The position numbers and the translations under genes were made by a program. Source: Candidatus Moanibacter sp. (lineage in GTDB: Bacteria > Verrucomicrobiota > Verrucomicrobiia > Opitutales > UBA2987). Taken from it: 64,000 nucleotides of DNA. The notes under the pieces were generated by a model, which did no database searches, was not told where the DNA came from, and saw nothing but the letters and a program-made list of their open reading frames with translations. This document shows positions 1-64,000 of the stretch, one piece after another. Numbering within the stretch: the stretch's first letter is position 1; each line of letters opens with the position of its first letter. Where the stretch lies: assembly GCA_965215885.1 (NCBI GenBank), contig CBDCEW010000088.1, positions 35,853-99,852 on the forward strand. Direction: 5' to 3'.

Positions 1-1
1 A

Positions 2-1435
2 GGGGAAGATTTCTTCCAAGAATCACGACTTGGACAACCCCTTGTAAATGAAGTCGTTATCGGGCTACCCGACAAGGACTCCTTCAATGCCAGTGAGCCT
101 AAGGACGATGGGCAGTTCGCCGATTACGTGACGCATCCAACCCTTCCTGCGATTATTGAAATTCTGTATGGGGCGGCTGGGGTGCGTGCGCCGACTCTAT
201 TTCCGAGGCAGGATCTGGTGGATGTCTTCCTGACCGGTCTGGCCGGCCTCAACGCTGACGGAGGTGTCGCCGAGTTACTCCGGTTAAATATGGATACACC
301 GCCGGTAGCGGCGTCGGCTCAGAATAATATGGGAGTAATCGCAGGTGATAGTGCAGGTTTTCCCAATGGCCGCCGGCCTGGGGATGATGTCGTGGACATC
401 GCGCTACGGGTGGTAATGGGTGTTCTTCTTTCGGAGGATGATGCACCCTCCGGACAGCTCCTGTTCACGGATGGAGCCTGGATCAACGCCTCCATGTATG
501 CCGACGAATTTCCATACTTGAACACGCCATTGGCGGGATCTCCGAATCCGGTGCCGGATGGCGGAGGATCAAACCTGCGCGTGGACGGAGACGCTTTCTT
601 TGTCAACGATGGGACCACTTTCCAGGGAAATACCTACAATGGATTTGAGTTGAGTGGAAGCCAGGCTTCGTTCTCGTCTGTTGGGGGCGAAATTACCCGC
701 GTCTCATACCTTGATCCGGATGGGGATCTCATTTTTGTGGAATTCGGAAGTGAAGATCCAGGAACGACGCTGACGGTTAACCTTGCCAACGCACAGGAAG
801 ATGTGGCGTCGCCATATAACCAGCCCGACGTAACCTATACCCAAGGTTTGGCCTCATTTACAATCAACAATCCAACCGACCTGACATTCTTCTCAATATT
901 CTCCCTGGGTAATGATTCCGATCGGGTGGATCTCACGCTGATTAATGATGACACATTCACGGGAAACGTGGATGGCATAGCGGATGTAAAGCTGCTATCG
1001 GTACTGGGTGATGAAGGCGGCAGTAGTGAAATTGCTGGAATTAATGCCGCAAATGCAAACTTCATAGACTCATCCGGGATAATAGGCATCGACGCGGAAG
1101 ATGTCGCGGTGACCGACTTCCTTTTCATAGGTGATCTTACCCGCTCGGACGACGCCCGACCCCGGATTCGTGTGAGCGCGGACTCAACCATCGATGAGAT
1201 TCGCATTTCCGGGGGCGATTTGGCGGAGGCGAGAGGAAGCCGCCAAATCGATACGAACGGTGTCGTCTATGCGTGCCCGTTTAATGCTGCTGATGGGCAG
1301 CGCTCGATTAGCGATAGGCCACTTCGAGAAGATCTGGGGGATGGCGCTTTGCGCGCGGTGACCGACACATTCGCCGAAGGGGTGAATTTCTTCTTCATAA
1401 CCAACGGTCAAACAGGAGGGGTTTCCGATGATTAG
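2..1435 (+). CDS. DUF4331-family protein (5' partial) with extra ~290-aa C-terminal domain
   Basis: Frame open from base 2 (GEDFFQESRLGQPLVNEVVIG...), FPNGRRPGDDVVDI motif, close paralogue of the next gene; C-terminal extension after a PNPVPDGGG linker. Confidence 0.85.
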   Translation, partial: GEDFFQESRLGQPLVNEVVIGLPDKDSFNASEPKDDGQFADYVTHPTLPAIIEILYGAAGVRAPTLFPRQDLVDVFLTGLAGLNADGGVAELLRLNMDTPPVAASAQNNMGVIAGDSAGFPNGRRPGDDVVDIALRVVMGVLLSEDDAPSGQLLFTDGAWINASMYADEFPYLNTPLAGSPNPVPDGGGSNLRVDGDAFFVNDGTTFQGNTYNGFELSGSQASFSSVGGEITRVSYLDPDGDLIFVEFGSEDPGTTLTVNLANAQEDVASPYNQPDVTYTQGLASFTINNPTDLTFFSIFSLGNDSDRVDLTLINDDTFTGNVDGIADVKLLSVLGDEGGSSEIAGINAANANFIDSSGIIGIDAEDVAVTDFLFIGDLTRSDDARPRIRVSADSTIDEIRISGGDLAEARGSRQIDTNGVVYACPFNAADGQRSISDRPLREDLGDGALRAVTDTFAEGVNFFFITNGQTGGVSDD

Positions 1436-1511
1436 GTCAGAAATGGTAATGAGAAACTATTCAGGAATGAAGCCGAATTTGAAAATGAACACATCAGGAT
1501 CGATTAGAAAC

Positions 1512-2921
1512 ATGAAAATTAGAATCCTTCTTCAGACATTGCTCGCCGGTACGCTAATTCATACGCTGGCCGTGACTGGATCGAAGCTAAATGCATCCAG
1601 TCATCGTGAAGCTCCGCTAATCACGAAGTCTCCCAAGGTCGATGGTACCGACTTCTACATGTTCAGCAGCTATGAGACGGGACGGGAGAATTTCGTTACT
1701 CTCATCGCAAACTACATTCCGCTGCAGGATCCGGGTGGAGGCCCGAATTACTTCACCCTCGCTTCTGATGCCGCCTATGAGATCCATATCGATAATGACG
1801 GCGATGCGATCGAGGATATGACATTCCAGTTTCAGGCTACGAATACGAATCGCAACATCTCCCTTGAAATCGGTGCTCCGGGTGAGACGAAAATGATGCC
1901 GGTCCCGGTGATCAACGTAGGAGCGATTACGGCGTCGGACAATGCTTCCCTCAATGTCGATGAAACCTATACGCTCAATATCATCCGAGGTCCCCGTCGC
2001 ACGGGCACGGTGGAGAGTGTGACTAACGCCGCGGATGGGTCGAGTGTCTTCACGAAACCGGTTGATAATGTTGGAAACAAATCGCTGCCCGACTACGAAT
2101 CCTACGCAGATTCCTATATGTATTCCGTCAATATTCCGGGATGTTCCGAAGTGGGTAGGGTATTTGTCGGCCAGCGGAAAGACCCTTTTGTTGTCAACCT
2201 CGGTGAGACGTTTGACTTGATTAACTACAGCGATCCGCTCGGCGACGTTGATCGCGGGCAGGACACTCTGGCAGGAAAGAACGTGACATCATTTATTCTC
2301 GAGGTAGCCAACGCTTGTCTTGTTTCACAGAATTCGATCATTGCGGGTTGGACGACTGCCAGCCGAATCGAGGATGGAGCGTTCACGCAGGTTTCGCGCC
2401 TCGGACAGCCCCTGGTCAATGAGGTTGTAATCGGAGTTCCCGATAAGGACGCCTTCAACGGCAGCGAGCCGATGGATGATGGACAGTTTGCCAATTACGT
2501 CACCAATCCCACACTCTCGGCTATCATCGAGATATTGTTTTCGGGGGCCGGTGTTCAGGCGCCGACATCGTTACCACGCAATGATCTCGTCGAGGTCTTC
2601 CTTACCGGATTGACCGATTTGAACGCGGACGGAAGTGTTGCTGAAGTGCTTCGTCTGAATACCGATACCGCGCCCGCAGCGGCCTCCTCCCAGAATAATA
2701 TGGGAGTGATCGGCGGTGATGTCGCCGGATTTCCGAACGGGCGTCGTCCGGGAGATGACGTCGTCGACATTGCGCTCCGAGTAGTGATGGGGGTCCTGCT
2801 CTCGGCCGAAGACGCCCCCTCGGGTCAACTGCCTTTTACAGATGGCGCTTTCGTCAATGCGGATATGTTTGGGGAGACATTTCCCTATCTCAATTCTCCA
2901 TTGCCCGGTTCGCCGCAGTGA
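1512..2921 (+). CDS. DUF4331-family secreted protein
   Basis: Signal peptide then ASSHREAP, GQRKDPF, SRLGQPLVNE and GFPNGRRPGDDV motifs; start chosen at MKIRIL. Confidence 0.9.
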   Translation: MKIRILLQTLLAGTLIHTLAVTGSKLNASSHREAPLITKSPKVDGTDFYMFSSYETGRENFVTLIANYIPLQDPGGGPNYFTLASDAAYEIHIDNDGDAIEDMTFQFQATNTNRNISLEIGAPGETKMMPVPVINVGAITASDNASLNVDETYTLNIIRGPRRTGTVESVTNAADGSSVFTKPVDNVGNKSLPDYESYADSYMYSVNIPGCSEVGRVFVGQRKDPFVVNLGETFDLINYSDPLGDVDRGQDTLAGKNVTSFILEVANACLVSQNSIIAGWTTASRIEDGAFTQVSRLGQPLVNEVVIGVPDKDAFNGSEPMDDGQFANYVTNPTLSAIIEILFSGAGVQAPTSLPRNDLVEVFLTGLTDLNADGSVAEVLRLNTDTAPAAASSQNNMGVIGGDVAGFPNGRRPGDDVVDIALRVVMGVLLSAEDAPSGQLPFTDGAFVNADMFGETFPYLNSPLPGSPQ

Positions 2922-3148
2922 AGGAGAGTGATTACCTACAGACACTGGAACAGAGTAGAGCGGCGAATAGGAAAGGGCGGATGCAATCAGCTCTTACTAT
3001 TCGCCGCGTCTCTTGGTAATCCAGTAAGTAAGAACGACCAGGTAAGCCGAGACATTCCGGCATCCTTCCCTGGAGGACGAACCCACCACGCCCCTCCTTC
3101 TTCTCAAGGCTTCGCCGATAGTTACCGGGCACTTTCCCAGGAGTGCCA

Positions 3149-3237
3149 ACCCACCCCTGGCCCCTCCCAGGAGGGGATCTTTTCACTTCGGAACTCTTTG
3201 TTCAGGTTCCCCTCCTGTGGAGGGGTCAGGGGTGGGT
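3149..3237. repeat. Inverted pair of GC-rich REP-like palindromes
   Basis: ACCCACCCCTGGCCCCTCCCAGGAGGGGA (3149-3177) and its near reverse complement (3208-3237). Confidence 0.7.
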
Positions 3238-4264
3238 CCTTAACAGGCCAGTTTTCGCATTCAAGCAGGGTTAAACACTCGCGAGTGAACTCGCTATGCC
3301 CTACGGCAGAGAGATTACTGATTAGAATCTCCTCTATTCTGCCCGGCCTGCTTATCATCCTTTTTCCTGGAGATTTATTGAGTGAACCTTATCTCCCGGC
3401 GGATGACAGTGTGGTTTTGGAGCAGCTCTCCGGTGCCAGTAAATCTTCTGGCGAAGCCGGTGTGTTGAAAGAATTGCGGGCTCGTTTGCGGGAGAACCCC
3501 GAGCATCTCGGCTGGGCTTCCGAGTTGGCTCAGCTCTACATAATCAAGGGCCGTCGTGATTCCGATCCACGGTATTTGGGGTTCGCCCAGGCGGCGCTGC
3601 TCCCATGGTGGGAATTGCCGAATCCTCCCGTTCCAATCCTCGTGTTGCGCGCCACCATCCGGCAGAGCGATCACCGATTCGAGAGCGCTCTAGCCGATCT
3701 CTCGCTGGCCCTCAAGCACGAGCCCGATAATGTGCAGGCGCTTTTGACAAGAGCGACAATTCTACAGGTACAAGGAAATTACCGTGAAGCCAGGAATGCT
3801 TGTCTGCCCCTTTTCCGGGTCGCGAATCAGCTGGTTGCAGTGACTTGTGCGAGTAGTATTGGCAGTCTGATCGGCGAAGCCGAAAAATGCTATGATTTGC
3901 TGAATCGCACTCTATCAGGTTTTGGGAATGCCTCTGTCGAGGAGAGAGTGTGGGCGCTGACTCTCCTGGCGGAAATAGCGGCTCGACTCGGTCGGTCAGA
4001 AGAGGCAGAAGAGCATTTCCACGACGCGCTCGCCCTTAACCATCGCGACAGCTACCTGTTTGGCGCATACGCGGACTTTCTTCTCGACGAAGGGCGATCG
4101 ACTGAAGTGTTGAGTCTCCTGCGAAACGAAATTCGCGCGGATGGTCTATTTCTGAGATATACCCTCGCGGAAGAAAATGTTGAATCCGAAGAGGAATTAA
4201 TCACGCGGGATATCGAATCGCTGGGTGCCCGCTTCGAGGCAAGTCGTCATCGAGGATCCAATTT

Positions 4265-6640
4265 CAGAACTCGCTATCATGCGGGTTGGCGGGCAGGGGG
4301 CAATCGCAGATACAATTCCCGGCTTTTAAGAGCTAAAGAAAACGGTAGGCTTCATCTTCGAACCATCAAATTCGAAGAAAAATGGAGAAACCTACCGTCA
4401 AAGAAGAGACCTTCTTACAGTGCATCCTTGGAGTGGACAAGGGTAATCCCTCGATCACGGTCTATCGGGATCTGAGGAAAGGCAAACTGCACGTCTATTA
4501 CGGGCATGAGCTTTTTGAAGTCGTAGAGGACGATCGGGAGCAAGTTGAATTCAAGCTATTGGAGGGGCGCCTCTACAATGCGGGGGTTGAAGAAAGGGCG
4601 CTTAGAGAAGCAATTTGAGGTTGACCCCAAAACGATGAAGCGGTGGGGGGAGGCGCTTCAAAGCGGAGATGCCGAGACCTTAGCGCGAGTGCTGGCGGGA
4701 CGCAGCGCTCATCGCAAATTGACGAGGGAAATCCGGAGTTTTGTGCGGGTGCGCTTCGGGCAGATCTATGGGGAGAGTCGGTATGGCTACAGCAAGAAGA
4801 TACGGGGGGAGATCGAGGAGGTGTTCGGAGTTAACCTCAGTGGGGAAACTTTGCGCCCTGTCTTTAAGGAGCTTAAAGAGGCCCGGGCAAAGGAGGCCGA
4901 AGCCGAGAGGGCGCAAAATCGGGGAGACTCCCTGGGATTGCCCGGAGGACTCGGGGAGGGACGAACAGGAGCAAGAAGCAGAAAATAGCCCCGAAAGCGA
5001 AGGGGACAATCGCAAGGGGTCTCCCGATTTTTCGAGGGAGAGATCCGAAGCGGTGCAATGGTATCGGCACCTGGGAGTACTTCTGTTCAGTGCCGCGCTC
5101 AGAGAAGTCGCTCAGATTGATCGCGAAGAGGGCTGGCTTTTGAAACAATGGGTGGCTTGCGGGTTGTTGGCCGCGGTCAATATCGAGCAGAGCAAACTGC
5201 TCGATCTCGAAGACCTGCAAAAACTCATCGGGCGAGTCCTGTATACCCCCTATCTGCAACGCCAAAGCCTTAGCGCCCTGGCCGATGAAGGGCTTTTAAG
5301 AGAGATCCTCAGAGTGAACGCGAGGGGCCTGAATGCTTCGGATGAAGAGAGCTTTTATTATGATCCGCACACCAAACATTACACCGGAATGAGCAAGGTG
5401 CTGGCGGGATGGTGTCCGGGTATCCGTCTGGCCGACAAAGCGCTCCACAGCGATTTTATTCATACCCTCAAGGGCTATCCGGTCTATTTTGCGAGTACTG
5501 ACAACTATGAGGATATAAGGGAACGGTTTATCCCCAACTGCGAAGCGATGCTCGAGCTGGTGCAGTTGCCGGCTGATAAGAAGGTGAGCATTTACGTGGA
5601 CCGGGCGATCGCCGCGGAGTGGTTTTACGAAGCCATCGTGGAGCATCCTCAACTCGAAATCATTACCTGGGAAAAAGGTTACAAGGCCAGCGCCCAGCCC
5701 CTCCAACGGATCGACGGGCAGTTGCGCCTGCAGCGCGCGCGCAACCATGCCGAAGATCTCCAGGAGTATCATCTTCGCTATCAGCGGGGCCCCTGGAAGA
5801 AAAATCCTCAACTGGTGCAGTGGATCGTGGAGGCGACCAATCCAAAAAATCGAACCATTACCGTGAGCATCATGGCGACCGATCAGCAGGCCCGAAATGA
5901 AGAGGTAATCAAAGGGATGTTCAGTCGCTGGATTCAGGAGAATGACTTCAAATACCTCGATAAGCACTTTGGGATTAATCAGATCACCTCTTATCGCACC
6001 GTCCACTACAAGCGATTAGCCCAACACCTTGAGGACAAGCAGGAGAAAAGCGGTGCCGCCAAAGCCCTCCTGAAGCAAAAACAGCAATGCACCGAAGAAT
6101 TGAAAAGACTGCTCCTGGCCGAGCATGCCCACCCGGGCAAAAGCGCCTCAAGGGGCGAAAAGATCCGTCGACTCGATCAGGCCCTCAAAGCCCTCCAACT
6201 CGAACTGGAGCAAATCGACACCGAATGCTCGAGGCTGCAGCGCCTCATTGATGAAAACTATGTCCGCCTGGACACCGCTAACAAGTCCCTCATGGATGCC
6301 TTGAAAATCTTCGCCCGTAACAGCTTCTACAAGCAGCTCGAACCCTTTAAAGCTCGCTACAACAACTATCGTGACGACCACGATCTGTTTCGCAATTTGA
6401 CTCACTGTGACGGCGTTCTTATAGAGAGGGGCTGTGCGGTCGAAGCGCATTTATTCCCCACCGCAACTTATCCCCCTCGGGTGCAGGCGGTGGTGCTTGA
6501 GTATCTGCAAACTCTCAATCAGAAGCCCTTACTGATGCCCGACGGTTCAGGCCGAAGAATCATCTTCCGACTGGGCAAAAAATCGGGATTTAAACTTGCG
6601 ATTGCATAGTGCCTTTAGAGGGGCAATATAGTGAGGTCTG
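4265..6640 (+). mobile_element. Insertion sequence, 2376 bp, unclassified DDE-type
   Basis: Imperfect 13-bp TIR CAGAACTCGCTAT / ATAGTGAGGTCTG (11/13), 5-bp TSD AATTT at 4260-4264 and 6641-6645. Confidence 0.9.
4382..6609 (+). CDS. Transposase (N-terminal HTH-like region plus DDE-like domain) with two apparent +1 frameshifts
   Basis: ORFs 4382-4618, 4545-4988 and 4741-6609 join by deleting one A (~4612) and one G (G4 at 4921-4924); YYDPH, YVDRA and RWIQENDFKY motifs. Confidence 0.75.
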
Positions 6641-6885
6641 AATTTACACGGACGTTCGGAGGCCCGTTACCGGCTGCATCTGCGGAACGATCCTGGTGGG
6701 GCCCTCGAAATAGCCGTGCGCAACTGGCGAATTCAAAAGGAGCCACAGGACGCGCGCATTCTCCTGGAGTCGGCGCTGGCAGCCGGTGACATTGATGCCG
6801 CTGATCCCGTGGTGCGTTGGATTTCCGCCAATCGGTGGGAGGATGTCCGGTTGGAGAATCTAGTGAAAGAGCTCGAAAGTAAACT

Positions 6886-8013
6886 GTGAAGAAGACTTCT
6901 CTGGTAATATGCCTTTTCTTCGGCTTGGCATACGCGGAGATTGGAGCACACAAGTTGAGCGATAGCTATCTCAACATCAAGGTAGAGGAGGACGTTATTT
7001 CAGGGCAGTGGGACCTGGCGCTACGGGATTTGGAGTACTCAATCGGTCTGGACGCCAATGGAGACAGTGAAATCACCTGGGGTGAATTGCGCGCCAGCCA
7101 TCGGGTACTGGAAGATTATTTGCTTTCCAGAATCGTTTTGAGTTTCGACGACGAGGGGTGCGCACTTAGAGTCACTGAACACCTGGTTGACTACCATACG
7201 GATGGCGCTTACGCGGTGGTTAGATTTGAAGGGACGGCGCCCCCGCATTCGAAAACTCTTGAAGTGGGATATGGCTTCCTATTCGACCTCGATCCCCTGC
7301 ATCGCGGTCTGGCAAAGATCGAATATGGAGGTTTGGTTCGGACAGCCATATTCAGTCCTGCTGAAACAACACAGCAGTATGCATTTGGGCATATATCTCG
7401 TTGGCAGCAGTTCCTCGCCTTTGCGAAGGAGGGGATTCACCACATTATGATCGGATTTGATCATGTTCTTTTTCTGATCGCGCTCCTCCTGCCGGCAGTG
7501 TTGTATAGAGAAGAGGGAAAGTGGGTGGCGGTAACAAGGTGTGCCCCGGCGCTTATCAGCTTGGCAAAAATCGTTACAGCGTTTACTATAGCGCACTCCA
7601 TCACTCTTACTTTGGCGGTTCTCGAAGTAGTCAGTTTACCCGCGCGTTTCGTTGAGTCAGTCGTCGCTGCTTCCGTCCTTCTCGCCGCCCTCAATAATCT
7701 GCGTCCAGTGGTAAGAGAGGGAACTTGGGTAGTGGCGTTTGTCTTCGGACTCATTCACGGTTTCGGATTCGCAAGTGTCCTCGCTGATATCGGGTTGATT
7801 TCGAAAAATCTCGTTCTATCCCTGGTGGGATTTAACTGCGGGGTCGAACTTGGGCAATTAGCGATTGTAGGTCTGTTTATACCGGCAGCTTTTCTGTCCC
7901 GAAAATCCGGAATCTACCAGAAATCTGCCCTAATGGGCGGATCCGCATTCATCGCCGCGATTTCGATGATCTGGATGGCGGAGAGGATTCTTGGAATTAC
8001 GGTGATAACGTGA
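6886..8013 (+). CDS. HupE/UreJ-family membrane protein
   Basis: Signal ending AH, HIMIGFDHVLF, TAFTIAHSITL, FGLIHGFGFA, FNCGVELGQ. Confidence 0.9.
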   Translation: MKKTSLVICLFFGLAYAEIGAHKLSDSYLNIKVEEDVISGQWDLALRDLEYSIGLDANGDSEITWGELRASHRVLEDYLLSRIVLSFDDEGCALRVTEHLVDYHTDGAYAVVRFEGTAPPHSKTLEVGYGFLFDLDPLHRGLAKIEYGGLVRTAIFSPAETTQQYAFGHISRWQQFLAFAKEGIHHIMIGFDHVLFLIALLLPAVLYREEGKWVAVTRCAPALISLAKIVTAFTIAHSITLTLAVLEVVSLPARFVESVVAASVLLAALNNLRPVVREGTWVVAFVFGLIHGFGFASVLADIGLISKNLVLSLVGFNCGVELGQLAIVGLFIPAAFLSRKSGIYQKSALMGGSAFIAAISMIWMAERILGITVIT

Positions 8014-8392
8014 AATTGCTCTACGCTCGCAGCCAAACTGGAAGGCGCTTCAACGCTGAAGAAAATTGAACAGAAGCAAACCCCTTCGACGGGCTCAGGG
8101 CAGGAGAGAGAAACGGAGAGGAAGAGGGGAGATTTCTCACGCAAAGCCGCAAAGACGCAAAGGGGAGAGAGGAAACCCCTGCACGGACTCCGCAGTTCCA
8201 TGGATGGGCACGGATGAGGGAATGACCCCACGGATTCGAGGGCAACTCGGATCTGCTGTACCGCAGACTCTGCGAGATTGGGGGCAAAGGGATCGAGTCT
8301 ACTGAAGAGAATCCAAGGAGAATGTGTGAGAGTGGTCCTTTCGTTTTAAGCTCAGCGAGGCGCAATGGAATCAGCTCGAATACCCGTTTGGG

Positions 8393-8471
8393 TTGTAGGA
8401 CTGCGATCGCGCGGGATGATCCTGGAGCGACTTATCCGCTTGGCTCATCCCGCGCGAGCGCGGTCCTACAA
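8393..8471. repeat. REPIN-like inverted pair of GTAG-type REPs
   Basis: TTGTAGGACTGCGATCGCGCGGGATGA ... TCATCCCGCGCGAGCGCGGTCCTACAA. Confidence 0.7.
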
Positions 8472-8547
8472 TCTGGCGGCCATCAATGCCGCTAAACGTC
8501 TCCGATGAGGATTGGGTGGATAACCGCTGGACAGGTCCGATAGGCTC

Positions 8548-9258
8548 TTAGTCGCTCTCGGGATAACGACGTTGAGCCTCTTCGCGGCAGGCCTGCATCG
8601 TTTTCAACCAGACCTCACGTAAGTCGAAGAGATATCGGGCACATTCATCGACGCGATCGTTGCTGTTTCGATGTCTGTTCGCGGGTAGCCTTTGGAGTGT
8701 ATCGAGAGAATGATTCACAGCGCTGAGGGCAGACTTGAAATGGCAGATTGCGAGTGCGTAATCGCCCATATCGAGTGCCTGAATGGCGAGTATTGCGTTG
8801 CATTCACCATCACGGAGTTGCCTGGTGAAGTCCCAGACCGTTTTGCGGGAGATGGATCTTTCACACTGTTCCATTCTCTGCTCCCATTTTGTGATGAGCG
8901 AGTTGTACAATCCTCGTGTAACCACAAAGAGGGGATGCCGGTGAATCGTATAAGGATCCGAATCATCGTCCACATCCTCTTCTTCGCGCAAGTAGAACCC
9001 CGCATCAAATCCGTAATCAATCAGATCTACTGGACAGTCGTCGAGATCCAGCCAATTGTCTCCCTCCCAACCCATGAGTTGGGCGACCTTGTCGAGACGG
9101 TATTCTGCATCCCCTATCTTTTCAATATAGGCGCAGAAGCGATCAACTTCCGCCTCGTAACGATTGAGGAACTGGCGCCATTCCTTCTCGGACCAGGTAA
9201 CTTCTCCCCGTCCCTCACTGTCACCGTCGAATCCACTCTCATGTTCGTAGTCACTCAT
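8548..9258 (-). CDS. Hypothetical protein, acidic and helical
   Basis: 236-aa ORF with protein-like composition; no family recognised. Confidence 0.7.
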   Translation of the reverse strand: MSDYEHESGFDGDSEGRGEVTWSEKEWRQFLNRYEAEVDRFCAYIEKIGDAEYRLDKVAQLMGWEGDNWLDLDDCPVDLIDYGFDAGFYLREEEDVDDDSDPYTIHRHPLFVVTRGLYNSLITKWEQRMEQCERSISRKTVWDFTRQLRDGECNAILAIQALDMGDYALAICHFKSALSAVNHSLDTLQRLPANRHRNSNDRVDECARYLFDLREVWLKTMQACREEAQRRYPESD

Positions 9259-9554
9259 CGACTTTCAAGGATCGCAGAAGACAGACTTGAATTCTGAGAG
9301 AAAAAATCAAACCCTTTTTGACTGAATAGTCGGTCGCGGTTCTCGATCTCCTTGATCTCGAAGTAATCCGCTCTTGCGTTCCGCAATGCTTACTCGCTGT
9401 CGGCTCCACCCCTTAACTACACACCTGCGGATGACTCTCTTTGCGCTGATCGTAAAGAGTCGGCTTGAAAAAGTCCCTCGTGCGTTAGATGGACGCTCGT
9501 GCCTGAAGCTGGTTTTATTGGGGCTGTACGTTTTAGAATCCGCGCTACCCGCAC

Positions 9555-10565
9555 CTACCCGAAGACATCTCTTCGTAATTCCCGCAACACCATCAGTCCT
9601 TCCCAGTCACTCCCTTTCATCGGTCGAGGTCCCGTTCTTCGCTTGCCGCCAAACTGCTCGCGAAACTCTGTGTAAATACCATGCACATACTCACGCGACC
9701 CCAAGACTGCTCCGTCCGTAAAATACCTTACCCGGCACCTCAGAGCTGCCGCTACTGGCAGCTTTCCCCCCTTCTCCATCACTGCTCTCCACTGCTCCTC
9801 CCTCATCATAGCTGATCCCGGCCCTTTCCCGGGCGCTGCCGTCGCTCCCTTGCGGTAGAGCAGCTTGCGATATTCTCTTGCTGCCGTGATCCACCTAATT
9901 TGCCTCTCCTCCGGCCTCCGCAACGCTACGCAGATCCCTCCCCGCGCTCTCGTTGCTCCTCCCATCGCCTCTCCATACCCGCTCCAGCGATAGTCCTTCG
10001 GGTCCTCTACCAGCTTCGCCCGTACCGGGTTCAAGTCAATGTAGGCCGCTACGATCCGCATGGCCGCTTCGCTTCCCTCCACCAAGGTGCTCTTGAAGCG
10101 CTCACTCCACAACGTCCCCACCCTCCCGTGGTTGCGGTTATACCAGATCGAAAAACGCTGCTTCAGGCTCTTCATATACTCCGACACATCGTGCATCCGT
10201 CCCAATAGCTGCCGTCGTATCACTTCCCTCTCCTCGCCTCCTTTTGCCAGCTCCATCTCCATCACCTTTGCCTCGGCCTGCTGATACTTTGTGGGCTTCG
10301 GATACAATACCCGATACCGCCGCATCAACTCCGAATCACTCATTTCTACCCCGTCCCTGTCAGGTACCCCCAACAGCACATGAAAATGTGTACTCATAAT
10401 GCAGTAGGTCAATATCTCCACTCCGCTGAAGTCCGCCACCTGCCACAGCTGCTTTCTTAAAACCTCCCGGGCGAACCCTTCGATCAACCGCTCCTTGTTT
10501 ACTATACGGGTCATGCAGTGATACACCGCCCGTCTTCCTGACACTTTTATCCTTCGCTTTCTCAT
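9555..10565 (-). CDS. REP-associated tyrosine transposase (RAYT, Y1/HUH family)
   Basis: YHCMTR, YCIMSTHFHVLL (HUH), LWSERFKS, YIDLNPVRA, DYRWSGY; start at MRKRR (alternative 10580). Confidence 0.9.
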   Translation of the reverse strand: MRKRRIKVSGRRAVYHCMTRIVNKERLIEGFAREVLRKQLWQVADFSGVEILTYCIMSTHFHVLLGVPDRDGVEMSDSELMRRYRVLYPKPTKYQQAEAKVMEMELAKGGEEREVIRRQLLGRMHDVSEYMKSLKQRFSIWYNRNHGRVGTLWSERFKSTLVEGSEAAMRIVAAYIDLNPVRAKLVEDPKDYRWSGYGEAMGGATRARGGICVALRRPEERQIRWITAAREYRKLLYRKGATAAPGKGPGSAMMREEQWRAVMEKGGKLPVAAALRCRVRYFTDGAVLGSREYVHGIYTEFREQFGGKRRTGPRPMKGSDWEGLMVLRELRRDVFG

Positions 10566-10679
10566 CCCGCCAATATGCATATTTTTCGGGTTATGTCCAG
10601 TATATAAATACCTGTCCCTTATAAGGGAGCCAGAATGGGCTGGCCAAGGGTAAGAAAATGGGCAATCTCTGAGGAGGAA

Positions 10680-10958
10680 ATGGATGAAGCAGTTTTCCAT
10701 ATGGAGGTGCAATTTTCGGGTCGGGTGCAGGGGATAGGATTTCGGTATCATACATTACATATAGCCAAAGAATATGAAGTTTCGGGATATGTGACGAATC
10801 TGGCGGATGGACGTGTAAGGGTGGAGGCGGAGGGATTGGAGGCGGAGGTGAAGGCTTTCAAAAAAGAGATCGAAACGCAGATGGAAGCGTTCATAAGGCA
10901 GGTGGAAATAAAGACGCAAAACAGGCCCCGATCCTTTTCGGGTTTTACGATCCGATAG
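10680..10958 (+). CDS. acyP: Acylphosphatase
   Basis: GRVQGIGFR and GYVTNLADGRV motifs; GAGGAGG RBS before ATG 10680. Confidence 0.92.
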   Translation: MDEAVFHMEVQFSGRVQGIGFRYHTLHIAKEYEVSGYVTNLADGRVRVEAEGLEAEVKAFKKEIETQMEAFIRQVEIKTQNRPRSFSGFTIR

Positions 10959-10984
10959 GAATCCGCCGGGCGTCGAAATTCTAA

Positions 10985-11185
10985 TTGGATGAAGCGCTTT
11001 GGCAGCGTTATTTTCAGATCGTGGTGTTGATGGGAATGGGCGTGTTGACCGCAGCATATCTTTTCTATTCGGATTTGGAACGAAAGGCGAATCTAACTCT
11101 ATTGGCCCGTCCGGTGAGAAGAATAGAGTACGTTATAGGGGAAATTTCCGGGGATCATTCCGTCGTTTTTTCTCGAAGGGCTTGA
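10985..11185 (+). pseudogene. Fragment resembling an ABC-2 type permease
   Basis: LFYSDLERKANLTLLARPVRRIEYVIG resembles the conserved permease loop; only ~66 aa and no partner genes. Confidence 0.4.
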
Positions 11186-11295
11186 CTCGTTGCGGGCTTT
11201 CTTAATTTGGTTGCCGGGGGGGGCACTACGCTGCCCTAAGTGAGATATTCTCGATTTTTCCGCAACGAACAAGATTCATATAGGAGGTCCATAGC

Positions 11296-11874
11296 ATGAA
11301 AGGAAATGGTGCAAGTAGGTCGATAGAACACATCCTTATTAAAAAGCTAGACGATGCAGTCGAGGCGGAAGATACCGCGACTATCTGTGCAAATGTAAAA
11401 CGGGTGCTCGTCGATGTAATGAATTGCAAGGAGCAGATTTTGTCGGAGGGATTTTTAATTCCAAATCCTGAATGTTATGCGCGGCGGCTTCTCCATAAGG
11501 ATCCCGAAGGCAGGTATTCGGCCGTTGTCATGGTTTGGGACAAAAGCCAGGGCACGCCCCTTCACGATCACGCTGGCCGTTGGTGCGTGGAAGGCGTGTA
11601 TCGTGGGAGAATCCGGGTGCGATCCTACAATTACGATGGGAAGGGAAAGGAAGGAATCCACCGCTTTACTCAAGAGACGGAAGTCACTACAGGAATTGGA
11701 GAAGCTGGCGCGCTCATACCTCCATTCGAATATCACTCCATCGAGAATCCGGATGAGCGACCGGCGATTACGATTCACGTCTATCGGGGGGAGTTATTCA
11801 GCTGCAATGCTTTTTACCCTCTTGAAGGAGGAGGCTACCGCCGAGTGAGTAAATCGATGACTTATACGGAGTGA
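11296..11874 (+). CDS. Cysteine dioxygenase type I family (cupin)
   Basis: YARRLL, TPLHDH, YHSIEN and TIHVY motifs; AGGAGG RBS. Confidence 0.85.
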   Translation: MKGNGASRSIEHILIKKLDDAVEAEDTATICANVKRVLVDVMNCKEQILSEGFLIPNPECYARRLLHKDPEGRYSAVVMVWDKSQGTPLHDHAGRWCVEGVYRGRIRVRSYNYDGKGKEGIHRFTQETEVTTGIGEAGALIPPFEYHSIENPDERPAITIHVYRGELFSCNAFYPLEGGGYRRVSKSMTYTE

Positions 11875-11922
11875 AGGAAAGTCCTCCTACGCTCAAGCTT
11901 CCCACTTCGCTCCCGCTGAGCG

Positions 11923-13382
11923 CATTTGCGTTAACCTAAGGAGAAGAAACAAGAGAGGAAATCAAGTCGAGAACGCTTTTCATAGGTGCAGTGTTTGGGG
12001 ATTTGTTTGAGCCATCGGGGATGATCTGATCTTTGGGAATGTGAGAGAGGATGAAGAAGTAGGGAGCAAAGAAGAGTAGGAGAATTTAAGGATACTCAGA
12101 GGAGAGGACAAACTGGTATTCGTGTCTAAGGGGACCATAGACGAAGTTGAGTAAGTGGGTAATGAGGATGAGACGGGCGTAGATAAGAAGCTCAACCTGG
12201 TAGGGAGTAGTCTCTTTGACCTGACCGAGATTAAGATGTTGCTTAAAGGCCTTAAAGATTTCGATGCGCCAGCGAAGCCCGTAAAAGCTCAGAATCTGCG
12301 ATGATGGAGGTTTGTAATAAAGATTAGCTGGTGCGCTGGTATATCGAAGTCTATTGTGGGATGCTCGCGGCGGCGTTTATGGGCCACCTTCTGAGGGAGT
12401 TTGACGGCGATCAGACGAACCGGAAGCTTGGCTTTTTTACCCACCCGAACGGGCATATCGAGAAGCTTTTGGCCACGTAAAAGTTTGCGTAGATCGAGCT
12501 CTTCATCGCCTTCGTTGGCTAAAAGGCAAGTGCCGGTTTTCAAACGACTCACAAAGAAGCAGCCGCGCTGATCGAGTTGCTTAAAGACATCGAGGACAAA
12601 ATAGCCTAAGTCGCGCAGGATCAAGTCGTTGGGTTGGGCGAGAGCGAGAATGTCTTTGGAAGCATGATCGTTTTTTCGGAAGCTACTGAGGCTGAATCAA
12701 CGAAGGATTCATTCAGATCGTAATAGGCCTGAATCTTCAGTTGATGGAGCCTGTCTGATTGGACGCTCCGGGGAAGAAGGGGGCCAGGACCTTAGGGCCA
12801 ATCGATGTCGGCAATGAGAATCAAAGCTCCTCATCATTTGGAACAGTCTGCCCACAGGCCCATAAGCTTTAAGTTCTAAAAGCCTCAGGAGCACTAAGGA
12901 GCACTTTTGGACCGCTTGTCATGGTGCGGTTGGCTAAGAATCCAATAAGCTCGGCTTCTTTGCCAAGGGACAAGGCCCCCTTAGAAGCCATCGCCAGCAA
13001 AGCCAAAACAAAGTTCAGAGGGGAGATCTTGCGCGATTTCCTCTCTCTAAAACCACTCTGTTTAGCGAGGGCTGTGAGGTTCAACTTACGGAAGGTTTGA
13101 CGGATACAATCAGCTTTTTTTATACTTTGCATCCGAAGGATAAATCCTATATATGAACGAATGTACAGTATAAAATGCTGCCAAAGTGAAAAAAAATGGG
13201 GTAGACGGAGTAGAGAAGATAACCCGGCCAAAAGTCGCTCAACTGCGAATTTCCTCACCGCTGTGGTCAAGCGAACAAATGGAGTGGAACCTCGAGGATA
13301 GAGACACCCTCATACTCCGCCGCAAAATACCTCGCAAGTCTTTGAATCTGACTAAGTTGCGAAAATAAGGTTTACGCGTATG
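11923..13382 (-). mobile_element. IS4-family element, internally eroded copy of 37522-39127 (transposase broken)
   Basis: Same ends CATTTGCGTTAACCT / AGGTTTACGCGTATG, 9-bp TSD CGCTGAGCG (11914-11922, 13383-13391); 146 bp shorter through many microdeletions. Confidence 0.92.
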
Positions 13383-13574
13383 CGCTGAGCGGGACTTCGA
13401 GGGACGAGTCGGAGGATGCAAGAGAGTGGGGTGGACGGTATCGTTCTCGACGATCGACTACGATTACGACGACCAGTTGCGATTGGATATTATTCGCAAA
13501 TTTTGGGAGGGCGCTTTGTGTTTATATTGTGCAAAAGGTTGCTTTCGGGAATGAGGATATTCATTTTGTGATAT

Positions 13575-14021
13575 ATGAAGAATAGAATCGATCGGTTTTC
13601 AATCCTTCTGGTGATGGGTATAGTCATGGTTGGCTGTGCCAAACGAGCACAGGAAGAGGGTGAACAGGCCCGCGTCTTTTTTGTCGAACCCGTGGAGGGA
13701 GCCGAAGTGACGGCCCCCTTCAAGGTGGTGATGGGAGTGGAAGGTATGGATGTGCGTCCTATTGCAGACGGAGTTATTGAAGGAACCGGGCATCATCATG
13801 TTCTGATAAATCTGGGGCCTCGATACGGCCCGGGTATTGTGATCCCGAACGATGAAATTAACCGGCACTATGGGGGAGGGCAGACAGAAGGGGAATTGGA
13901 CCTGGAGCCCGGAGACTACCGGCTCACTCTGCAGTTCGCGGATGGAAAACACCGTTCCTATGGAATGGAACTGTCGCATACGATAAACATAACGGTGGTG
14001 GAAGGTGAAGGTGGGGAGTAA
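13575..14021 (+). CDS. DUF4399-domain lipoprotein
   Basis: Lipobox MVGC, GTGHHHVLI, HYGGGQTE, LTLQFADGKH. Confidence 0.85.
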   Translation: MKNRIDRFSILLVMGIVMVGCAKRAQEEGEQARVFFVEPVEGAEVTAPFKVVMGVEGMDVRPIADGVIEGTGHHHVLINLGPRYGPGIVIPNDEINRHYGGGQTEGELDLEPGDYRLTLQFADGKHRSYGMELSHTINITVVEGEGGE

Positions 14022-14024
14022 TGT

Positions 14025-15419
14025 GTGCCTCCGTGCTTCTCGTTGGTCCTCTTTGGCCCCTCTTTTGTCCTTCTGCCATCCAATTTGATTTCGGCGGTAG
14101 GCTGCAGTAGGAAATTTCAAAATAATCAGGGAGTGCCGGCACCCCTTCGACAGAGCATCCCAATATTTCTCGCGTTAGCTGGGTGCACTTCCGTTCTCGA
14201 GGGACAGTTGACAGCCTTGGGAGAAGCGCCTGATTGGGACAAGCTGGAAAGGTATCAGGAGACGATTACTCGAGATGAGTTCGTGAGACTCCTGGAAGAG
14301 GTTTACAGCCCTGACGGAGGGTATCGAGAGACCGTAGAAATTACTGCCGACGAGGCGCTGATTAAGAAGGGGGAAGAACGCGGAATTTCGCGGTATCGAC
14401 TACGCTTTTCGGGAGGGGATAAGAAAGTCAACAGAAAGGATCGTTTCTGGCGAATTCGATCGGAGATTCCGACACACAGGGATAAAATCTTGAATGGGTT
14501 GCGAGTAGCTTTGGATCCGGGGCATATCGGGGGTCGCTATGCCAGAATGGAGGAGCGCTGGTTCAGGGTTTTGGATCAGAGGCCTGTAATGGAGGGTGAT
14601 CTGAATCTGAGAGTGGCTCGATTGCTACGGGAGCGGTTGAGGGAACGAGGCGCCGCGGTTTGGCTGTTGCGGGAAGGTAGCGAGCCAGTTACCCAGGAGA
14701 CTCCCGAAAGTCTGCGTACGGTTGCGGTGGAGGAGCTATCCCACGGGAGATTGAAAGGTGATGAGACGGATGGATATGGGATTAGCGGCTTCGGCGAGAA
14801 TATTGCCGCCAAAGAAACTGAGTTAAGAAAGCTGAGTGAGTTGCTATTCTATCGAATGAGCGAAATAAGAGCACGGGCGAGGCTTATAAATGAGATTATC
14901 AGACCAGATCTAGTAGTTGCAATCCACTTCAATGCGGCGCCCTGGCGGGACGCGGAGAAGCGCACACTGGTAACGGAAAATCACATGCATGTTCTCATCA
15001 ACGGCGCTTACAGCAGTGAAGAACTCGCTTACGACGATACAAGATTTAAAATGGTCCAAAAACTACTGTCGAACGTGGTGGAGGAGGAGTTGCCTCTTGC
15101 TTCCACAGTGGCAAAGTCGATGGCGAGGGCGACAGGTTTGCCGCCCTTTCACTACGAAGGAAAGAACGCTGCCGCGATTAAAGGAGAACCATATGTGTGG
15201 GCGCGAAACTTGATTGCCAATCGGCTCTATCAATGTCCCGTTATTTATCTCGAACCTTACGTCGTGAACAGCAGGATTGTTCACTCCCGAGTCCAGGCGG
15301 GAGATTTTAACGGAGAGAGAGAGATCGAGGGTGAGCGCTACCCGAGTATCTTCCAGGAATATGCGGATGGAGTGGTGAAGGGGTTGGAATTGTACTATGG
15401 AGCCATCGGGCCACACTGA
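14025..15419 (+). CDS. N-acetylmuramoyl-L-alanine amidase (Amidase_3)-like protein
   Basis: LDPGHIGG, MEGDLNL, AIHFNA and IYLEPY Zn-amidase motifs; true start probably further downstream. Confidence 0.75.
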   Translation: MPPCFSLVLFGPSFVLLPSNLISAVGCSRKFQNNQGVPAPLRQSIPIFLALAGCTSVLEGQLTALGEAPDWDKLERYQETITRDEFVRLLEEVYSPDGGYRETVEITADEALIKKGEERGISRYRLRFSGGDKKVNRKDRFWRIRSEIPTHRDKILNGLRVALDPGHIGGRYARMEERWFRVLDQRPVMEGDLNLRVARLLRERLRERGAAVWLLREGSEPVTQETPESLRTVAVEELSHGRLKGDETDGYGISGFGENIAAKETELRKLSELLFYRMSEIRARARLINEIIRPDLVVAIHFNAAPWRDAEKRTLVTENHMHVLINGAYSSEELAYDDTRFKMVQKLLSNVVEEELPLASTVAKSMARATGLPPFHYEGKNAAAIKGEPYVWARNLIANRLYQCPVIYLEPYVVNSRIVHSRVQAGDFNGEREIEGERYPSIFQEYADGVVKGLELYYGAIGPH

Positions 15420-15546
15420 GAGAAGAGAATTGAACAAAAGGAAATCCCTTCGACGCGGCTCCCGCCTTCGTCCAGCCGAGCAGGACTTCGACGCGGCTCA
15501 GGGCAGGAAAGTGAAACGAAGAGGAGATTTCGAATCCTCCCGGTCC

Positions 15547-15562
15547 TCCCGGCAAGCCGGGA
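15547..15562. repeat. REP-like palindrome TCCCGGC(AA/AT/TT/AG)GCCGGGA, first of 7 copies
   Basis: Also at 15622-15637, 19241-19256, 25778-25790 (partial), 35774-35797, 56044-56059 and 61902-61925; intergenic or touching gene ends. Confidence 0.85.
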
Positions 15563-15744
15563 CCGGGAGGACCGGGAAACATCCTTCAAAGGGAGATCGA
15601 TGGAGTTTCCTTCTGCATTCGTCCCGGCATGCCGGGATGCATCTGCGCTTCTCATCTTCTTTTTTAGTTGCGGCCTGGCTGCGCTAGGAAATCCGTGGTT
15701 AATTCGATTTCCGCTGCCCACTTCTTTAACGCCTACCACGGGAC

Positions 15745-15828
15745 CTAGCCCGAACATTTCACAAACCTTCTGCTACGATCCCGGCGCGTCTGGATCTCGC
15801 TACGAAGTGTGTGAAATGTCCGGGCTCG
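15745..15828. mobile_element. MITE family A, short copy
   Basis: CTAGCCCGAACATTTCACAAACCTTC ... GAAGTGTGTGAAATGTCCGGGCT; same ends as 18722-18905. Confidence 0.75.
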
Positions 15829-15877
15829 CGATGACCGAAATTTTCGATGGCCTTCGGGTGGGATTTCGGTTTTTGTA

Positions 15878-16834
15878 GTGTTTTTCAGCGCCATGTTAAT
15901 CGTTAGGCGAAATTTGATAGTTGTGCTATGCCTGGCAGTTGGTTGCCAATCGGCATTTGCTCTTTCGACAATTGAGCTTGCCAATGGAAGTCGGTTGAGG
16001 GTGGAGGTGCTCTCAGAGAAACCGGATCGCATCTTTATAGATTTGGGTTTTTCGATACTGGCAATCCCGCGCGAGACAATACTTCGGATTTACAACGAAA
16101 AGACGGTTAAAGAGGGAGAGCAGTTCGGAGAGGATCTCTACCGGGAAAACGAAGATAGCGCGGAGCTTTCATTGAGAGAATTAGCTGAAAGAAATAGCGA
16201 ATCCGTAGTGCTGATACGCACCGCGATTGGGCAGGGTTCCGGATTCGTCATACATCCGGAGGGCTATGTAGTAACGAACAATCACGTAATTGCAGGAGAG
16301 CATGAGATTTCGATTACTCTTTTTGACGAGGGAGGGAAAGAGATGAAGAGAGTGCAATTCAATAACGTGAGAATTGTTGCTACGGTTTCGGAGTTGGACC
16401 TCGCTCTTGTAAAGATCGAAGATACAGGTAGTCACGTATTCAAGACGGTTGCTCTGGGAGAGTCCGATGATCTTCGGCAGGGACAAACGGTATTTGCGAT
16501 TGGAAATCCACTGGGGCTTGATCGGAGTGTTTCGGAAGGCATCGTGAGTTTGAAAAACAGGCTCATTGGCGGAAGACTCTTTGTGCAGACGACGGCTGAG
16601 ATCAATCGGGGTAATTCGGGTGGTCCGCTCTTCAATATGAGAGGTGAAGTAATCGGCGTAAATAACATGAAAGTGGTGGCGCAGGGAGCGGAAGGCCTCG
16701 GATTTGCAATACCTTCGAGCGTCCTGAAGATGTTTCTAAGCAATCGAGACACATACTCTTTTGATCCGAGGAATCCCAATTCCGGATATCGCTATAATCG
16801 GCCGCCGCGCCAGTCTAGCGTTTCGGAAAATTGA
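15878..16834 (+). CDS. Trypsin-like S1C serine protease (HtrA-like, no PDZ)
   Basis: GSGFVI, TNNHV, DLALVK and INRGNSGGPL catalytic triad motifs. Confidence 0.92.
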   Translation: MFFSAMLIVRRNLIVVLCLAVGCQSAFALSTIELANGSRLRVEVLSEKPDRIFIDLGFSILAIPRETILRIYNEKTVKEGEQFGEDLYRENEDSAELSLRELAERNSESVVLIRTAIGQGSGFVIHPEGYVVTNNHVIAGEHEISITLFDEGGKEMKRVQFNNVRIVATVSELDLALVKIEDTGSHVFKTVALGESDDLRQGQTVFAIGNPLGLDRSVSEGIVSLKNRLIGGRLFVQTTAEINRGNSGGPLFNMRGEVIGVNNMKVVAQGAEGLGFAIPSSVLKMFLSNRDTYSFDPRNPNSGYRYNRPPRQSSVSEN

Positions 16835-16862
16835 CCCCATCATTTCTCGAATTTTTGAAACA

Positions 16863-18674
16863 ATGGGGTTGAAGCACCGAGAATTGCTTGGATATCTGCT
16901 GGTTTGCGCTCTGTATACTTTCCCGTCCGCAGTGAAGGGAGGTACAGGTGAGACGGTTAACCTGGAAGAAGCGTTGCCGGATACTATTCTCGGGTACGTA
17001 AGAATACGCAGCATATCGCGCTTGGCAGAGGAATACCGGGAAAATCCGATTTTATCTCTCTGGCGAGATGATGAGGTCGTGGCTTTCTTCAAACCACTTC
17101 GTGACAGATACGGCGGCGAGGAGATATTTGACGAGCTTTTTGAAGAACTGGGTGTCAACAAGGAGGAATTTATTGAGCTCTTCCCGGGGCAGTGTGTTAT
17201 GTCTTTACCCGACATTACATTTGGAGAGAAGGAACACGGTGACGACGGTGAATTTTCGAGTATGCTTTACCTGATCGATTACTCCGGTGATTTCGATACA
17301 TTGAAAGCAATGATGGAGTCCTCGGCTCGTTACGATAGTAATAGTGAGGGGACAGAACATCGGCTGATCGAAGATGACTATCTGGAGGCGCCTCTCTTCC
17401 TCGAGGAAGTCGTGGACGGAGAGAGGGTATTCCTGGCTGGAGGATACGCATTGGTTGGGAAAGTGCTCGTGATCGCGTCTCCAATTTCGTTGCTGAAAGA
17501 AACAGTAGCGCGTCTGCGAAAGGATGGAAGTTTGGCTTCTCTGGCTGAAGAATCGGGATACAGAAAAGTACGGGACTGGATCGGGGAGGGCGATGTGGAG
17601 ATATTCTTAAACTTGAAGCCGATAGTAGGCAAACTGGAGGCCTATATTTCGAAGTTATCCGCCACGACTTCACTGAGCGCACTGGGCATTACCCCAAATA
17701 ACCTGGTTGAAGCCCTCTCAGTCGATGTCCTGGAATCCATTTACATGTCGGTCGGATTCGGCGACGATTTCACGGCCTTTGATTCGGGGATTTTCTTCAG
17801 GGAGAAGCGGGGGCTGGTTTCACTTTTGACCTATGAAAACGGTGATATTCCTCAACCCGAGTTTGTTCCGCCTGACGTGCTGACTGTCTCCGCTACCCGG
17901 TTCAGCTTGAGAGAGTTCTGGAAAAAGTTCGAGGAATTGCTAATTGGAGTCAGTCCCCTTGTTGGTGGAATTTATGCCGTTACGTGGGATCAGTTGAATG
18001 CATCGATGGGATTGGATTTTCGAGCCAATCTAATCGAAAATCTAGGCGATGAGTTTATTGTGTATAGCGGCTTTGGACAAGGAGAGGCAGGTTCCGGTCA
18101 GGAAGGGTTGGAAGATCTGAGCCAGGTCTACGTCATTTCGATCAAAGATCGGCAGGGGTTTGAATTGGGGATAGATGGCATTAAGAGGATCTTCGCAGGA
18201 GAAGGAGAGATTTTCGAGGAGCGTGAATACTTGGGGAACACAATATTTGTATTGAGGTCGGAGTATCGATACCCGGCTTACCAGACGCTGGGAATTCAAT
18301 CGCTAGCGTATGCCTTGACGGATAGCTACCTGTTTCTTTGTCTCGGTTCGACGACCCTTTTGGAGGCTGCATTAGCGCGCCTTTCCAATGGGAAAGATTC
18401 GATTTGGGAAAGTGAACCCATTCGATCTGCGCTAGGGCGAATTCCGGAAGGGGGCGTGGAGATCGATTACTACAATCTCGGAGCCCTTCTGAGAACCTTG
18501 TTCATTGCGCTTGTCCCGATTGAGGAGACTTTAGGTGTGGGCCGGGATGAACTCGTTTTCTGCAATCCCGCGGCACTCCCGAAGGAGGTGGATTTCCCAT
18601 ATTTTCTGATCGGGAAGATCTATTCTGAATCAGACCGGCTATACGGAAAATCGCTGCTCTTGAGGAAGGAATAG
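16863..18674 (+). CDS. Secreted hypothetical protein (DUF3352-like)
   Basis: ~600-aa ORF with signal peptide; family assignment is a weak resemblance. Confidence 0.6.
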   Translation: MGLKHRELLGYLLVCALYTFPSAVKGGTGETVNLEEALPDTILGYVRIRSISRLAEEYRENPILSLWRDDEVVAFFKPLRDRYGGEEIFDELFEELGVNKEEFIELFPGQCVMSLPDITFGEKEHGDDGEFSSMLYLIDYSGDFDTLKAMMESSARYDSNSEGTEHRLIEDDYLEAPLFLEEVVDGERVFLAGGYALVGKVLVIASPISLLKETVARLRKDGSLASLAEESGYRKVRDWIGEGDVEIFLNLKPIVGKLEAYISKLSATTSLSALGITPNNLVEALSVDVLESIYMSVGFGDDFTAFDSGIFFREKRGLVSLLTYENGDIPQPEFVPPDVLTVSATRFSLREFWKKFEELLIGVSPLVGGIYAVTWDQLNASMGLDFRANLIENLGDEFIVYSGFGQGEAGSGQEGLEDLSQVYVISIKDRQGFELGIDGIKRIFAGEGEIFEEREYLGNTIFVLRSEYRYPAYQTLGIQSLAYALTDSYLFLCLGSTTLLEAALARLSNGKDSIWESEPIRSALGRIPEGGVEIDYYNLGALLRTLFIALVPIEETLGVGRDELVFCNPAALPKEVDFPYFLIGKIYSESDRLYGKSLLLRKE

Positions 18675-18721
18675 GCTCTTACCTGGGGAAAAGAGAATTG
18701 AACAGAAGAACACAAAGTATT

Positions 18722-18905
18722 CTAGCCCGAACATTTCACAAACCTTCAACTACGACCGCGTATGTCACTACGTCTCAAAGCCTTCCCTTGCCCGGCGCGA
18801 CCTCACAGGGTCCCAACACGCTGTCGCCCGCCGGCCTGCAGAAAGGCCTTGATACGCAGCAACCTACGCCGTCTCGCAACGAAGTGTGTGAAATGTCCAG
18901 GCTAG
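18722..18905. mobile_element. MITE family A, long copy, CTAG-bounded
   Basis: ~25-bp imperfect TIR with CTAG at both ends. Confidence 0.8.
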
Positions 18906-19005
18906 CGCAGTAGAGCTGCAACCAAAAAAGAAAAAGAGAACCGCAAATGGACGCAAATGAACGCGAATAAAGAGGAAGGCACCACGGATTCGAGAAAACC
19001 GAAGA
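18905..19005 (+). repeat. Dispersed intergenic repeat with 10-bp periodic (G/A)ACGC(G/A)AATG units
   Basis: GCAACCAA..GAGAACCG..GACGCGAATG..CCACGGATTCGAGAA also at ~25090-25190, ~37352-37465 and partly inverted at ~15650-15700. Confidence 0.75.
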
Positions 19006-19437
19006 TTTGATGAAGAGGGATTCCCAACGGTTCGACAGGCTCGCCCCGAACTCATAAACAGTGAGGAGATTCTTGATCGAATCGAGAAGGTAACTCGGAA
19101 TACCCTGGTAACCTTGTCCCGAACCTTGTCGACACCACAACATTGAATACCAACATGTTACACTCCAAAACGTGTTCAAAAAACTAAGTTATGACGGATA
19201 GTAATACAGAGAGAAAGAGGAAAGAGTTCTCACGCAAAGCTCCCGGCAAGCCGGGACAAAGGGGGAGAGGAAAAATCTGGCGTAGGGCAGACTCTACGAG
19301 ATTGAGAGTTGAATAAGGAAAGCAGGAATGCAGGAAATTCAAAGTATTGTGGTCGAAGCGCCCCACCTGAACTTCAACCATTCAATTCTCCCGGCGCGCC
19401 GGGACCAGGAAACACTGAAACCTCACACCCGAAACCT

Positions 19438-21765
19438 ATGACTTCGTATCTACTTTTAATCCGGACTGGACACCGCGGTGTTCTCGAATCCGTGGGCCTA
19501 CTGCTCCTTCTCTTTTGCGGGGTCGGAATGGAGGCTCGACCCATTCACCTATCGGGACCTGAAGTAGCCAAAATCGACTGGAACACGCGATCTCTCGTGA
19601 CGGGAGATCTCAATAATGACGGACTGCAGGATTTGGCGCTAATTAATAATGACCGAGCGAAAATAGAGATACTCTATCAGCAGGATCCGAAGAATCCACA
19701 GAAGACAGCGTCTCGAAGGGTACGGAAAAACCGTTGGGAACCGATTCTTGAAGACTCCCGGTTTCGGCGAGAGAGCATTATCAATGGCAGTTATCTCTAT
19801 GCACTGGCGCTGGGAGATCTGAACGGTGACGAAACGGTCGATCTGATTTACACCGGTAGCCATGATCCCCTTACAGTACGCTATCAGGACAAAGATTCGT
19901 TTTGGAATGAGACATGGACCTACGGTGAGCTGGAACCGCTACAGTGGACTTCGACATTGCGGGTTTGGGACGTTAATCTCGATCAACGTAAGGACTTGCT
20001 GGTTCTAGCGAAGGAAAAAATCCTGGTATTTTACCAGACCGCGTCCGGCGAATTGTCCGAACCGGAAACGATCAGAATAGCCGAGGAGAAGAGTATTGGC
20101 CTTAACGTCTCCGACATAAACGGTGATCAATTGCCTGATATTTTTTATATCGTGGCAAACGATCGGAGGGCACTGCGGCTTCGCTTTCAACTGATGGGAG
20201 GAGGGTTCGGACCGGAACTGGCACTCCCGTTGGCGACGGCGACAGGGAATCTGCAGTTCTGGGAATTGGACAGTAACGGGGGGAGGGTATTCGCGCACAT
20301 CCAGGCCAGAAGCCACCTGATGGAGATATTCTCAATCGAGGAAGTTGAGGGGGGTGCACGGGAGACGTTTCAACCCCGGAGTTATATGATCGGGACCACT
20401 TCACGTTCTCCCGCGATCTATGCGATGGGAGATTTCAACAATAACGATCGCCAGGATCTCGCAGTGGCTGATCCCAAAGGTGCGCGGGTTATTCTCTATT
20501 TGCAGGAGCCGGAAGGGACCTTTGCCGAACCGATATCGTTTCCCTCGTTTTCAAGTATTTCAGGGCTAGCCTCGGGAGATTTTGACGGTAGTGGGCGGGA
20601 ATCAATCGTCGTTGTAAGTGAGAGAGAGGGGATAGTCGGTGTTTCCCAATTATCGCAGTCCGGCAGGTTCAGTTTTCCGGATCTCCTGGAATTGAAGGGT
20701 GAACCGGTTTGCGCAACGGCAGGCGATCTCGATGGGGATCAGGTGTTCGAGATCCTTGTCGTGGAGAAAATTGAAAGGGACTATGAGCTATCCGTTTACA
20801 CTGCTTTACGAGGGAAATCCTACAGTCGCGGGAGCAGTCATTCGCTCAGCGAAACTCGGCGAAATCCGAACGCTCTGAAGCTTTTCGACCTGAATGGTGA
20901 CAGCCGCCTCGATGTCATAGTGCTTGTCCCACGTGAGGCCTCTCAATTCCTCGTTCAGGAGAAAGGGGGAGAGTTTTCGGAAGTGGCCGTAAATTCAGCC
21001 ATCCGAAAAGGCCTCCTTACGGATCTGCGGCTGGCGGACTTGGGTAGGGGAGACCTCGATGGAGATGGAGTCGATGAGCTAATCATCGCTACGGAAGGAT
21101 TTGCCCGATCAGTACGGTTGAATGGGGAGGGCAATCTAGAGATAATCGATCAATATAACGCCCGCCAAAGTGACGACCGAATCAGAGGTCCTATCGTCCA
21201 CGACCTAGACCGTGATGGGGAGAGCGACCTGCTCTTTTATCATCAACCGGATCAGTCGATCCAGCTGCTGAAGAGAGATGCAAGTGGAGTTTACCGTTAC
21301 GACAGCTCATTTGAAGTTGGGGATATTGAGCTCGTATCGAACGAACTGGTAGAATTGGGAAAGGAAAACGAAACTCACCTTATGTTCCTTGGCAAGGATC
21401 GATTTTGGGTCGTACCCCTGAATGGCCCGCGTTGGCAGGTTGAAATGATCTTCACCTATGAGACGGAGCTTAAGGAGATCAAATATACCAGCCTGGAAAT
21501 AGGGGATTTGAATGCCGATGGAATTAAAGAGGTGATGGCTATTGATGCGAAGAGCCACATCCTGGAGATTCTCAGGGAGGTTCCTGAAGAGGGATGGACG
21601 AGTGCCTTGCATTTTACGATATTTGATGAGGATTTGCACTTTAAGGGCCGCCGCGGCGCGGCGTTGGAACCGCGGGAAACGGTGGTAGCGGATCTAACCG
21701 GCGATGGAAAAGAGGATTTCGCCTTCCTGATTCACGATCGGGTGCTGCTGTATTACCAAGACTAG
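19438..21765 (+). CDS. FG-GAP/VCBS repeat protein
   Basis: Many GDLNxDGxxD repeats; signal peptide. Confidence 0.9.
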   Translation: MTSYLLLIRTGHRGVLESVGLLLLLFCGVGMEARPIHLSGPEVAKIDWNTRSLVTGDLNNDGLQDLALINNDRAKIEILYQQDPKNPQKTASRRVRKNRWEPILEDSRFRRESIINGSYLYALALGDLNGDETVDLIYTGSHDPLTVRYQDKDSFWNETWTYGELEPLQWTSTLRVWDVNLDQRKDLLVLAKEKILVFYQTASGELSEPETIRIAEEKSIGLNVSDINGDQLPDIFYIVANDRRALRLRFQLMGGGFGPELALPLATATGNLQFWELDSNGGRVFAHIQARSHLMEIFSIEEVEGGARETFQPRSYMIGTTSRSPAIYAMGDFNNNDRQDLAVADPKGARVILYLQEPEGTFAEPISFPSFSSISGLASGDFDGSGRESIVVVSEREGIVGVSQLSQSGRFSFPDLLELKGEPVCATAGDLDGDQVFEILVVEKIERDYELSVYTALRGKSYSRGSSHSLSETRRNPNALKLFDLNGDSRLDVIVLVPREASQFLVQEKGGEFSEVAVNSAIRKGLLTDLRLADLGRGDLDGDGVDELIIATEGFARSVRLNGEGNLEIIDQYNARQSDDRIRGPIVHDLDRDGESDLLFYHQPDQSIQLLKRDASGVYRYDSSFEVGDIELVSNELVELGKENETHLMFLGKDRFWVVPLNGPRWQVEMIFTYETELKEIKYTSLEIGDLNADGIKEVMAIDAKSHILEILREVPEEGWTSALHFTIFDEDLHFKGRRGAALEPRETVVADLTGDGKEDFAFLIHDRVLLYYQD

Positions 21766-24260
21766 CGGAAACGGAGGATGCAATGGTAGCGTTGGGTTTG
21801 TGCCGCAGAGAGGCGGGGGAGATCGGCGTAGTGGGCGGGCGGAGCGTTGCTGCCTATAGCATTTCGGGAAGCGGCCTTTAGTTCAGACCAGCGTTTCCAG
21901 GGGTATTCCGGTGCGTTGGAGATATGGTTGAGGAGGCTGCGCCACTCCAAACCGACCCGTTCTATGTCGCCCAAAAGCATATCATTCTGTTCCGATAAGT
22001 TCATCTTTGATCCCATCGAAACGGATTCAGAAAGAACCTCGGCGGCGCCGTCTCCGTAATCGACCGGTCTACCCTTTTCGAGGTAACCTGGAAAAGAGTT
22101 ACCGGAATAGGCGATCTGACAGATCGTACCAAGGCGGCTGCTGTAGGCTTCAAATTCGGTGAAACGGTGGCCGGCCCGTAGATTCGCGAGATCGTAGACA
22201 AGGTCCTGGATATCGTAGGATTCATCTTCCAATGCGGCGGTGATAGCGAGGCCTTCGCCGTAATTAAAGAAGCTGAATATGATTCCGCGGCGAGTGGGAT
22301 GAGCGCGTCTATCGATCAAGCCGAGCTGGTACCAGGCGTATGCCGGGGATGGGGCGGGACCTTCCTTTCCGAGCGCCTTTTGAAAAGAGAAATCAAAGCC
22401 CTCGTCACGTTTTTTCTGGGGAGGGTTAATAAGACGTTTTCCCTCTGAGTCGGCATAGACGAAGAGTTCTGCTTCAGAGAAATCCAAGCGTGCGCTTATG
22501 AGGTCGGTTTTCTCTACCAGTTCGTGGACCCTGCCCCCGCCTGTGATTTGGATAAGGAGAGGAACGATCTCTTTTTTCAGGCGCGAGAGAGTCCATTTTC
22601 GACGGTAAATTCTCCTGTTCCTGTGATTGTGGCGTCCCTGCTCCCTGACTTTTCGGTGCAGCCATTTCGTGAGGATCAGCTCCCTGCCGTTCTCCCTTTC
22701 AAGGACAGTTGCCAGAGGCACTTCGCGACCATAGTTCACGCCCTCAGCCGTCTCGATTCTGCAGACACTACCGACCCGAATTCGGGTAATCGCGGCCGGA
22801 ATTTGAAGGGCGGGTAACCATTGATTCCGGCTGTAGAAGAGCGCGTTTCCCAGAGTGTCTCTTACAGGCGCTTTGCGGCGTTCCCATTTGCCCTGTGAGT
22901 TGAGAATCTCGATCACGGTTTGGCGGGAGGGAGTAGTACCTGTGGAATGAAGATTTGTATCAGACTGAGAGGATTGCACTTTCAGGAATTCGTTCAGTCC
23001 AAGAGGAACTCTCTGATTGCTGAAAAGGCGCTCGGTTAAGAGTGAAGCGGCGCGTTCCGGGCTCCCATCCCGTTCAACCGCCGATCGCATTACGGCAATG
23101 ATGGCGGGCCATTCGAGTTGATTAATTCTCTTGAGCTGCATCGGTCGTCCCTCACTCAGACGGGGCTTTCCAGGCGTAACAAGAATGAATCCTTTTTTGT
23201 CAAGGCCCCGGCGACCCGATCGGCCGAACATCTGCAGCAGTTCGTCCGGACGAATTTCGGAATAGAATTCACCCACCCGGTATTGGCGGTCGGTAACCGT
23301 CACGGAACGGAGAGAGAAGTTAATACCAGCAGCGAGGCCGGTTGTGCTCACGACTACGCGGAGTTGGCCCGATTTGGCCAGCGGTTCGACCAGCGCGGCA
23401 CGTTGCCGGTAAGTGAGTCCACTGTGATGAAAAGCGATTCGGTTCTTGAGGAGTTTGGAGAGATCCTTTCCGGCGAGATGCTTCTGCTCACGGCTGAGAG
23501 GTAGAGTTTGGTCGATTGGCAGGGCCGAGGAAAGTTGGCGGGCCAGATTTTCGCTCGCTTGTCGACGTGGAGCGAAAACTAGAATCGGCCCAAGATCCGC
23601 CATGAGCGCTTTGGCAATCGTCCGCGGCCAGAATCCACGAACTCTCTCTGGGACGCGGCCGGGAAGCGCTTCGACAAAGCACTCCTCCAGGGGTACGGGT
23701 CTCTCCATTGAGCGGATGAGGGCAGCATTTCGGCCAATGCGCACAAGCCAGTCAACGACATGTGTCGGGTTGCCGACGGTGCCGCTTAGGAGCAGGAGTT
23801 GGGTCTGGGGTGGCGCCAGGGCGAGAATAAGCTCGTAGTTTACCCCGCGAGCCGGATCGGCGAGCATCTGATATTCGTCCACGACCAGAAGTCCGGGACC
23901 TTCCCCTTGTAGAAATCGCTGCTTTTGAGTCTCAAGAGTGGCGACGATGACGGGTGCATCGAGATTGTCTGATACGTCTCCGGTAGTTATACCGACTTCC
24001 CATCCGCGAATTCGCCATTCCAGTAGCTTGTCATTTGCCAAAGCACGCGTCGGAACGGTGTAGATGGCTTTCTTTCGATAGCCTCCCTGGATGAAGAGCT
24101 CAAAGATATAGGTCTTTCCAGCCCCTGTTGGAGCATCGACAATGACATCGCGGCCCGCCTTCAACTGGCGAATCGCTTCCTGCTGCCAGAGATCGGGAAT
24201 TTGCAGATTAAACTCGAGGTCCTGCATGGTGACGAAATCCTTGCGGACGACATTGGACAA
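21762..24260 (-). CDS. Ski2/HelY-like DExH-box helicase
   Basis: APTGAGKT, PTRALAND, VDEYQ, LSGT, FHHSG, QMFGRSGRRG. Confidence 0.9.
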   Translation of the reverse strand: MSNVVRKDFVTMQDLEFNLQIPDLWQQEAIRQLKAGRDVIVDAPTGAGKTYIFELFIQGGYRKKAIYTVPTRALANDKLLEWRIRGWEVGITTGDVSDNLDAPVIVATLETQKQRFLQGEGPGLLVVDEYQMLADPARGVNYELILALAPPQTQLLLLSGTVGNPTHVVDWLVRIGRNAALIRSMERPVPLEECFVEALPGRVPERVRGFWPRTIAKALMADLGPILVFAPRRQASENLARQLSSALPIDQTLPLSREQKHLAGKDLSKLLKNRIAFHHSGLTYRQRAALVEPLAKSGQLRVVVSTTGLAAGINFSLRSVTVTDRQYRVGEFYSEIRPDELLQMFGRSGRRGLDKKGFILVTPGKPRLSEGRPMQLKRINQLEWPAIIAVMRSAVERDGSPERAASLLTERLFSNQRVPLGLNEFLKVQSSQSDTNLHSTGTTPSRQTVIEILNSQGKWERRKAPVRDTLGNALFYSRNQWLPALQIPAAITRIRVGSVCRIETAEGVNYGREVPLATVLERENGRELILTKWLHRKVREQGRHNHRNRRIYRRKWTLSRLKKEIVPLLIQITGGGRVHELVEKTDLISARLDFSEAELFVYADSEGKRLINPPQKKRDEGFDFSFQKALGKEGPAPSPAYAWYQLGLIDRRAHPTRRGIIFSFFNYGEGLAITAALEDESYDIQDLVYDLANLRAGHRFTEFEAYSSRLGTICQIAYSGNSFPGYLEKGRPVDYGDGAAEVLSESVSMGSKMNLSEQNDMLLGDIERVGLEWRSLLNHISNAPEYPWKRWSELKAASRNAIGSNAPPAHYADLPRLSAAQTQRYHCILRFR

Positions 24261-24466
24261 TGTTCGGTATCCAGTGTCCAGTAATCAGTTTCGTTGAGTT
24301 CGCGCAATGGTGGCATTGTTCGTTATTCGCCGAAATACGAACAGACCTACGGCTCTGATTTTGGGACTGATGAATTTCTTTACATTTTTTTTAAATAAGT
24401 TTCATAAGTTATTGACTATGTTATACCTTGACAATATGAGGACTATGCCGATTAATAAATGGAACA

Positions 24467-24943
24467 ATGAAAAGGAAGAACCGATACTCCAACGAGCCGA
24501 CGTTTCCACACCTTGGTAAACGTTCAGCAAAAAAGAAGGGATTTTCCCTGGTTGAATTTATGGTCGGGTCAGGAGTAATGACTCTGGTATTAGCTGGCTG
24601 CTTCAGCGGCATCGGTCAGGCACTCCAGATCAGCGAGAATGTGAAGAGCGGCAATTTCGCGGCGCAGATTCTTCAGAGCGAGATAGATGAGATTCACACG
24701 TTGCAGTGGAACGAAGTCAATCAGCTACCGAGTAGTGGGAATTTTGATCCCAAGGCCTACTTTTCGATAATCCCGCTCAGAGACTACAGTTGCCAGCGCT
24801 CCATCACGGACCTGGGAAGCCTTCAGAAGGAAATTCGGCTGACGGTGTCCTGGACGGATCTGAAAGGTCTCAGCCACGATCGCGAACACGTCACTTATTA
24901 CACCAAAGACGGTCTATACGATTACACTTACCGCGCGCTGTAA
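24467..24943 (+). CDS. Prepilin-type N-terminal cleavage/methylation domain protein
   Basis: Basic leader then G|FSLVE and a hydrophobic helix. Confidence 0.85.
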   Translation: MKRKNRYSNEPTFPHLGKRSAKKKGFSLVEFMVGSGVMTLVLAGCFSGIGQALQISENVKSGNFAAQILQSEIDEIHTLQWNEVNQLPSSGNFDPKAYFSIIPLRDYSCQRSITDLGSLQKEIRLTVSWTDLKGLSHDREHVTYYTKDGLYDYTYRAL

Positions 24944-25923
24944 GCCCTTTCGTAGAGAAGAGCCAGCACCCATCTATCCTCACTGGGATTCCGCTTTAGG
25001 GCGTTTTCGCGTTTTTAGCAGGCATCCATCATGGAACGGGCAATTCGATGAAGTTTACGACGAGGATTGCGGCGAAGCGGTGTACCGAGCGTAGCGCAGC
25101 CGCAACCCAAAAAGAATAAGAGAACCGCAAATGCACGCGAATGGACGCGAATGAAGAAAAATCGACCACGGATTCGAGAATACCGCGGATTGGGGAAGCG
25201 GATCAAGACTGCTGAAAAGTATTAAAATAGAATGAGTGAGAGTGCTCTCACCCGTATAATTACAAGGTTCGGGACAGGGTTTGCGACGAGGTTTGTTGCA
25301 TTGGTATCCCGAGAAAGTTGACTGGCAGGACATTTTTGATCGGATTTCGAAGGTAACTCCTACTTCCCTGGTAACTTTGCGTGCCTCGGCAAAGCGGAGA
25401 TACGACGGGTCGCGAACCTCACGCGCGATCCCGCTGAGCGGGACGACGGTGTGGAGAACATCAACGGGTTATAGTTGCGGATAAAAGATTTCTTCTTAAG
25501 GAAACAAGCCCTTTCATGAACCGCTGCTCACTCTCCCCTTTCACGTGAAAGGCCTCCTTAGGACCACCTTCTTACGAAGGCGGCTACGCAGCATTCAACA
25601 TCGAACGTCGGAATGAGGCGTAGTTCCAGAAGGATTATCTTCACAGACTCGCCCGCCCCCATCTATCCTCACCGAGATTCCTCTTTCGCGCGTTTTCGCG
25701 GGCATCCCTCTTCTCAGTAGTTCTGTGAAATAGGCTCTTTGATCAATCTCCTCACCGGGTTCTGATCCTTACGTTAACGGCAAGCCGGGATGGCCCTCTG
25801 TGGCCCCTCTTTTGCACTCGGATGTCTTTCAGAAGGGAAGAGACCCTAGAGTGTGTACAGGGAATCACGGGACCCGGTCTCCATTAATCCCTTTTCGAAA
25901 GATACGGGAAAGTCGCCATTCCC

Positions 25924-26496
25924 ATGGGTGAGGATATGGCGATTTATACTCTCAGTATGAACAAAAATAGTCTTCTTCTCAAAGCCAACCGTCTCCTGGG
26001 GGCCGAATTGGTGCAGAACAACGTTGTCGAACTCAATGATCTTGAAACTGCAAATGGCCACTTTCTGGAAGATTTGCAGAGGGTGGAACGCCGAAAGCTC
26101 TCTCTCCTGAAGATCATGCTCTACGACCTACAGAATCTCAAAGAAGAAGATCTTATTCATTATCAGATGGAAGAAGTCGGTTTGGGATTTTGCCGGCTGT
26201 CGAGCTATTCGATGTCATCGGAGGCTCTTGAGAGTGCCGATCTGGATATTTGCTGGGCGACGCGAACCGTGCCATTCGACCGTGTCGAGGGTTTCTGGTT
26301 TTTAGCCAGTTCCTATTATCTCAGCCCGGTCGTAAAAAACTACTGGGAAGAGACGCTCGATGATACCATAATCTGGTACGCGGCCGAACTCTCGGAGATA
26401 ACGGCTATCCTTGAGTCGCTCACCCCGGATATGGAACCGGAGGTGGAGACTCCTGAGAAAAAGGAAGAGGAGGCGATTGAGGCGGTAGCGGTCTAA
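25924..26496 (+). CDS. Hypothetical protein resembling a stand-alone GspE/PilB N-terminal domain
   Basis: RLLGAELV start and TVPF internal segment resemble T2SSE_N; no ATPase domain. Confidence 0.5.
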   Translation: MGEDMAIYTLSMNKNSLLLKANRLLGAELVQNNVVELNDLETANGHFLEDLQRVERRKLSLLKIMLYDLQNLKEEDLIHYQMEEVGLGFCRLSSYSMSSEALESADLDICWATRTVPFDRVEGFWFLASSYYLSPVVKNYWEETLDDTIIWYAAELSEITAILESLTPDMEPEVETPEKKEEEAIEAVAV

Positions 26497-26533
26497 GAGC
26501 CTGCCGGGCAAGATATGGCAGGCTCTTAGAAAC

Positions 26534-26694
26534 AAGAAAATGAAACTGAATTTTAGTGGAAGAGTGCTTGAGATGCGGAAATCAGAGCATTTATGGCACA
26601 TTTACGGAGAATATCATTCGCTTTCCTTGCCAGTTGATTACCTGGAACAAAAAGGAGAGAGTCAATCGGGCCAGAATTTCAGTTTCATTTTCTT
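26534..26694. mobile_element. MITE family B (161 bp)
   Basis: TIR AAGAAAATGAAACTGAA / TTCAGTTTCATTTTCTT; second copy 35609-35769 in opposite orientation. Confidence 0.8.
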
Positions 26695-26793
26695 CATAGG
26701 AAAAGATCTCGCGCAACGGTCTTCGACCCGCAAGCGGCACTACGCCCTGTCAAAAAGAAGCAAAGGGTGTCGGGAAAGCGAAAATTGGAGCGT

Positions 26794-28737
26794 TCAGCTG
26801 CCGGCGGGTTCCAGTGTTGCCTGATCTTTGAGGCAGTCTCGAACGAGTTCGATGATCTTTGAGGAATTCGGTGGTTTGGGAAGGAAGAGAAAGCCCTCCT
26901 CATTATCGAGATGGTTACCGACCTGCTCCTTATTAAAACCGCTGCTGATGATTACCTTGCATTCCGGGCGGTCCCGACGAACTTTTCGAGCCACTTCGAG
27001 TCCGCTGATTCCGGGCATCACAATATCCGTATAGAGCAGAGCGATTTCGTCTTTGCTGCGTCCCTAGATGTCCAGCGCGGCCTCACCTGATGCTGCTTCA
27101 ATTACACAAAAGCCTTCGTCTTCAAGGAGAGTCTTAAGAAGGAGCCGGAAGTCTTTTTCATCTTCGACGAGGAGGATTTTAGCGTCTGATGAGTAGAATT
27201 CGGAGAAAGGCATCTCATCATCCTGTGAAGGCTCCTTCTGGGGGCGGGCTTTTGCGGAAAGGGGCAGAAAGATCTCAAACCTTGAGCCGTGATCAACCTC
27301 GCTCTCCACTTCGATCCAGCCTTTGTGCTCTTCAACAATCCCGTAAACGGTGGAGAGGCCGAGACCAGTGCCCTTATCCGGTTGGCGAGTGGTGAAAAAG
27401 GGCTCAAATATCCTCTTTCTGATTTCCTCCGTCATTCCATGCCCGGTATCTCTGATACTGATAAAGGCATGATCGCGAGGGAGGAATGGATCTTTCGAGT
27501 TGGGATGGGGCGGCGTCCGTTCTTTACTGCCTACCTCAAAATAGAGATCACCGCCCTGGGGCATGGCATCGCGCGCGTTGAGTGCGATATTGAGGATGAC
27601 CTGCTCGAGGGCGCTTCTATCGGCCTGAACGGTCACTGTTTGGGAAGTCGTTGAAAGGTGGAGACGGCTGTTTGGGCCGAGCATCTTCTCGATGATTTCC
27701 TGAAGATTGCGTATCGTTTCATGCACATCGATGGGACAGAAACTGAGTTTCTGAGTGCGGGTAAAGATAAGCAGCTGTTTAACGAGGGAACCTGCCCGGC
27801 CGCTGCCGCGGCAGATGCGGGCGAGGCCTTCCTTGAATTCCCGATCCAGGTCCCGATTCCGCGTAAGCATTTCGGCGGAGAGTCTGATGACCCCGAGGAT
27901 ATTGTTGAACTCATGCGCGATTCCGGCCGAAAGCTGCGCGACGGCGAGTTTTTTTTGCTGTTGGACGAGTTGCTCCATCATCCTCTTGCGGTCCGTGATA
28001 TCTTCGAGGCAGACCAGGAAAGCGGATTCTTCGTTCCATTCCGTTTTTATGGTGCGTATTTCGACGACAACGATCTCGCCGGTCGGTTTCGTGAAGTGTA
28101 CTTCATTGCATTTGTGCCTGTCGGTGCAGTAAGCAAACGGTTGTCGAAGGAGGGATTCCCTCTCCTGGCCGAGAATTTTCCCGGCGGAGTGATTTGCATA
28201 CACAACCGTATGCTGCTCATCGAGAACAAGGATTCCCCCGGAGTGATCCTCGATAATATGCTGAAGGCGGTCTTCGCTTAGTTTGAGTTGTCGAGTGTTT
28301 TCCTCTAACTGCAGCTGCATTCGATAGCGTTCCCGGGCATGCCGAACGGTACGGTCCAAAAGGTAGGGATCCATAATCTTGCCCTTGACGAGATAGTCCT
28401 GGGCGCCGTCCCGAAGCGATTTTTCGGCGATCCCGTCGTCGTCGAGTTCCGTCAGAAGTACGATCGGTACGTCATGGAGGATTTGCCGAGCAGCGTGATA
28501 AGTCTCGATTCCCTGACTGTCGGGAAGTCCGAGGTCGAGGAGAACAGCATCAAATGGCGGCACAGCCGGTTTGGCGGCGATTTCGTCGAGTCTCTCAGCA
28601 TGCTCGATCGCGTAAGTCCGGTGTGGTACCTCTTTGAGAAGCTCCACAATGAGACGCGCGTCGCCAGGGTTATCTTCAACCAGGAGCAGGCGCAAATGCC
28701 TCCCGTTTTTGGGAGGCGTCTCTGAGTCCAGGTTCAT
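26794..28737 (-). pseudogene. Hybrid histidine kinase REC-PAS-HisKA-HATPase-REC with in-frame TAG at 27064-27066
   Basis: AHEFNN H-box, DTGHG, GTGLGL; ..AALDI*GRSKDEIALLYTDIVMPG continues in frame into ORF 26794-27021. Confidence 0.85.
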
Positions 28738-28807
28738 AATCGAGATGCTTCCTGAGAGTTCCAGAAGTGTCTGATAGTATCAGCGGGCCGTAAACGGATG
28801 TTTTGCG

Positions 28808-29272
28808 TCAACCGCCGGCTGCTACCGCGACGGGGAGTTTTACAATCTCCAGCCAGAATTCTTCGATAGACTTTATCACCCTTAGGAAACTATCGAGTTC
28901 GACCGGCTTGTTGATAAAGCAATTGGCATGCCGCTCGTAACACTTGAAAATATCCTGCTCCGCTGTCGACGTAGTCAGTACGACGACAGGAATGCGCTTT
29001 AAGAACGGATCCGACTTTATCTCTTCCAGGACTTCGGGTCCGTTTACTTTGGGAAGATTGAGATCGAGCAATATGAGGTCGGGCCTTGGCGCATCGCCGA
29101 ACTCTCCTTCTCTTCGGAGAAACTCGAGCGCCTTCGCCCCATCTCTGGCAACATGGAGTGTGTTTGAGACTTTTCCTTCTTTGAGTGCTTCTTCAGTTAA
29201 CCGCACGTCGCCCGGATTGTCTTCTACAAGAAGAATCTCAATTGATTTTACGTTGTTGTAATGATCGGTCAT
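28808..29272 (-). CDS. Single-domain response regulator, Rcp1-like
   Basis: LLVEDNPGD, LLDLNLP, VLTTS, INKPV. Confidence 0.92.
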   Translation of the reverse strand: MTDHYNNVKSIEILLVEDNPGDVRLTEEALKEGKVSNTLHVARDGAKALEFLRREGEFGDAPRPDLILLDLNLPKVNGPEVLEEIKSDPFLKRIPVVVLTTSTAEQDIFKCYERHANCFINKPVELDSFLRVIKSIEEFWLEIVKLPVAVAAGG

Positions 29273-29483
29273 GGTTCGCTAATTCCCAGCCATTGAGACG
29301 GTTATTTTGGGCGTCGATTAATAGGAAACTTGCGCAGGTTGATCTACGGGATTCAGGATTCTTTCGGACTTTGGGTCTGTGCCTGATTAGCCTGCTTGAG
29401 GGTCCGACGGTCGGCCTTCGGCGAGGCTCTTGCGAAGTAGGGCGTAACTTTACGGCAAAGGCCCAATGTACTCTCTGTCGTGA

Positions 29484-31682
29484 TTAGACCGCTTCTGCCA
29501 TCTGCAGAAGGTGATCTTCCTGTTCCTCGGCTTCACCGGAAAGGTCTGAAGTTGCCAGAGGAAGAGTAAATTTGAAGGTAGCTCCCTCTCCGAGTTTCGA
29601 TTCCAGCCAGATACGCCCGCCATGCCGACGTAAGATCTTTTGGCAAATTGAAAGGCCGATTCCCGTTCCGGGAAGGTCCTCCTTGCGGTGCAGTCGCTGA
29701 AAAATCAAGAATATGCGGTCAAAGTATTTTGGATCGATACCAATACCGTTGTCGGATACAGAAATTCTCCAACCTGGGGAAATGATTGCAGGACTCTCTC
29801 GATCGTCTGTACGAGGGACGGGACGGATATCATTAATCGGGTCAGCCGATATGTGAATCGCCGGCGCATTTTCGCCGCGGAACTTAATTGCATTCTCGAC
29901 GAGATTTTGAAAAAGCCGCATCAATTGGCTCTCATCACCGAGAACGTTGGGCAGAGGATCCGAAGTTACTTTTGCTCCGGAAGATTCAATCTTGCTCTTG
30001 AGGTTGGCAAGCGCTTGCGAAAGAACATTGCTGCAGGATGTGTGATTGAGAACTTTTCCCATTGTAGTTATTCTGGAATAGTTCAAGAGGTCTTCGATGA
30101 GTCTCTTCATTCTAGAAGCGCCATCTACTGCGAAAGTGATGAATTCATCAGCGTCGGTATCGAGCTTGCCCTTGTAGCGTAGAGCGAGAAGCTGCAAAAA
30201 ACTCGACACCATCCGCAAGGGTTCCTTTAGGTCGTGAGACGCGACATTTGCGAACTGCTCCAGTTCATGATTGGAAGTTTCTAATTCCTGTGCCTTAGCC
30301 TTCAGGGCTTCCTCGGCTTTCTTCAGATCAGTAATGTCGGTAATACAAACCGGTACTCTGTCGAACTGCTCGATGTCCCTGGGAAAAAGCATCGTGATGA
30401 GAAGATTGCGGAGTTCACCCTGTAGGGTGAGGCCGACAAACTCTCCTTCGAAAAACTCGCGCCCTTCGGCGACGGCGATCAGCTCTTCCTTGAATACCGT
30501 TAGTGCCTCAGGGGGTAACAGTTTCAGTAAGACCTCAAACAGCTCAGCTTTGCTTGTTGCATCAAAGAGTTTTAGAGTAGCCGGGTTTACATCTGTTATC
30601 TTGATCTTTTTCAGGGCCGCTTCGACTTGCTCCGGGTGGCTGTCGAAATACGCTCTGAAGTTTGTAATGCCTTGAGACTTAAGCTTCTCGATATCTTTGA
30701 CATATTCGGAAAAGTCCTCTTCCCAGATTGAAAAGGCTGTTGTTTCGAAGATGTTTTTGTATCTTGACTCACTCTGACGAAGTGACTTCTCCGTCTCTTT
30801 TCTAACTGCAATCTCGTTCCTGAGATTTTGGTTCACCGATTCAATCTTGAGAGCGCTCAATTCGGCCTGTTGAAAGAGATCGTAAGTGTTGCCAATCAAT
30901 CCGGTGAGGACGCAGAAATAGCTCACTACCTTGAGTTGATGGGCTGAATCGAACATGATTTCGAAGACCTGACCGGAAAATGACATATACATAACCTGGG
31001 CCATCAGCCCCACAACGAGTGAAACTATAAGCCAGTGCTCAAAAATGTCAGTTTTCCAGTGTGCCTTCTTAAGAAAACCAACGAGAGCCAATAAAAAGAA
31101 GAGAGCCGAAACGAATTCCTGGGGACGGTGAAAAATAATCTCCGGAAAGTGCGCCCGTGGAAGCGGGACTAAGGCAAAAAAGATGAAACTGAATAACGTA
31201 AGAATTCCGGCAGCACAATAGATCGTCCCTTCTTTGAGCTTTCCTGTTTCACCTATTCGGTCCTCTCTACGCCAGGCCAGGAAGCTGAATAGCATCATAA
31301 GAGAGAGAAAAGTACGAGAGGCGTTCCAATTCCAGGGGATGAGGTAGGGGGGCGCGGAGGGAAAAAACTGGTCGAAATAAGATGAGGTTACGATGGCGTG
31401 GTAGCCATCAAGAAGACCGGTACCCAAAAATCCAGTCGCGATGAATAGTATGGTATTGTTCTTCTTTGTGTAAAAGCGCACGAGAGCGATGACACCAACG
31501 AGGAGAGCAATTACGGTCGCGACCGCCTCAAGCAGAGTGTGATACTGTTTATCGCTCTGCCATCCTGAGTTTCTTAAGAGGAAGTGACCAAGAAACAGGC
31601 TTAGGAACGTAATTAAGTATAGTTTCGCTCGGGATTTGGTTAGAGTGTCTGATTCGATGGGGTTTGGATGTATTGGAATCAT
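29484..31682 (-). CDS. Membrane sensor histidine kinase (MASE3-like, PAS, Cph1-like HisKA/HATPase)
   Basis: Multiple TM segments (HTLLEA..LLDGYH), ASHDLKEPLR, IFQRLH, GTGIGL. Confidence 0.9.
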   Translation of the reverse strand: MIPIHPNPIESDTLTKSRAKLYLITFLSLFLGHFLLRNSGWQSDKQYHTLLEAVATVIALLVGVIALVRFYTKKNNTILFIATGFLGTGLLDGYHAIVTSSYFDQFFPSAPPYLIPWNWNASRTFLSLMMLFSFLAWRREDRIGETGKLKEGTIYCAAGILTLFSFIFFALVPLPRAHFPEIIFHRPQEFVSALFFLLALVGFLKKAHWKTDIFEHWLIVSLVVGLMAQVMYMSFSGQVFEIMFDSAHQLKVVSYFCVLTGLIGNTYDLFQQAELSALKIESVNQNLRNEIAVRKETEKSLRQSESRYKNIFETTAFSIWEEDFSEYVKDIEKLKSQGITNFRAYFDSHPEQVEAALKKIKITDVNPATLKLFDATSKAELFEVLLKLLPPEALTVFKEELIAVAEGREFFEGEFVGLTLQGELRNLLITMLFPRDIEQFDRVPVCITDITDLKKAEEALKAKAQELETSNHELEQFANVASHDLKEPLRMVSSFLQLLALRYKGKLDTDADEFITFAVDGASRMKRLIEDLLNYSRITTMGKVLNHTSCSNVLSQALANLKSKIESSGAKVTSDPLPNVLGDESQLMRLFQNLVENAIKFRGENAPAIHISADPINDIRPVPRTDDRESPAIISPGWRISVSDNGIGIDPKYFDRIFLIFQRLHRKEDLPGTGIGLSICQKILRRHGGRIWLESKLGEGATFKFTLPLATSDLSGEAEEQEDHLLQMAEAV

Positions 31683-31896
31683 CTATGTGTTTATTCCATT
31701 CTTTGGGAGGTGCATTTTGTCGGGGATCCTCGACGGAAGATCGAATCGGTTCGCGCTTCTCCCATCGTCACTCTTAACCATGATCTTCAGTCGATCTTCT
31801 CAATTCGCTCCGAGGACGATTACGAGAAGGATTGAGCTCGATGCGCACTCGAAAGTCGTGGTCGTAATCAATGGTCGATCCTATAGCGCGACTGAT

Positions 31897-32739
31897 CTAC
31901 CCCCCTTTCAGGGAGCTCTGTAATTCTTTGAGGCGCTCGTGTGCACACATCAGGTACTCGCCGAGCTGCTCCTGGGTGATTTTTACGACTTCGGTGGCTC
32001 TGGGGTCTGCCTTAAAAGCCCAGGCATTTTTTCCATGGTTAAGGCCGATATTGGCGACAACCCAGTTGGCGAGGTGGAGAGTGCTGGTGGCTTCTCTGCA
32101 TTCGGGAACATCGAGGGGACGGTATTGGTACTGGATGGGGAGGTAAGTGTGGGATGCGAAATCCCATTGTTTCAGGAGGGAGGCGCCGATCTCGGCGTGA
32201 TCGAACCCCAGGACTTCCCTCTCCGCTTCTGTCAAAGTGATACCTTTCTTTTCAACGATTTGAAAGACCTGTTCGTAGCAGTCGTTCAGGTAGCGATTAA
32301 TGACAATCTTGCCGAGCGAATGAAGTAGCCCCGTAGTATACGAAGAACTGGGGTCCTGACCTGTATTCCTGGCCATATTTTCCATAACCAGGGCACAGGC
32401 GAGAGATTGTTCCCAGAGCTGACCTTCATCGAGAAAAAACACGGGCTGAGCATCGCTGAGCAGTTCCATGCCGCAGACCATGGCGACAAGCTTGTAAACT
32501 TCCCGGATGCCAATGCGGCTGACGGCGTCTTCAATATCGACAATTTGAGTGGCCTGTCCGTAGTAGGCGCTGTTGCTCAATTTCAAGACCTGCGCGGTAA
32601 GGGAGGGATCTATTCTTATGAGGGAGACAATATCATCGAAGTTGGAATCCTCGCTCGTCAAGAGAGTCTGCAGTTTTGGCAGGGTCTGAATGGTGGGGGG
32701 GAAATTATCCACCTGTTCGATTAGTGATTCTAGAGTCAT
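31897..32739 (-). CDS. HDOD domain protein
   Basis: DPSLTAQVLKLSNSAYYG, GLLHSLGK, DHAEIGASLLKQW. Confidence 0.92.
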   Translation of the reverse strand: MTLESLIEQVDNFPPTIQTLPKLQTLLTSEDSNFDDIVSLIRIDPSLTAQVLKLSNSAYYGQATQIVDIEDAVSRIGIREVYKLVAMVCGMELLSDAQPVFFLDEGQLWEQSLACALVMENMARNTGQDPSSSYTTGLLHSLGKIVINRYLNDCYEQVFQIVEKKGITLTEAEREVLGFDHAEIGASLLKQWDFASHTYLPIQYQYRPLDVPECREATSTLHLANWVVANIGLNHGKNAWAFKADPRATEVVKITQEQLGEYLMCAHERLKELQSSLKGG

Positions 32740-33254
32740 CTTAGGCAGATCTGTCGGATGATGGTGGTTTTTACCTCCAGCAGGCCGGTGCTTAACTCGA
32801 AGTGAATCGTACGATTATTGAGGCCGCCCAATTCTTCTTCTGTAACCTGTAGATGCTCGCGCGCCAGGATGTTCTTTACTGCCTCGATATTACGCGCCCC
32901 GATATTGAAGAGTTCGCTTTCGCTGAGGTCCGATGCTCCGCCGGCCAGGAAGATCCTCAAGCTATTGCGGATTACCCCTAGGCGATTCAGCTCTTTCAAA
33001 AGAGCACGCATGCCGGTGTCGACAAAAATGGAAGGCTGAGAGAGAGCCCGCTCCGGAGACATGCTGGAATCGGGCAGCATGAAATGGGCAAGCCCGGAAA
33101 TGATCTGAATTGGGTCGTATATCACGATTCCGAGACAGGAACCAAGGGCGTAGGTACTGAGGATATAGTTGGGTGAACTGGAGATGCCAAAGTCTCCAAC
33201 ACCGACAACGATGTTTTCAGTTGTGATATTCAGGGTTATGGGTGCTTCCGGCAC
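32736..33254 (-). CDS. cheD: Chemoreceptor glutamine deamidase CheD
   Basis: TYALGSCLG, GLAHFMLP, LAGGA, NIGARN. Confidence 0.92.
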   Translation of the reverse strand: MPEAPITLNITTENIVVGVGDFGISSSPNYILSTYALGSCLGIVIYDPIQIISGLAHFMLPDSSMSPERALSQPSIFVDTGMRALLKELNRLGVIRNSLRIFLAGGASDLSESELFNIGARNIEAVKNILAREHLQVTEEELGGLNNRTIHFELSTGLLEVKTTIIRQICLR

Positions 33255-33326
33255 GACTTTTTATACGTTAGTTCTTAAAGAGTCCTCTTCAGATCCTTCA
33301 TGATACGGCTGATTCTACCCACGGCT

Positions 33327-33806
33327 TTACTCTAAATGTTGTGCGATTTTCGAGAGGGTGAGAGTTGGGTTTGATTCAGCGATTTCCTTCACCTGCAAGA
33401 GGCGATCAATACGGTGGGCGAGTTTTCCCAGCGGGCTTTGAGCATTAACCGTGAGCCCGTTCCCCACAGTGGTGGAGAGGATGATTCGGGAATCTTTCGT
33501 GCGTGCGAACCGGATTGAACCCTCCCGGATGAATTCATGCGAGAATCCCGCCAGAGCGGGATCGTTCAACAGATCACGAGTAAGGTGTAGTAGATTAGCG
33601 TCGAGATCGGCGATGTTGTATATTCGGTGGGTCCTGAGATATTGAATGAGCTCAGTGTCATTGAGAGTTTCATTCGTGAGGGTCAGTACTTTCTCAAAAT
33701 CGGGCACCGTTGCGTTTCCGGTATCCGGGTTGACTCGCCTAACGCTGAAGAGGGATGATAGTTCCCTGCCGATGGCTATAGCGCTGGTCGCAAGTATTGG
33801 GTGCAT
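33327..33806 (-). CDS. Hypothetical protein
   Basis: 159-aa ORF co-oriented with cheD; its start abuts the IS110 insertion site. Confidence 0.6.
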   Translation of the reverse strand: MHPILATSAIAIGRELSSLFSVRRVNPDTGNATVPDFEKVLTLTNETLNDTELIQYLRTHRIYNIADLDANLLHLTRDLLNDPALAGFSHEFIREGSIRFARTKDSRIILSTTVGNGLTVNAQSPLGKLAHRIDRLLQVKEIAESNPTLTLSKIAQHLE

Positions 33807-33962
33807 TAGGAATCTTATAGTAGCTCCAGGTTATTCATCCAAGGGGCCGAGTGGAGCCGCAGGAAAAACTCGGCGAGGCCCCTTTGTGAATAACTTGGCC
33901 GATCAGTGGTTGGCGATGGGTCAAAGAGTTTGTTTGGCTAAGGGTGAAAATATTCAAAGGCA

Positions 33963-34109
33963 GCCGTCCACTACGAACTTAGGAATCAGTCCGAAGAGGA
34001 CTTCCGACAGAATTTCGAGTGGACGGCCTGCCTGGATGACCGAAAACGAACACTCAGTTTACATCCTCATAACAGGATCCAACTATAAGGACTTCGCCTG
34101 GACATCCAG
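33963..34109 (+). ncRNA. IS110 bridge RNA (target- and donor-binding loops)
   Basis: Two stem-internal loop-hairpin modules with guides TTAGGAATC and TCCGACAGA (target), CTCAGTTTAC and ACTATAAG (donor); transcript may start near 33830. Confidence 0.88.
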
Positions 34110-34152
34110 TGCCTTTGAAAAAAGCAAAAAGACAAACTAAAGGAACAAAGGG

Positions 34153-35463
34153 ATGCAGAAAAGGGAAAAAACAAATCGATATAGTGTGGTGATAGGAATT
34201 GATTGGGCGGATCAGAAAAACGATCTGTGGATCATAGAGAGCGAAACGGGAAAAGGGACCCATCGACAGGTGGCGCAGGATGCGGTCAGCTTGCACGAAT
34301 TTGCCGTAGAGATGAGAGAAAAGTATGCCAGCGTGGGCAAGCGCATGGCCATGGTGGTGGACCAGAAGCGAGGAGGGTTGATCAACTTTCTGATGGGCTT
34401 GGAGTTTGTCGATATCTATCCAGTGCATGCGGCCAGGGCGAAGGATTATCGCCGGGCGCTGTATCCATCAGGGGCCAAGAGCGACCCGGTCGATGCGCAA
34501 ATACACGCGGAGTTTTTCCTCAAACATCCCGAGCTTTTTATCAAATGTTTCATACCTGACACGGCCCAAACACGGGAGCTGAACCTGTTGTGCGAGGACC
34601 GCCGTGGATTCGTCGATCAGGCTACCAGCCTCGAACAGCAGTTGGGCAGTTGTCTGAAGCAATATAACCCTTTGGTCTTGAAATTGTTCGATGATCTAGG
34701 CAGTGGCCTGTGCCTGCACTTTATATTGCGTTGGCCGACCCTCAAGAAGCTGCACAGAGCATCGGAGGGTGTCTTGCGAAAGTTCTTCTATAAGCACAAC
34801 TGTCGCAGTGACGCCAAAATCCAGGAGCGTCTCGAATTGATCGGTAACGCACGAGCCTTGATCGAAGATGCAGCCATCATTGAAGCATCCAGCAGAAAAG
34901 CACAGACGTTGGCCGGACAGCTTTTGACCCTGTGCCCGCAGATCAAAGCGTATGAGAAGCGTATCAGGGAGCTATTCAGAAGCCATCCCGATGCAGCCGT
35001 GTTCAGTGGCATTCCCGGAGCCGGCGAGGTCATGAGTCCCCGGTTGCTGTGCGCGTTCGGGACCGATCGTTCGCACTTCGAAACGGCCCAGAACATGACC
35101 CAGTGGAATGGATCCGCTCCGGTCACGATCAACAGCGGGCAGGACAAAAGAACCGGACAACCGAAACGAATGGTCAACTGGCGGTGGGCGGCTCCTACCT
35201 TCGTGCGGCAAAGTTTCGTTGAATTTGCCGAACATTCGATCCGAAACTGTGCCTGGGCAAAGGCCTTTTACCAGATCAAAAAAGAACAGGGCAAACCCCG
35301 CCAAACCATTCTTCGTGCCCTCGCTCTCAAGTGGACCCGCATTCTGTTTCGCTGTTGGCAAAATAGCGAACGCTACGATGAGCAAAAGTATCTCCAATCG
35401 CTCCAACGCACCGGTTCACCGGTGTGGAAAAGACTTCAGCAAGCAAATGCCAACGCCTTGTAA
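34153..35463 (+). CDS. IS110-family DEDD recombinase/transposase
   Basis: GIDWA, KSDPVDA, IPGAG, APVTINSG (catalytic Ser loop); intact 436 aa. Confidence 0.95.
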   Translation: MQKREKTNRYSVVIGIDWADQKNDLWIIESETGKGTHRQVAQDAVSLHEFAVEMREKYASVGKRMAMVVDQKRGGLINFLMGLEFVDIYPVHAARAKDYRRALYPSGAKSDPVDAQIHAEFFLKHPELFIKCFIPDTAQTRELNLLCEDRRGFVDQATSLEQQLGSCLKQYNPLVLKLFDDLGSGLCLHFILRWPTLKKLHRASEGVLRKFFYKHNCRSDAKIQERLELIGNARALIEDAAIIEASSRKAQTLAGQLLTLCPQIKAYEKRIRELFRSHPDAAVFSGIPGAGEVMSPRLLCAFGTDRSHFETAQNMTQWNGSAPVTINSGQDKRTGQPKRMVNWRWAAPTFVRQSFVEFAEHSIRNCAWAKAFYQIKKEQGKPRQTILRALALKWTRILFRCWQNSERYDEQKYLQSLQRTGSPVWKRLQQANANAL

Positions 35464-35494
35464 ACACAACATGAGAAAAAACTCAAAAAATCCC

Positions 35495-35517
35495 TTGACG
35501 GACTACCTCAGTTTTCT
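35495..35517 (+). promoter_or_regulatory. -35 half (TTGACG plus 17-nt spacer) of the IS110 circle-junction promoter
   Basis: Joining to the left end gives TTGACG-GACTACCTCAGTTTTCT-TATAGT (-10 at 33816-33821). Confidence 0.8.
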
Positions 35518-35605
35518 GTCGGACTTTGCATTATTAACATCTCCGTGGTCTGGATTTCACGGTGACAGATCGATAATCCGACCGGGATCAGACCGACAGA
35601 TTCCT
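35518..35605. mobile_element. MITE family C remainder (left TIR split by IS110)
   Basis: Homologous to 58411-58507 and 61928-62025; ends CCGACAGATTCCT. Confidence 0.85.
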
Positions 35606-35608
35606 CTG

Positions 35609-35769
35609 AAGAAAATGAAACTGAATTTTGGGGACGCATTAACTCACTTTATCTGTTATTGACCTAGAAAGTGCATGACTCTTACCGGGAAAGAGACAAT
35701 TTGGCCCTGATGCACGCATCGCGAGCATTCTTGGAGTTCGCTTCCACCAAAATTCAGTTTCATTTTCTT
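35609..35769. mobile_element. MITE family B (161 bp)
   Basis: Perfect 23-bp TIR AAGAAAATGAAACTGAATTTTGG. Confidence 0.85.
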
Positions 35770-35807
35770 GTCTCTAGTCCCGGCAAGCCGGGACTAGCCC
35801 GCTTTTC

Positions 35808-37181
35808 TCACTGATAGACCAGAATTCTTTGATTAATTGGATCTACCAGATTGTGTTTTTGAATTTTCTCCAGGGTTCTGTCACTCAGTTCGCGGTCTTC
35901 CGGTATAAGAAGTAAACCGGTTGGGCTGTAGAGCCCTTTTGCCAGGATCATACCGGATTCCAACTCCGAAAAGAGTAGTTCTCTTACTTTGCGTGGGAGT
36001 TGGACCATGCGGGTCGCCTTGAGAAAAAGACGGACTGCCTCGGGTTCGAATGTTTTGCCTGACTGTCGGAGGATCGCCTCAATAGCTTCTTCCTTGGGGA
36101 GCCCGCACTCGACGAAGTAGACGGCAATTGCCAGAATCCGGGCGGGGCGCGGAATTGCCTCCCGGGCCAATCGGTCGGGATATCCTTTGCCGTCCCATCG
36201 TTCATGATGTGCGCGAATAGTCTCCCCGACCAGAGATAGATTATCGATAAAGGATGCGAGGGTCTGACCATAAATGGGGTGGTTGTATATGATCTCCCTT
36301 TCTCGCACACTCAAGGATTCCGGACTCTCCCTGGCTCTATGGAGCAGATCTCTGGATATACCGATGAGACCGATATTTTGCAGCCAGGCGCTGACGGTAA
36401 GTGTGCGCTGGTCTTTGGAGGAAAGGTTTCCCGAGTCACTGATTTGACGACAGATGTTGACAATTGCTTTGGTTTCCTCTCCCAGCACCGGGTGGTAAGC
36501 GTCAATAATGCGATAGCAGAGTTCGAGGGAATGCTCAAAGTTGGATTTAAGCGCCGTGTTCGCCTCGTCAAGGGCGAGCTTTTGTTGGCTCAGGATTTGA
36601 TTCTTTTTTTTGAGTTCCGCATTCGAAAGGGAGAGCCTCTCGTTGAGTGTTAGGGTATCGGCTTGTAGTTTTCTGTTGACCTCAAGGAGTTGAAACCTCT
36701 GCACTGCGTTCTTGACCGTGGCGAGGAGTTCTTCTCGAATCCAGGGCTTTGCCAGAAATCTGAATATCTCACCTTTATTGACCGCTTCAATCACGGTGTT
36801 AAGGGTAAGCGCGCCAGTTATCAGGACACGGGAAGCATTTGGCTGCTGCCCTTTTACGAGGGCCAGGAACTCGAGGCCGGTCATTTCATCCATTCGTTGA
36901 TCCGATATGATGACGGCAAAGGAGTCCTCTTTTATATACTCGAGAGCCTTTATAGGTGATAGGGTTTCGACCACCCGATAGCCCTCAGCAGTTATCGTAT
37001 CATTGAGGGCAAGCAGAATATCCTCGTCGTCGTCGACAATCAGAACCGGACATCTCCCGATTTCGTTGACTCTTGGCGCGCCGTTGCTCTCGCGCGACAG
37101 ATGCTGAGCCTGCATATCGGCGGCACTACCTTCCGCGGAGAGCGAGCTCATGATAATTGCAGGTTCGTGTTGATTCGCCAT
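35808..37181 (-). CDS. Response regulator with degenerate HD-GYP domain
   Basis: REC (IVDDD, ISDQRM, AKPW), coiled coil, HHERWDGKGYP; HDIG replaced by QNIG. Confidence 0.88.
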   Translation of the reverse strand: MANQHEPAIIMSSLSAEGSAADMQAQHLSRESNGAPRVNEIGRCPVLIVDDDEDILLALNDTITAEGYRVVETLSPIKALEYIKEDSFAVIISDQRMDEMTGLEFLALVKGQQPNASRVLITGALTLNTVIEAVNKGEIFRFLAKPWIREELLATVKNAVQRFQLLEVNRKLQADTLTLNERLSLSNAELKKKNQILSQQKLALDEANTALKSNFEHSLELCYRIIDAYHPVLGEETKAIVNICRQISDSGNLSSKDQRTLTVSAWLQNIGLIGISRDLLHRARESPESLSVREREIIYNHPIYGQTLASFIDNLSLVGETIRAHHERWDGKGYPDRLAREAIPRPARILAIAVYFVECGLPKEEAIEAILRQSGKTFEPEAVRLFLKATRMVQLPRKVRELLFSELESGMILAKGLYSPTGLLLIPEDRELSDRTLEKIQKHNLVDPINQRILVYQ

Positions 37182-37521
37182 AGGCGGAGCGCTCTTCCGT
37201 GGGCTTTTCGCTGGAATGGGAAGGCTGGCTCATTCTCTTACTGATTGCTGATTCCGGAGAACCGGTTCTAATATAACGGACATCGGAGAGATATTTTTCG
37301 CGAAATTTTGTGTTCATTCGGAGGGATGCCCGGAAAAGACGCGAAAAAGCCTAGCGCAGCGTAGCCGCAACCAAGAAAGAAGAAGAGAACCGGTCTGCCG
37401 TTCGGCAGACCACGCGAATGGACGCGAATGAAAAAGAATTTACCACAGATTCGAGAAAACCGCTGATTGATTTAGCTTCCAGCTCCGAATTAGGTTTCAA
37501 CCCGTTGGGTCCCGCTGAGCG

Positions 37522-39127
37522 CATTTGCGTTAACCTAAGGAGAAGAAACAAGAGAGGAAATCAAGTCGAGAACGCTTTTCATAGGTGCAGTGTTTGGGGA
37601 TTTGTTTGAGCCATCGGGGGATGATCTGATCTTTGGGAATGTGAGAGAGGATGAAGAAGTAGGGAGCAAAGAAGCCAAACCAGTAGGAGAATTTAAGGAT
37701 ACTCAGAGGAGAGGACAAACTGGTATTCGAATAGTGTCTAAGGGGACCATAGACGAAGTTGAGTAAGTGGGTAATGAGGATGAGACGGGCGTAGATAAGA
37801 AGCTCAACCTGGTAGGGAGTAGTCTCTTTGACCTGACCGAGATTAAGATGTTGCTTAAAGGCCTTAAAGAAAATTTCGATGCGCCAGCGAAGCCCGTAAA
37901 AGCTCAGAATCTGCTTAGGGCTAAAGTCTTTCTGATGGAGGTTTGTAATAAAGATTTGGAAACCGAGAAGGAAGCTGGTGCGGCTGGTATATCGAAGTCT
38001 ATTGTCGCGGTTTTGTCTATGCTCGCGGCGGCGTTTATGGGCCACCTTCTGAGGGAGTTTGACGGCGATCAGACGAACCGGAAGCTTGGCTTTTTTACCC
38101 ACCCGAACGGGCATATCGAGAAGCTTTTGGCCACGTAAAAGTTTGCGTAGATCGAGCTCTTCATCGCCTTCGTTGGCTAAAAGGCAAGTGCCGGTTTTCA
38201 AACGACTCACAAAGAAGCAGCCGCGCTGATCGAGTTGCTTAAAGACATCGAGGACAAAATAGCCTAAGTCGCGCAGGATCAAGTCGTTGGGTTGAGCGAG
38301 AGCGAGAATGTCTTTGGAAGCAGCCTGATCGTTTTTTCGGAAGCTACTGAGGCTGAAGTCAACGAAGGATTCATTGCGCAGATCGTAATAGGCCTGAATC
38401 TTCAGTTGAGCCTGTTTGGAGCCTGTCTGATTGGACGCTCCGGGGAAGAAGGGGGCCAGGACCTTAGGCAAGCCAATCGAAGTGCTGTCGGCAATGAGAA
38501 CCCGTTCAAAGCTCCTCATGCAATTTGGAACAGCTCTGCCCACAGGCCCATAAGCTTTAAGTTCTAAAAGCCTCAGGAGCACTAAGGTCATAAAAGCGGT
38601 GGCTTTTTTGGCGCACTTTTGGACCGCTTGTCTGGAAATGGTGCGGTTGGCTAAGAATCCAATAAGCTCGGCTTCTTTGCCAAGGGACAAGGCCCCCTTA
38701 GAAGCCATCGCCAGCAAAGCCAAAACAAAGTTCAGAGGGGAGATCTTGCGCGATTTCCTCTCTCTAAAACCACTCTGTTTAGCGAGGGCTGTGAGGTTCA
38801 ACTTACGGAAGGTTTGACGGATACAATCAGCTTTTTTTATACTTTGCATCCGAAGGATAAATCCTATATATGAACGAATGTACAGTATAAAATGCTGCCA
38901 AAGTGAAAAAAAATGGGGTAGCCGGTAAAAGTAGAGAAGATAACCCGGCCAAAATGCACTCGCTCAACTGCGAATTTCCTCACCGCTGTGGTCGAAACGA
39001 AGCAAATAGAAAAGGGCGAACAAATGGAGTGGAACCTCGAGGATAGAGACACCCTCATACTCCGCCGCAAAATACCTCGCAAGTCTTTGAATCTGACTAA
39101 GTTGCGAAAATAAGGTTTACGCGTATG
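37522..39127 (-). mobile_element. IS4-family element, 1606 bp, intact
   Basis: CAT-starting imperfect TIR, 9-bp TSD CGCTGAGCG (37513-37521, 39128-39136). Confidence 0.95.
37530..38849 (-). CDS. IS4-family transposase
   Basis: IADST, RDLGY, YGLRWRIEIFFK (YREK motif). Confidence 0.95.
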   Translation of the reverse strand: MQSIKKADCIRQTFRKLNLTALAKQSGFRERKSRKISPLNFVLALLAMASKGALSLGKEAELIGFLANRTISRQAVQKCAKKATAFMTLVLLRLLELKAYGPVGRAVPNCMRSFERVLIADSTSIGLPKVLAPFFPGASNQTGSKQAQLKIQAYYDLRNESFVDFSLSSFRKNDQAASKDILALAQPNDLILRDLGYFVLDVFKQLDQRGCFFVSRLKTGTCLLANEGDEELDLRKLLRGQKLLDMPVRVGKKAKLPVRLIAVKLPQKVAHKRRREHRQNRDNRLRYTSRTSFLLGFQIFITNLHQKDFSPKQILSFYGLRWRIEIFFKAFKQHLNLGQVKETTPYQVELLIYARLILITHLLNFVYGPLRHYSNTSLSSPLSILKFSYWFGFFAPYFFILSHIPKDQIIPRWLKQIPKHCTYEKRSRLDFLSCFFSLG

Positions 39128-39299
39128 CGCTGAGCGGGATTGGACGGTGGATGTGGAAATACGCAATACATTGAATATCAGCCTCTTCTACGCAAAACCT
39201 TGCTATAAAAACACGGTTCTTCCGGATTGTAATACGAAAGGGAGGGGAACAAGTGCGAATAATCAGACAGGTTGTTTATCATTGCTCGCCGTGTCGTGA

Positions 39300-39760
39300 A
39301 GCCTCTCCTACAGCCTGGCGGTTGTCGTTTCGTCCAACCGTCTTCACCGAGTCAAGAGGGAAGTGCAGCCAGGAAAAAAACTTTGGCGTAAGCCTCGTCG
39401 TAAACTTTGTCGATTGATAAGAGGAGGTCCGACAGAGCATAGGACAAAGTTGACGACAGAAAATCGAAGGTGGTCGTCGACGCACTTCCGAGTTTCTTCC
39501 CCAGCTTTGTCGCAAGCTCTGTCGATTTTCGAATTTAGATCACGATTATGATTACGATTAAGATTGGAAGTGGACGTGCGCTCGAAGGCTGGTGGTGGCG
39601 TAGAGAATACTGTCGATTCTCTTTTCGATTTTCGACTACGATTATGACTACGAATTTCGATTAGGAATCGGCTCGAAGTGCGGTCGATTCGTGGGTTTGA
39701 AGGTAGGGATCGAGGCGTAAAGCCTCTCCTACAGCCTGGCGGTCGTCGTTTCGGCCAACC
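39300..39760. repeat. Two 40-bp direct repeats containing GTAG-type REP ends, flanking CGATTA-periodic DNA
   Basis: AGCCTCTCCTACAGCCTGGCGGTYGTCGTTTCGKCCAACC at 39300-39339 and 39721-39760 (38/40). Confidence 0.75.
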
Positions 39761-39956
39761 TTCCACTCGCTACGGAAACATTCGGCGGAAGATTCTTAGA
39801 GAAGGGGGAAGATAGTTCCATGTATTTGAGGAAGTAGAGGGCAAAGAGCCCGTCGGACTTCGCCAAAGAGCCTGTTTCTCGTTATCGAAAATCCCCCGGT
39901 CTCGTGCCGGGGATTCTTAGGTTATCAAGCTAAACGAGGAAGTTTTCTACCGTTGG

Positions 39957-40008
39957 CCCCGCCCCCTGTCCGACGCTCGCGAGCGCGAGCGTCGGACAGG
40001 GGGCGGGG
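39957..40008. repeat. Perfect 25-bp-arm palindrome upstream of the flagellar operon
   Basis: CCCCGCCCCCTGTCCGACGCTCGCG-AG-CGCGAGCGTCGGACAGGGGGCGGGG. Confidence 0.85.
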
Positions 40009-40159
40009 TAATATTCGGCTGCGATTGTAGCTGCAGGAACCAGCGCAAACCCGGCATCCCGCTGAGCGGGGCCGGGGGAATCGGATACGCAAAGGATGAG
40101 ACTGAGTACATACCTCACACCGACAGATTCCTGGAGAAACACGGAATTAGGCTGGTGCG

Positions 40160-40175
40160 TGGCACAGTGGTTGCT
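40160..40175 (+). promoter_or_regulatory. Sigma54 -24/-12 promoter of the flagellar operon
   Basis: TGGCAC-AGTGG-TTGCT, consensus spacing, just upstream of flgB. Confidence 0.75.
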
Positions 40176-40187
40176 GTGAGCCGGAGC

Positions 40188-40571
40188 ATGATCGAAGGAA
40201 TTTTCGCGGATGGCAACTACCAGACGGCCAAAGCGCTACTCGACGCATCAGCTTTGAGGCACAAGGCGCTTGCGAGCAACCTGGCAAACCTGGAAACACC
40301 CGGATACCGGCGGGTTGAACTCTCGCGCTCTTTCGAGGAACAGCTGATTTCGCATGTGGAGCGGGGAGAGTTTGAGCGAATCTCTCAGCTGAAACCAACG
40401 CTGAGCGAAGATCCGAATAGTCCAGCGGTGAGGCCGAATGGAAGTAATGTTGAATTGGACAGCGAGCTGGTGGAAATCGGCCGAAACTCGCTTGAGCACG
40501 AAGTTCTAACGCGTTTTCTGAGCGGATCCCTAAATCTCTTGAAGAAGGCAATCACCAGTCAGAGTACCTGA
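40188..40571 (+). CDS. flgB: Flagellar basal-body rod protein FlgB
   Basis: LASNLANLETPGY, NGSNVELDSE. Confidence 0.93.
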   Translation: MIEGIFADGNYQTAKALLDASALRHKALASNLANLETPGYRRVELSRSFEEQLISHVERGEFERISQLKPTLSEDPNSPAVRPNGSNVELDSELVEIGRNSLEHEVLTRFLSGSLNLLKKAITSQST

Positions 40572-40588
40572 CGGTAAACGGGGGAATA

Positions 40589-41023
40589 GTGTCTATGAAT
40601 TTAATGCCCGGAATCTCAATTACGGCCGATGCGCTCAATGCGGAGAAGATTCGGATGAATCTTGTGGCCCAGAATATCGCCAATGCGTTTACCACGCGTG
40701 GGGCCGATGGTGCAGTGTATCAGCGAAAGATGGTGTCCTTCGAATCGTTTCTTGAGAGAGAGAACGGGTTGAGTCGGGACATGCCGCAAGTGCGAAGCGT
40801 ACGTGTAGGAGGAATATATAACGACGAGTCCCCCGGTAAAGAGATCTACAATCCCGACCATCCCCACGCCAACGATCAAGGCATGGTGACACTGCCAAAT
40901 GTGGAGATATCGCGGGAGATGGTTGACCTGATAACATCGTCGCGCACCTACGAGGCAAATCTCTCAGTTATTCGAACCGCGCGCCAGTTGGCGCGTCAGG
41001 CACTCGCTATCGGCAGGCGTTGA
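40589..41023 (+). CDS. flgC: Flagellar basal-body rod protein FlgC
   Basis: AQNIANA, YNPDHPHA, PNV..EMVDLI..SRTYEAN. Confidence 0.95.
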   Translation: MSMNLMPGISITADALNAEKIRMNLVAQNIANAFTTRGADGAVYQRKMVSFESFLERENGLSRDMPQVRSVRVGGIYNDESPGKEIYNPDHPHANDQGMVTLPNVEISREMVDLITSSRTYEANLSVIRTARQLARQALAIGRR

Positions 41024-41044
41024 TCGGTTCTCCAGGAGGCTACA

Positions 41045-41564
41045 ATGTCCCTTTTTGATTCAATCCAGGGAATGGGTAATTCCCTTCTTGAAAATCTGGG
41101 GAGGAACAAGCTCGCGGGAGAGGTGGGTTCGGCCGGTGGGGATACTCCTTTCGAATCGTTTAAGAAGGTGAGGAAACAGCACCTTGTTGAGGAGATTGAT
41201 AAGTTGCGCGATTCGGCCCTCATTGACCAGCTGAGGTCAAACGATCATTTAGGAAGGTTCCTGAATTCGAACTTCCCTGGAAAGACCGGAATCGATAGGG
41301 GCAAATGTTGAATTCGATCGGTTTCAAACCGCGGGAGGCAGTACACCTTCTTTCCCTGAAATGCTCGAGGACCTCGTCAGAAGCGTCGACGCCAAATCGA
41401 AGGCGGCAGGAGTGGAGAAGGAGAAGCTCATGCTGGGTAAGACGGATAATATCCACCAGAGCTTTATCGCAATGCAGGAAGCGAGCGTTGCATTTTCGCT
41501 CCTTGTTGAGGTTCGAAATAAACTCATAGAAACCTACCAGGAGCTGTCGCGCATGCAGGTGTGA
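41045..41564 (+). CDS. fliE: FliE with apparent +1 frameshift in G4 at 41298-41301
   Basis: C-terminus EVRNKLIETYQELSRMQV; removing one G fuses ORFs 41045 and 41361. Confidence 0.85.
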
Positions 41565-43120
41565 TGAGTAAATTTCTGCAGCAGATTGCCGGTTTCTGGA
41601 GGGCACTGGGCCTCAATCAACGGGTGTCTATCGTATTTTCCATATTCGGCGTGTTTGCCGGAATGGTTGCGTTGCTGATCTGGACGAGCCGGCCGAGTCT
41701 GCGGCTGCTCTACGGGCGGCTGGATTCAAAGGATATGGCGGAAGTCATCGCCGCCGCGGAGGAGAAAGAGATACCGTATCGAATGGGTGCCGGAGGAAGC
41801 TCCATATTTGTGCCCGGCGATCAGGTCTACCGGTTACGTATGGAATTGGCCGCAAACGGAATTCCGAATGGAAGCGGGGTCGGTTTCGAGATCTTTGATC
41901 GCGGGAATTTTGGAATAAGCGATTTTGTGCAGCGTACAAACTATATTCGCGCGGTGCAGGGTGAGTTGTCGCGTACCATCAGTCAGTTGCAAGGCGTAGG
42001 TTCGGCCAGAGTGATGATAGTTGTGCCGGAGAATCGATTGCTGGTGACGAACGAAAAGGGTCGCGCCACCGCCTCGGTCTTTATCGATACGGGTGGGGGA
42101 CAGCTTGCGACTGAGTCAGTGAACTCGATACGCTTCCTGGTGGCAAATTCCGTTGAAGGACTACTGATAGACGATGTTGCCGTGGTCGACAATCATGGGA
42201 ATGTACTTTCGGAGGAATTGCGGCAGGTTGGAGTAGCGGGCGCCTCCTCCGGGCAGTTGAAGTATCGAAGGGGACTCGAAGAGTACTACACCAAGAAAGT
42301 GGAGACGATGCTCGGAACCGTGGTTGGTCCGGGTAATGTAGTGGCTCGGGTATCCGTGGAAGTGGATTCGGAGGCCTCCACGGTCCTGGAAGAACGTTTC
42401 GACCCGGAGAGTCAGGTAGCGCGGTCTGAGACGCAAGTGGAAGACACGACGGTTTCGAACGAATCCCGACCGAGGCAGACGGTTGGGGTGACGGCAAATG
42501 TGCCGAAAGAGGGAGAAACTGAGAACGCGGGATCGTCGAATGCCATGAGTACGTCGCAGGAAGTGCGGAAGAACAAGACGATAGCCTACGAAATAAATCG
42601 TTCCACCATAGAGACGGTGAAAAATCCCGGAAAGATTACCCGCATAAGCGCCGCGGTCTTTCTTGCCATGCGGATGGATGGAGAGGGCGAAAATGCCGAG
42701 CCTCTACCACGGACGGAGGAGGAGCTGAATTCGCTCAAAGCGATGGTCGGCAATGCCCTCGGGATCAATCTGGAAGCAAAGAATAGCGCCGGGTCCCTTA
42801 TAACATTAGAAGAAGCTGTCTTTGAAGGACTGCCGGCACCGAGCGAAGAGGGATTTACTCTGCTCCAGGACAAAATCATGCGCTGGTACGAAGTTCTCAG
42901 AAATTTCATAGCAGTAGGCGTTGCCGTTATCATGTTCTTGATCTTCCTGCGTATGGTTAAGCGCCACCGGCCGGAGAAGTTTAATTTCGAGATAATACCG
43001 GATTCCCGACAGGATGGAGTCAACCAGGCCAGGGACGTGACACCTCACGTTACTCCGGAGCTGCTGAACAGTCTGATTCTCGAGAAACCGGAAAACGTCA
43101 GCGCGGCTCTTAAAACCTAG
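41561..43120 (+). CDS. fliF: Flagellar M-ring protein FliF
   Basis: GFEIFD, RAVQGELSRTI, NSVEGL, two TM segments. Confidence 0.95.
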   Translation: MMSKFLQQIAGFWRALGLNQRVSIVFSIFGVFAGMVALLIWTSRPSLRLLYGRLDSKDMAEVIAAAEEKEIPYRMGAGGSSIFVPGDQVYRLRMELAANGIPNGSGVGFEIFDRGNFGISDFVQRTNYIRAVQGELSRTISQLQGVGSARVMIVVPENRLLVTNEKGRATASVFIDTGGGQLATESVNSIRFLVANSVEGLLIDDVAVVDNHGNVLSEELRQVGVAGASSGQLKYRRGLEEYYTKKVETMLGTVVGPGNVVARVSVEVDSEASTVLEERFDPESQVARSETQVEDTTVSNESRPRQTVGVTANVPKEGETENAGSSNAMSTSQEVRKNKTIAYEINRSTIETVKNPGKITRISAAVFLAMRMDGEGENAEPLPRTEEELNSLKAMVGNALGINLEAKNSAGSLITLEEAVFEGLPAPSEEGFTLLQDKIMRWYEVLRNFIAVGVAVIMFLIFLRMVKRHRPEKFNFEIIPDSRQDGVNQARDVTPHVTPELLNSLILEKPENVSAALKT

Positions 43121-43153
43121 GCCGGGACGGTGTCGCAAGATTAAGAAGGTGCC

Positions 43154-44188
43154 ATGGGAGTCGTTAATCTAGCGCCGATCGATTACGAGAGTCTCGGGAA
43201 ATTGCAGAAGATGGCATTATTCATGATCGTGATCGGTCCCGAGGCCGCATCCGTCCTGCTGCGCAATTTTGAAGACAATGACATCGAAATGATCTGTCGA
43301 GAGATCGCGAATTACAAGATCGTGGAGAAGCAGATCCAGGAAAAGGTGTCCCTTGAATTTTCCGAAATCATCGCAGAAAGCCTGAGTGCAGTCCTGGGAG
43401 GTGCACAGTTCGCTCACGAAGCGGTGGAGAAGGCAAAAGGTGATTTTAAAGCGGTAAATATCCTAGGACGTATCTCGCCGATTGGAAACTCGTCTGAAGT
43501 TGTCCGCGAATTCAGCGAAATGGAACCCCGCCAGATATTCAATCTGGTTCGGAATGAGCAGTCGCAGACCATCGCGTTTGTCATCTCTCATCTGAGCCTT
43601 GAAAAAGCGACAGCTCTCATGTCCATGCTTCCGCAGGATATTCGGGATGAAGTGGTCGAGCGAATCGGGGGAATGGAGCCGACTTCACTCGAGCATGTGA
43701 GCAAAGTGGTGGAGAGCCTGAAGAAACACGTCGGAAGGCAGCAGCAGCCAACCATGCATATTAGTGGCGGAATCCGAACGGTTGCCGACCTGATGAATCT
43801 GATGAACAAGGATGTGAGCAAAGGCCTTTTGGAGAAACTGGAGGAACGCAATCCGAACCTGGGGATCCAAATCAGGCGGAAGATGTTCAGTTTCGAGGAT
43901 CTGGTCCGTCTGCAGCCAAGCGAACTCCAACGAATCGCAAGAGAAATCGAAATGACGGACCTCGTAGTGGCCATGAAATCGGCCAACGCGGCCCTTCAGG
44001 AAGCAATATACGGATCCGTTTCGAGGCGCGCAGCGGAAACGCTAAAGGAGGAAATCGGAATGCTCGGACCGGTCCGGCTGAAAGATGTGGAAAGCGCGCA
44101 GGACCGCATCATTCAGGTGGTTCGAAGTCTCGAAGAAGAGGGAGAGATCACAATCGAGATGGGATCGAGCGACAGTGTCATACTTTAA
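43154..44188 (+). CDS. fliG: Flagellar motor switch protein FliG
   Basis: EQSQTIA, SGG linker, MFSFEDL, GPVRLKDVESAQ. Confidence 0.95.
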   Translation: MGVVNLAPIDYESLGKLQKMALFMIVIGPEAASVLLRNFEDNDIEMICREIANYKIVEKQIQEKVSLEFSEIIAESLSAVLGGAQFAHEAVEKAKGDFKAVNILGRISPIGNSSEVVREFSEMEPRQIFNLVRNEQSQTIAFVISHLSLEKATALMSMLPQDIRDEVVERIGGMEPTSLEHVSKVVESLKKHVGRQQQPTMHISGGIRTVADLMNLMNKDVSKGLLEKLEERNPNLGIQIRRKMFSFEDLVRLQPSELQRIAREIEMTDLVVAMKSANAALQEAIYGSVSRRAAETLKEEIGMLGPVRLKDVESAQDRIIQVVRSLEEEGEITIEMGSSDSVIL

Positions 44189-44756
44189 GACCATATCTCT
44201 ACCTGATCTCCTGAAAGGGTTGCGCGCTACCTACTTCGGGCCGCCACCGGTAAAGGGAGACGAGGTACCCCGGCTGGAGGAAGTCGCTTACAAAAGGGGA
44301 CACAATGATGCTGGGACGCGCTATAACTCCCAGATTCTGGAACAGCGACGGGAGGCAAAGCATTTACAGGAATGCCTTTTCGAGAAATTTGAGGCCGAGT
44401 TCGAGAGTACCATAAAAGAGATCAATAAACGGCTTCCCGGAATCGTCATGGCTTCGGTTCGCCGGGTGTGTGCAGGAATAGAACCGGATAGAGTATTGGT
44501 CGAAAATATCATTGGCGAGGTCATGGATGAGGGCACACCGGATAGTGAGAATCTGGAGATTTTTCTCTCTACTGAGGATTTCAAACTTGTAGACGGCAAA
44601 CTGAATTTTTCCCCGGAGCGGTTCCCAAAGCTTTCGATTGTGGAAGATCCCGACTTGTACGTCGGTGACTGTATGATGCGAAGCCGGTTTGGAATAGTAG
44701 ATGGGAGGATGAATACAAAATTGAGGAGAATAGAGAGCGAGTTGGAGGCAGGATGA
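44175..44756 (+). CDS. fliH: Flagellar assembly protein FliH
   Basis: Between fliG and fliI; AYKRG repeat and GDC..SRFGIVDG C-terminus. Confidence 0.85.
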   Translation: MSYFKTISLPDLLKGLRATYFGPPPVKGDEVPRLEEVAYKRGHNDAGTRYNSQILEQRREAKHLQECLFEKFEAEFESTIKEINKRLPGIVMASVRRVCAGIEPDRVLVENIIGEVMDEGTPDSENLEIFLSTEDFKLVDGKLNFSPERFPKLSIVEDPDLYVGDCMMRSRFGIVDGRMNTKLRRIESELEAG

Positions 44757-46075
44757 GTTATAGAGTCGCAGATAGCCTCCAATGGATCGAAGAGCGCGTC
44801 GCGGGAACAGGGCCTATCGAGAAAATAGGTAAAGTGGTCCAGGTTGCCGGAATCCTCATTCATTCAGAGGGTCCTGAGGCGTCGCTGGGAGAGATCTGTA
44901 AGATACGGTCCTCTCGGCGCGGTGTGTCAATGGATGCTGAGGTTGTCGGTTTTAGGGACAATCGACTGTTGCTCATGCCCCTCGGCGATATGCAGAACAT
45001 TCATCCGGGTTGTGAAGTTTTTGCGGAGGTCGGTAGAGCAAGGGTTCCGACTGGTCCGGGACTTCTAGGAAGAGTCATCGATGGGTTGGGAAGACCGATT
45101 GATGATCTCGGTCCTCTGCGGGTGGAGTCGAAGGGTGGAGTCGATGTGGTCGCTCCAGATCCGATGAAGCGTGAGCCGATCAACACTCCCTTTGAAACGG
45201 GAGTACGTGCAATCGACGCCTTCACTCCCTTGGGACGCGGGCAACGAATGGGCATTTTCTCCGGTAGTGGTGTCGGGAAGTCCACCCTTCTCGGAATGAT
45301 CGCACGAGGAACGGAGGCGGATATCAATGTGATCGCCATGGTAGGTGAACGAGGCCGCGAGTTGAGGGAGTTTATAGATAACGATTTGGGCGAGGAGGGA
45401 CGGAAGCGTTCCGTCGTAGTCGTTTCGACATCCGATCAGTCGGCACCAAAACGGGTGAGGGCTGCTCTTTTGGCCACTGCCATCGGCGAGTCATTTCGGT
45501 CCGAAGGCGCGAGTGTCCTGCTTCTGCTGGACTCAATCACACGATTCGCCATGGCACAGAGGGAGATCGGCCTTGCCGTGGGGGAACCCCCCACAGCGCG
45601 GGGATATACGCCTTCGGTTTTCTCAGTACTCCCCCGCCTTTTGGAGCGAACAGGAGTGAGCGAGCGAGGGGCGATCACGGCGCTTTACACGATATTGGTC
45701 GAGGGTGACGACTTCAATGAACCGATAGCTGACGCGGTGCGTGGAATACTCGACGGTCACATCGTGTTGAGTCGCGACCTTGCCACAGCCAATTTTTATC
45801 CTCCCGTAGATGTGATCGGAAGCGTCAGCCGGTTGATTCTAAAAGTATGTTCCAAGCGTGAAATTGAGCTGGTCAACAGAGCCCGAGATCTCCTTTCGGT
45901 GCATCGAAGAAACGAGGATCTCATTAATATCGGGGCCTACGCAAAAGGCAGCAACGCGAAAATCGATGAAGCGATTGTGCGATACGATGCCATCATGGAA
46001 TTTATCCGACAGCCCGTTGATGAACATTATTCGCGGAAAGAGAGTTTTTCCCGACTGGAAGGGGTGCTCGGATGA
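44753..46075 (+). CDS. fliI: Flagellar export ATPase FliI
   Basis: GSGVGKS, GERGRE, DSITRFAMAQRE, LDGHIVLSR. Confidence 0.96.
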   Translation: MSYRVADSLQWIEERVAGTGPIEKIGKVVQVAGILIHSEGPEASLGEICKIRSSRRGVSMDAEVVGFRDNRLLLMPLGDMQNIHPGCEVFAEVGRARVPTGPGLLGRVIDGLGRPIDDLGPLRVESKGGVDVVAPDPMKREPINTPFETGVRAIDAFTPLGRGQRMGIFSGSGVGKSTLLGMIARGTEADINVIAMVGERGRELREFIDNDLGEEGRKRSVVVVSTSDQSAPKRVRAALLATAIGESFRSEGASVLLLLDSITRFAMAQREIGLAVGEPPTARGYTPSVFSVLPRLLERTGVSERGAITALYTILVEGDDFNEPIADAVRGILDGHIVLSRDLATANFYPPVDVIGSVSRLILKVCSKREIELVNRARDLLSVHRRNEDLINIGAYAKGSNAKIDEAIVRYDAIMEFIRQPVDEHYSRKESFSRLEGVLG

Positions 46076-46533
46076 GGCGATTTCGTTTTCCATTGGAGTC
46101 GGCGCTCGTCATGAGGAGGACGGTTATGGAGGGTACCGCAACAGCTTATGCGAAAGTCGTTAAAAAACGAATGGAAAAGGAGGCTGACTTCGAACTCTGT
46201 GAGAAGGGGCTTGATCGGCTGAATCGGCAGATTGCCGATAGTCGAGCCTGCACCTTACGGGCAGGAATGGCTCTACCGTATTGCGAAGCAATTAAAGAAG
46301 CCACCTTTCGCCTCCGTGAACTGAAAGCCTCATTGCAGAGTGCTCACAAACAGGAAGAGGAAAGTAGAGTGAACTTTCTGAAAGCCCGAGCCAACGCCAG
46401 GGCATTGAGTCGATTGAAGGAGTGGCGATTGAGAGACTTTCTCGAAAGGGAGTTTCGTAAGGAATCCAGGCAGTTAGACGATCTAGTAGCATCGCGGCGA
46501 AAGCACACATTGGGAGCGGGAGGACCCTGTTGA
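46072..46533 (+). CDS. fliJ: Flagellar export protein FliJ
   Basis: MRRFRFPLE N-terminus, coiled coil, follows fliI. Confidence 0.85.
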   Translation: MRRFRFPLESALVMRRTVMEGTATAYAKVVKKRMEKEADFELCEKGLDRLNRQIADSRACTLRAGMALPYCEAIKEATFRLRELKASLQSAHKQEEESRVNFLKARANARALSRLKEWRLRDFLEREFRKESRQLDDLVASRRKHTLGAGGPC

Positions 46534-47141
46534 TGTTACGCTCGCTCTGGTTTCTGGGATTTCTGGCCATAATCGTAAATCTGGCGACGGTGGCTGCAGT
46601 CTTTATACGCAACCTGGACGAGTTCGCCTACACTCCTTCAGAGACGGACCTACTGGAAGGGATCGAAGACAAATCAGTTACCTGGAACTTTCGAACCAAT
46701 GAAATTCAGAAGATGGTGAGGGACCTTGAAAAGGAGAAAGACAGACTGAGCCTTCGGGAGTCAGAAGTGGCCAAATGGGAAGCGCAGATCAAAGCGGAAA
46801 AGGGAGAATTAGAACGCTTAAAGAGTGAGATCGAGAGCTTTCGAAACGACCTGTCCCGGCGATTTGTTCTGATTGAGGAGAGTGAAGCGAAGAATCTGAA
46901 GATTCTGGTTACGACATACGCCAGTATGCGCGCAGATTCAGTCGTAGCAGTTATGGACGAGTTTGATGAAGTGATGGTGGTCAAGCTTCTCTCAATTATG
47001 AAACCTGCAGCGGTGGCGCTTATCTATGAAGAGATGCTTAAAAAGGAGGGAGACAAGGGGGCGGCCGCCAAAAGGGTGGCCCACCTGTCGGAAAAACTCC
47101 GGCTACTCCAGAAGTCCGAAATGGAAAAAGAGGGAGAGTAA
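46530..47141 (+). CDS. MotE/FlbB-like flagellar protein
   Basis: TM plus coiled coil plus LVTTYASM..; position after fliJ. Confidence 0.7.
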   Translation: MMLRSLWFLGFLAIIVNLATVAAVFIRNLDEFAYTPSETDLLEGIEDKSVTWNFRTNEIQKMVRDLEKEKDRLSLRESEVAKWEAQIKAEKGELERLKSEIESFRNDLSRRFVLIEESEAKNLKILVTTYASMRADSVVAVMDEFDEVMVVKLLSIMKPAAVALIYEEMLKKEGDKGAAAKRVAHLSEKLRLLQKSEMEKEGE

Positions 47142-48022
47142 TCGGTGAACAGTAACAAGATGAAGGTCCTAGGTACTCGAGTAATAAGGTCCCCGGATAG
47201 AGAGAGTTTATAGTGCCGACTGAAAATGCGGTTGAAATCGCGGTGCTGTCGAGCGGAGAGAAGGTAGCGCCTGCCGGAAAAATTTCGCGATCCAATTCCG
47301 ATAGCGAACTCAAATTCCTCTTACCGGTTCGAAGAGGTCCCGATTCCGCAAGCCAACCTTCTCCCAAAAGAATTGAAATACGGGAGACCCAGACAATCAG
47401 CGTGCAAACACGTCGCACAACCGATCTCCCACCAGAGTCTCCCGTCGAAGGAGAGAGTGAAGAGGAGGTGACTCGAGGGCCTTCGGCCGTGGCCGCAAGC
47501 GGCTCGACTGCCTTGGACTCTAATGCTCGCGTTGGAAGGGAGGCCACCCGAGCCACTCCTCACTCAAAACCTCCCTCCAAGGGATGGACTCATTTCTCCG
47601 ATCGAATTCCCGACGGATTCCTAAATGCCGTGAAGAAATCGGCTGATGGGGCGGGAAGTCAGTCAAGCTCCCGACGGGCGGCCGGATCAATCATGGATGA
47701 ATCCTCGAAACCACCATCCCCGTATTGCGTTTCTGAGGCTGCCCCGGTCTTGTGCCGGGGTGGCGTGCGGTATACAGCTACAATACGCGATTGCTACCGC
47801 GCACCCCTCCGCCGGTCCTTTCTTGCCCCAGCCGTGTCTCGGCTGGGGCAAGAAAGGACCGGCGGAGGGGTTGGTAGAGGCTCACGGTTCATAGCAGGGA
47901 ACGCACGCCACCCCGGCACAAGACCCATCGTTCTGAATTTCGGTTGGCACGCAAATTGCGTGGAGTTCTCTGGTTAGAGCATGAAGAAAATGGGGAGCAG
48001 AGGGAGGGCACTGGAGTCGTTG

Positions 48023-49884
48023 TCAGGAGGCAATCCGATGGGGTTGCGGGTTTAAGGATTGATCCTGGCGATTACAGACTTCGAAGAGTTCCTCAAGGAA
48101 GTTTTCTTTTCGCAGGAGCTTTTTGGGCAATCGACCCACGGCGAGGGTTTTTCTGTTCGCCCGCCAGTGACTGAAGGGGGGTGCTTTCTGTGCAGCCTGG
48201 GCAAGCTTTTGGGGCAGATTATCGATACTGCCTAAAACCAGCTCCACATAGCGGGGATTGTGTAAGTTGGCCAGGAGCATGTATTCTTCGGGGAGCGCTT
48301 CAAAGTCGCGCGTCAGATTTTTGCGCCCGTGGGTTTGACGGCGTTTGCGCTTGGAGGTGCGCCAGGTGCCTTCCAGCTCATTGGTCGTGCGTACGCTGTC
48401 TGGATGGGCCGGTGGGGGAAGCAGCCGCTGCCAGTATTTGTCCAGATGAGTGACCACGGTGCGGTAGAGTTTGGCTTTCGAGGGGTTGGTCAGGGAGGCG
48501 CCTTTTTGGCGATATTGGGCACGCAGCAACTGGAGAGCCTCGGTGAGCTCAGCGGCTTGTCCTGCTTGCAACAGATAAGGGTCGCTTAAAGGGCAGGGGC
48601 CGCTGGCGCTGAGCCAAAGGGCATCGCGCAAAGCGCTGAAAATGCAAAAAGCGTTTTCATAGATAGTAGCGGCTTCGATGACGAGGGCATCAGCCAGATA
48701 CTGCTTCAACCCGGTCGAAAGATGAAAGAAGCTTCGCAGAACAGAGCAACTGGCAGGAGCGCGGGCAAGCCACTGCTCCAGGGCGGCATGGGCGCGCACG
48801 ACCCGCCGATGCCAATAAAGCAGGTAAGGATCGAAGGGAAAGCCCTGGCGGTGACCGTCGCAGGGATAATCCAAAATCCACAATTGCAGGGCCATGAGCA
48901 GTTCCCGTGCAAGGGTGGGATCGAAGGGCACTGCGAGCGCTTTGGCGGTGAGCAAATCGGCCAGGACGAGGGCGTGTTTTTCACGGAGGGCGTCACGGAG
49001 CTTTGCGGTGATGTGTTTGCGTTGCTCGCGCATGCGCTCCATGAGCTTCAATTGCCGCAAGCGCCCGTTGAGCATCTGCTGGGGTTTTCGATAAAGCTGT
49101 TCGCCCACATTGCGGGCGAAATGATAATGGCAGACGCCATGGGGGGCCTGGAAGGTTTCGCTCTCGCAGGCCTTGCTGATCTGAGCGCTTAAATCATGAT
49201 AGACATGGTGGGGTTGGCCAAAAGCCCGGGCCGCCCGGGCAAAACAGCCACTGATCGTTTCGCTCTGTTCGGAAGGCATTTTCCAGCTGCCCAAAAGGAT
49301 CCCTTCGTCGGCTTCCTGAACAGCGAAGAAAACCGGCGTCTGCGGTTCCACGGTCCCATCCACCAGCCAGCGCAGGCAAGGGCGAGCGCTCAGGTAATCT
49401 TTAAGCACCGGAGCGGCCGCGGCGTGCAGCCGACCCAGATAAAAAAGAAACTTCTGCTGCATCTCATAGAGGCTGCTTTGAGCAATCTGCAGCTGCCCCG
49501 GGCCCTCGCGCAGTTCCCTGTGCACCTCTTTGAGGGTGGCGCTTTCGCACAAACATCGCTTGCCCACATAGGCAATCAGATCGTAAGCGTAGCGACTATG
49601 CGAGGGCACGATCTGTTCCAGGCGAGCAGAACGGTAGCTGTTGCGGTGGCTCCCTTGCCCCTGCTCGCGCACAACTTCCACCGCCTGGAAGCATCCATAG
49701 GAGAAACTGACCACCTTGCGGCGCAGGGTCTTGCGCACCTCTGAAGGACCCTCTTCGTCCTCCCGGGCATCGAAGCGATAACTCGTTTGCGCAGGCACAG
49801 CCCCCACCGTTTGCAGGGCCCGTTCAGCCTCTGCCCGCAAATCATGTAACAGCTCCGCTACCGCGATCGGTCCGGTTTTTTTTT
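48023..49884 (-). CDS. Transposase catalytic ORF (DDE-like), likely reached by -1 frameshift
   Basis: WLVDGT, YHDLS, CHYHF, RTTNELE; frame open back to the A9 run. Confidence 0.8.
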
Positions 49885-50595
49885 GAGCGAGTAAAACGCC
49901 ATCACCCGCTCAATTTGCTCCCCGCTCAGCTCTACTCCCTGCTCTTGCATAAGCTCGACAAGCTCCTTGACCCCGGCCTCGGGATGGCCGATACAGGCGA
50001 CCAGCAAAGCGATCACGACCATCGTTTCGAGCCCTTCGGGAGCTGCCTGCAAAGCGCCCCCGGGGTCCCCTGCCTGAACTTGTGCCGCTGTTCTTCGCCC
50101 TTGCCGCCGCTTTTTCTGTTCGGCCCCGCCCTGTTCCCCGGCCGAGACATACACGCAGTGACGCCCTTCATAGTATCGACTCAACCGCTTCTTTCTACAA
50201 AGCACGCTTATGGGGTTGTGCACCCGTACCCCAAGGAGGGTCTCCAACTCAGCCACCGTGTAGCCGCAAAGCGAAGCTCCCACCACCGCCTCCACGGTCT
50301 CCTCCAAGGTGCCGTGGCGCGAAAAGCGCCCCTTGCGAAAACGCCACAAACCGGCCCCGTCAAAGCGCGGAATGTCTTTCAAGCTCAGGTAGCCACAATT
50401 GGCATTGTAACTGGAGTAATGGCCATATTTTTGCAAAGCCCGATAGACCGTTCGCCGCGACACCCTCTGCTCCTTCATCAGCCTCCACACCGTGCTTACC
50501 CGATCCCGCCGTACCGCTTCGACCACCTCCCTCTCTTTACGCGAAAGCTCTTCTTGCATGCACCGGCACAGTATGGAAAGGAGGCAAAACTGCAA
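49858..50595 (-). CDS. IS ORF1, HTH-like DNA-binding protein
   Basis: SRRTVYRAL HTH-like segment; ends LKKKPDRSR at an A9 slippery site. Confidence 0.75.
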   Translation of the reverse strand: MQFCLLSILCRCMQEELSRKEREVVEAVRRDRVSTVWRLMKEQRVSRRTVYRALQKYGHYSSYNANCGYLSLKDIPRFDGAGLWRFRKGRFSRHGTLEETVEAVVGASLCGYTVAELETLLGVRVHNPISVLCRKKRLSRYYEGRHCVYVSAGEQGGAEQKKRRQGRRTAAQVQAGDPGGALQAAPEGLETMVVIALLVACIGHPEAGVKELVELMQEQGVELSGEQIERVMAFYSLKKKPDRSR

Positions 50596-52722
50596 ACTTT
50601 ATTTTACATACAATGCCAATACCAACTTTCTCCAGCTCCCTTCGCTTCTACTCAATTGCCACCAGAAATCAACTCCCCGTTCAAAGCGCTTTTGTAACTG
50701 ATTAATACTCAACAAGTTTCTAACTGAAAACAAACCTGCAGGAAAAGCTCTCTACCTCTAACGAACCCACACACAACAATCGTTGAAACTCCATTCTGGC
50801 ATACTATGTAATCAATAGAATCTTGCAAGTGCCTGAATAACATTTACTTTGGGTTCTCCAACCCAATTTCGTAATTATGGGCACAAGACCGGGACAGCCA
50901 GCAATCAAAGGCATGCTGAACACATACAGTTCCCCTCCCGCGCAGGGGTTAGGGGTGGGTTCTTCCCAATCAGGTATTCACCTTAGAAATACGTTAGTCG
51001 ACGCTCCGCCATCCCGAGTGAACAGTGAAGTATCAAGTCAACCGGAAGAGAGGCCGGATGGCTCGAACAGAATCTTGCGAAGAGTAGGGAAGGTAGTGGG
51101 TCCTGCCGTAATGCCGCCGATCAGAATGCCAGTTGCAAATGTGCAACAGTCAGGAAATGTGCGAGTTGCGGTTCAAGAGTTTGGGATAAAAGTGGCGCGA
51201 GGAGAGGGGAAAGTGCAGTTCGTTGGGACGAGAAAAGGCGCCGGATCTGAATCAGAACCTCAGGGAGAGGGTCTTCGAATTTCCCGGTCTTCCGGTGGCA
51301 AAACGGCTTCCGTTGGTTCAGCCGGTACTCGAAGTGTCACGGCGGCTGCGACCGGCAATCCGAGATCGGCCACGGCTCCTTGGGCGTCTACTCAGGATCT
51401 GGTACCTTTTCAAACGACAAGACAGGCGCGAAACCATGTCCTAACGGATATTCCGAGAGACAACCACGGCGGTGAAATGTCAAAAGAGATATCTAAAGGG
51501 CAGGATAGGAGGGGTCGAACCCGTAGAGAATTGCCCTCGTCAAGTGTAGGGAGGTCATCAACTCACCGGTCGGCTCCGGCTGAAGTGACCGGTTCGACAA
51601 GAGAATCTCCGCTTCACCATAGTCGATCCGCATTGGGAATTCCCCGAATTGCTCGGGGCAGCAGCCCCGCTTCCAGCCTGAGAGAGGGAATGGTTACGGT
51701 AAACCCGAGAAGTGAGGTGAAGAATTCGATCGGAGAATTGAGAGTTGGAAAAGTTGCTTATGAAGATGAGCCGTTCAGTGAAGCACTTCGAAAGACACCG
51801 CTGGAGCCGGAACGGACAACGGCAGTGAGGGGTGGCACGGGAGAACGCGGGTCCCCGGAAGTGCGAGTAAGGCCAGAACCAGCGAACAGGCGAACAGGCG
51901 GACAGAGCGACCGCCTCGCAATGATTACCCTAGCGCTCCCATTCGCGCCAGCCGCCAGAGTGCCACGGCACTTAACGGCGGAGGATCGAAAATGGAAAAT
52001 ATTTCCGGTGAACATCCTTCCCAATTCGTTTTCAAGGGTGGGGAAAACAGTAGCAGCACAATGGAAATGAACCTCTTACCCACTGAGTACGAACGAATTG
52101 TGCAGAGGGGCAAAACTCCTGGCACAGTAGATGCTCCCAGGTCCACGATGATTTATTACCCTAAACCAGGCACTACGAACTCCGATTCTGAAAAAGGTGT
52201 CGATAGGAATTCGGAGGGGGCGCCTCACTCGCATAGTATTATGCCGAGTAGAAGCAACCTGGGTGGCGGAGAGCAGGGATTTACGAGCAACGGTCGCTTA
52301 GGAAATGGCGGAGGGAATTCGCCGCGGGAGGAATATACGAACTCATCCACGGCCCTTGGAGGGACGCGAGGCGGGGCAGCTGAGTCGACCCTTTCAGAGG
52401 TTGCGCGCATCTTAGATCATAACGTCGCCTCTCATGCGGGGGTAAATCTGTCTGCAATTATCTTGAAGTTGTTGGAGAGAATGCGAAAAGGGCGAAGGTC
52501 CGCCCTTAAGGTTTCACGCGGCCTAATCGACGGGAGACAGCTTCTCCTGCGGTTGCGGGTACGAAGAGGCCAGGTTGAAGCGCAGTTTCAGACTAACTCG
52601 AAAGGTATTCGAGAGGTACTGGAGAAGGGATGGGAGCGCCTCGTAAGAGGAGCGGCGGACAAAGGTATTCGCCTTGCGGCTCCAAAATTTGAAAAGCGTT
52701 CTCGAAGTAAACCAGTCTAAAG

Positions 52723-53157
52723 ATGAACATCGATTCCGTATTCTTACCTGAGGCAAGCGCAGATAAAGCACTGTTCGAGCCGCCCAGCGGCAAGACATTG
52801 GGAGCGGAGGACTTCATCAAGCTTCTGTCCGTACAATTGGCGAATCAGGACCCTCTGGAACCGATGAAAGACACTGCCTTCATCGCGCAAATGTCGAGTT
52901 TCAGCTCTCTCGAGAGGATGAAGGACTTGTCAATTGCCTTTCAGCAGTTCTCTCAGGAACAACAGAAGATCCAGGCTCAGAATTACCTTGGAAAAGAGGT
53001 TGCATTGATAAACGGAGGGGGAGCGGAAATTTCCGGAGTGGTGACTGCAGTAAGCAATCTTGAAGGTAAAACAAGAGTGAGCGTGGGAGGGGAAGAGTAT
53101 CCGGTGGAGAGTATCGTGAGCGTGCGAATTTCAAATAGCAATTCAGCGGACAGCTGA
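52723..53157 (+). CDS. flgD: Hook capping protein FlgD
   Basis: DFIKLLSVQLANQDPLEPM..FIAQMSSFSSLE. Confidence 0.95.
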   Translation: MNIDSVFLPEASADKALFEPPSGKTLGAEDFIKLLSVQLANQDPLEPMKDTAFIAQMSSFSSLERMKDLSIAFQQFSQEQQKIQAQNYLGKEVALINGGGAEISGVVTAVSNLEGKTRVSVGGEEYPVESIVSVRISNSNSADS

Positions 53158-53207
53158 GAAAAACGGAACCCAGAGTATCCTTATACTCCAAGAAAGGCGA
53201 GAAAGTC

Positions 53208-54194
53208 ATGTCTCTAATTAGTTCATTAACGAGTGGCGTAAGCGCCCTGAAAAGTTTCACCCGTGGCATTGAGGTTATCGGAAATAACATCGCCAATGTT
53301 AATACGACTGCGTTCAAGGCTTCGCGGGTGGATTATACCGACAGTTTCAGTAACCTCCTGAAGCAGTCCAGTGTATCACCGAGTGGGAGTTCCGGATCGA
53401 ACCAGGCCTCAAGCCAGGTGGGCACGGGAGTGCAGGTAGGAGCGATATCCTCGCGATTCACCCAGGGGCAGTTAAATTCGACGGGAATCACTACCGATCT
53501 GGGAATCGTAGGAGAAGGTTTTTTCAAAGTTGACGATACGATCAATAACCTGAGTCTGGCAACTCGAGCGGGAAATTTCCGTCTCGATGATCGGGGTTAC
53601 ATGGTTACTCCGGACGGCTTTCGCTTACAGGGTCTAACCGGCGGGACGATTACCTATGATGTCACCGACGTGGGTGGGGAGATAACCTTTACCCCGACTA
53701 TTATCGCTCCCACGACGGTGGGAGACATCCGACTCGACTTCAGTCTCGCGGTAGGAGGTGGGCTGACCAATTCGACGGGAGGCGCCTTTACCGATGCTCA
53801 GGTCGAGGCGGCAGCGCCGGGCCTTAGGGGCATGAGCATCGATAAACTGGGAAACATTCAGCTTATCCTCAGCAATGGCGATGTATTTGATGCGGGAAAA
53901 GTCCTCCTTATGGATTTTAAGGATCCACAGGCTTTGGTGGCGGAAGGTAACGGACTCTATTCCGGCTTCGAAGCAGCCGGGATCATAGGAAGCGTAAATC
54001 TGACAGTGGCGGATAACTCGCCTGGCGGCAATTCGCTGGGCACTTTGCAGTCGGGCACCTTGGAGCAATCCAACGTCGATTTGACGGAAGAGTTCACAAA
54101 TATGATCACGACGCAACGGAGTTTTCAGGCGGGCGCACGCATCATCACTGTTTCCGACGATATTCTCAATGAGGTCGTGAATCTTAAGCGTTAA
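53208..54194 (+). CDS. flgE: Flagellar hook protein FlgE (short)
   Basis: IGNNIANVNTTAFK, TRAGNF, LEQSNVDLTEEF. Confidence 0.9.
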   Translation: MSLISSLTSGVSALKSFTRGIEVIGNNIANVNTTAFKASRVDYTDSFSNLLKQSSVSPSGSSGSNQASSQVGTGVQVGAISSRFTQGQLNSTGITTDLGIVGEGFFKVDDTINNLSLATRAGNFRLDDRGYMVTPDGFRLQGLTGGTITYDVTDVGGEITFTPTIIAPTTVGDIRLDFSLAVGGGLTNSTGGAFTDAQVEAAAPGLRGMSIDKLGNIQLILSNGDVFDAGKVLLMDFKDPQALVAEGNGLYSGFEAAGIIGSVNLTVADNSPGGNSLGTLQSGTLEQSNVDLTEEFTNMITTQRSFQAGARIITVSDDILNEVVNLKR

Positions 54195-54221
54195 TTTCTA
54201 AACCGTTTGGGACTTGGAAAT

Positions 54222-54755
54222 ATGGCTGACGAAGCAGTAGAGAATCTCCCCCCGGCCGGTGGGGAGAGCGGAAAGGGCGGGGGAAATCCCATCCTACCGG
54301 TGCTGGCAGTTGTGATTCTCTTACCGGCCATCACTTTTGCGTTGAGTGAATTCGTGCTTATTCCGCGAATGAAGGAGGCTCTCGGGGTGACGGCCGGTCA
54401 AGAGAGTCACAACGGGGAAGGTAAGGAAGGTGGCGCCTATTTGGGACACGGTGATGTATTCACTTACGAATTTCCCAATATCGTAGCCAACCTTTCAGGG
54501 GCCCTGAAGAGCCGGTATGTAAAGATTAGTTTTACAGTGGAAAGTAAAGAAAGCGATTTTGTGGCGATCATGGAATCGAACCGGATCCGTCTGATCGACG
54601 CTACCCTGGGCGTCCTATCGGGATTGACATTAGCGGATCTGGAGGAGCCGGGAGTGAAAAATGTCTTGAGAAACAGTCTTCTTAACATTTTTGAAACGAC
54701 CTTGAATTCAAAGATCGTAGAACAGCTCTATTTCTCGGAAATAGTTGTGCAGTAA
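54222..54755 (+). CDS. fliL: FliL
   Basis: Single TM, IVANL, LYFSEIVVQ. Confidence 0.9.
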   Translation: MADEAVENLPPAGGESGKGGGNPILPVLAVVILLPAITFALSEFVLIPRMKEALGVTAGQESHNGEGKEGGAYLGHGDVFTYEFPNIVANLSGALKSRYVKISFTVESKESDFVAIMESNRIRLIDATLGVLSGLTLADLEEPGVKNVLRNSLLNIFETTLNSKIVEQLYFSEIVVQ

Positions 54756-55774
54756 TGAGCGATGAGCCGAAGAATGCGCCATCAGAATCCGAAGCACTCG
54801 AACAGTCGGAGAACGATACGAAAGTGGCTGGCTCTGATGCAGAGCCGGCGTTTGCCGTATTTCGATCAAACGGTGAACATTTCGAATCTCCCGAAGAAAT
54901 TTCCGTCGATGCTTACGACTTTCGAAATCCCGTCTTGCTAACGGAGGCCGAACTCCGTCCGGTAAAGATCAGACACGAACAGTTTATTCACTGTGTTGCG
55001 GCGCGACTCTCCCTGTTTCTCCGCATGGACTTTCTCTTGAAGATGGGGCAGCTGTTTACGATTCCCTACAGGAAATTCGTCGAGTCGATACCGAATCCAT
55101 CCTATATCTCAATGTTCCAAGTGGAACAGCTCTCCGGTGTGGGGGTCTTCGCCCTCACCCCGCGTTTGGCCATGACAATGATCGATCGTATTTTAGGCGG
55201 GGAAGGCCAAACCGTAAAGGATGAACGCTATCTTACGGAGATAGAAATCACGCTCATTGAGGACGTAATCAATATCGTATTGGAGGAGTGGTGCAGGCAG
55301 TGGGAAGACGTCCTTGAACTGAATGCGATAATAACGGGAAGTGAAAACAGCGGAAGATTTCTTCAGACTTCGCCCCAGGCCTCAATCGTGCTCGTCATAA
55401 CGATGGAATGCAATTTCGGAGATTTCTCTGAGCAAGTTCAATTAGCCCTTCCCTATCATATGATCGAACCGGTCATCAAGAAGCTGCAGGAAAAGGAGAG
55501 AAAAGATACAGGCTATCGTGAAAAGAAAGACGACGCCCAGTGGCGCGATGCCTACGCCGATGTAGATATCCCTGTTTTTGCCGATTGGGAAGCTTTCAAG
55601 TTAACGCTCAGAGATCTGGTCAACCTGCGTCCTGGAGATGTCCTTGAACTGCCTCGAGAGATAATCGGGCAGACCAGAATCTCCCTCATGGATACGCCCC
55701 GGTTTGTTGGTGAGATCGGACTGGAGGGTCAATATACGGCTGTAAAAGTTACTGAAGTAATTGAAAATCAGTGA
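54755..55774 (+). CDS. fliM: Flagellar motor switch protein FliM
   Basis: YDFRNP, RILGG, LTEIE, C-terminal SPOA. Confidence 0.93.
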   Translation: MSDEPKNAPSESEALEQSENDTKVAGSDAEPAFAVFRSNGEHFESPEEISVDAYDFRNPVLLTEAELRPVKIRHEQFIHCVAARLSLFLRMDFLLKMGQLFTIPYRKFVESIPNPSYISMFQVEQLSGVGVFALTPRLAMTMIDRILGGEGQTVKDERYLTEIEITLIEDVINIVLEEWCRQWEDVLELNAIITGSENSGRFLQTSPQASIVLVITMECNFGDFSEQVQLALPYHMIEPVIKKLQEKERKDTGYREKKDDAQWRDAYADVDIPVFADWEAFKLTLRDLVNLRPGDVLELPREIIGQTRISLMDTPRFVGEIGLEGQYTAVKVTEVIENQ

Positions 55775-55782
55775 GTTGAGAT

Positions 55783-56043
55783 ATGGCTATGGAACCTGAT
55801 GCAAGAAACATGGATGTAGTTCTGGATATAAAAGTCCAGGTGACTGTACAGCTGGGATCGTGTGAGTTGCCTATGCGCGAGGTATTTTCACTGAATTCCG
55901 GTTCGGTCCTCCAGTTGAGACAACAGGCGAAGGATCCGGTCGGCCTTCTTGTCAATGGAAGACTGATCGGCTATGGAGAAGTGGTCGTGGTAGAGGACAA
56001 CTTCGGTATAAAGATTACCGAATTGGTGGGTGGCTCGGGCTAA
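55783..56043 (+). CDS. fliN: Flagellar motor switch protein FliN
   Basis: VNGRLIGYGEVVVVEDNFGIKITE. Confidence 0.95.
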   Translation: MAMEPDARNMDVVLDIKVQVTVQLGSCELPMREVFSLNSGSVLQLRQQAKDPVGLLVNGRLIGYGEVVVVEDNFGIKITELVGGSG

Positions 56044-56134
56044 TCCCGGCAGGCCGGGATGGGACTTTATGCATCTTTCGAAAGAGTTACTTGATTTCAT
56101 TCCGATCCCGCTGAGGGGGACCAGAAACAAGAAA

Positions 56135-56611
56135 ATGAACCTGAGATTTGTGGGAAAAAGGCTGCGGTGTGCCCTCGCTTGGGCTATCTGCTGCGGTCTT
56201 GGGGGACCTTCTCTTGCCCGGGAAAACGCGGATTTCCTTTATCCCGCGGAGACTCGTGGGTTCATGCAGGGGCAAGTGAGAGAGGATGTGTCTGATCCTG
56301 AATTTCCTCTCTTCAGCACCGTTCTGGTGGGAGCTTTGATCCTTTGCGGACTGATCGCGACGGGACTTCAAATCTCGCGAAAAGGGTCGATTCTTCCAAT
56401 CCGGCCCTCACGTGAAAACCGCCTGAAGTTATGTGAAACGCGGATGTTGGGCCACAGACAGTTTCTTGTAGTAGTGGAATACGAAAATCAGAAAATGCTC
56501 CTCGGCGTTGGACCTGGCACAATCGAACATCTCTGCTACCTGGAAATGCCGACGCCGGAAGGGGAGGTGGGCCAATCTCGATATGCCGAGGCGTTCGATG
56601 AAAAAGCGTGA
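56135..56611 (+). CDS. fliO: FliO
   Basis: TM plus ETRMLGHRQFLVVVE..MLLGV; between fliN and fliP; start uncertain. Confidence 0.8.
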   Translation: MNLRFVGKRLRCALAWAICCGLGGPSLARENADFLYPAETRGFMQGQVREDVSDPEFPLFSTVLVGALILCGLIATGLQISRKGSILPIRPSRENRLKLCETRMLGHRQFLVVVEYENQKMLLGVGPGTIEHLCYLEMPTPEGEVGQSRYAEAFDEKA

Positions 56612-57390
56612 AACGTAGCCTGAATATCACTCCCCTGATCTTCTTCCTGACGTTGACGATATTCTCCTTTCCGGTGTGTCTGGGAGCGGAGGAGAGTGTG
56701 AGCGAGGGGGTGGCGGGATCGATCTCGATAAGGTTGGATATCGGTGGCGGTGGGGTAAACGGCGATGTCAGTACGGCCATACAGATCCTTATCTTCATGA
56801 CGCTACTCACGCTGGCGCCTTCCATAATAATGCTCATGACGAGTTTTACGCGTATAGTGATCGTCTTGGGATTTGTGCGCAACGCCTTGGGAGTTCAAGG
56901 GGCACCATCGAACCAGATCGTAGTGGGACTCGCCCTCTTTCTAACGGTTTTCATAATGGGTCCGATTTGGAACCGGATTCATACCGACGGAGTTACGCCC
57001 TATCGGGAGAAGGAGATCACTTCCCTGAAAGCTCTGGAATTGGCTTCCGGCGAATTGAAGGGATTCATGCTTAAGCAGACGAGGAGCAGCGATCTGGAAT
57101 TTTTTCTAGGTCTTGCCGGCATGGGACCGACGCGGGTGCATGATTTGCCGATAAGAATTGTGTTACCAGCCTTCGTCCTGAGCGAATTGAGGACGGCTTT
57201 TCAGATGGGGTTCCTCATCTACATACCGTTTATCATCATCGATTTCCTGGTGGCGTCGACTCTCATGTCGATGGGCATGATGATGATGCCCCCGGTCATA
57301 ATATCGCTCCCATTCAAACTCCTGCTCTTTGTCCTGGTGGACGGATGGTATCTCATAATTCGCTCACTGGTGGCAAGTTTCACCCTATGA
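56608..57390 (+). CDS. fliP: FliP
   Basis: MTSFTRIVIV, MGMMMMPP, KLLLFVLVDGW. Confidence 0.96.
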   Translation: MKRSLNITPLIFFLTLTIFSFPVCLGAEESVSEGVAGSISIRLDIGGGGVNGDVSTAIQILIFMTLLTLAPSIIMLMTSFTRIVIVLGFVRNALGVQGAPSNQIVVGLALFLTVFIMGPIWNRIHTDGVTPYREKEITSLKALELASGELKGFMLKQTRSSDLEFFLGLAGMGPTRVHDLPIRIVLPAFVLSELRTAFQMGFLIYIPFIIIDFLVASTLMSMGMMMMPPVIISLPFKLLLFVLVDGWYLIIRSLVASFTL

Positions 57391-57656
57391 ATATTGAGAT
57401 GGCAGTCGACATTTTTCAGATGCTGGTGGTGACAGCGCTCTTTCTGATTAGCCCGATTCTGGGTACTGCCATTGGGATAGGGCTGGTCGTGAGCCTGCTG
57501 CAGACGGTAACGAGCATCCAGGATCAGACTCTGACATTTGCTCCCAAACTGGTCGGGGTTGGGATCATGATGATAGTTGGAGCGCACTGGATGATGCGCA
57601 ATCTCATGGAATTCACCATGTCGTTTTTTGAGCGGTTGGTGGAGATGGCGCCATGA
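57387..57656 (+). CDS. fliQ: FliQ
   Basis: QTVTSIQDQTLTFAPK. Confidence 0.95.
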   Translation: MNIEMAVDIFQMLVVTALFLISPILGTAIGIGLVVSLLQTVTSIQDQTLTFAPKLVGVGIMMIVGAHWMMRNLMEFTMSFFERLVEMAP

Positions 57657-58414
57657 TCATGTGGGTAGATGAACTGATGTTGAGTCTGTTCGTCTTCATT
57701 CGGGCAGGCACGTTACTTTTCGCGATACCGGTATTCTCGGGCCGGCTTGTGCCGGTACCGGCTCGCTTAGCATTAGCACTGCTTTTAGCAATTATTGTTA
57801 CCCCGCTACTCCCTCCCGGATTCTCCCCTCCGAGGACGCTCGTCGATGTCATATTCACTGGCTTTCAAGAGATGTTGGCGGGGCTGCTGATGGGGATGGC
57901 GGTGAGAATAGTGTTCTCTACGATAAATTTTGCCGGACACATCATATCGACGGAAATGGGACTGGTGATGAGTTCAAGCGTAAACCCCCTCAGTGAGGGA
58001 TCTTCGACCACGGTCGGGGTGCGCCTATTCTATTTCGGGACATTGGTATTCCTCATTACGGGAATGCACTACGAGGTCATCTTTGCCTTCGTCAGGAGTT
58101 TTGGCATACTACCGGTGGGCGAGTCGGTCGCGAGAGCGATGGCGATGGATGTGCTCGTCAGGGAGAGTTCGAAGATCTTTCTCGTCGGGATGCAGATTGC
58201 CGCTCCCTTTATCGCAGTCAATTTCCTGGTGAATCTGACATTTGCGGTTCTGGGAAAGGCGGCACCCAAAGTAAACGTCTTCATGACGAGCTTTGCGGTG
58301 AGGATCCTGACTGGGTTCGCTATCCTCCTCGCCACCGTTGGGCTCATTGCCCACTACATCGTGAGGGAATCGATGGTGGCATCCGGGAACATGCTGGAGT
58401 TTCTTTCCTACTAG
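57653..58414 (+). CDS. fliR: FliR
   Basis: Hydrophobic, FAGHII..MGL, KAAPKVNVF. Confidence 0.93.
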   Translation: MIMWVDELMLSLFVFIRAGTLLFAIPVFSGRLVPVPARLALALLLAIIVTPLLPPGFSPPRTLVDVIFTGFQEMLAGLLMGMAVRIVFSTINFAGHIISTEMGLVMSSSVNPLSEGSSTTVGVRLFYFGTLVFLITGMHYEVIFAFVRSFGILPVGESVARAMAMDVLVRESSKIFLVGMQIAAPFIAVNFLVNLTFAVLGKAAPKVNVFMTSFAVRILTGFAILLATVGLIAHYIVRESMVASGNMLEFLSY

Positions 58415-58507
58415 GAATCTGTCCGACTTAGAATTCCTCATATTCCCTGGTGCAGATTTCACGGTGACAGATGGACATTCCCACGCAAATGAGACCGACA
58501 GACTCCT
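58411..58507. mobile_element. MITE family C copy (overlaps the fliR stop codon)
   Basis: CTAGGAATCTGTCCGACTTAG..TTTCACGGTGACAGAT..GACCGACAGACTCCT. Confidence 0.8.
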
Positions 58508-58618
58508 GGGAGCCTGATGAATGGAGTTCAAAGAAGCCCGTTGGGCAGCTACCCGAAAATCCCACTCCAAAGAATGACTTGGAATTCACTCCCGTGAAGG
58601 AACAGGTTGGCATTTGAT

Positions 58619-59716
58619 ATGGCTGAGCAGGACCAGAGTTCCAAGACTGAGCAGCCGACTTCTAAGCGGCTTAGGGAGGCGCACAAAGAGGGCAATTTCC
58701 CTCAAAGTCAGGAGATTGGAACCGTCTTTGTGTTGGCTGCCGCCTTTCTCGTGTTGGCCTTTCTCGCAAAGCAGAAATCTATCGAACTGGCCCTCCTGGC
58801 GTCGGCCGTATTCAGCAACCTCACAGTATCGGAAATTACTGTTGAAAGAACTGTCGACGGCCTCCGCTATGCCCTGAATGCGACGCTCTTTCTGCTGGCG
58901 CCTGTCCTCATCGGGACGGTCATAGGGGCGGTGTTGGCAGGAGGGATGCAGAGCGGGTTTAGACTCACCGCCGGCAAGTTGGAGCCGAATCTGGCGAAAT
59001 TCAACCCCGTCAATGGAATGAAGAAACTGTTCAATGCGCAGAGCGCTGTGCAGCTGGCAACGGACCTTCTCAAGTTCATTGCCATTGGAGCGATCCTTTA
59101 CGGATTGATCCGGGAAATTATGAGTGACGACATATTCCACTCTCCGGTGCCACCCTTCTATCTCGGAGAGTTTCTATTTGATATAACCCTTCTCATGCTG
59201 GCCCGTCTCATCATCGCCATCGGGGTAATCGCGATTCTCAACTACCTCTATCAGCGGCACAAGGTTCGCAAGGACCTGATGATGACCCGCCAGGAAGTAA
59301 AGGATGAACGAAAGAATGCGGAAGGTAATCCGGAAGTAAAGTCGGCGCAGAGGCACATGGCGCGCCAGATCCTGCAGAAGCAGATGCTGAAGTCGATTCC
59401 TCTGGCGGACGTTGTGGTAACGAATCCGACCCACTTTGCGGTGGCGCTGAAATATGAACAGGGCAGGAATTCGGCTCCCGTGGTGGTGGCGAAGGGTGTG
59501 AATCTCTTCGCATTGCGCATTATCGATATCGCAAACCGGCACGGGGTTCCGCGGATAGAGAACCGGGGGGTTGCTCAGATGCTTTACCGCCTGGGAAGAG
59601 TGGGAGAATCGATACCTGTCGAGCTATACGAAGTGGTAGCCAGCATTCTCTCCCATGTCTATCGCTTGCACCGCTATTATTTCCATCGCTTGAAAGCGAG
59701 AAGATTGGGGCAGTAG
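58619..59716 (+). CDS. flhB: FlhB
   Basis: KTEQPT, EGNPEVK, NPTH autocleavage motif. Confidence 0.96.
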   Translation: MAEQDQSSKTEQPTSKRLREAHKEGNFPQSQEIGTVFVLAAAFLVLAFLAKQKSIELALLASAVFSNLTVSEITVERTVDGLRYALNATLFLLAPVLIGTVIGAVLAGGMQSGFRLTAGKLEPNLAKFNPVNGMKKLFNAQSAVQLATDLLKFIAIGAILYGLIREIMSDDIFHSPVPPFYLGEFLFDITLLMLARLIIAIGVIAILNYLYQRHKVRKDLMMTRQEVKDERKNAEGNPEVKSAQRHMARQILQKQMLKSIPLADVVVTNPTHFAVALKYEQGRNSAPVVVAKGVNLFALRIIDIANRHGVPRIENRGVAQMLYRLGRVGESIPVELYEVVASILSHVYRLHRYYFHRLKARRLGQ

Positions 59717-59720
59717 CAGA

Positions 59721-61905
59721 ATGAGTATGCAGAGCGAAACGGAAAGAGGGAGCTTCGGCCAGGTGCTTCGAAATGCGGACCTTGTCTTTACGTTCGGTCT
59801 CTTCGGCACCGTCATCCTGTTGGTTCTCCCCATTCCACCGGTGTTATTGGATCTCCTTCTTGCGGTCAGTATCGGTATCTCTCTCCTCATTCTACTCATT
59901 GTAATTTACGTACACGAGCCGCCCGAATTCTCCGTATTTCCCACCATGCTGCTGGCCGTTACTTTATTCCGGCTGGGTTTGAATGTCGCCTCCACGCGAC
60001 TCATCCTTCTGAACGGTTATGCGGGTAATGTAATCGACTCCTTCGGAAACTTTGTAGTGCACGGCAACTTTGTTGTTGGGGCAGTCGTCTTCACCATTCT
60101 CGTGATCATTAATTTCGTCGTCATTACAAAAGGGGCGGGGGCGAATTGCGGAAGTAGCTGCGAGATTCACCCTGGATGCAATGCCGGGGAAACAGATGTC
60201 AATCGATGCGGAGCTCAATGCGGGAGTGATTGATGAAAGGACGGCCACTTATCGGCGGATGAAGATCCAGAAAGAAGCGGACTTCTACGGATCCATGGAT
60301 GGGGCAAGCAAGTTTGTTCGAGGAGACGCCGTGGCAGGCATCCTCATAACAATCGTCAACGTGTTGGGAGGGATCGCCATTGGAGTTCTTCAGAAAGGGC
60401 TAAGCATTTACGATGCTATGCAGAAGTATACGCTCCTTTCGATTGGTGATGGCCTTGTAACTCAAATACCGGCGCTGATTGTGTCTGTGGCGGCCGGGAT
60501 CCTGGTTACGCGATCTTCAGAGAGTTCCAATCTGGGTTCTTTCATCGGGAGACAGCTGACCATATATCCCAGGGCTATTGGCATTGCCGGCGTCATGTTG
60601 GCAATATTCGCGATCCTGCCGGGAATGCCGATGGCGCCATTTATGGTTCTCGCTTCAAGCTGCTGGATCAGTGCTTATCTCATGAAGCGGAAAGGGCTGG
60701 GCCGGAGCGTCTCGGAAAGCGAGACGGATGAGTTTCTGCCCGCTTCTTCACCGAAAGGTCTACCGGGGCATGAGGGTTCGGATGAGTCGTCAGCTGTTGA
60801 AAATCCGGCGCTGGATTTTGAAAGAATCATCCAAATTGAGACTCTCTCAATGGAGCTGGGAGACGGCTTACTCCCCCTCACCGATAGAGATCAGAACGGC
60901 GACCTTCTTGGTCGGATTACGGGTGTGCGCAAGAGCATTGCCAGGGGGATGGGAATTATCGTTCCCCCGATATCGGTTCGCGATAACCATGATTTGGAAT
61001 CCAACCACTACCGTTTCCTGATGCGCGGCAGAGAGTTCGTTAACGGCATGGTAATGCCAAATCGTTGGATGGCCATGAACGTAGCGAACAGCGGCATCAC
61101 CCTCCAGGGTAGCCCAACGGTCGAGCCGGTATTCGGATTGGAGGCGGTCTGGATTACGGATGAGGAAAAGAAGACAGCGGAGATTCATGGGTACACGGTC
61201 GTGGATGCTTCTTCGGTATTGATCACGCATCAGTCTGAAACCCTTCGCGAAGTGGCACACCTCGTTCTTGAGCGTGAAGATGTGCAGAAATTAATCGACA
61301 TGGTTAAAGACAAGAATCCGACACTGGTGAATGAACTATTACCAGATCTTGCAAGCGTTGGCCTAATCCAGCGGGTACTACAGAATTTGTTAAAGGAACG
61401 CATTTCCATAAAGAATCTTCCCTTGATACTGGAGACTATAGCGGATTTTGCCGGGTTTACGAAGAATCCGGACGAACTGTCGGAACAGGTGAGAAGGCGG
61501 ATAGGGGTATATTTCATACAGGAATTTGAGAGCGAGCCGGGAACGATAAAAGCACTCACTCTGGAACCCAAGATCGAGCAGAGTCTAGTATCCCGGGTGA
61601 AGCGGAGCCAATTTGATGTTACGTTGATGATGGACCCGACATTGGCTCAGCACTTTCTCAATGAGTTGGGGCCACGCATCGAAGAAATGCTGGATCAGGG
61701 GCTGCCGCCGCTTCTTGTGGTTACGACGGAGATACGGCTCGCCTTCAAACGTTTCTTCGAGCCGAGTTTTCCGCGTCTTACCGTTATCGCATATCAGGAG
61801 ATGCCTAGTAATCTTGAGATTCGGAATTTTGGTATGATTGGGTTGCCACCCGGAGGTGTGCCCGAGATGGAGAATGAGGAGGTGCCTGAAGCGATACCGG
61901 CCTAG
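59721..61905 (+). CDS. flhA: FlhA with apparent +1 frameshift in G5 at 60137-60141
   Basis: Deleting one G restores [29 protein letters not shown]. Confidence 0.93.
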
Positions 61906-61927
61906 TCCCGGCTTGCCGGGACTAGAA

Positions 61928-62025
61928 AGGAATCTGTCGGTCTCATCTGGGCGGGAATATCGATCTGTCACTATGAAATTTTCACCCCGGAGATGTTAGG
62001 AATGCTAAGTCCGACAGATTCCTAG
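61928..62025. mobile_element. MITE family C intact copy; carries an unoccupied IS110 target
   Basis: Perfect 13-bp TIR AGGAATCTGTCGG / CCGACAGATTCCT. Confidence 0.88.
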
Positions 62026-62095
62026 CCTGCAAATTTCACCGCCTTGGCGCAAACGGAATTAAGATGATGATGATGGAGAACGAAGGAGACTTCAT

Positions 62096-63262
62096 ATGAG
62101 GATGGATACAGGAGCAAAGCGAGGGATAGTAGCAGGCAAAAAGTACCGCTTTGAAGTGCGCTCCGCGGAGGAAGCGGTGCGGACAATTCAGGAGCGGATG
62201 GGCAAAAGCGCTCGGGTGCTCTCGGTCAAGCAGGCTGGCGGGAGAGGAATGGCTCGTTTCCTCTCTTCACCTCGTCTGGAGATCATCGCGACGGTTCCTC
62301 CACCTCCCCGGTTATTGGAGGAGAACGAGGTGGAAGAGTGGCCCGCGCCGAATTTTGAAGAAGGAGGGCGGGAAGCAGAAAGAGAGGGGTCCTCTTCAGT
62401 GAAACCGGGTGTAACGGGCGTGATGGCTTTGGGAAGGGAAGAGGAGATGATTTGGGACCTGCTAAAGCGGTGCGGCTTTGGAGATTCTCTGCTATCCGGA
62501 TTCAAATACTCGCCGGAATGGCGAAAACTGCGACAGCTTTCCCTTCCTCAGGCACTGGCCGAAATCGCAGAGTGGTTAAGAAGAAATCTCGAGGGACTTG
62601 AAAAGCGCCCGGTGGGTAATCGGATTGCGTTATTCGGTGCTCCGGCTGTGGGAAAGACTACGGTGCTTTGCAAGCGGCTCGCCAAGGATGTATTTATACA
62701 TCGAAAGCATGTGCAGGTGTTGAAACTGGAAAGTGATACACCCAATCCAGACGATGCCCTGAGCGTGTTTTGCGAGGTACTGGGAGTCAACCTTTTGAGG
62801 GAGCCGTTTGATGAGCGCTCTCTGAACGAAGGAGACGTCCTGTATCTCGATCTTCCGGGAGTAGGATTGTCGGAGGAAAGCGAATGGAAGGCTCTCCGCC
62901 AACGGCTTGACCTGCTGAAGGTGGATACACGGGCGCTCGTGGTGAATGCGGCGTATGAATCCGGGCTCATCAGCGAGGCATACGAACTCGGACACAGGAT
63001 TAGTGCCACTCACGTCGTGTTTACGCACATGGACGAAGTGAGGGAAGTTTCCAAATTATGGCAATTTTTACTGAAAGGCGGATTGACACCGCTTCTGTTC
63101 AGCTTCGGCCAGAACGTGACGAGCGATTTTTCGGAAGACGTTGTAGGTTATCTTTCGGGGAGGGCATTTCCGTTCACCTTTCGGATGAACAACAATCCAA
63201 TAAAATTTAATGGCTCGGTGGACGCTCCCCTCAGCGTGCCGGGACAATCAGACCGAAAGTAG
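62096..63262 (+). CDS. flhF: FlhF-like SRP GTPase
   Basis: N-terminal B domain, GAPAVGKTT, DLPG, THMDE, FGQNV; follows flhA. Confidence 0.85.
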   Translation: MRMDTGAKRGIVAGKKYRFEVRSAEEAVRTIQERMGKSARVLSVKQAGGRGMARFLSSPRLEIIATVPPPPRLLEENEVEEWPAPNFEEGGREAEREGSSSVKPGVTGVMALGREEEMIWDLLKRCGFGDSLLSGFKYSPEWRKLRQLSLPQALAEIAEWLRRNLEGLEKRPVGNRIALFGAPAVGKTTVLCKRLAKDVFIHRKHVQVLKLESDTPNPDDALSVFCEVLGVNLLREPFDERSLNEGDVLYLDLPGVGLSEESEWKALRQRLDLLKVDTRALVVNAAYESGLISEAYELGHRISATHVVFTHMDEVREVSKLWQFLLKGGLTPLLFSFGQNVTSDFSEDVVGYLSGRAFPFTFRMNNNPIKFNGSVDAPLSVPGQSDRK

Positions 63263-63274
63263 GAGGAAGGGAAC

Positions 63275-63544
63275 ATGCCCGCAACAGTTACCAATCCCAA
63301 GTTTTTTCTCTCTATAGGAGGTTTCTTTGGCTTCATGGTAGCCCTGGCAAGCGGACTATGGGCCGAAACGGAAATGAGTCTGGTCATTCGCGACGCCTCT
63401 TTTGGCTGCGTATTGGGAGCCTTCCTGATGAGGAATCTCCTTCATGTTGTAAACAGCAGCATAGGCGCCGCGGTTGAGGAAAAGAGTAAAGAAGATGGGA
63501 TGGCGGACGATAACTCAGATGCGAATCCGCAGCCAAAGTACTAA
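63275..63544 (+). CDS. Small two-TM hypothetical protein
   Basis: RBS AGGAGG, two hydrophobic segments. Confidence 0.7.
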   Translation: MPATVTNPKFFLSIGGFFGFMVALASGLWAETEMSLVIRDASFGCVLGAFLMRNLLHVVNSSIGAAVEEKSKEDGMADDNSDANPQPKY

Positions 63545-63596
63545 GCCTGTGGGTGGGTTGAAATAGTGTACTTTTGAAAGTGAACGGAGTGAAACC

Positions 63597-64000
63597 ATGA
63601 ATCTGGTATTTACGGAGAAGCCGGTAGCGTCGAGACAGCCTTCTCGAGGGCGAGGCAAAGGAACGGGTAGCGGCGAAAACGTATCAAGATGCGGGGATGG
63701 AAGCCGAGCCGCGGTGGGAGCTGGTTGAAAAGTATCTGCCCTGGTCAAATCAATTGTGGCTCGAATGAGAATCTATTTTCCCCAGGAGGTCGACATCGAG
63801 GATATTTATAGTGTCGGGATATCCGGCTTGATCACCGCTACCTGCCGTTGCGACCCGAAAAAGATTAAGTCCTTCGGCAGCTATGCCACCTTGCGTGTGC
63901 GCGGCGCAATACTTGACGAGCTGCGTCGATTGGACTGGATGCCGCGCGCTAATCGGGTGATGGCCAAGAAGTATCGGAGGGTTATCGAGGAACTCGAACA
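63597..64000 (+). CDS. fliA: FliA/WhiG sigma28 factor (3' partial; N-terminal frameshift or start at 63697)
   Basis: ELVEKYLPLVKSIV..FGSYATLRVRGAILDELRRLDW; the ATG 63597 frame stops near 63728. Confidence 0.9.

Follow-up and report, generated by a model that had tools for sequence, protein, structure and literature searches.

An IS110-group insertion sequence of Candidatus Moanibacter with a predicted bridge RNA directed at the terminal repeat of a MITE-like element

The insertion sequence IS621 of E. coli targets REP. Within the IS110 family, insertion into REP is the most frequently reported habit (PMC12288879), and ISPpu10 is credited with a strong hybrid junction promoter (PMC12288879). 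Members of the IS1111 group carry their RNA downstream of the gene, together with a long right end and subterminal inverted repeats (PMC11208160). IS4321 and IS5075 are reported to target the terminal repeats of Tn21-family transposons. Half-match insertion is so far known only from IS621, through in vitro work and editing data. Here we describe an element of this kind from Candidatus Moanibacter sp. (assembly GCA_965215885.1, a 105-contig draft; contig CBDCEW010000088.1, forward-strand positions 35,853-99,852). This whole stretch of 64,000 nt is referred to as the window, and all coordinates are positions within it.

As shown in Table 1, the element is bounded sharply and contains a two-loop RNA region followed by a recombinase gene. 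It has no terminal inverted repeats, as is characteristic of the IS110 group. We considered membership of the IS1111 group and rejected it: the RNA lies upstream of the gene here, and the left non-coding end (337 nt) is longer than the right (54 nt). The genome holds ten full copies, which are ~100% identical, with identical bridge-RNA sequences and with all ORFs intact at 436 aa. In nine of the ten (all nine that entered the target-site comparison) the insertion site is AGGAAT-CT-GTCGG, within the terminal inverted repeat (TIR) of a MITE-like repeat. Only these residues are invariant across the nine; the two positions outermost in the left target guide and the last position of the right target guide vary. 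The core CT is found at both junctions (33814-15 and 35516-17) in every copy read. The flanks beyond the ~15-bp target differ from copy to copy, and copies occur at either end of the repeat. Judged from these sequences, 33816-35517 is an intact and probably active IS110-group insertion sequence.

Table 1. Positions of the element, its predicted RNA and protein features, and its target within the window
Feature	Position	Strand	Remark
Left target half TTAGGAAT plus core CT	33806-33815	+	Outer tip of the TIR of the repeat; AGGAAT-CT in nine copies
IS110-family insertion sequence, 1,702 bp (one core copy counted)	33816-35517	+	Similarity between copies stops exactly at these ends
TATAGT, -10 half of putative junction promoter	33816-33821	+	The right donor half begins here as well
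5' stem-loop of the non-coding RNA	33830-33894	+	Predicted fold; kept in the sister-genus ortholog
Target-binding loop	33963-34027	+	Outer stem, ACGAA/TTCG clamp, inner hairpin 33988-34002
Left target guide (LTG) TTAGGAATC	33979-33987	+	Identical to 33806-33814, 9/9
Right target guide (RTG) TCCGACAGA	34003-34011	+	Reverse complement of 35515-35523, 9/9
Donor-binding loop	34032-34109	+	Outer stem, ACGAA/TTCG clamp, inner hairpin 34063-34078
Left donor guide (LDG) CTCAGTTTAC	34053-34062	+	9/10 to right end 35507-35516 (one mismatch)
Right donor guide (RDG) ACTATAAG	34082-34089	+	Reverse complement of 33814-33821, 8/8
DEDD/Tnp recombinase gene, 436 aa	34153-35463	+	PF01548 and PF02371; predicted fold
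TTGACG, -35 half of putative junction promoter	35495-35500	+	Right end
Left donor half CTCAGTTTT plus core CT	35507-35517	+	Right end
Rest of the interrupted 94-bp MITE-like repeat	35518-35604	+	>50 BLAST matches genome-wide
Element target (T)TAGGAAT-CT-GTCGGA(C)			Sequence TTAGGAATCTGTCGGAC

The target loop is closed by pairing of 33963-33972 with 34018-34027 and the donor loop by pairing of 34032-34038 with 34103-34109. In the target loop, the left target half is represented by its top-strand sequence and the right target half by its complement, and the donor loop follows the same logic for the joined right-end/left-end donor. An earlier, sequence-only reading of this DNA had assigned these guide, stem, hairpin and core strings, and every one of them was found where it had been placed. 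Folding of 33830-34150, one of the checks it proposed, gave -117.4 kcal/mol, as compared with -83.8 ± 5.5 for shuffled sequences (z = -6.17). When the 331-nt left end was shuffled 20,000 times, the four guide matches arose singly in 26, 32, 68 and 140 cases, two or more together in 2, and all four in none. The guide matches are exact, save for the single LDG mismatch given in Table 1, and lie far beyond chance. An Rfam search of 33000-36500 with E values up to 1 returned no family, which means only that the curated models miss this RNA. Minus-strand matches of the covariance model described below to the target loop (at 33923-34035 and also in L016) were considered as a second RNA and set aside, as the palindromic stem explains them.

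The recombinase has an N-terminal RuvC-like DEDD domain (PF01548; residues 14-173, E 3.7e-17, 63 bits, cut-off 29) and a C-terminal Tnp domain (PF02371; E 2.2e-9, 38 bits, cut-off 21.3). D17, D111 and D114 are conserved among 25 homologues, and position 70, which is D in this protein, is E in 21 and D in 4 of them; we take these four positions to be the DEDD tetrad. S328 is invariant in all 25 and lines up with the ISCro4 ESG motif. An AlphaFold model of the protein (pLDDT 87.9) was compared with the PDB using Foldseek, and the ten best matches were all chains of IS621 (8WT6, 8WT9) or ISCro4 (9T56), with E values of 7e-13 to 1.5e-11 and TM scores of 0.59-0.64 on the target; Nop5 and TIGR-Tas followed, from E 9e-6. 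At the sequence level the protein resembles IS621 only weakly (E 2e-4), and only in the C-terminal part. The NCBIfam equivalog for IS110-family RNA-guided transposases (NF033542) matched residues 13-405 with E 2.5e-34 and with 118.9 bits, under its cut-off of 140. The recombinase is a member of a divergent clade, and its family placement comes from Pfam, the fold and the RNA, not from NF033542. The protein had been singled out as large; since most of the best 120 homologues have ~418-445 aa, however, its 436 aa are normal for the clade.

The target repeat spans 94 bp from GGAAT to ATTCC, or 98 bp with the usual flanking TA, rather than the ~97 bp given in the sequence-only reading. Downstream of the element its remainder opens with the right target half, GTCGGAC, and the distal TIR lies at 35593-35604. 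The TIRs, GGAATCTGTCGG(A/T)C, are perfect over 12-14 bp. Well over 100 copies are present; the 13-mer AGGAAT-CT-GTCGG occurs 256 times in the genome, against 0.17 expected. Among TIR pairs of up to 200 bp we counted 125, which fall into discrete size classes of 33, ~63, 86 and 94-95 bp, the last being the main class with 68 pairs. The repeat is thus small, non-coding, bounded by TIRs and of high copy number, as a MITE is, and that part of the earlier description stands. The name ‘MITE’ itself is reasonable but not proven.

The repeat may instead be a REP- or BIME-like host repeat with no history of transposition. The element would then be a REP-targeting IS110 member like IS621, ISPpu9 and ISPpu10 rather than a parasite of a parasite. 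This reading is a genuine contender, albeit a somewhat unlikely one. It accords with the reported prevalence of REP targeting in the family and with the frequent adjoining of repeat copies to other short repeat modules. It also accords with two negative results: no target-site duplication is visible in 40 listed copies, and a search within this genome for an autonomous partner with the same ends, in which 8 long TIR pairs were examined, yielded none. One such pair (C68) encloses an IS1380-family element present in ~20 copies, with its own ends inside the repeat; another (C103) encloses two tandem copies of a 1.92-kb ISNCY-like element with well over 100 BLAST matches; two more (C16 and C13) contain dehydrogenase genes. 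The enclosed insertion sequences are unrelated ones that had entered repeat copies. Against a REP-like repeat stand the perfect TIRs and the discrete size classes, and also a very patchy distribution: in nine genomes of the bacterial family, the 13-mer occurs 256 and 591 times in two, which belong to different genera, and 0 or 1 times in the other seven. Horizontal spread of a mobile element accounts for such a distribution better than inheritance of a host repeat does.

We then compared the locus with its homologues. A search of genome contigs with the single protein returned no relatives; repeated with an alignment, it returned 79 homologous loci. A covariance model (R1), built from two sequences, detected the two-loop RNA at 55 of the 79 recombinase loci, which represent several phyla, and in all 55 the RNA lies upstream of the recombinase gene on the same strand. 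The records of the clade are Verrucomicrobia-like or come from Acidobacteria, Planctomycetes and Gammaproteobacteria, with proteins of ~420-440 aa. In the R1 alignment 94.2% of the cells pair, as compared with 31.8-44.3% when it is slid, and 35 of 38 pairs show double (compensatory) changes; these stem counts derive from an alignment fitted to the model. Element ends were located via the donor guides only, by which both ends were placed in 33 of 58 RNA-model rows and the other 25 failed. Over 19 distinct guide sets, the target guides matched their cognate flanks at 11.05 of 14 positions and non-cognate flanks at 5.68 of 14. None of 10,000 permutations reached the observed total, a statistic that is inflated because the elements are related to one another.

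The ortholog in a sister genus (genome G006; 79% identical, 26 matches) offers a closer comparison. Its insertion site reads TAGGAGT-CT-GTCGGAC, and its LTG carries the matching A-to-G change. Counts of the corresponding target 15-mer are 198 for G006 and 4 for the source genome (G000), and the variant is that of a TIR on a distinct ~67-bp mini-repeat abundant in G006. The G006 LTG shows a single mismatch, adjoining the core, in 9 of 10 copies. The one Moanibacter copy that lies off the target-loop site (C84) has a flank that matches the LDG at 10 of 10 positions. It might have inserted between the ends of an older tandem element; a search for such a relic IS found none there (tblastn best E 1.1; no blastn match), and we favour insertion at a donor-like site.

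These comparisons also bear on the reading that the protein itself picks the site through the DNA sequence or hairpin of the repeat, the upstream RNA being a structured 5' leader that regulates translation of the transposase. The left target half, TAGGAAT, can indeed pair with ATTCCTA 13 nt deeper in the repeat. A target stem-loop is reported to add specificity for ISPpu10 (preprint 10.64898/2026.03.19.712850), and ISPpu9 has a regulatory structured leader (PMC12288879). However, the guides shift with the flanks over 19 guide sets from several phyla, with the donor guides and the protein fold unchanged; the LTG reproduces a single-base difference between the G000 and G006 targets; and the off-site copy fits the donor guides. 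Recognition by the protein is therefore very improbable.

Scarcely credible is a third reading, in which segmental duplication of MITE-containing DNA spread the copies as relics and the element no longer moves: it would suit a draft of many contigs and the lack of any right-end/left-end joint or empty site among the assembled contigs of four runs (assembled contigs drop rare forms), but the ten copies are nearly identical with no frameshifts, share no long flanks and sit at either repeat end.

We conclude that the locus is, very probably, an IS110-group element that moves by bridge-RNA-guided recombination, with its target loop set to the TIR of a MITE-like repeat. The covariation of guides and flanks, on which the sequence-only reading had made itself depend, and the stems, the guide matches, the protein domains and fold, and the nine copies at the target support the mechanism that it had put forward, an IS621-type bridge RNA with a target loop that designates the TIR of a small repeated element.

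By analogy with what has been published for IS621 and its relatives, excision of the element would yield a circle. The joining of its ends would then create a promoter, TTGACG and TATAGT separated by 17 nt, that could drive the bridge RNA as well as the recombinase. The bridge RNA would hold the circle junction in its donor loop and the MITE end in its target loop, and the recombinase would exchange strands at the CT core, leaving the element inside the terminal repeat of the MITE in a single fixed orientation. The reconstructed junction does read TTGACG, 17 nt, TATAGT, so that a putative promoter is assembled across the joined ends, and the same register is kept in 19 of 26 distinct homologous junctions. 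A simple promoter scan detected none within the integrated left end and one weak site in the flank (33730-33759), and its counts were not above those of shuffled sequences.

In two metatranscriptome runs from one study, the bridge-RNA region forms a short contig of its own (33869-34102 and 33808-34108), and both contigs end within 7 nt of the 3' end of the donor loop; contigs from DNA runs span 33814-35526. This gives a faint hint of a discrete RNA, from a single study in which DNA carry-over is possible and contig depths are not comparable.

The IS110 lineage and the MITE family are both confined to the same two of nine genomes of the bacterial family, in different genera. Each insertion splits the terminal repeat of a MITE, and the element could therefore disable MITEs. 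We put forward only tentatively, and regard as fairly unlikely, the wider proposal that the two form a host-parasite pair that travels and evolves together, with the element as a natural RNA-guided disabler of MITEs and the off-site copy as a natural half-match, donor-loop-directed insertion. To a clade of bridge recombinases that is poorly sampled, the locus adds a cleanly delimited, multi-copy and apparently active ortholog. For comparisons within that clade, a ready set is provided by the covariance model together with the 19 guide/target pairs. The locus also provides a case of natural guide reprogramming between two genera, tracking a variant of a mobile repeat, and one natural insertion that fits the donor guides and not the target guides.

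With IS621 (Durrant et al. 2024, PMC11208160; 8WT6-8WT9) the element shares an RNA placed upstream of the gene within the left end, a target loop that precedes the donor loop, a left guide of top-strand sequence and a complementary right guide in each loop, a CT core within the pairings, a sigma-70 promoter (putative here) split across the right-end/left-end junction, and the DEDD plus Tnp recombinase fold. It differs in its protein, which has 436 aa against ~326-328 aa and only ~16-17% identity in structural alignment, in a longer leader of ~140 nt with extra hairpins ahead of the target loop, and in having the end of a MITE-like repeat as its target. The target has 8 + CT + 6-7 nt, that is 16-17 bp, compared with the 11-bp ATCAGGCCTAC of IS621 (PMC11208160), and longer guides that occur naturally are of some interest for ortholog screens for specific genome insertion. 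With ISPpu10 and ISPpu9 of Pseudomonas putida (PMC12288879; 10.64898/2026.03.19.712850) it shares insertion into a highly repeated palindromic intergenic element (REP in their case) and a target able to form a stem-loop, and with ISPpu10 also a junction promoter, putative here; the host phylum and the repeat family differ, and the present element is known from sequence alone. IS4321 and IS5075 resemble it as DEDD-family elements aimed at the TIR of another transposable element, so that the description ‘parasite of a parasite’ has a precedent within the family. They are, however, IS1111-group elements, in which the RNA lies downstream of the gene and the inverted repeats are subterminal (PMC11208160), and their target is a large transposon rather than a ~94-bp non-autonomous repeat. 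The sequence-only reading had called the element a new natural variant; the RNA architecture, the CT core, the left-end location and the junction promoter are all as published (PMC11208160). The published picture of how IS110 elements work is unchanged, and the element is an ordinary addition to the bridge-RNA system published in 2024.

Sequence strings that had earlier been proposed as the guides of a bridge RNA in the IS110 element were all found where they had been placed (see table). When the 331-nt left end was shuffled 20,000 times, the guide matches arose singly in 26, 32, 68 and 140 cases, and all four together in none. The segment 33830-34150 folds at -117.4 kcal/mol, as compared with -83.8 ± 5.5 kcal/mol in shuffles (z = -6.17), and the fold contains both of the stem-bounded loops described in the sequence-only reading, namely a target loop (guides LTG and RTG) and a donor loop (guides LDG and RDG). 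A leader of about 140 nt with extra hairpins precedes the target loop.

Features of the element and its insertion site (window positions)
Feature	Position	Relation
Left flank TTAGGAATC	33806-33814	Repeated at 33979-33987
TCCGACAGA	34003-34011	Reverse complement of 35515-35523
CTCAGTTTAC	34053-34062	9/10 match to right end 35507-35516
ACTATAAG	34082-34089	Reverse complement of 33814-33821
CT core	33814-15 and 35516-17	Present at both junctions
Repeat interrupted by the element	33807-33815 and 35518-35604	
Recombinase ORF	34153-35463	436 aa

A covariance model whose source was two RNAs only, those of the source genome (G000) and of a sister-genus genome (G006), was run against 79 homologous loci and recovered the two-loop structure in 55 of them, in each case upstream of the gene; a match was absent at the other 24 (E up to 1). 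The loci with the structure belong to Verrucomicrobiae, Terriglobia/Bryobacterales, Pirellulales, Alteromonas-like and other records. In the resulting alignment, which was fitted to the model and thus favours the structure, pairing cells amounted to 94.2% versus 31.8-44.3% with the partners slid, 35 of the 38 pairs showed changes on both sides, and none of 500 shuffles reached any of the measures. The elements have conserved donor guides (CTCAG... and CTATAAG) and variable target guides.

Element ends were placed from the donor guides only, which succeeded in 33 of 58 rows and failed in 25, where an end was not found or lay off the locus. The guide/flank comparison comprised 19 distinct guide sets. 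Cognate guides matched 6.05 of 8 left-flank and 5.00 of 6 right-flank positions, against 3.26 of 8 and 2.42 of 6 in the 342 non-cognate pairs. The observed total of 210 lay above the permutation maximum of 165 (0 of 10,000 as high), although relatedness and shared targets among some of the elements inflate this statistic. The pattern is nonetheless obvious on inspection. Thus, the target guides covary with the flanks of the elements that carry them, and the outcome that the sequence-only reading had named as its refutation, guides and targets failing to covary, did not arise.

In two Bryobacteraceae records, L043 and L061, a second, target-loop-only module (L043:1155-1242, L061:1155-1242) separates the left end from the normal bridge RNA. 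The LTG of this extra module, GCGGAGCC as against GCGTTGCC in the main RNA, suits the left flank of its own element better than the main LTG does and exactly matches the flank of L077 and L078; the two records may represent a natural RNA with two target loops. A near-identical right flank, CT/ATCCTCCGCTCA, occurs in L043, L061, L074, L075, L077, L078 and L086, which are Terriglobia and Bryobacterales records from different assemblies, suggesting that their common target is probably also a conserved or repeated sequence.

The source genome (6.36 Mb, 105 contigs) contains ten full copies of the element, about 100% identical, with the same bridge RNA in 10 of 10, and no orphan bridge RNAs were found in it. 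Its partial copies are one contig-edge piece, one 211-nt fragment and one 86-nt left-end relic. A solitary relic without a gene (G000:C6:7650-7860, minus strand) shows about 77% identity over 86 nt to the left end and 5' stem-loop. In the nine copies with both ends read, similarity ends exactly at ...AGGAAT/CT-TATAGT and ...CAGTTTT-CT/GTCGG, so the element measures 1,702 bp, with no inverted ends and a CT core on each side. When the right end is joined to the left end, the junction reads TTGACG, 17 nt, TATAGT; the right end supplies the -35 half and the left end the -10 half. Homologous elements conserve the register of this putative junction promoter in 19 of 26 distinct junctions, and a simple scan revealed no comparable promoter within the integrated left end. 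Next to the insertion, a 159-aa ORF of unknown function (33327-33806, minus strand) has its predicted start codon (33804-33806) adjoining the junction of repeat tip and IS; the repeat and the IS therefore fill any promoter region of this ORF.

The target had been described as the terminal inverted repeat (TIR) of a MITE, and the TIR part of this description held. The 13-mer AGGAATCTGTCGG occurs 256 times in the source genome, against 0.17 expected, and forms the TIR of a small repeat. If one mismatch is tolerated, the genome has 252 forward and 252 reverse sites, which include 125 adjacent inward-facing pairs within 200 bp; by length they fall into classes of 94-95 bp (68 pairs), 86 bp (11), about 63 bp and 33 bp (17). 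Of the nine target-type copies, at least six sit inside a recognisable full repeat, at either of its ends. The 13-mer is strikingly uneven in its distribution: within a set of nine genomes from the bacterial family, G006 has 591 copies and the seven other than G000 and G006 have 0 or 1, and only G000 and G006 carry the element. No target-site duplication was seen in the 40 repeat copies listed, and no autonomous partner was found among the long TIR pairs of G000; the candidates, an IS1380-family element and a tandem ISNCY-like element, each sit inserted within a repeat copy, and the remaining long pairs contain ordinary genes. On account of the patchy distribution and these two negative results, 'MITE' is kept only as the working label 'MITE-like', and a REP-like host repeat is a live alternative.

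The source genome is rich in insertion sequences. A 1.92-kb ISNCY-like element encoding a 556-aa DDE transposase yields BLAST rows numbering well over 100 and also occurs as tandem pairs (C103:53707-57564), and there are about 20 copies of an IS1380-family element (515 aa), for instance C68:35882-37736; both are found within copies of the MITE-like repeat that the IS110 element targets. Two further repeats, a second short family (…GAAGAAAATGAAACTGAATTTTGGGG…) and a third motif (…TCTAGTCCCGG…CCGGGACTAG), seen in the window at 35605-35650 and 35740-35800, often adjoin one end of the MITE-like repeat, forming composite repeats.

In G006, a genome from a different genus within the family, the ortholog gave 26 matches, 79% identical. 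Its copies are inserted at CTAGGAGT/CT/GTCGGAC, and its LTG, TTAGGAGGC, carries the same A-to-G difference as the target; the adjacent LTG position, beside the core, is mismatched in nine of the ten copies read and matched in one. In the inner hairpin of its target loop, a C-G pair has become G-C. The cognate 15-mer TAGGAGTCTGTCGGA has 198 occurrences in G006, where it is often paired 52 bp apart as a roughly 67-bp mini-repeat, against 4 in G000. AGT-variant TIRs of G006 (for instance C1:170226-170482) often form inward pairs, often followed by a same-strand AAT-type site about 244 bp on, which suggests a larger composite unit.

The tenth copy in the source genome (G000:C84:54652-56355, minus strand) lies at ...CACCTCAGTTTA/CT/TATGGGGAGC... 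and not at a MITE end, probably within a membrane-protein gene. Its flanks do not match the target guides; the left flank agrees with the LDG in 10 of 10 positions and the right flank with the RDG's reverse complement in 6 of 8. No IS110 gene or end relic was found beside it. Judged by these flanks, the site is donor-like, and the copy looks like a natural 'half-match' insertion. It fits the donor-loop-directed 'half-match' insertion reported for IS621 in a 2026 preprint.

The recombinase has both IS110 Pfam domains, DEDD_Tnp_IS110 (E 3.7e-17, residues 14-173) and Transposase_20 (E 2.2e-9, residues 283-374). It scored 118.9 bits against the NCBIfam IS110 equivalog, under the cut-off of 140, and phmmer aligned only its C-terminal part with the studied enzymes (ISCro4, E 1e-4; IS621, E 2e-4), of which it is a distant relative. 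For an AlphaFold model from 25 homologues (pLDDT 87.9, pTM 0.82), the top ten PDB matches were nevertheless all chains of IS621 or ISCro4 (E 7e-13 to 1.5e-11), followed by Nop5 and TIGR-Tas proteins. In the homologue alignment D17, D111, D114 and S328 are conserved, and position 70 is D in this protein and E in 21 of 25 homologues. Its size, previously called large, is not unusual: among the best 120 of 1,566 homologues most have about 418-445 aa.

According to two papers (Durrant et al. 2024, PMC11208160; the ISPpu9 paper, PMC12288879), the core forms part of all four pairings and the promoter at the circle's junction drives RNA and recombinase. By analogy, the circle junction promoter would drive the bridge RNA and recombinase of this element. 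We read the two-loop architecture, guide strand logic, CT core, split promoter, copy number and target from the sequence; the strand-exchange chemistry is background to the system. Taken together, these results support the bridge-RNA mechanism and confirm the original observation.

IS4321 and IS5075 are reportedly a precedent for targeting the terminal repeats of another transposon. Searches covering the body text of mainly open-access articles turned up no description of an IS110 element directed at the end of a MITE. Repeat targeting is well known in the family, as with REP for ISPpu9 and ISPpu10 (PMC12288879; 10.64898/2026.03.19.712850) and for ISPa11, and attC sites are also described as targets in the family. 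Durrant et al. 2024 (PMC11208160) give predicted bridge RNAs for 85.7% of IS110 and 93.0% of IS1111 elements, and longer RTGs for some orthologues. Compared with IS621, the Moanibacter element has a divergent and longer protein, a longer leader before the target loop and a natural target of 8 + CT + 6-7 nt rather than 11 bp. These are differences of degree within the published IS621 type, and what had been put forward as a new natural variant is of modest novelty.
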